Shown in pieces: positions 1 through 36,677 of a stretch of 36,677 bases of DNA. The stretch is from Octopus bimaculoides (lineage: Eukaryota), in assembly GCF_001194135.2 (NCBI RefSeq), contig NC_068982.1:162719005-162755681 (forward strand), written 5' to 3'. A program made the position numbers and the translations under genes. Each line of letters begins with the position of its first letter. The first letter of the stretch is position 1. Under the pieces are notes generated by a model, which saw only the letters and a program-made list of their open reading frames with translations, did not search any database and had not been told where the DNA came from.

Positions 1-446
1 CATACACATATATATACATATATCACACACACATACATATACACACATATATACATATACACACACACATATACATATATCATATACACACACACATAAT
101 ATACACACAATACATATACACACACACGTGTGTCATATCTCCACACATGTATGTGTCGTATATCCACACACGTGTATGTCATATATCCACACACGTGTGT
201 CATATCCACACACGTGTGTCATATCCACACATGTGTGTATCATATCTCTACACATGCGTAGGTCATATCTCCACACACGTGTAGGTCATATCTCCACACA
301 CGTGTAGGTCATATCTCCACACACGTGTGTATCATATTTCCACACATGCGTATATCATATCTCCACACACGTGTATGTCATCTCCACACACGTGTATATC
401 ACATATCCACATGTATATACACATGTATATTATATTTATATATTTC

Positions 447-479
<33 letters not shown>

Positions 480-545
480 CTATTTATATATATACTTAAG
501 TTGTGCGCATGTATCTGGATGTGTGTGCATATATCCATACACACA
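1..545. repeat. CA/TA microsatellite plus degenerate ~23-25 bp minisatellite (catatctccacacacgtgtaggt-like)
   Basis: Direct reading. The minisatellite units are clearest at about 130-420 and are flanked by (CA)/(TA) low-complexity sequence. Confidence 0.9.
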
Positions 546-638
546 CACATTCAGAAACAATGTTAATTTATACAAATATGAGTCAGCTTCAAATTCAAAA
601 CAGTTTAGTCCATTGTAAAAAGTAACCATGATATTAAG

Positions 639-770
639 TTAACCAAAGATGGCACCACAATTGGGACATCTCCGTTGTCGCATGGCTAAACAGCAAAGAA
701 TTCCTACTGGGAAAAATAACAGAGCACACAACACTCCGAGACATGTGAAATCATCTTCAAGAATGCCAAC
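639..770 (-). CDS. BRI3: BRI3 homologue, last coding exon: [43 protein letters not shown]
   Basis: Polypyrimidine tract and cag acceptor (AG at 772-771), phase 0, TAA at 641-639. The translation closely matches the BRI3 C-terminus as recalled (VGVLED...FPFGFICC...RKRRCPNCG). Confidence 0.95.
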
Positions 771-929
771 CTGAAAAAGAAAAAAAAATAATATAAATAA
801 AACACTACATAACTAGAATTTGATAGAAGATAGCAAACAGTTTGAATTAACAGAGAATTGAAGTAGATAAACAATTGCTAATGTAGTTGGATTAATAAAG
901 ATCTTGTTATAAGTATGTGGTAGTGGTGA

Positions 930-1102
930 TGGCAATGACATGGCTGCATGTCTAAGAAGTTTGCTTCTCAACATAATTTTGGAGACAATGTTTTCTACTG
1001 AAGTCCCAGACCAACCAAAGGCTTGTAAGAGAATCTAGTGGATATGAAATGAAAGAAACTGATTACACATGCACACACACACACGTGTGTGTGTGTGTGT
1101 GT
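930..1102 (+). mobile_element. Degraded octopod tRNA-derived SINE with CA/TG tail
   Basis: tggctgcatgtctaagaagtttgcttc...accaaaggcttgtaagagaatc...gaaagaaac, then (CA)/(TG). Resembles the 24060-24350 copy. Confidence 0.6.
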
Positions 1103-1204
1103 GCTTATATTTGTGCTTTGCAAATTGCTCAGCTCTGAGCAGTGACACTGATGTTATTTTCCCTGTAAACTGATTACAAGCAGGTTTTGTGCTTTCAAAA
1201 ATTT

Positions 1205-1350
1205 ATCATCATCGTTTAACATCCATCTTTCATGCTACCATGAGTGGGACAGTTCCACATGACCTGGCCAGGCCAAAGCCTGCACTAGACTTCTGTGGCT
1301 GTTTTGGCAAGATTTTTACAGCTGGATGCCCTTCCCAATACCAGTCACTC
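1205..1350 (-). mobile_element. RTE-3'-end SINE-like copy, degraded
   Basis: (CAT)n tail followed by cgtttaac...cagctggatgcccttcc, which is the reverse complement of the copy at 14553-14742. Confidence 0.8.
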
Positions 1351-1506
1351 GTTGCATAAAATTAATAAAATAGTCTTTTTACAAACATGTATTAAGGGAT
1401 TTAAGGAAAAATAACAAGATGCATCAATCTTGTATGTAGCTTTATACAGTTAGTTAAATGGGTAAGATCTAACTTAAAGTGAAAGAATGAATGAATGAAC
1501 ACTAAC

Positions 1507-1637
1507 CCTGCAAGCTGGACAACCTCCGACTACAACTACTTGTGGAGGAGGCTGAACTGTAACAGTTGTGTGTTGATGTGGGGGATAATAGCTAGGCATT
1601 GGCTGTTGGTTCATAGAACCATAGTTTCCAGTGTAAC
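1507..1637 (-). CDS. BRI3: BRI3 homologue, middle coding exon: (G)YTGNYGSMNQQPMPSYYPPHQHTTVTVQPPPQVVVVGGCPACR
   Basis: Acceptor ttatcttttgcag, donor AGG|gttagt, 131 nt, phase 1 in and phase 0 out. VVVGGCPxCR is the BRI3 family motif, and the exon joins its neighbours in frame. Confidence 0.95.
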
Positions 1638-2080
1638 CTGCAAAAGATAAAGGAATATCAAAAGCTGCTCAAATTTTTTTAAAACTGACAAAAAAATTGT
1701 ACAATTGTTACAATTTGAAACAGAAAAAAATAAGACAGACAAAGTAGTGAAAATAAATTTAATTTTAGTGTCTAGCCATTTATGATACAAAATATTCATC
1801 GGGGGCAGGATAGGCAGTGCCCATAAACTGTGCAGGTTATCACAGACTGGTATCTGTTCATGTTAATATTTACAGTGCTTAGTACAGCAATGATACAGAT
1901 GAAAGGAGCTGAAGGGAACGTCTGCTTCAGATGATTTGGAGCATCATGCATGCATATTGTTTTTTGTTGGGTAAGAGACAGAAAACTCGAAGACCACCCT
2001 GAGCAGTACAAACTGGCCATGCTACCACTCCCATTCCCAACTGAGAAGTCTTTTGTCTTGTAGGCATGCTAGTTCCCTGT

Positions 2081-2239
2081 TAAAAGCACTCCACACACAC
2101 TGTAAAGTAGTTGGCACTAGGAAGGGCATCCAGTAGTAGAAACCAACCACAAGACAATTGGAGCCTGGACAGCTGTTCGGCAGGCCAGCTCCTATCAAAC
2201 CATTCAACCCATACCAGCATGGAAAACAGACATCTGATG
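2081..2239 (+). mobile_element. RTE-3'-end SINE-like copy, degraded
   Basis: ggaagggcatccag...caaaccattcaacccataccagcatggaaa; same family as the LINE 3' ends in this window. Confidence 0.8.
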
Positions 2240-4134
2240 GGGAAACAAGTGGGGAAAACAATAGGAAGAGAGTCAAGCACAATTAGGAAGAGGCATTACA
2301 TAGATACCTTGAAAGGAAGCATAGAAAGCATTGCACAAGAAACAAAGAGGATACAACAGATTAATATCACAATGGAAGTGATGTATTGATAAGTGGAGAT
2401 TTAAGTTGGATGCTTTTAACTTAAATTCATTATCATCCTCATTGTTTTTACTTTAGTTTTTCCTATGCAGTCATAGATTCATTAAGATTTATTGAAGCAA
2501 TATTCTAAAGCTCCTGTTGTCAACCCCTGTCTGTTTATTAAAAAGTATTTTTATTCCATAGGTCTTCACATATTGAAATTACCAAGCCACAGGTAATTTA
2601 CTAAAGATAAACAGATTACCATTATCCACACAATATCAGAGCAAAGACATGTAACGAACATTCACACATGCACAGATATACACATAATTGGCTTCTGTAC
2701 AGTTTCTGTCTGCCAATTCATTCCCACACAGCAATGTCTGCATCTATTATTTAAAGTGATATAGAATGGTGGCCAAATACAATATTGATGAAGGTAAGAC
2801 CAAAAAGATTTTAAATGAATAAAGTAATAAAAGTGAAACAAAACAAAAAAAAGTTTTTCGCAAACATAGAGGGACATTTTACTCTACAAAATCAACATAA
2901 TTTCTAAAATTTCCCCGTCTACTTGAAAGTTAAACTAAAAGCGTTAAGACAGCTAAGTTTAGTCTTCAGCGATATAACTTTAATCTAAATATGCTTCCTG
3001 TAGCAATTCTCCTGAAAAACAGGATCATGTTAACAAAGATACATCACCCTGAAGTTTATAGACTTATTGCAACTAGGATAAGTACTTAAGTATTATGCAA
3101 CAGTGTTGAATTATTTAAACAATGGTTTGTAGAGATATCAGTACAAAGTACACACAGGATAGCTTGTCATATCTGCAGTCAATTGCAAAAATATAAATAT
3201 ATACATAACATCCTTCTCAACTTCAAAACATGTCAGCAAATAGTCTAAACACGCCAAAGCACCAGTGACATACAAGCTACTTGGAAACAATATAACTGAA
3301 AACTTTTTAGAAAGTTCTGTTGCATTTCTTGGCTCAGGAACTTAATTGGGCTAGGAGGGGTGGAGTTAAACAGCTAAAATAATCAGTACTAGAATTTAGC
3401 ATATCTGATGTGAGAAAGAAAATAAATATCTTAGTGACAATTCTATATTCTTCTTATAAATGTGTGCACTATTAAAAAGATATGGATTTTATGTATTAAA
3501 ATAGGTATGAATATAGTGATTTTGAAAGCATGGCAATGTAGTGAAGAATAGGTTAAATACAAAAAATACAAAGATTAAAATTTCATTTTAAAATAATCTT
3601 GATATTTTGACCAAAAAGGCCCCTAGTCATAACTAAAGAGAATGGAAGAGACATTTCAGGGTCATATTCTCAAATTTCTATGATGAGGTTTCACATATCT
3701 ATGGTAACCATTCCGAATATACAAAAACCTCACAAACATAATGCAAAATACAACTGATCATACTATCTACTTTCACACAAGCTAGAATTTATCCTAACAT
3801 ACAGACATGAAACATTGATAATCCAAAATATCTCAAACTTTGTCCTTATTTGTATTTAATCTGTTCTCTTCTCTTCTCAATAACACTGATATGGTTTTTT
3901 TTTTAAATCACTTATTTTTTTTTTAACAACATGCCTCTATATAGATTACTGTTCAAGTTAACTGCTTTTTCATTGCTTAAAGGGTCTCACTCCGGAGGAA
4001 TTCATCAGATGGAATATCAATAAAGAATTACTTTCAATACATTTCAGATATACTGTCTTATAAATGCTTTGCCTGTAGGAAACTTGAAATAATTAAGCTC
4101 TATTCCACCATCCCCATACACACACAATTGATCC

Positions 4135-4462
4135 TTTGATGTTTGAAGGTATTCTTTTACTGGTCATGGTCATTAAACTGCAGTTATGCTGAAACACAGC
4201 CTTCAGGTGTTTTAGTTAACCTATCAACCCCAGTACTTATTTCAGTCTTAATATTTTATTGATACCTTTTTATTAAATTAATAAGTTTGATTTTTTTTTT
4301 TTTGGTTCAAAAGCTGTAACTCAATATACCAGTTTATACAAATATTCACAGCAGCTTCTGCAAGTTTCTATTAAAACTTCACCCATAAGATATGGTCAAT
4401 GAATGCTTTGGGGTCAAATCTGAAACTGATTGCAAAGTGTTCTTAGCCACATAGCCCTGCCT
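4135..4462 (-). mobile_element. Degraded tRNA-SINE
   Basis: tcaaccccagtacttat core and cttagccacatagcc head, as reverse complement. Confidence 0.5.
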
Positions 4463-4955
4463 GTATTTATATTTAAAGACATTCAGTATTGGATCACATT
4501 AAATGATGATCTTCCTGATGAAAGACATATTGAACAATATAGTTCCTGCTAACAAAATATAAATGGAAGGATCATATATGGAATGTCTTTCATCATCACA
4601 ATCTGCTCAATCATAACTCAAACTGACATGGGTACAAGAAACAACTTGTTCTTGCCAAGGACTTGCAACTATTTTTAAAATTATTGAAACACAATGACCA
4701 TCCTCAAAAAAAAAATAAATAAATAAATAAATAAAAAATGTTTTCTGTTATCTCAAATGAGGTAGGAAACACTTATGAAATGTATAATAAATAGTTCAGA
4801 GACAAACATTATGCACGATTTGGAAAGATAGTTTGTAATGGAAAGATAGTAATAGCAAAGTGTTGAATTACTGCAATATCAAATTTAAGGTCTCAAACTT
4901 AACATTTTTACTTATAGGCCTTGTGTGTGTGATGTGCACATATATAAATATATAT

Positions 4956-7855
4956 ATCATCATGCTCTTCTAATGTCTGTTGTCCATGCTGAGGAGCTGC
5001 ACCAGACTCCAGTCTGATTTGGTGTGGCTCCTATGGCTGGATACCCTTCCTAACACCAACCACTTTACAGAGTGTGCTGGGTGCTTTTATGTCGCACCAC
5101 ACAGGTGCTTTTGCATGACACCACCATTAGTGCTTTATACCACCAGAGGGACCAGTCTTTACACTTCTGCCGTGGAGTCATCTTGCCTGAAAGGTTCAGC
5201 ATCCTGAAATTGTTCTTCGGTACTTCATCCCATATCTTCTTGGGTCCCCCACTTCCACATGTTCCATTTACTTTGAGAGATTGGCACTTCTTCATGGAGC
5301 TGTCAGCATCCATCTGTATCATATGACCAAATCAGCACAGTTGTCTCTCTTGCATGCAGCAACCAATTCCTCTTATGCCTAACTTCCCTCTCAAAACACT
5401 AGCACTGTCAAACATGCACATTTACATTACACATCCAGCAGAACATACTAGCCTCATTCTTTTCTAACCTTCACATGTCCTCTGCATTTAGGGCCCACAT
5501 CTCATTACCATGTAGAATTGCTGTTCATATAATGCATCATACAATCTTCCATTCAGTCACAGAGAGAAACCTTTCGTGGCCAACAGAGGTAACAACTCTC
5601 TGAATTTCCTCCACCCTATTCTTATTCTAGCTATCACACTGTTATCCCTGCCCCACTACTTATTTGATCCTCTAGGTAGCAGAAATTACCTACTACCTCT
5701 AATGAGCCAACTGGGCATTTGAGAGAATCAATTTCCCCATGTCTCTAAAGTTTTTATGGATCCTGTGCATCTTCCACATACGAAAATTGTCTTCTCTGAT
5801 AAGCTTCCTATTAATCCACTACACCTCGTGTCCATAGTTTACACTGGGTACACCGTATGGAGTTCCTACTTACAACTTTCCAACAAATCCTACCTGAATG
5901 GAGTGGGGTCCTGTCAGTTTTCTTGCTTGCTAGGACCTTAGTCTTTGCTAAGTTAACTATAAAGCCCTTAAATTCCAGATTTTGCTTTCTCATCTATCTC
6001 TGAGAGCAAGATCATCAGCATATAGTAGTTCCCAAGGGATGCCAGTCTTGAATTCCTGTTATGGCCAGGAGAAGAATAATGAAAAAGAGGGGACTAAGAA
6101 CTGAGACTTGATGAACCCCTACTTGTACATCAAATTCATCACTGTACTTGTTAACACTCACCTTACTGACAGCATCTTTGCACATGGCCTGTATAGCTTT
6201 CACCAGCCACTCATCTATCCCTAACCTCCTCAGAGCCCACCATATCACACAGTGGGGCACTATCGAAGGCTTTATCTAGATCAAATGTCAAGTATAATGG
6301 TTTATTCCTAGCTAAGTACTTCTCTTGCAGTTGCCTATGAAAATAGCATATAAAAGTGCTTTTTCCCCAGATGAAGCTGAACTGCATTTCGTTTATCCTA
6401 ATTCTGTTCCTCATTACTTTGACTATAACTCTCTCTGCAATTTTCATCACCAGGTTCAGGAGTTTGATGCCTCTATAGTTGCTTTTATCTAATGCACCAC
6501 CCTTATTTACCCTTGTAGCAGCTAACAATTATGCTGCTATGCCAGTCACTGGGTATCACACCATCCTGAATGACCTGATTAACATACAGGTGACTAGCCT
6601 GTATCCTACCTCACCAGATATCTCAAGCGTCTCAGGTGCGATTCCAGAGGGACCAGGAGCTTTCCCAGTTTTAAGGTTTTTAGTTGCCTTATCTACCATA
6701 CTGTTGTCCACTAGGATAGCTGGTCCATCTGTTGGATTCACATGATGGAGACTCCCTTTATTCCATCCATTCTCTACATTCAACAGTCTCACATAATAAC
6801 TTTTCAGCACCTCTTTCTTGTCTACATCACTAAGTGCAAGCATACCATTATCCATCTGCACACATTTCTCTCCAACAATATCTGGATTCTCACTGACACA
6901 CTGTCTAGCAATCTAGAACACTTCAAGTCACTGACCTTCATGCTGTAGGACATTGGCAAACCTCTTCTTTTCAGTTTCTACCCTAGCTAGATAGGCCCAA
7001 CATCTATCCTCTCTTTTAGCCTTCTAATAAGATTCTTTGCTACCACCTCTCTTTTCCACTCTTTCCAGACCTGTCTCTCCTCTTTTATGGCCCTGTCCAT
7101 ATCGCTGTTCCACAACCATGTCACCCTTGATCTGGCAGAGGCTTTGCTCCACCCACAAATTTTGTCTGTTGCCCTTTATAGATTGTCCCGTAGGAACATC
7201 CAGTTGTCCTGTATATTTATCTATCGTTACCTCCTTCTCAACATAGGCCTCATTGAGGACATCTCTAAATCTCTACCCGTTTGAAAGATCCTTGAACTTC
7301 CACAGCCTCCTTTTCTATATTGACTTGTGTCTCTGGATCTTTCTGGTCCTAAGCCTGAAGCCACTAACCAGTAGCTTATGTTGAGTTGTACATTCTTCCC
7401 CTGGGAAAGATTGTGCATTTATGAGCATATATCTGCCAGTGTGTCTGGTGAGGATGTAATCAATCTGGTTGGTGTCTCCACTGCCCCCACATATTGATAA
7501 GTGATCAGATAGTTAGGTTTTCTGAAGTTAGTGTTCCCTCTATAGGTGCTTTTATCTAATGCACCACCCTGACCCTTGTAGCAGCTAACAATTATGCTGC
7601 TACGCCAGCCACTGGATATTACACCTTCCTGAATGACCTGATTAACTATGCAGGTGACTAGCCTGTATCCTACCTTACTAGCAGCCTTGTCCCCACCTCA
7701 TTTCTGGAGTCAAAGCTGTAGCCACCATGCACACCCTGAAATCCATCAGAGTGTTTTGCAATATGTCCATTGAAGTCTCCTGCCATGATGAAAATGTTGT
7801 CATCTGTCATTGTCAAGGTAATCCTCAGAAGAGATTTGTAGAAGTGGCCCTTCTG
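4956..7855 (-). mobile_element. RTE-clade LINE, 5'-truncated and pseudogenised (APE endonuclease part, RT, 3' UTR, GAT tail)
   Basis: APE motif MAGDFNGH (about 7770-7795) and NQIDYIL; KAPGPSGI; SNYRGIKLL; VGVHQVSVLSPL; CGSGGPKKIWDEV. Many stops and frameshifts. Confidence 0.92.
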
Positions 7856-7857
7856 AG

Positions 7858-7918
<61 letters not shown>

Positions 7919-7920
7919 TA
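7858..7920. repeat. (CT)n(AT)n compound microsatellite
   Basis: Direct reading. Confidence 0.95.
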
Positions 7921-8366
7921 GCAGTTGTATACTGTCAACTTAATGTGACAGTCAATAAGGGAATCATACTGCTGCTATTTAGCCCTAGGAAGCTGGAACG
8001 CTTCCTGTCGGCCTTGACACATTTCCTGTGTCCTTATATTTGCGAGGGGGAGACAAGCCTAGTCTGGATTCAGGGACATGTTTCTGAGTCATTGCTCGTC
8101 ATCAGCCTGAAGTAGCAAAACCAGCTGGCTGAAGATGTCTGTCAACTTCTTGCAAATATATATATTTCTAGTGAAAACAAATTCACTGATCACAAAAATT
8201 AGAAATAATCTAATTATAAATCTCACAGAGAGAATTAAGCAGCAGTGTTACGATAAAGCAGTTGTATACTGTCAACTTAATGTGACAGTCCCAATAAGAG
8301 AATCATACTGCTGCTATTTAGCCCTAGGAAGCTGGACTGCTTCCTGTCGGCCTTGACACATTTCCT
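7920..8366 (-). mobile_element. Retrozyme-like or Penelope-terminal-repeat-like element: ~337-bp unit, 1.3 copies, ~108-bp terminal direct repeats
   Basis: 7920-8027 is repeated at 8257-8366 with a 2-bp indel and 3 substitutions. The unit contains a hammerhead motif. Confidence 0.75.
8069..8111 (-). ncRNA. Minimal type I hammerhead ribozyme motif
   Basis: The minus strand reads UUCAGG CUGAUGA C GAG caauga CUC A GAAAC au GUC CCUGAA. Stem I is 6 bp, both core boxes are intact, stem II is 3 bp plus a C.A pair, stem III is the palindrome ACAUGU, and the cleavage triplet is GUC. Confidence 0.8.
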
Positions 8367-8374
8367 CCTTTAAT

Positions 8375-10558
8375 GAAGAAGCTCGCCTATGTTCAGTGAC
8401 GCGAAGACCAAAGATTTGAAGTGTTTCAGATTGCAAGACAATGTGGGAGAGAAAGTTGTGATGTCCTAGGAGAGAAATGCTTCTGCATGGATGATGGCAC
8501 ACTTGCATTTAATGATTCAGCAAAGGAAGAGGCTTGGAAATGCCATTATGAAAGACTGGTGAACGTGGAGAATGAATGGGAGGAGAAGAGTCTGCCAAAT
8601 GTTGCTCCAGTTGAGGGACCAGCTATCTGAATCAATAGCACCTTGGCAGATTAAGCAATTAAGGATATGAAGACAGGGAAAGCCCCTGGCCCATCAGGAA
8701 TCACCGCTGAAATGCTTAAAATATCTGGCGGTATGGGCTATGGTCTAGTCACCCATATTGTAAATCAGGTGGCTCACGAAAGAGTCATACCCAATGACTA
8801 GTGTAGCAGCACCATAGTCAACTGCTACAAAGGTAAAGGTGATGCTTTAGATAGAAATAATTACAGAGGTATCAAATTGTTGGATGAGGTGATGAAAGTT
8901 ACGGAGAGGGTCACAGCCTAACTAATTAGGGAGAGAGGTAGTCTAGATGAGATGCAGTTTTTGTGTCAGGGAGAAGCACCACTGATGCTATATTTCTGGT
9001 AAAGCCGCTGCAGGAGAAATGCATAGCCAAAGATAAACCTTTTTACTTGGCTTTTGTTGACTTGGAGAAAGCCTTTGACAGGCTCCCTGGATCCCTTATC
9101 TGGTGGTCAATGAAGAAACTAGGGATAGACGAGTACAGGGACACTACCAGTAAGGTGAGAGTTGACAATGAGTACAGCAAAGAATTCAGGGTACAAGTTG
9201 ATGTTCACAAAGGATTGGTCCTCATTCACCTTTTGTTCATCAGTCCTCTAGGCAATAACAGAGAAATTTAAGACAGGCTGCCCCTGGGAGCTCCTCTATA
9301 CCGATGATCTTGTTCTTATAGTTGAATCACTACCAGAACTAGAAGTTCCAGGTACAGAACCAAGGTCTGGAATCAAAGGGCCTTAGAGTTAACCTAGCAA
9401 AACCCAAAGTCTTAGTAAGTAGGAAGTTAGACAAATCACAAATCCCTTCAAGTAGATGGCCTTGCTCAATATGTAGAAAAGGCATAGGTAGAAACTCCAT
9501 AAGATGTACCTGGTGTAAGCTTTGGCCACATAAGCAGTGCAGCAACATCAGAGGAAGATTAACAACAAAAATGTACAGAAAATACTACCTAGAGGTAGTA
9601 GATAGCTTCTGTTATCTGGGTGATCAAGTTAGTAGCAGAGGTGGATGCTCCGAGAGTGTAGCTGTGAGAATAAGATTAAGCTGGGTGAAGTTCAGAGAGC
9701 TCCTACCTCTGCTGGAAACAAAGGGCCTATCATTCAGAGTGAAAGGTAGATTGTAAAATGCTTGTGTGCGAACAACTATGTTATACACAGCAGTGAAACA
9801 TGGGCTGTGACAGCCAAGGATATGCGTAGGCTTGAAAGAAATGAAACCAGTATGCTTCACTGGATGTGCAATGTCAGTGTGCATGTCTGACAGAGTAAGC
9901 ATCTTGAGAGAAAAGTTGGGCATAAGAGATATCAGATGTGGTATGCAAGAGAGACGACTGCACTGGTATGGTCATGTGACACATATGGAGGACAGCTCTG
10001 TAAAGTGCCAATCTCTAACTGTAGAGGGAACCTGTGGTAGAACTTTGGGCCTCGCAGAGGCAATGACTAGCAACCGAGACCTTTGGCAATATGCTGTGCT
10101 TGAAAAGACTTGTCAAGCCAAGTGAAATTGTAGTTGTGGCTGATGCTGGTGTCACGTAATTGGCACCCGTGCTGGTGGCACATAGGCACCTTTCAAGTGT
10201 TGGGCCTTGTGGAGGTAAAGTGGCCTATGCCAGTAACACGTGAAAAGCTCCTTTCAAGTGTTGGGCCTCATGGAATCAATGACCAAGACCTTTGGCATTA
10301 TGTAGTGCTTGAGAAGAATACTCATCAAGCAAAGTAAAATCAGTCATGGCAGGTACTGATGTTATACAAATGGCACCTGTGCTGGTAGCACGTAAAAGCG
10401 CCCATTACACTTGGATTGGTTGGCATCAGGAAGGGCATCCAGCCCTAGAACCCGTGCCAAATCAGACTGAGGTCTGGTGCAGCCATCCAGGTTGCCAGCC
10501 CTGGTCAAACCATTCAACCCTTGCCAGCATGGACAATGGACACTAAAAAATGATGATG
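8375..10558 (+). mobile_element. RTE-clade LINE, 5'-truncated, pseudogenised RT with 3' UTR and GAT tail
   Basis: KAPGPSGI, NYRGIKLL, STTDAIFLV, FVDLEKAFD, LYTDDLV, RLHWYGHV, EKTCQAK*, followed by the shared SINE-like 3' end. Confidence 0.92.
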
Positions 10559-10560
10559 AA

Positions 10561-11345
10561 TCTAACAGTATAGTTTCAAAGCCAGACATAGGAAAGTTAC
10601 CATGATTCAGGTCTATGCACCAAATGATGCTGCAGGAGGTAATAAGCAAGATAAGTTATATGATCACCTCCAGGAGGTACATAATGAAATACCAAGTTAC
10701 AACTTCAAGCTTGTCGTTAGCAATTTTAATGAACAAGTGGATTCTAACAGGCAGGATATGCTGAGCATGGTAAAACTTCATGGCAATGTGAATGAAACCA
10801 GCAACAATGGAGAAAGTATGTTGCTGACTGGCACTGCAGGACTGTATGGAGAATACCTTCTTTCAATACAAGTAAGAAGATAAAGCTGCAACTTTTATTA
10901 TTCTATTGTTGTACCAACAGCTGTCTTCACCTGTGAAACATGGAAGACAGTGAAGATTCTCAATTGCTGGCTATGTTCCATTGATCCTGCCTATGTTCAA
11001 TGCTGGATATCTCTTACCGGAAAAGAGTGAGAAACAAAGAGGTGACCACAAAAGCTGACATTGGAAGTTTGTGGGATGTGGTGACTAAGTGACAGTTTAC
11101 TGGTTATGTCCGTTGATTACTGCAGGAGAGAATGCGACTGTCATGATGGAATGTACACTGGAAGGAAGAAAGAGGTCGAGTAGAAGACCAAAGAAGACAT
11201 GGCACAGTATGTCCCAAGATGACATGATAGCAATGGGAGTTGGCCCGAGTGGAGTAAAGTGGTAAGTGATCAATCAGGATGTTTGGAGAAGACTCATTGC
11301 CCCTTGTGTCGATAGCACTAGAATATCTGAGAGCTAAGAAACTGA
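10561..11345 (+). mobile_element. Second RTE subfamily (RTE-1/BovB-like), internally deleted: APE fragment fused to C-terminal region
   Basis: IQVYAP and a decayed GDFN-like motif, then at about 10895 a jump to VVPTAVFTCETWK and a ...EGRKRGRV-like C-terminus. Confidence 0.7.
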
Positions 11346-12864
11346 CTGTAGTCAAGCTGAGGCACTGACTTGAAGGTTTTCATCAGTACTTATATTATTG
11401 ACATCAATTTATAAGATAGTTAAGTTACCTCTTGATGTAAAATGATGCAACATAATCCACTTCTGAACCTTCTAAATAGTTAAGCTAGTGAAAATTGAAG
11501 TAGTTCTTTAACACAATGAAAGAATTATCTCTAGAGAGACTTATGAAATCATCAACCTTGCCATGTGAAAGGAATCTTTTTAAGTATTATCAATGAGAGG
11601 TAGTGGTAATACTTAAACAAGGAACACTTGCAGTGTGGTGTAGTGAGAATGTTGGATGTTGGCATTAGAAAAGAAAATGCTCATCTAGGAAAGACTGGTA
11701 AGATTTAAAAGAATAAAGAATAGACAGTTGTGGTGGTCGAGACGAAAGAGTCGAAAGGTGACGATCATATATATTAGTATAAATCATTAAGATATAAAAT
11801 TTAAGATAGAAAAAATATCAGGAAGTTTATAGTCTGTGTTAAAAAATGGCAGTTTAACTGTGTACCCAAGCACTCCTTTTTCCAACTGTGTTTCAACCAT
11901 CCACTTTCTCCAGTTCTTGCTTGCTTCCCTCCCTTGTTCAGCTCTTTCTATAGAAATTTAGAAATGCCAGAGGTTCTGAATGAACATCACCTACATTGAC
12001 ATAATCAATATTGGAGAACTCTGTAAAAGTCAAGAGAACTAAATTTAATCATGTGACTTACTACTACCATCCAACCTTTGGAGTGCTTTTAGTGAAGTTT
12101 ATTGCAGCAAGCATTCAAACCAGGCCTCTAGTCTGAGAATAACTTGCTCAAGTTTTGCCACCTCCTATTATTGTACTAAACCAGGACACGTAGTTTCTTT
12201 AAAGTATGTTCCAATGTTTCTATGGTTAGTAGTCCAGGATAACTAAAACATTTTTATCAAGTATACAACAATACATGACACCATTAAGTACATCACCAAC
12301 TGGAGTTACATTTAAAAGCAAAATGTCTAAATTTTCTTTACAAGAAATGTATTACAGTTATAGCACTGAATCAATTAACTATTATATTTAACTATCATCT
12401 GAATGATGCAAAAATGAAAACAAAAAAAAAAGAAGAAAAAGATTTAAAGAACCGACGACAAAGGAAGCTAAGGAATTACAATTATTGATTAACAACAGGT
12501 AAAAGGATAAACATTGTCAGATAGAAGCTGTTTAGACTAGCTCTGTTGATATTTGATAAGAATATCTTTGATAGTATTAATAAGAGGTTAAAGGTTAGAG
12601 TTGATTGACAAGGGAGTTTTGTTGAAATAAATACAAGCATTAAATGTCTAAGAGGAGTTGTTAGCAAGGTTATCATTTCTCAGGCTATTACCCTCATCTA
12701 CAGTAGAAATGAAATCTATTAATATCTAAATTTACAGGTTTCAATTAGTTTTATCTCCAGGATGTATTCACAGTAGCAGGCTACAGCTTTTATCTGAATA
12801 TTCGAGATTTATAATAAAAAGAAGCTCTACTTCCTGCATTTAATATTGCAAAATAAACATCTAG

Positions 12865-13040
12865 AACATACAAGGCCTGATTCAACAAATCTATGATCAA
12901 AGGCATTTCAGCCGAGGTCATTCCATCTTTTTGTATATTAAAGATTACATTAGCTAATGTGTGCTTTCTTTTTCACCTGGTAAGGTATGACTTGAGAGAA
13001 ATTAGCTGTTATTTCTTGCAAGTCAAATGACTATAGAGAC
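12865..13040 (+). repeat. Short interspersed repeat; related pieces at about 15030-15120 and 18550-18640
   Basis: Shared gatcaaa...tcattccatctttt and gctgttatt...gcaagtc segments. Confidence 0.45.
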
Positions 13041-13789
13041 TTACACATTTGTAGTAGTTTTATTTATTTATGGTTATTCTTTAATAGCTTTATTTGTGAT
13101 TGTATGTTTAATCTTTACACTACCATCTCAACACAACATTTAAACAGTTTATTTGGTCATAGTTTCATAAATTAGTTCTTTTTGTCATCATACCACACCT
13201 TACCGGAGACTTAATCAGTAGCTCATAATGTACCATCAGCCTTATTACTAGATCCAAGCTCAGGTTTTCAAACCTAGTTTATTTAGCTGTAAATAATCCA
13301 ACACAGTAAGTACAATTTACAAGTCTCAATATTCAAAACCTTAATTCAGCACTGGATGAGTTGGAGAGTTGAAGGGCTGAGCCACATTGAGCTGTTTAGA
13401 TACAATATTGAATACAAAGTCTGCCAGCACACAAACAATCCGTTCATTATTATATTCAAGCTTGACATGAATTACTAATGTTAAATTTTGAAATGTCCAT
13501 CAAGCTAGCACAATCCCACCCTACAATGAATGCTCCTAATAAACAGAAAGCTCCTGCATTTCAAACTCCAAACATTTAGAAGTTTACTATATTACAGTTT
13601 TCACAATTCCTTCATGTTTTGTTGTGTAAAAGCTATCAGTCTTATATGTAGTGCATTCTCCAGTCTGGACAAGGAACATTCAGTTATTTGACCAACTGAA
13701 TTCTTATTTGTGAAATTAAGATGTAAACAGCTCCATGTTTCACAGATATATATACTCTTAAAGCAACTCCCAGCCGGATCAGTCTGACA

Positions 13790-13980
13790 CAATATGACAT
13801 GGTTGGATCTTTGAATGACAACTACAATCCCGAAAGAGATAAAAAAAAAAATCAGTCCAAGAACTGATACTTTATCAACTCCAAAAGGACAAAAGGTAAA
13901 GTTGGCCATAGCAAGATTCCAACTCAGAATGCGGAGAGCTGGAACAAATACTGCAAGCCATTCTAATACTAACAACCACC
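13790..13980 (-). mobile_element. tRNA-SINE with the cctttt-ggagttgataaagta core
   Basis: The reverse complement reads ttctgagttggaatcttgctatggccaactttaccttttgtccttttggagttgataaag. Same family as 19660, 23918, 29700 and 33090. Confidence 0.65.
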
Positions 13981-14552
13981 ATTTTGCTGCCATTGATGTT
14001 TATATAAAATGCTTTTAGTCTGCATCAAATATGAAACCATTTAAAATAAAAAATGAGTTTTGAGCCACTGCTTTAACATTGGTTTTTACCAGTCTTTTAC
14101 TGGTTTTTGATAGTTTTAGTTGACCATATCAATTCCAGTACTTATTTTTATTTTTCAAATCTAAGTGAAAGGGCATAAAGATATATAATACAAATAGCAC
14201 CAGTTTTCATTTCAATGTAAACATAGTCACAGCCATAGAGAGAGACACACACACACACACACACTAAAAACTTTTGCCTAGTCTCTATCAGTTAAATTCC
14301 ACTCCCAAGGTATTGGTAACATGGTAACATTAAAAACTAAAACTCAAATATTAAAACAATCTAAAATTAAGTAGAGCTCAGCAACTATGCGGTTTATTAG
14401 CTATCCACTAATTTTAATAACTGAACTATATTTGAGGATTCTACGTTAGTAAATGAGCAAGAATGCATATTAGAACAGTATTATCACAGAGGAACCAGTC
14501 TTGTTGGGACAAAAACAGTTCAAACTGAGTAATAATTTGGTAGCACGTGCAG

Positions 14553-14742
14553 GTGACACGTAAAAGCACCGACTACACTCTCTGAGTGGTTGGCATTAGG
14601 AAGGGCATCCAGCTGTAGAAACTCTGCCAAATTTAGATTGGAGCCTGGTGTTGCCATCTGGTTTCACCAGTCCTCAGTCAAGTCGTCCAACCCATGCTAG
14701 CATGGAAAGCAGACGTTAAACGATGATGATGATGATGATGAT
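14553..14742 (+). mobile_element. Young RTE-3'-end SINE-like copy with (GAT)n tail
   Basis: Near-identical to 34960-35128 and to the reverse complement of 18657-18841. Confidence 0.9.
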
Positions 14743-15471
14743 CCAAAGAGAGAATAAAATTCATTTAACTGTAGAGCTTTTTTTTTTCCTTTTCAAAATC
14801 ACATTTTGTCAGTGAAAGTTACAGTAGAAATACTCAAATGACAAAATAGGTATGCTGACAGAGATTTTCATTAGCAAAGCTTTCTTTAAAATAATGTAAT
14901 ATTTGTAAGTTGGTGTTTTAATCATCAGGTGTTTCCTTTCTAGCATGTTGTTTAGTCCCAGGTTAGCTTTGACTGAGCAAGGCAACCTATCATTTATTTT
15001 GGCACAGGTATCAAGGACTACATTAGTCAATGTAGCTGCCATTTTTAAGCCAGTAGAGTGAAGCCCGAGGATGATCTGGCTGTTATTACAAGCAAGTCGA
15101 GTAATTACATAGACTTACCCTAGTTAGTTAATGTTTATATCATAGAAACATTAGAGGCACCCATCTTTGCAAATTTCAATTCATTGCTTCATTTGGAAAT
15201 TGCTACTTTTCATTAAGAACTTGTGGCTTTCAAAGCAAAAAGATGAAAGCTCTTAGGTTTATTTTTGGAATCTCAGTAATTAAGAGAAAATGTTGGCCTT
15301 GACAGCTATAAAACGATATAATTAACAGTAATGAAATGTAGAACCAGAAGGAATAAGAGCGATATTATTTAACTATGATAAAGAAAATGTCACCAGTAGT
15401 CTTTCACGAAAGAAAATGAAACTTGGTCAATTCCAGGAAAGTAAGATTAAAATTGTACAAGAGAAACTTAC

Positions 15472-15574
15472 CAGTGTTACTTTTAAAATGTTCTGACTCT
15501 TGATAGCTAGGTGGTGGTCCTGTATATGTTGGCATAAACCCACCAGGTTGGTTGGGTGCTGACGGGACAGACAT
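15472..15574 (-). CDS. BRI3: BRI3 homologue, first coding exon: MSVPSAPNQPGGFMPTYTGPPPSYQESEHFKSNT(G)
   Basis: Acceptor tttttgttag (exon starts at 15579), 5 nt of UTR, ATG at 15574, donor G|gtaagt. Phase 1 matches the next exon. It carries the PPSY motif and gives a 121-aa total. Confidence 0.85.
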
Positions 15575-16003
15575 GTTTACTAACAAAAATAACAACAACA
15601 AACCTGTTAGTACATACCAAATAAAAAAATATAAAAAAACTAGGAGTGTTTTTCTAACATTAAAAACATTGTAAGAATTAAATTACATGCAGAACAACTA
15701 GTTTAAAAATGTATTCGGCTATCGATATTTCGCGCAAAATTCTATCTTGAAAAGTAAGTTGCAAAAGTTTTAAATTCCTAAAACTATTTTCACCTTTAAA
15801 ATTAATACTTCAATCATCCAGTTTATATTTTAGTTTTAAGCAATGAAGTAATTTCAAAGTCCTCATAGGTTCTTTAATTTCGAATTAACTCCATTTGGAG
15901 TTTGAGGAGGATGTGTGCTTTTTTTAAAAAGTATGTTAAGTATCTTTAAATAATGGATACAACAAAATAAAAACTGTTTGCATCCAGGTGGGTTATTTTA
16001 ACT

Positions 16004-16161
16004 NNNNNNNNNNNNNNNNNNNNNNNNNNNNNNNNNNNNNNNNNNNNNNNNNNNNNNNNNNNNNNNNNNNNNNNNNNNNNNNNNNNNNNNNNNNNNNNNN
16101 NNNNNNNNNNNNNNNNNNNNNNNNNNNNNNNNNNNNNNNNNNNNNNNNNNNNNNNNNNNNN
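16004..16161. other. Assembly gap (158 N) flanked by an exact 53-bp duplication
   Basis: 15951-16003 equals 16162-16214. Confidence 0.95.
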
Positions 16162-16214
16162 TAATGGATACAACAAAATAAAAACTGTTTGCATCCAGGT
16201 GGGTTATTTTAACT

Positions 16215-16731
16215 ATAGGCGTGTTTGATCATGACTCGTTAGAAACGGCCAAAATTCCAGCAATTTAGATGTGAAGTTATTTAAACCCTGCTAAACTGAA
16301 GCAATAAGAAGAAATTGACAATAAACGCTGGAATGTAATTATTTTTAACCTCCATAAAATTTTAGAACTTACAAAAACTCCTCTCTTACTTTCAAAAACT
16401 GCGTTGTTAACGAGACTAATTGGTTAAGAAATATTATATTTTATCTTTCTCTCACACACAGATACCCTTTCCAGCGCAAAACTAAAACGAAATAGACGGC
16501 TAGTTTAATAAAACGTAACGAATTACGTGTTATTTCGCAGTTGAAATTAACTTAAGTGGGTCAAATTAGCAACAATACTGAAAATTCTTTCTTTGACGCT
16601 AACACTTATTTATTGATACAATAACTGTTACAAAAACAGATTTACAGGAAGTGTGGGGATATATAAACATGGTTATATACAGTTATAAAAAACGAGAGGT
16701 GGGGCAAAAATGTCAAGTGGATATTCTAAAC

Positions 16732-16779
<48 letters not shown>

Positions 16780-17900
16780 TAAACTTTTATATGAAAAAAA
16801 TACTCACAAAACTAAAATAAGTATCATTACAGTTATTTTTAGACTATTTTTCTTATATTTATTTAAAAAGCCATTTGTGCTGGCTGAGATAACAAAACAG
16901 GCATGCAAATGCAATTATTACGAGGAAATTACTGACGGTTTCTGAGGCCAGCAAAAGCAATAAAACCGAGTGAAAAGATTGTCTCATGGAATATAATAAT
17001 GGAAACATTGTTTAGTTTCAGGGTCATCATGGACTAATACTGTGGCTGGGTCAAGCGACAAATTTGACCGGTTCCAATCCACAATACTATACACATACAT
17101 AGCCATCACCAGACCACTGATCTAATGTCCAGCTACTGAATTCAATTGATAACAAAACTATTGACAAGTTTCAGCCAAGCTGGACAGGTGCGGTCACATA
17201 TTTTTCAGTCAGCTGTTTCTTTCACAAGATGTCCACAGATTTCACAATTGTTAAGCTAATCAACTAACAAGACACATCTTCATAGAGAAAGTATTGCAAT
17301 GGAAAGTGAATCACATAATTCAAGACAATATAGATATTTCAATATAGAAAGACCAACAACGAGAACGCATATAACACACACACACACACACACAAACTAA
17401 TAGTTGAGAGAAGAGAAAGGGATCGTTGATAAAATGTGAAAAGTCTTACAATGTCTTCAGAGAAGTTGGTCCCAGAGAGATGAATGGATGTGAGTGTCTG
17501 CCAGTAATGAAAAAGTGTCAGTCAATGTGTCCGATGATGAGAGAAGCAATGTTGAGTGTATCTGATGTCGAAACTTCCCTAGGATATTACTATAGATTGC
17601 TGACTTGCAGCTGTTCTGTTGAGTAAGAAAATAGAATGACCCAAGGCCGGGGCCACAGGAAGCCTGAGTTTGTAAAAGACCAGGAGACAGCAATGGGTTA
17701 TGGTAGACAGTATCACATTAATCTATAGAGAACGAAGACAGTGTGACATCAATATATATAGAAATGAGATAGTGTGACATCAGTATATATATAGTTGAAA
17801 TAAAACAAGGCGACAAGTCCTATGATTCTCTGACGTCATAGCATCACAAGATTCTTTAGTAGAGCAAATACGGAAAGCCGTCGTTTCGTATAATTTCTAC
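16215..17900. promoter_or_regulatory. Probable BRI3 promoter and 5' UTR region (CpG-retaining, TE-poor)
   Basis: 14 CpG in 16215-16600 against about 3 in 3300-4900. Minus-strand donor candidates: GTAAGT (16372), GTAAGA (16389, 17449). CRE TGACGTCA at 17831-17838. Confidence 0.55.
16735..16773. repeat. (AT)n microsatellite
   Basis: Direct reading. Confidence 0.95.
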
Positions 17901-18656
17901 ACAACTCTTGCAACATATTATGTAATTTTAAAATTAACTTTTGTTCATATATATTTAAATTACAGTTATTTTTCACTAGTATTTAACTGATTCCAGTTAA
18001 TTTTTCGTCCATTTTTTTTCGTGCTTTTCTCCCTTTAATATTAATATTTATTCCAATTTTTTTTCCGTATTTTACCCACAGAATAAATCATGTAATCTTA
18101 TAGTACTGTCTAACTGTGCCCTAGACTTGGTGCTGAACTCGTTTATTACATTTTTGCCTACACTCCAAACACCACACTTTGTCCAGACTTAATACTTCCA
18201 TGGTGCTATATTCTATTCAGTCTAACTGCTTTATCTAGCTATACGCTCCAGATTCTAAGCTTCAGTCACGCTGCCATACTCTAGTCAGTCGAAGCGTTTA
18301 GAGTTGCAGTGCTATTTCCTTATAACAGACCTTATAATTTAGTCATGGGCTCAATGTGTATAATACATTGAACACCTTTCGGTTGGAAAAATCTTAATGA
18401 GCTACTTAACAGCATCATTCACCCACACAATGTTCCCTCATGACAGATAAAGAAATGAGATTAAAAAAGGTGAACGACGTTGTCGACTAATACCGAAAGG
18501 TTACTTTTTTTAGTTTTAATTAATTTGTTCTGAGAAAAGATACTATACTGGTGTTGTTTAGCCTCAAGACTGCCTTGGTTGATTAAACTTGTGATCAAAA
18601 GTTGTCATGGTCATTTCATCTTTTTCAGGAGTATCTATAACTATATAAACCAATGT

Positions 18657-19375
18657 CATCATCATCATCATCATCGTTTAACGTCCGCTTTCCATGCTAG
18701 CATGGGTTGGACGATTTGACTGAGGACTGGTGAAACCGGATGGCAACACCAGGCTCCAGTCTGATTTGGCAGAGTTTCTACAGCTGGATGCCCTTCCTAA
18801 CGCCAACCACTCAGAGAGTGTAGTGGGTGCTTTTACGTGTCNNNNNNNNNNNNNNNNNNNNNNNNNNNNNNNNNNNNNNNNNNNNNNNNNNNNNNNNNNN
18901 NNNNNNNNNNNNNNNNNNNNNNNNNNNNNNNNNNNNNNNNNNNNNNNNNNNNNNNNNNNNNNNNNNNNNNNNNNNNNNNNNNNNNNNNNNNNNNNNNNNN
19001 NNNNNNNNNNNNNNNNNNNNNNNNNNNNNNNNNNNNNNNNNNNNNCCCGCACAAGCCAGTCCAGGGGCACTGGCAACGATCTCGCTCGAAAATCCTACAG
19101 GAGCCAGTCAGGCGGTACTGGCAACGGCCACGCTCAAAATGGTGCGTCTCATGTGCCACCCGCACAAGAACCAGTCCAGGGGCACTGGCAACGATCTTAC
19201 TTGGCTTGCCGGGTCTTCTCACGCACAGCACATTTCCAAAGGTCTCGGTCAGTAGTCATCGCCTCGGTGAGGCCCAATGTACGAAGGTCTTGCCTCACCA
19301 CCTCAGCCCAGGTCTTCCTGGGCCTACCTCTTCCACGGGTTCCCTCAACTGTTAGGGCTTTTTTAAAGACAGCAG
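18657..19375 (-). mobile_element. Young 5'-truncated RTE 3' fragment with internal minisatellite; contains gap 18842-19045
   Basis: ORF tail LTVEGTRGRGRPRKTWAEVVRQDLRTLGLTEAMTTDRDLWKCAVREKTRQAK*, CpGs intact, (GAT)n tail. Confidence 0.9.
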
Positions 19376-19659
19376 GTTGTGATTTTAGAGAATTTTGGTT
19401 GCTGTTTCTAACAACCACTAAGTAATCGTACTAATGAACGACTGCACCGAAATTTCATTGTTGGCTTGAGAAATGATGGAATTAGTGTCGTGAATGCAAT
19501 GAAACATAAACTCCATTTGCTAAGAACATACTACTCCTCTATCTTACAAGGTTCACCACCTACAGCTTTCATATAACTTCACTGTGTAAAACAGCTAGAT
19601 AGCTGTTGACTGCTCCGCCTTCGATGCTACTGCTTGTGATAGTAGAGCAAGGGACAAAG

Positions 19660-19770
19660 TGCATGCAATATTTAGTTATGGCCCTTTATGGTTTGAGTTC
19701 AAATTCCATCAAGGTCAATTTTACCTTTCACTCTCTTGAGATGGATAAAATATATCAGTCAAGTACTGCA
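19660..19770 (+). mobile_element. tRNA-SINE fragment
   Basis: tgagttcaaattccatcaaggtcaattttacctttcactctcttgagatggataaaa (B-box plus core). Confidence 0.6.
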
Positions 19771-21297
19771 ATTGTTTTGTGTGCACACACATTTTTCAAC
19801 TTGCACACAAAAGAAATTAACTCTTTGAACAAAGGCTTCGGAACATGGGGTGCAAGCACACCCCCTAAACCTTTTGTGGGGTAATGATAACACTTTGAAC
19901 CTGGGTTGCACTCCCTCAGCAAATTTGTCCCTGTACTTATGCCTATGAATCGATGAGTACATTTTAGCAGGTGTGATTTCATTTGAGTATTCTAGAAAAC
20001 GAAAGAGCAGGCAGCTTCTTTTGTGCTTACGGCTGACAATAATGATGTTTCTGCTAATTAGTGAGTTGTAAACACATAACCATGTGGTAACCGCTTTTTC
20101 GTCTTCCAAGAGTATAAGCCAAATGAAATTATGCTTGCTAAAATGCATGAAATTTGAAGTCTAAAGTAATTGATAATTATACATAGTTTTGTGACAAGAA
20201 CAAAAAATTTCACATGAGATTTTTTTGTTTACATTGCATTAAAACTTATATTGGTCTCTTAGATAGATGTAGTGGAATTAGGACAAGACTAAGAGTAAAA
20301 TTCTGGAGAGATGAAAAATGAATTTGAATCCAATGGAATTCCAACTTGCAGGAACAAAAAGATTGTTCAGATAGTACAATAGATTCAATTACCCTGGAGT
20401 GAAGAATGTAAAATTTTGGACTCTCTCTTTGTTTGAAAGGGGAGAGCATTGTCACTTTGTTCAGTCAAAGAACAAAAGCTCAAGACAGGTTATTCACTCC
20501 CCATGGCAACTGAATTAAATGAACTCTTTTAAAAACTTACACGCAGATAAATTGTAATCAACACAGACCATCACTGGCTTTTTTAGGCTTCTAGATTTTA
20601 CCTTATTGGAAACAGCTGACTCCCATCCAGTTATACTGCTGGTCACTCTAAATAGTTTAACAGCACACCAAACAATAACCCAGAATTTTTAAGTCCTGGC
20701 GCTTGCTCGATAGCTGTTGACTCTACGCTGGGTTAATCTATTCTTTTGATGGGTATCTAACCACCCTTACCCTTAGGTAAACTTGGTGTGGGAAGCCAGT
20801 TTAGTTGCCTACAAGCCAACCGTGCAGCAAGTTGTACTGGTTTAGATGTTATTAGTAGCACACGTGAGTGACCTGACATAAATTACAAAAATAGAGAATG
20901 AATTAAAACCACTAATCTAAAATTTTCTGTAATGCAATTATAGAATTTTAACAATAGAAGAAAAGGAAAACATTTTTTTCTAACTCTGACAATGTATGTC
21001 ACTGGATAAATTGTTGGGAAAAGGATAAGGCAATAATATACACTAGAAATAACTCAAAAACCAGCTTTTGGAGAGATTGGTGAAGTTATATGTATAGATT
21101 GGACAGCTTGAGAAGATTAATCTTTGTACCAATGGTGGTAATGGTTGTAGTGATAATATGTGCAACTTAGAGTTGAAGAAATGGAGGTTACAGATATGTA
21201 ATTGCTTGCATTTAATGTGCAGTGTGTGTGTATGTGTGTGTTGTCATCAAACTGTCAGAGTCATGCTTTGTGGTTCTGGCTTCCTGCATTGTATTCA

Positions 21298-23917
21298 TTA
21301 TCATCATCATCGTTTAAAGTTCGTTTTCCTTGCTGGCATGGGTTGGAAAGTTCAGCTGGGGTCTGGGAAGCGAGGAGGCTGCACCAAGCCCCAATCTGAT
21401 CTGGCAATATTTCTACTGCTCGATGCCCTTCCTAATGCCAACTACTCCAAAAGTGAGTGGGTGCTTTTTACATGCCTCCAGCACAGGGGCCAGGGGAGCT
21501 GGCATCAGCCACTATCAGATGGTGCTTTTTATGTGCCACTAGCATGGAAGCCAGTCAAGGCGGCACTGGCATCAGCCATGTTCAGATGGTGCTTTTTATG
21601 TGCCACTGGCATGGAAGCCAGTCAAGGCGGCACTGGCATCAGCCATGTTCAGANNNNNNNNNNGTCAAGGCGGCACTGGCATCAGCCATGTTCAGATGGT
21701 GCTTTTTATGTGCCACTGGCATGGAAGCCAGTCAAGGCGGCACTGGCATCAGCCATGTTCAGATGGTGCTTTTTACGTGCCACTGGTACGGGGGTCACAT
21801 CAACAATTTCTATTTGATTGTAATTTGATTTGATTTTGATATTGATGTTGATGTTGATCTACTTGATTCAATAGGTCTCCTCAAGCACAGCATGTTGCCC
21901 TATAATCCAAGGTACTTTTGAGTAGGCTGGTTATGTGACACTGGTTTGGTTACAGCTGTGAACTCACTTTATTTGTCGGGTCTTCCCAGTCACAGCATAC
22001 CTCCAGAGGTCTCCGTCTTTTGTCATTGCCTCTGCGAAGCCCAATGTTCAAAGGTCATGCTTCACCACCTCATCCCAAGTCTTCCTGGGTTTCCCTCTTC
22101 CCCAGATTCCTTCCACTGTTTGGGAGTGGCAATTCTTCACACAGCTCTCCTCGTCCATCTGCAGTACATGACCATACCAATGCAAACATCTCTCTTGCAT
22201 GCCACGTCCGATGCTTTTTATGTCTAACATTTCTCTCAGGGCGCTTACACCTGGTTGTGTGTGCACACTGACATTACACACCTAGTAGATCATGCTAGCT
22301 TCATTTCTTTCGAGCCTATGCATGTCATCAGCAGTCACTGTCCATGTTTCACTGCCATGAAGCATGGCAGTTCACACACTTGCATCATACAATCTACCTT
22401 TCACTCTGAGCAAGAGGCCCTTTGTCACCAGTAGGGGTAGAAGCTTTCTGAACTTTGCCCAGGCTATTCGTATTCTAGTGACAACACTCTCTGAGCATCC
22501 ACCCCCACTACTAACTTGGTCACCTAGGTAGTGGAAACTATTAACTACTTCTAGTTTCTTCCCCTGGCATGTGATGGAATCTGTTTTCTGAGCACCTGTC
22601 ATGTTTATTGCCCCTGTGCATTGGCCACACATGAAAGCTATCTTCCTTTGATGTTGCTGCACCTATGTGTCTATAGCGTATACTGGGTACATCTTATGGA
22701 GTTTCTACCTACACCTTTTCTACAGATCAAGCAGGGCCACCTACCTGAAGAGGTGTGTGATGTGTTTACCTTCCTACTTACTAGAACTTTGGTCTTTGCA
22801 ACATTGACTCTAAGGCCCTTCAATTCTAGACCTTGCTTCCACATCTGAAATTTCTTCTCTAGTTCTGGTAGTGATTCTGCTATGAGGACCAGGTCATCAG
22901 CATAGAGGAGCTCCCAGGGGCAACCTGTCTTGAATTCCTCTGTTATTGCCTGGAGGATTATGATGAATAGGAGGGGGCTGAGGGCTGATCCTTGGTGGAC
23001 CCCTACTTCTACCTGGAATTCTTCACTATACTCATTGCTGATCCTAACCCTACTAAAGACATCTCTGTATAGGGCCTGTACAACCCTTATTAACCATTCG
23101 TCAATCCCCAGTTTCCACATCGCCCACCAGATAAGGGATTGGGGGACCCTGTCAAAGGCATTTTCCAAGTCCACAAAAGCCAAATATAGGGGCTTATCTT
23201 TGGCTAGGTATTTCTCCTGCAGTTGTCGTACCAGGAATATAGCATCAGTGGTGCTTCTGTGTGGCACAAAACCGAACTGCATCTCATCTAAGCAGACTCT
23301 CTCCCTAATTAGTTGGTCTATGACCTTCATCACCTGATCCAGCAGTTTGATACCTCTGTAGTTATTTCTGTCTGAAGCATTACCTTTACCTTTGTAGCAG
23401 TTGACTATGGTGCTGCTACGCCAGTCATTGGGTATGACTCCATCATGAACTACCTGGTTTACAATATGGGTGACTAGGCTATAGCCCACACCACCAGATG
23501 TTTTAAGCATCTCAGCAATGATTCCTGCTGGGCCGGGGGCTTTTCCTGGCTCCATACCCTTAATTGCTTTGGATAGCTGGTCCCTCTACTGGATCAACAT
23601 TTGGCAGGCTCTCCTCCTCCCATTCATTCTCCACGTTCAGCAGTCTTTCATAATGGCTTCTCCAAGTCTCTTTCTTTTCCAAATCATTAAAAGCAAGTGC
23701 ACCATCTTCCATGCAGACACATTTCTCTCCTGTGACATCACAATTTTCTCTCTCACACTGTCTTGCAATCTGAAATACCTCAGTTCTTTGGTCCTCGCGT
23801 CGCTGGACATTGGCAAACTTCTTCTTTTCTGCTTTGCCTTGGCTATGTATACCTGTCGCCCTGCCTCCCTTTTGGCTATCTGGTATGGTTCCTTGCTACT
23901 CCCACCCTTCCAGGCTT
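21298..23917 (-). mobile_element. RTE-clade LINE, 5'-truncated, ~2.6 kb, best preserved copy; 3' UTR holds a 67-bp minisatellite and a 10-N gap
   Basis: Continuous from the (GAT)n tail through the 3' UTR to the RT ORF. Confidence 0.93.
22671..23555 (-). pseudogene. RTE reverse transcriptase ORF remnant (294 aa)
   Basis: KAPGPAGI, NNYRGIKLL, QFGFVPHRSTTDAIF, AFVDLENAFD, GVHQGSALSPLLF, LLYADDLVL. Flanked by a frameshift and stops. Confidence 0.93.
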
Positions 23918-23985
23918 TAAATTCTGCACAGGTTGACTTTGCCTTTTATTGTTTCGGGGTCATTTATAAAGTATCAATCGAGGAT
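23918..23985 (+). mobile_element. tRNA-SINE core fragment
   Basis: aaattctgcacaggttgactttgccttttattgtttcggggtcatttataaagta. Confidence 0.6.
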
Positions 23986-24059
23986 GGTAAATTGTCAAAA
24001 TGTTAGATAGATGAAGATGCTTTGCAGCATGTTTTGGCATGCCTCCTTCACTAAAAAAA

Positions 24060-24355
24060 GAAAAAAAGATGCTTCCTAACTACATGGTTTCAAGGTTAGT
24101 CTCACTGGGTGGTACTTTAGACAAGGGGCTTCTACTACAGCCCTGGGGCAACCAAAGCATAGTGAGTGGATTTTGAAGATAGAAACTGAAGGTAACTTGT
24201 TATAATTGTGTGTGTGTGTGTTTTACTGTCTCTTTCTTTAACATCATATAATAGTTGGAAGCAAGTTTCAGCATCATTCGAGTGATGTCCTTTATTTCCT
24301 ATCTTTGGAGACATGCCTGATCATGAGGAAATATTACTTTTTAGCTGAAACAGGG
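24060..24355 (+). mobile_element. Octopod tRNA-SINE (degraded) with internal (TG)n
   Basis: cttcctaactacatggtttcaaggttagtc...cttctactacagcc...gtgagtggatttt...gaaactgaag. Confidence 0.65.
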
Positions 24356-24899
24356 TGTCTCTGGCCCTTTTAGAACAATTCCTTGCTTCTCATGAATTGC
24401 ATATAAAACAGTGGAAATAATACCAGAAATGAGCTTTCAATTAGCAGCAACACTTTATTCTTCTGCTAAATAAAATCATACAGCAAACCAGACTAATACA
24501 TCACAAAGAATGCTGTATGTTGAAAATCATACATGGTTGGCTTTTCAACTCAGTTGAACTTGGTTACATGTGCTTCAACAGGAACAAAAATAATGTGACA
24601 TAGCTTCCTGAAAACAAACTCTCCCCTCTGCTTAGAATGAAAAACATCATGCTATTTATTAACAAAAAGAGGTTTAGACAAGCATTTTTAATTTGCTGTG
24701 TTGGTGGTCTATTGTACAACACAATTGGATACAAGCTCCATATCGCATAAAACTAGACCAATCCAAATGCCTGACTCAGCAAAGTATTTCAACGTCACAT
24801 GACCACTCATTAGAGACTTATATGTGGAGCCTTTTTTAAATTACTTAAGCCTAAAACATGCTATTATGAAATTAGTCTTGCTTCATCTTTATTTGGAAA

Positions 24900-25013
24900 C
24901 AGGTGATGGTTGGTGAGAAGAAGGGTATCCAGTCATAGAAATTCCACCTCAACAAATTCTGTCTGATCTATGTGGTATGGAAAAGTGAATGTTAAACAAT
25001 GATGATGATGATG
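24900..25013 (+). mobile_element. RTE-3'-end SINE-like copy, degraded
   Basis: gaagggtatccagtcatagaaa...gttaaacaatgatgatgatgat. Confidence 0.7.
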
Positions 25014-26624
25014 TGCGTGTGTGTACACATATATCCCACATACATATGTGTGTTTTAGTAACTAATGAGTCTGATGCAATATATTTTGTTGGACTAATTG
25101 TTTTTGATAAAGCTTATTGACACTCAGGCTTAACATTTTGAGTTCTTTATTTTAAGTGGCTTAACCATGTAACCATATCTGAACTGGAATCCCAGGACTG
25201 CACATGCATGCACGCACGCACACACATACACACACACACACCTTTTATGAAGAAGATGATGAAATGTGTTTTGCTTTTTGATAAACAAAATTTTATTCTT
25301 TTCACAAACAAAAAGCAAAGTTTGTCATTACCACAAATGACAAAACATTGAGAGGGTTTGAATGTTATTGTTCTTGGTGGAATTGTAGTACTGTCAAAAA
25401 GTTAGCTGCTGGTCATTGTGTTGGTATCACTGATTGTTCATCATGATTGTTGTCAGCTCAGGTCAGTTACTGTCCATCATCTCTACTGGCCATCTCCTAT
25501 GGTGTCTGTAAATGCTCTCTGGTTAAGTAGCTATGGTGTGCCAAATTTATACTGTTTAGGCTCAGAGAAAAAGGTATGAAAAGATGGAATTTTGCTGGAG
25601 CCAGTTCTAGGCAAAGTTGTGATTGGTTACATTTTTTTATCATGTGGATAACATTTTAGTGAACCATAACATGAAGTGATTGCTGAATGTTCATGCTATG
25701 TACCCATGCACACTTACAGACACTCATGTAACTATAGACGTGTGCACTCGTATGCACTCATTCATACATGTGCAATATATATATTGGAAATCTGTTGGTG
25801 ATTTGTTCATGTTACTCAGAATTTCACTTACATATGCACAATCAGGAAGGTAACATATGGTGAATTAGGCTGTGTTTATGATGCATTAAGGAGACCGATT
25901 TTTATTGATCAAAAGAAAACATGTAGCCAAATATGTGGCAGGTCAAGCATGTAGCTGGCTAGACTACTTTGATATAAGGAAAACCGGAGACAAATTGAAT
26001 GAGTATTGAAATGTTATTGTATAACTAATGTTGCTTTTAATTCATTATTGAATTTAATCTTACATGTGCATTGCTGTGGCACATCATGAATAGCTTTACA
26101 CTATTCATATATAGTCATAGAGTGGTGATTCAGTTCATCTCTGGTTTGATTCAGGTATGTAATGTTGATAAGCTACAAAAATGGTGAATATATATATATA
26201 ATCTGCATGTGTTTGATTGTTGTGTGTGATTTTGGAAGTAATGTTGTCTTGGGAGGGATAGCTAACCTTAATTTTATGAGTATTGAAAGGCTTGGATATG
26301 GCTATAATGACTTCCAACCTATATGGTGGATTAATAAGATTACCTTCATTATTTTCCTAGTTCTCAGACATGATATAATATAGAAAATGCAAAAGTGAGA
26401 AATAATAAAGTTGGTTTCAGTATACCAATAAAAAGCTAGGAGTATAAAATGTGTTGTGGAATGTACATACATTTTTTGTGTTTACAAAGTCAGTTAGGTA
26501 AGATGTGTGGAAAGTGTTAATACATTTCCTAGCTTGTAAAGTTGAAAGATAATTAACAACAGCAAAAATAGAAGTTAACAGACTAAAAAAAAAATAGTAT
26601 TTAACATACAAAGTTTCAGATTGG

Positions 26625-26760
26625 TATAGAGGTGTGTGACCAAGTGATTAGAGTGTTCAGCTCATATGATAAAGTTGCAGGTTCAACCATAGTGTCCTTT
26701 GAGCAAGGTACTGTTGCTCCAGTTTACTCATCTTTAATGAGAACAAACCCAATACTGGTG
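26625..26760 (+). mobile_element. tRNA-SINE head
   Basis: A-box-like tgaccaagtgattag, B-box-like ggttcaacc, then cctttgagcaagg. Confidence 0.55.
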
Positions 26761-27003
26761 TAACTGTAGTGGATCTTGCATGCATGAAGTGGATTCGATC
26801 CACCATAGCCAAATTTAAATTAACACTGCAACAGAACTTTTCCCACAGTGGAACAATGGTTTTTCTCTGACAGCAGTTTTACATATGCTAGATGCCTTTA
26901 GCTAGGCTGAAATAATGTCTTCACCACTTGAGCCTTTCTTACCTCTTCTACTTCACCAAAAGCTAGAATAGAGATAACAAGACCACCAACTAAATCTATT
27001 GTT

Positions 27004-27449
27004 CTCAATGATATGTCTATCCTTCTGGATAGTTATAAAAGCAAGAACTCCCCAAGCAAAAATCAAACAGTGACAACTCAATGAGTTCAGTCACATGGTG
27101 ATGATTCAATGAGTTCAGTCACATGGTGACGACTCAATGAGAACAAAGTCTGGCTGACCAGCTAGAACCTTGCTCAGAGGGAGGAATGAAGTTTACTGTC
27201 AGCAACTGTAAGACAACGTCCCGTACCCTACAACTCTCACTAGCTCTAATTCTGTTCTTTTACAACATCGTTCTATCTCTCTCTGTAATTACTACTAAAC
27301 AATGAAGAGGACACAAACACAAACTTTACTTCGTATGCTTTTGGATTTATCATAACCTGCCCATCGAGGCAAGGTATTTTAACGTAATGGTAAATAAATA
27401 TTTCCTTAAAACTTCATGTATTGTTCATCTTTCACATCCTACAACATGC
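27004..27449 (+). mobile_element. Solo-LTR-like repeat, copy 1 (left end possibly about 26765)
   Basis: Three blocks shared with 34161-34641; TATAAAAG, gtaaataaa, and a ...cctacaaca end. Confidence 0.5.
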
Positions 27450-29159
27450 CGTTATAACAACAAATTTTTATCGTCACAACTGCTGACTCCGATATTTCAT
27501 ATTATTGTGTACCTAATCAATTTCTTCCATTACATAACCCTCATTTCCTCTGTCACATCCTAGATGTTTACGTGGGTCAAAGGGAAAAGGAATGACAAAG
27601 TGTCTATGTCTGCTCATGACTACATAGGTAGTTAAAACAATTAGCAAAAGCATGACATATATTATTATGTTATACATGCTTACACACTTGCAAGTGATGA
27701 CTGGTTATACTTTTAAACTATTAGAATTATAATTGTCTGCTAGCAAGTGCTAAGTAAGAGAGCAGAGTTGCAGTTTATACATGGTAGCTGTCAAAGTAAC
27801 AGTTTGCACATGGTTGCTGAGTTACAGTTTGTGCATGGTTGGTGCAGAATGAAAATTTCACACGAGAGATAGTGAAATGACAGCAAAGCAAATAAGACAA
27901 TTGTGTTCTTGTAAATAGTTAAAAATGGCTTACAGACTACTAGTTGGCTAGAATAACACACATAATAATGTTGAAACTAAAGTAGTTGTGTATTCTGTTG
28001 AACTGGTTCCCATTCCCAAATTGGGCGACTATCTATTTATCACAAGTTGGCCAAAGTGATGTATAAGATAGTTGCTGGCATAAGATCACTTCAGATTAGA
28101 TAGTCCTATCCTTTATGAATGAGGAGTGTTCCTGTTGAGTAATATAAACTTTCAAACTTCTCTTCCACTACTTGCCCTTGTGAGTTAATGACTTGACTAG
28201 TTTGACAATGGTTTTATTGAATCTGTAGCAGGTCTCTGACTGACTTTGAACCCAGACTGTTTTTCTGTTCAATGAAAAAGTTTTTGTAAGTAACAATAGA
28301 AAAAAAAAACCTGGGATATTTCAAATTAAGTGATGATATCATAAAACTAACCAAATTCATTGCCTGACATCAACAAAAGAACTGATGAATGAAAAGTTGT
28401 CAACTGCTGCTAATCAGTCAAACATTGATTAGGCTGAACTCAGTTTGTAAAAGAGTGGTAATCAACAAACAGATGATCAGTAACACACAGGAGAGAAAAA
28501 CAGTCATAGAGAATCAAACAGAGAGAGAAGAAAGAACTGAGCACAGTCATGTCACACATCAGACAGTTGTCATTGTCAACAGAGTCTGCTTCTAATCTAA
28601 AAATAGTTGGGGACACAAGCATTCATTCTTTTGAACTCTCCTTCATCTACTCACACTCACAATCAAGCTTTTCAACTAAATCACTAACACAGGCACATTT
28701 TTCGTTATTTTGTTATTTTCCTTTGCCCCTTGGTTGCTTATATGCTCACATAATTACAGAATCAAGCTATGATGACATTAATCTCATTTTTCCATCATTA
28801 TTTTGTTAGTTTTTTTCTTCAAATTAACACATTCTATTTCAACTATAAACAATAAAATAAGTGATGAACTAAAAAGTAGAGACTGTTCTCACTTATTCAA
28901 CAACATCCCATTTTCTTCACTGTGATAAGATAGTAACAACAGAGTATTTGATTGAGGATAGCAGGGTGTAAGTCTTCATTACAGTAGCACCAACTTTTCT
29001 AAACACACTAAGCCCACAACTTATAAACTGTTGTCAGAAAAATTTCTGTGTGCAATTTGTCACATCTACAATAACTAATAGTGATTCTCTGCTCATTAGC
29101 AGGACATTGAAATTTACATGTAGTTCCACCCATGCATTTGGTATTAAGGATTTCAGTGG

Positions 29160-29456
29160 CTTAGGTAGTTCATTTGGCACATATCAATCATACAGCAGCA
29201 CATTCTTGTTTTTTATGTTGCAATTTTTTATGTATTGAACAAACATAAATTATCTGATCTTCTAGGACCATTAAGAAAGTAGAATCTATGTTCAGCGTCA
29301 TTATCATCTAAACTTTCTATGACTCTGTTAAATACATTGCAGCTCTTTTAAATGTATTCAATTTAATCACTTCAATATCAGCAGCATTTTCCATATAAAC
29401 TTCATTGATATTATTGCTAAGATTTAGTCCACATTCAGGTAATTCTAAGTGATGAT
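29160..29456 (-). pseudogene. Possible Helitron/Pif1-type helicase relic
   Basis: Frameshifted KLN..NVFNRVIESLDDNDAEHRFYFLNGPRRSDNLCLFNT resembles the segment leading into Pif1 motif I (FFLDGPGGSGKTFLYN), but the GKT residues are absent. Confidence 0.35.
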
Positions 29457-29623
29457 CAGGGCCATCTTAGCAGCATTAGAAGCCTGCAGGCAAATCAATG
29501 CACTGGACCCAATAATATTTACTTACTGACAGCAACCACAACTTACATAGATTAGAAATGGATCCATGAGGCCCCCAGGCAACTACCCACTGTGCCCACA
29601 CCTTAAGCCTTAAGACAGCACTG
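29457..29623. mobile_element. ~167-bp MITE with imperfect 13-bp TIRs
   Basis: Left CAGGGCCATCTTA; right TAAGACAGCACTG (reverse complement CAGTGCTGTCTTA, 10/13 match). No TSD seen. Confidence 0.55.
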
Positions 29624-29699
29624 GTCGACAGCAAAAACTGAATAATGAGAGTTTGTTTTATATCATGCAGTGTGCTGTTTGAGAGTATCTTTGTTCTCT

Positions 29700-29912
29700 T
29701 TCCATAGTTCTGTACAAGGCTAGCAAATTTAAGCGAAGTGGGTGAATCAATTACATCAATTCAAGTGCTCAACTGGTACTTACTTTATCTACCCCAAAAT
29801 GACAAGGACAAAGTCAACCTAGGTGGTATTTGAACTCAGAATGTGCAGCCAGAAGAAATGCTGGTAAGCATTTCGTCTGATGTGCTAACAATTCTGCTAG
29901 CTTGCCACCTTA
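29700..29912 (-). mobile_element. tRNA-SINE
   Basis: actggtacttactttatctacccc...aaagtcaacc...tttgaactcagaatg...tgctaacaattctgc. Confidence 0.75.
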
Positions 29913-29917
29913 AGAAT

Positions 29918-30368
29918 AATAAATCATATTGTCTCTGGCTGCACGGTCCTGGGTAAGAAGGAATATATCTACAGACATGACAGAATTGGGACTTATATAC
30001 ACTGGAAGCTATACCAGCACTACAGAATGAAAGCAAGAAGAGAGTATAGGAATCTTTCAGAAAAGTTTTTAGAAAAAGACAAAGCAATCTCATTCTGGGA
30101 TATGCCAATACACACAAATTGATAAATGAAGGCTAATAGGCCAGATATCGTTGTTAGGCACCATCAAGAAAAAAAGTGTTTTCTAAGTGACATGTCAGTC
30201 CCCAAAAAATGACAATATATCTCTAAAAGAAATGAAGAAACTTTCAAAATACAAAGATCTGGAAATTGTCATAACCCAAATGTGGAGCCTGAAGACCTAA
30301 ATAATCCCTATAATAATAGGTGTATTAGTGTTGTTAAAAAAGTATACAGACAAATACATAACCAAATG
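29918..30368 (+). mobile_element. RLE-type non-LTR retrotransposon fragment A (end of zinc knuckle plus restriction-like endonuclease)
   Basis: HIVSGC..EY..RHDRIG..IHW; FWDMPIHT..KANRPDIVV..CFLSDMSVP..KKLSKYKDL..IIPIIIG. Confidence 0.85.
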
Positions 30369-30909
30369 CCCTAATGCAAAACCAGGCAGTGGCTCTCGGG
30401 GCTTCTGATCTTAACTGATTGAAAGTGTTATCATGTACATGCTTTGTGTTGGTGTAAAAGATGGGCTACAGCACATATTTTGCTCAATATCATAGAGTTA
30501 CTTGTCAGTAGTTTGACTTTAACCAGTTGAGCATGTCTCTTGGTAGCTAACAGTATGTGCATCTCTGTTCACAAGCAGAAGTAGTTGGGGAGCATCATAG
30601 CCATGTGTCGAGAGAAATTCTTTGGGGTTTGAATAATTCACCTCTGGAAACATAGGTGTTTTGTTCAACACCCTTATTCAAAGACCTTTTGAGCAGGATG
30701 GACTACTTGAGCTGAAAAAAATTCTAACTGGGTCCCACCTCCTAGGTCATGCGCTACTTATGTTGATATGAGATCACCATTCGTGCACATGTGGTTGTGA
30801 TGCACATACCTAATGTACCCTTATCAGATGAGTAGTCATGATGGTTATATTGGGCTTTGTATATGTGTACCTCGGTGTCACTTTAATGGCATGTGCTACT
30901 CCCTCACTC

Positions 30910-30956
<47 letters not shown>

Positions 30957-30960
30957 TAAT
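30369..30960 (+). repeat. Unclassified ~540-bp element ending in (AAT)n (30910-30960)
   Basis: No ORF recognised. Base composition is distinct from the flanks; it abuts fragment A and ends ...cactc(aat)n. Confidence 0.5.
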
Positions 30961-31311
30961 GATAGATGACTACTGTACCAGTGATTGTAGGATCTCTAGG
31001 AATGATAAAAAAAAAGGTACTGAAACCTATTTGAAAATGATACCAGGCTTACCATCCCTACAGGAAGTGCAAAAAATCGTGTTAACTGGAATGATTTGTG
31101 TACTGAGAAGAGCATTATCGCTGTGAAAACAACATCCATTCATGAATTTATATATCAATTTTTTTTCAAACATATTTTACCTGTGAATTTGCGTGTGTAA
31201 ACTGGGAATGCATACAATGAGCTTCTCTGCCCTAGGTGTACAGAAAACACTTGGCGAGAAATGGAAGAAAATTTGAAGAAAGAAGAAAAAAAACAACATA
31301 ATAATAATAAT
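30961..31311 (+). mobile_element. RLE-type LINE 3' fragment B with AAT tail
   Basis: TVPVIVGSLGMIKK..YLKMIPGLPSLQEVQKIVLTG..LRRALSL*, 3' UTR, (ATA)n tail at 31298-31311. Confidence 0.85.
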
Positions 31312-31404
31312 GGTGCTCGAAAAATAAGGGGTGTTACCTTAGTTCACTAGTAGTGAACAACTGGCACCACAGTACATCTTCAGTGTTAGAAGCTATGCAA
31401 AGAC

Positions 31405-31459
<55 letters not shown>

Positions 31460-31470
31460 GGGGGGGGGGG
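31405..31470. repeat. (AAT)18 followed by G12
   Basis: Direct reading. Confidence 0.95.
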
Positions 31471-32011
31471 CTAAAGAGAGGCAAGATGTATGAGCACAAG
31501 CTGCAGCGAGTGGCAGAGTCGGAGATTAGCAAAATCTTCTGGGATTTCCCAATCCAAACAGATCAGGCGCTAGAGCATAACAGACTAGACCTGGTGGTGG
31601 TGGACAAGATGCACCACATATGCTATATAGTTGACATTGCATTCCCCTTTGACCCATGAATAGTCCAGAAGGAACACGTAAAGATAGATAGATACAACCC
31701 TTTTAAATACGAAATAGCCTGGCTATGGAAAATGAAGAAGGTGAAGATAGTGCTAATTATTATTGGGTCCTTGGGAATAGTATCAGGAGGCATCAAGAAG
31801 AGTATAAAGGAAATTGGAATAGAGTGCTCAGTAGAACTGTTACAAAAGGCTTGCTCCTTCGCATGACCAGAATAATCAGGAAAGTATTAGACAGAGGAAA
31901 AGAATGAATAGTATAGTACTGTAGGCTGCAGGTAGTAAGCCCGCTACATATGCAAGACTCCAGGAGCTCCAACAAAACCTGTTATAAAGAGAAAATAATA
32001 ATAATAATAAT
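31471..32011 (+). mobile_element. RLE-type LINE 3' fragment C (distinct subfamily) with AAT tail
   Basis: KIFWDFPIQTDQALEHNRLDLVVVDK..CYIVDIAFPFD..K.DRY..EIAWLW..IIIGSLG..LLQKAC; (AAT)6 at 31994-32011. Confidence 0.88.
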
Positions 32012-32039
32012 AGTAACACCCAGCCTGAATAACCGGAAG

Positions 32040-33088
32040 GAAGTGTAGAAATTGTTATTGCAAAGAAAGTAAAATTAATGGCAAAGAGAAAATGCAGGAA
32101 CAATCTGCTGGTCGGTGGGAGTAGAAGCTTTTGCATAGCAAATATGTACCTCATACCAAACAACCTTGTGTTTCCGGAAGCGCACCCATCAGGGGCTACA
32201 AAACTCAGGGCTAAAGACAGAGAGCAAAGGCTTCATCCTTAGCTACTCATGATCAAAGCTTATTGATCTGGAACTACCAAACCAATGTGATGAAAAATGA
32301 AGTAGATCCAAAGTGCTGATTTTGCATTGATGAGATCAAAACTGGATCACTTAATCTCTCAATGTAAAATGTTAGCATCAGTAGAGTATAAATCAAGACA
32401 TGACAGAGTTGGCCAATATCTACACTGGCTAATATGTTGGTATTATTAAATCAAAACTGTTGACAAGTAGTATAAGAATCACCCTGAGGTTCTAAGAGAG
32501 GGACAGAATGTAACAATTCTTTAGAACGTTCCAATGCATACAGACAGAACCATCAAAGCTAATAAGCTGGATATTGCTGTAAAAGGTCAAAATAATAAAG
32601 TCTGTTTATTGATCAACATGAGTATCCCTTGTGATCATAATATTCTGGCAAAAGAATTTGGCACAGTCAGAAATTTGCTCATTAAAATCGGAAAAATGTG
32701 GATCTCAAGTCAATGACAATATCAGTGATTGTAGAAGCACTAAGAATGATAATAAATGGAACTAAAGATAATTTGAGAATTATTCCTGGCTTACCATCCC
32801 TGCTAGAAGTGCTAAAGATCGTTTTAAGTGGTATGTCAGATATTGAGAAGAGCATTGTCACTGTGAGAACAATTAGCATCCATCGTCGTCGTCGTTTAAC
32901 GTCCGCTTTCCATGCTGTAAATAATTTTTCTCTACATAACTTTATTTGATTTTATATGTGAACAATCTGGTATGCTTATTTTAATTGTCTATCAATGTAT
33001 ACAGTGAGATTTTTTGTTCTAGATGTCAGGAAAACACTAGAGAAGAAATGTTAACAAAATTGAAAGAGGAAAAACTCATAATAATAAT
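32040..33088 (+). mobile_element. RLE-type LINE 3' fragment D (RT end, CCHC knuckle, RLE) with AAT tail
   Basis: GLKTESKGF-like, DQSL, KC*FC, EYKSRHDRVGQYLHW, HTDRTIKANKLDIAV, IIPGLPSLLEV. Same subfamily as B. A 37-bp SINE-tail piece lies at 32881-32917. Confidence 0.88.
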
Positions 33089-33360
33089 CCTTTCTACTTA
33101 AAACACAAGGCCTGAAATTTTGGTGGAGGGGACTAGTCAATTGTATTAATCCCAGTGTTTCTTCTTTTTCTTAGGCCTCTTGATTCCTCAGGGAATATAA
33201 GGCCACTATCCCAGTGTTTCACTGGTACTTAATTTATTGATACTGAAAGGATGAAAGGCAAAGTTGACCTTGGCAGAATTTGAACTCAGAACATAAAGAT
33301 GGATGAAATGCTGCCAAGTATTTAGCTCGGTGTGCTTACAACTCTGCCAGTTTGCTGTCT
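33089..33360 (-). mobile_element. tRNA-SINE carrying a 46-bp secondary insertion
   Basis: ggtacttaatttattgatactgaaaggatgaaaggcaaagttgacc...tttgaactcagaac; 13-bp direct repeat at 33149-33161 and 33208-33220. Confidence 0.8.
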
Positions 33361-33634
33361 ACTCATAATAATAACTAGCTGGACCCATGCAAAATTCATG
33401 GAAAACATAAAAAATGTAAGCATCTGTAAATTGTGTGCTGGTGCCATGAGAAATGTTTCTATATTGTGACAGTTACAGAATATAGAAAGAAGTGTAAAAC
33501 TGATAACTATATAATCCAACCAAAATATCTCAGTTATGCAAACGTAAACAGAATTACTATTTAACCTTTAAAATACATCGTACATATTCAAAGAACCTTC
33601 TTGGTTTAGTGGTACAGAACATCCTTCTTATATT

Positions 33635-33875
33635 CTTTTATTCTTTTACTTGTTTCAGACATTTGACGGTGTCCACGTTGGAGCACCGCCCTTTAGTCAA
33701 AGAAATCGACCCCTGGACTTATTCCCTGTAAGCCTGGTGTTTATTCTATTAGTTTCTTTTGCTGAACAGCTAAGTTACGGGGACGCAAACACACCAACAC
33801 TGGTTTTCAAGTGATGGTGTGTATATGTGTGTGTGTATGTGTGTGTGTGTGTGTGTATGTGTGTATGTGTGTATG
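33635..33875 (-). mobile_element. Octopod tRNA-SINE 3' part with (TG)n
   Basis: tcttttacttgtttcagacatttgac...ggagcaccgcc...gctaagttacggggacgcaaacacacc. Confidence 0.7.
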
Positions 33876-34160
33876 TAGGCCAGCATAATATAGGAAGCCA
33901 AACAATTCTGAATCAATTGAAATTACTTCTGTAATGAGAAAAAAGTTTCCTTAGAGTTAATAAAGAATTCTTGTCAACAGAACTATAAGAGGAAATTCTG
34001 ATATTGGAAGTGATTAAAAAGTAAATTGAGATATAATGTTCATTTGGAAGCATGAAGTCCTGTGTTTGTTCTCACCGGGTAGCAATTTTTCAAGTGCCTT
34101 TTATGATATCCTCAAGCTAACCAATAACTTTGAAATGGAATTTGGTACATGAAAACTATC

Positions 34161-34641
34161 CTCAACGATATGTCTATCCTTCTGGATAGTTATAAAAGCA
34201 AGAACCCCAAGCAAAAATCAGTAAGTCACTTCAGTAGTCACTTGATGACAACTGAGAGAGTCGGTTCATGACAACTCAATCAGTTAGGGAATGGACTACT
34301 AGAATCATGATCATAAGCAAGGCAGCTACTAAAGACAATAGTCAGTGAGAGAAATGAAATTTACTGTCAGCAACTGTGAGACAACGTCCCATGACCCTAC
34401 AACTTTCACTAGCTCTAATTCTGTTCTCTTACAACATCATTCTATCGCTATCGGTGGCTTGCCGCTTAGAGAATGTGTACACAAAACTATACAAAGAAAA
34501 ATTCTACCACATCTAACTTTCTTTCACATCCTCTCGGAAATTATAGCCTGCCTGACAAGGCAAGGTATTTTCATCGTAACGGTAAATATATACTTTCTTA
34601 AAACTTCATGCATTGTTCATCTTTCACATCCTACAACATGC
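34161..34641 (+). mobile_element. Solo-LTR-like repeat, copy 2 (left end possibly TGTAGG at 33874)
   Basis: Shares three blocks with 27004-27449. Confidence 0.5.
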
Positions 34642-34926
34642 TGTCACATTTAAATTTCAACTGATACAAAAATAATCTTAATCGTTACACGTCCCTGAGA
34701 TTTGTCCTGTTTGTCAGAGCTTGTTTCTGATGGCAACTATCCTTCATCTATTTGTGTGTGTGTGTGTGCGTGTAGCATCAAGAGTTGCTTGGCAATGCTG
34801 AGTTTCACTTAACATATTGAGTTCTATATCAAGATATGTGTGTACTATGTAAAAATATTTTCATATACAACTTGTATTTTATAATATATATGTAAACATA
34901 TAAATATGTATATATGTATGTATAAA

Positions 34927-35128
34927 GACACCATTTCGAGCGTGGCCGTTTTCGTGCGGGTGACACGTAAAAGCACCTACTACACTCTCTGAGTGGTTGG
35001 CGTTAGGAAGGGCATCCAGCTGTAGAAACTCTGCCAAATTAGATTGGAGCCTGGTGTAGCCATCCGGTTGCACCAGTCCTCAGTCAAATCGTCCAACCCA
35101 TGCTAGCATGGAAAGCGGACGTTAAACG
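34927..35128 (+). mobile_element. Young RTE-3'-end SINE-like copy inserted in a (TATG)n tract
   Basis: Near-identical to 14553-14742; atgtatgtat occurs on both sides. Confidence 0.9.
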
Positions 35129-35544
35129 ATGATGATGATGATGATGATGTATGTATGTATGTATGTATGTATGTATGTATGAATGAATGAATGAATGATT
35201 AGATGTGAGTGTGTAACTACATGTACTGTTGGTGGTACTTTTACTACTCTGGACTTTTCCATTTTCCTTTCTGACAAAGAGCTATACTTGAAACATCAAA
35301 AACTCTCTTCTTCCCAAGTGTCAAACTAATACATTCCATGTGTATGTCCTCTTGTTTTGTTACTGTTATTTTTAATGTTCGATTATTCAATTTGACTCTG
35401 TGTGTGTCTGTGTCTGTGTGGAGGGAACCTATGGGAGAGGTAGACACAGGTAGTGAAGCATTATCTTTGGATGTTGAGTCTTACAGAGGCAATGACAAGT
35501 GATCATTGAGAAGGCACATCAAGCCATGTGAAATCATAATTGTG

Positions 35545-35786
35545 GCCAGTGCCAGTAACACGTAAAAGGCACCTGTGCTGGTGGCACATAAAATGCACCC
35601 ATGCCAGTGACGTGAAAGGCAGCCACTACACTTTGTGAAGCAGTTGGCATTAGGAAGGGCATCCAGCTGTAGAAACAAAACCAAACTAGGCTGGAACCTG
35701 ATACAGCTCTCCAGCTTACCAGTTCCAGTCAAACTGTCTAATTCATGCCAGTATCAAAAACAGACACTAAATGAAAATGGTGATGA

Positions 35787-35790
<4 letters not shown>
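35545..35790 (+). mobile_element. RTE-3'-end SINE-like copy, older
   Basis: gccagtgccagtaacacgtaaaaggcacc...ggcattaggaagggcatccagctgtagaaac...gatgatgat, followed by (AT)n. Confidence 0.8.
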
Positions 35791-35830
<40 letters not shown>

Positions 35831-36354
35831 AGTATGGGAGATAGAAAATGGAATTCATGAGACTCTTTATCAGAACTACAACAATCATTTCAACTCATCA
35901 TGCACTTGTATCATACAGGTGAGATGCTGTACAATTGTCATGCAGTGAAAACTTGAATATGAAATTATTACTCTTTCTCTCTTTATATATATATAAAGAC
36001 GCGCATGGTGTAGTGAATACATTTTGAAAAAAGTTTTATGCTGTAAGCTCAGTTGATGATCCTAAGTGCTGGTTGCACAAAAGGGGAAATCAATTGATAC
36101 TGAGACATCTGAACTTGTCTTTGTAGTTTTGCAAAATTAAGGGCTATTTTTATTATATTCACTACAATTAACCATGTGTATTTACTTATAGTGAGAAATA
36201 TGCGGCTTTGGAGAGTTAACTCTTCTTTCTAGCATAGCTGGTACATTTTGTACCCTAATTTTTATGCATATTTTACCTACTTTGGTTAAGCTTGCTAGCC
36301 ACTTCATTATTGTTATTATTTTTAATAATAATGATATCTATTTAAATATATATA

Positions 36355-36677
36355 CGGGCGACACATGAAATCTTTCGAGCGAGATCGTTGCCGGTGCCCC
36401 TGGACCGGCACTGGTGCGGGTGACACATGAGGTTTTTCGAGCAAGATCGTTGCCAGTGCCCCCGGACTGGCTCATGTGCGGGCGACACATGAAATCTTTC
36501 GAGCGGGATCGTTGCCAGTGCCCCTGGACTGGCTCATGTGCGGGCGACACATGAAATCTTTCGTGCGAGATCGTTGCCAGTGCCCCTCGACTGGCTCTTG
36601 TGCAGGCAACACATGAAATCTTTCGTGCGAGATCGTTGCCGGTGCCCCTGGACTGGCTCATGTGCGGGCGACACATG
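36355..36677 (+). repeat. 62-bp GC-rich minisatellite, more than 5 units, runs off the window; RTE 3' UTR-derived
   Basis: (g/a)acacatg recurs at 36360, 36422, 36484, 36546, 36608 and 36670. Its reverse complement matches 19046-19200. Confidence 0.93.

Follow-up and report, generated by a model that had tools for sequence, protein, structure and literature searches.

A probable solo copy of a retrozyme-like repeat with a canonical type I hammerhead in an intron of Octopus bimaculoides BRI3

The metazoan non-LTR retrozymes (axolotl Rtz_331/HHR_Amex1, mussel Mg353 and coral Amil224; PMC7229834) are the closest known systems to the element described here. They consist of tandem units of 170–400 bp in which GC stays below 45%; each unit has a type I hammerhead, its RNA is self-paired, and retrozymes are considered 'active' when at least two consecutive units carry hammerheads (PMC7229834). 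As a class they form multi-copy families scattered through the genome, with linear and circular RNAs. In arrays of such hammerheads neighbouring units pair via helix III, and the unit-length RNA can circularise (PMC4209133; PMC7229834). Solo, monomeric retrozymes are common in Xenopus, where 43% of the copies are intronic, a depletion relative to intergenic DNA (10.64898/2026.07.22.740005). The catalytic core of hammerheads comprises CUGANGA and GAAA together with a UH cleavage site. In the canonical type I hammerhead a loop caps helix II, which has about 4 bp, and helix III has 1–2 bp with a palindromic loop of 2–4 nt (PMC4209133). Two other systems invite comparison: (i) the minimal hammerheads of Penelope-like elements (PLEs), which have a helix II of 6–8 bp, a helix I of 4–5 bp, a bulge after A9 and a G10.1-C11.1 pair, and which lie in pseudo-LTRs flanking an RT/GIY-YIG ORF (PMC4209133). 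Retrozymes have been proposed to derive from these pseudo-LTRs (10.64898/2026.07.22.740005), and integration of the PLE type is known both to leave partial tandems and to target (TA)n (PMC8557442). (ii) The intronic hammerheads HH9 and HH10 of amniotes (RF02275 and RF02277), type I ribozymes in sense orientation in introns of protein-coding genes, which are orthologously conserved in many species and are stable monomers.

The locus studied here lies in a window of 36,677 nt (the whole stretch of DNA that was analysed), which is 100% identical to O. bimaculoides CM046602.1. On the minus strand of the window lies the gene for the BRI3 protein of this species (XP_014778815, Pfam PF10164), at positions 642–15574 with exons at 15574–15470, ~1647–1498 and 773–642. 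Because these minus-strand exons flank the hammerhead motif, the latter lies in BRI3 intron 1 (~13.8 kb) in sense orientation, and the exon mapping thus bears out an initial annotation of this DNA, which had placed the motif on the transcribed strand of a 13.8-kb BRI3 intron. The same intron also holds the A-B-A' repeat, the microsatellite and the LINE block discussed below. We consider it probable that the locus is a solo, 1.33-unit copy of a ~338-nt non-LTR retrozyme-like repeat carrying a genuine canonical type I hammerhead, and that this copy is a neutral passenger, likely inactive.

The core motif (8069–8111, minus strand) comprises helix I, CUGAUGA, helix II, GAAA, helix III and GUC. Read from 8111 to 8069 it runs UUCAGG, CUGAUGA, C, GAG, CAAUGA, CUC, A, GAAAC, AU, GUC and CCUGAA, which is exactly how it had been transcribed initially, with stem I, both boxes, GUC, ACAUGU and the C.A pair. 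All 6 bp of helix I are paired, the two core boxes (CUGAUGA and GAAA) are undamaged and the GUC stands in the correct order; this GUC is the cleavage triplet, with the scissile bond predicted at C8075|C8074. Helix II has four positions, three of them paired (CGAG/CUCA), and a 6-nt loop, CAAUGA; the conserved G10.1-C11.1 pair is missing, and a C8098.A8085 mismatch closes the helix. Helix III is the palindrome ACAUGU, that is, 2 bp (A-U and C-G) with the 2-nt loop AU. Judged by the criteria of PMC4209133, which include an open helix I of ~6 bp, the topology is canonical type I. The label 'minimal', given to the motif initially, therefore has to be abandoned, since a geometry of 6 bp, four positions plus a 6-nt loop, and 2 bp plus a 2-nt palindromic loop is that of canonical metazoan type I hammerheads; the broader claim, a type I hammerhead of the retroelement kind with a palindromic helix III that requires a dimer, is supported.

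The motif extends beyond its core (8063–8119, minus strand) into a loop 1, an opposing U and a distal extension of helix I. Loop 1 is UAC, at 8114–8112 directly 5' of helix I, and is opposed by the single U8068 on the 3' side; after a C8115.C8067 mismatch, the distal extension continues with G8116-C8066, U8117-A8065, U8118-G8064 and U8119-A8063. UAC, the single U and the CAAUGA of loop 2 occur in the same combination in bona fide relatives, so that the loop 1/loop 2 tertiary-contact pattern of the latter is matched. A perfect 8-nt palindrome, CCAGCUGG, lies just 5' of loop 1 (minus strand, 8122–8129); it supplies much of the predicted dimer stabilisation and could either compete with or assist dimerisation of the hammerhead.

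The hammerhead is part of a partial tandem, A-B-A', equivalent to 1.33 copies of a 338-nt unit (period 338–339), all on the minus strand: segment A (8253–8366, 114 nt), the first partial copy, contains a CTGTCA...TGACAG hairpin; segment B (8028–8252, 225 nt), the unique part of the unit, holds the hammerhead; and segment A' (7916–8027, 112 nt), the second copy of A, runs at its 3' end (..CTGCTATAT) into an (AT)n tract. A and A' differ by 4 substitutions in 112 positions and by a 2-nt indel, and are thus 96–97% identical (3.6% diverged). The unit has a GC content of 39.8% and stops in all six frames. When folded as a circle, its RNA has 59% of the bases paired and a minimum free energy of -95.5 kcal/mol, compared with -72.1 +/- 5.4 kcal/mol for dinucleotide shuffles (n = 200; z = -4.3), none of the 200 being as good. 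This partial tandem, the best identifying context of the motif, had been overlooked by the initial annotation.

In most of these respects the octopus unit agrees with the retrozymes: 338 nt fall within their 170–400, the GC content is below 45%, the unit is non-coding and strongly self-paired, and it has one type I hammerhead, with a helix I of 6 bp, a helix II of four positions with a loop of 5–6 nt, and a weak palindromic helix III. The latter, GAAACAUGUC, is the same as that of the axolotl Ax330 hammerhead. There are also differences: (i) unlike the retrozyme arrays, the octopus locus has 1.33 units and one hammerhead; A-B-A' therefore fails the requirement of two consecutive hammerheads for an active retrozyme, and corresponds to the 'solo/monomer' class of 10.64898/2026.07.22.740005 and not to an active array. 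(ii) The octopus motif has C.A in place of G10.1-C11.1, a position at which axolotl Amex2 has U.U. (iii) There is no sequence similarity between the octopus unit and the retrozymes outside the ribozyme. Architecture and context suggest that the unit belongs to a retrozyme family. Further copies were sought in several ways: BLASTN found no second copy of the unit in the window and four octopod BRI3 loci (136 kb); a six-frame peptide probe of the unit had no match among 5.8 billion predicted proteins, and a 21-mer from segment A was absent from the metagenome, GTDB and IMG/VR collections, octopus being poorly sampled in both cases; and an RT ORF of the window had no record in the assemblies index.

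The insertion can be seen against its empty site. We compared the BRI3 loci of O. sinensis, O. vulgaris and Argonauta hians, the last of which is too diverged to be used as an outgroup. In O. sinensis and O. vulgaris the intron is 87–93% identical to the window on both sides and jumps from window position 12552 to 7903; a block of 4.65 kb (7904–12551) is thus specific to O. bimaculoides and missing from the orthologous intron of the two sister species. Their empty site reads ...TCTTAATCAAAA(AT)n(GA)nCACTCAC..., with an intact microsatellite. Since this (AT)n(GA)n tract, at 7858–7920 of the window, is present at the empty site in both species, it is a pre-existing target, and for the same reason we rejected the idea that it is the tail of the element. 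The divergence of the orthologous intron (7–13%) exceeds that between A and A' (3.6%), which fits an insertion after the species split; given this lower divergence and the clean empty site, a deletion in the sinensis/vulgaris lineage instead of an insertion in O. bimaculoides is disfavoured. Besides A-B-A', the block contains two LINE sequences: an RTE-like LINE on the plus strand, truncated at its 5' end (8372 to ~10560) and ending ..AAAAAATGATGATGA, and a further LINE fragment (~10561–12551). A Pfam scan of the neighbouring 4.2 kb detected only decayed LINE RT and zinc-finger sequence, on the opposite strand.

What is found only in O. bimaculoides, then, when compared with the two sister species, is a copy of more than unit length, RNA-derived in appearance, at an (AT)n microsatellite. 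In the mechanism that we propose, hammerheads of neighbouring units in arrays would pair through their palindromic ACAUGU into an extended helix III, and unit-length RNA would be cleaved out; a circular or multimeric ribozyme-bearing RNA would have served as the template for reverse transcription over more than one round. Priming would have relied on AT microhomology with the microsatellite, because the 3' junction of A' coincides with a UAUAU in the unit; this junction, the length beyond one unit and the AT target are together as expected from a rolling or multimeric template and target-primed reverse transcription. The reverse transcriptase may have come from an autonomous retroelement, either a PLE, as in the current retrozyme model, or the abutting RTE-like LINE. 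The single O. bimaculoides copy would be neutral intronic passenger DNA and no regulator of BRI3.

Among the other explanations, the one that survives best, although we consider it unlikely, is that A-B-A' is a remnant of an autonomous element: a fragment of a PLE pseudo-LTR, or a sequence that the neighbouring RTE-like LINE captured and copied in a composite insertion resembling twin priming. The combination of a partial tandem and an (AT)n target is indeed a signature of PLE integration (PMC8557442), retrozymes may themselves descend from PLE pseudo-LTRs, as mentioned above, and the element meets the truncated RTE-like LINE head-to-head within one species-specific block. However, no PLE-type RT or GIY-YIG coding remnant is present on the strand of the element in the block, and the geometry of the hammerhead is canonical. 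The motif shares with the PLE minimal hammerheads (PMC4209133) its association with retroelements, its type I topology and its need for dimerisation, and the partial-tandem insertion and microsatellite target of the locus resemble PLE integration; yet it has none of the distinguishing features of the minimal type listed at the outset, and does not lie in pseudo-LTRs that flank an RT/GIY-YIG ORF. Moreover, the other RTE copies in the window and in the sister species are without the unit, and sequential insertions into the microsatellite explain the block equally well, because it also holds the further LINE fragment. Two further ideas were rejected: that the unit is the pseudo-LTR of an autonomous PLE at the BRI3 locus, for which there is no PLE coding remnant, and that it is the 5' processing ribozyme of the downstream RTE on the same strand (7860 to 5000), a copy that O. 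sinensis and O. vulgaris have although they lack the unit. As to the junction itself, the 5' end of the element (8366, minus) faces the 5'-truncated end of the RTE-like LINE (8372, plus) at a distance of 5 nt, a geometry that might reflect a twin-priming-like composite insertion in which the LINE reverse transcriptase copied a ribozyme RNA.

Less probable again is that the motif is a chance hammerhead-like string in AT-rich intronic repeat DNA, lying inside an unrelated local duplication. The initial annotation had proposed descriptor and covariance searches, and both single out the motif: it is the sole match to our own hammerhead descriptor in the window, and the only respectable match to a relaxed descriptor in 136 kb of octopod DNA. 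In 20 Mb of first-order Markov sequence, a loose descriptor gave 0.65 matches per Mb and strand (~1.3 per Mb of double-stranded random sequence), or 0.1 per Mb and strand when a helix I of at least 6 bp was required, so that such a match is rare for one window and not for a Gb-scale genome. A covariance model, R1, made only from four published retrozyme hammerheads (one from coral, one from mussel and two from axolotl; PMC7229834 supplement), also puts the motif first, with 21.5 bits and an E-value of ~3e-4 in the window and 1e-3 in 136 kb, against ~11 bits for the runner-up. Within the window, the second-best R1 match (24315–24365, plus strand; 10.6 bits, E ~0.6–2) has a damaged first core box (UCAUGA) and adjoins an RTE-like LINE at 22.6–24 kb; it is not significant and probably due to chance. 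The octopus genome measures ~2.3 Gb, and at that size the R1 E-value extrapolates to ~20 chance matches. Three features outside both the descriptor and the covariance model, namely the UAC that precedes helix I, the single U that follows it and the partial distal stem, cut this a further ~1e-3-fold, and with all features taken together well under one chance match per genome is expected.

Rfam is silent on the motif: searches of intervals of 2.5 kb and 101 nt gave no hammerhead match, whether at the gathering cut-off or with E-values of up to 10. The consensus of its hammerhead model RF00163 depends strongly on the sequence of helix II and presupposes a longer helix III, and in a positive control RF00163 gave bona fide relatives 22–39 bits, most of them below its threshold of 34; since this control shows the model to be insensitive for the class of the motif, the silence of Rfam is weak counter-evidence and no refutation.

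The bona fide relatives came from a scan of public metagenome and GTDB contigs with the pattern CTGATGA-N4-CAATGA-N4-GAAAC, which has the loop 2 of the octopus motif and gave 88 unique matches. Helix II is fully paired in 9 of these, compared with 1.7 expected, and the fully paired set includes clear canonical type I hammerheads, several of them on animal contigs, with R1 scores of 19–50 bits, a range at whose low end the octopus motif lies. A UAY triplet directly 5' of a 6-bp helix I is present in 6 of the 9 real members and in only 2 of the 65 chance-type matches, and the real members further have in common a single U directly after helix I and a distal stem, which is short; none of these modules was specified in the pattern. 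Six relatives from animal-derived metagenome contigs, of the RF00163 class (L010, L019, L033, L050, L056 and L074), have a modular layout identical to that of the octopus motif: distal stem, UAY, 6-bp helix I, CUGAUGA, four positions, CAAUGA, four positions, GAAAC, palindromic helix III, GUC, 6 bp, U and distal stem, the modules of the extended hammerhead being seen in L010, L019, L033 and L050. They differ from it in helix II, which is GYCC/GGRC and includes G10.1-C11.1, and in helix III, which in most of them is a palindrome of 8 nt (ACAGCUGU), whereas the octopus motif has CGAG/CUCA and the shorter ACAUGU, and goes undetected by RF00163; every position of helix II is different, with 3 of the 4 pairs kept. 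At 10.1/11.1 all the relatives found have either G10.1-C11.1 or U..U (the latter also in L050 and L058), and never C-G. We looked for PLE ORFs beside these metagenomic relatives and found none.

Three of the metagenomic contigs deserve mention in their own right. L010 (JGIcombinedJ30088_10104519) has at 353–840 a tandem repeat of 342 nt, each unit of which carries a canonical type I hammerhead (R1 38 and 50 bits); it is a retrozyme-like element, presumably of animal origin. L033 has at 554–640 two overlapping hammerhead-like matches on opposite strands, which form a long hairpin with a weak miRNA-like Rfam match (mir-1597, 33.6 bits, far under threshold); the arrangement recalls the 'dual motifs on opposite strands' described for hammerheads associated with PLEs. 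L055 (Ga0209542_10011560) has at 1319–1365 a hammerhead-like type I match (R1 26.7 bits) with a CAAUGA loop 2 and UAC 5' of helix I; this contig is apparently bacterial, because it encodes EF-Tu- and EF-G-like proteins.

Chance is thus favoured by the frequency of loose descriptor matches, by the genome-wide extrapolation of the R1 E-value, by a monomer fold that is no better than that of shuffled sequence (z = -0.08), by the lack of an Rfam match and by the fact that no family copies were recovered. Against it, the helix lengths are exactly canonical; a loop 1 UAC, whose background frequency is 1.4%, and an opposing U fit the CAAUGA class of loop 2, in which UAY separates real members from chance-type matches; helix III is the same as in an axolotl hammerhead; and the motif sits inside a 338-nt partial tandem that spans just 1.2% of the window and whose unit RNA folds far better than its shuffles. 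We therefore regard a chance origin of the motif as very unlikely. Still more improbable, in our estimate, is a broader version of the retrozyme reading, in which the locus would represent an octopus-wide, undescribed and possibly active family of canonical type I retrozymes, mobilised here by an RTE-like LINE, in a head-to-head composite insertion of twin-priming-like form into the AT microsatellite, and not by a PLE. Were RNAs of such a family plentiful, pairing in trans between them and the copy in the intron could lead to cleavage of BRI3 pre-mRNA.

Returning to the solo copy that we favour, its capacity to cleave appears limited. The descriptor and R1 find one hammerhead only in the intron and in the whole window, so the dimer has no partner in cis, and helix III of the monomer is predicted not to close, because a 2-nt loop is forbidden. 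The intermolecular self-duplex of ACAUGU is predicted at just -4.6 to -6 kcal/mol, and in the native 131-nt context the pairing probability of helices I and II is at most 9%. Two copies are predicted to co-fold at -39.0 kcal/mol, compared with 2 x -13.9 kcal/mol for the monomers (~11 kcal/mol better). On these predictions the active fold is a minority conformer. The axolotl monomer with an identical helix III showed 6% cleavage in one hour in vitro (PMC7229834). As regards the mismatch at 10.1/11.1, axolotl Amex2, a family of ~60,000 copies, has U.U there and retains cleavage (PMC7229834), so that, by analogy, such a mismatch would not always be fatal; the C.A could plausibly stem from CpG-to-CpA decay, a G at 11.1 making C11.2-G11.1 a CpG. 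With one hammerhead only and a C.A at 10.1/11.1, the O. bimaculoides copy is most likely inactive or barely active.

These properties speak against the earlier suggestion that every BRI3 pre-mRNA would contain the ribozyme and could be cut co-transcriptionally: there is no partner in cis, the monomer is without a helix III, G10.1-C11.1 is lost, the ACAUGU duplex is weak, helices I and II are predicted to form only seldom, and the element is absent in two sister species. Efficient co-transcriptional cutting of BRI3 pre-mRNA is improbable. The element cannot be considered a conserved part of BRI3, since the orthologous introns of O. sinensis and O. vulgaris do not contain it, and the octopus motif, although type I and in sense orientation in an intron of a protein-coding gene as are HH9 and HH10, is unlike these in being species-specific, in having no monomer fold and in having no Rfam match. 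The least probable reading of all is therefore that of a functional intronic ribozyme that modulates BRI3 by cutting its pre-mRNA co-transcriptionally, alone or paired in trans with abundant family RNAs; the sense orientation in a long intron, the undamaged boxes and GUC, the gain on co-folding two copies, the conserved intronic hammerheads of amniotes (PMC7761336) and the very high abundance that mussel retrozyme RNAs can reach (PMC7229834) would agree with it, but the points just listed, together with the low in vitro cleavage of the axolotl monomer, weigh far more heavily.

Retrozyme-like elements are a known kind of element; in cephalopods they have not yet been reported in searchable papers, where the mussel is the sole mollusc example described, and we found no report of a cephalopod retrozyme or hammerhead in the searchable literature. 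If the family is confirmed, non-LTR retrozymes with canonical type I hammerheads extend to cephalopods, and the locus provides a cleanly dated insertion, with the empty site in two sister species, that shows an integration footprint: a length beyond one unit and AT-microhomology priming at a microsatellite. For the biology of BRI3 it carries little weight, given that this copy resembles a neutral passenger. The locus also counsels caution, since cleavage does not follow from an undamaged-looking hammerhead core, even in an intron that is transcribed, if helix III needs a partner and this is missing.

Two further kinds of repeats are present in the window. A direct repeat of ~150 nt (6465–6617 and 7532–7681; 91–93% identity, spacing ~1064 nt) lies within the minus-strand RTE-like LINE downstream of the microsatellite and represents either a duplication inside this LINE or a nested pair of fragments from one LINE family. 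A SINE-like repeat of ~190 bp is present at least five times in the window (10371–10559, 14547–14732, 18665–18839, 21301–21492 and 34954–35138) and recurs in the O. sinensis and O. vulgaris loci with 74–78% identity; two of its occurrences come after the 3' portion of an RTE-like LINE, with the ending ..AAAAAATGATGATGA, and the repeat may share, or be, the 3' tail of that LINE.
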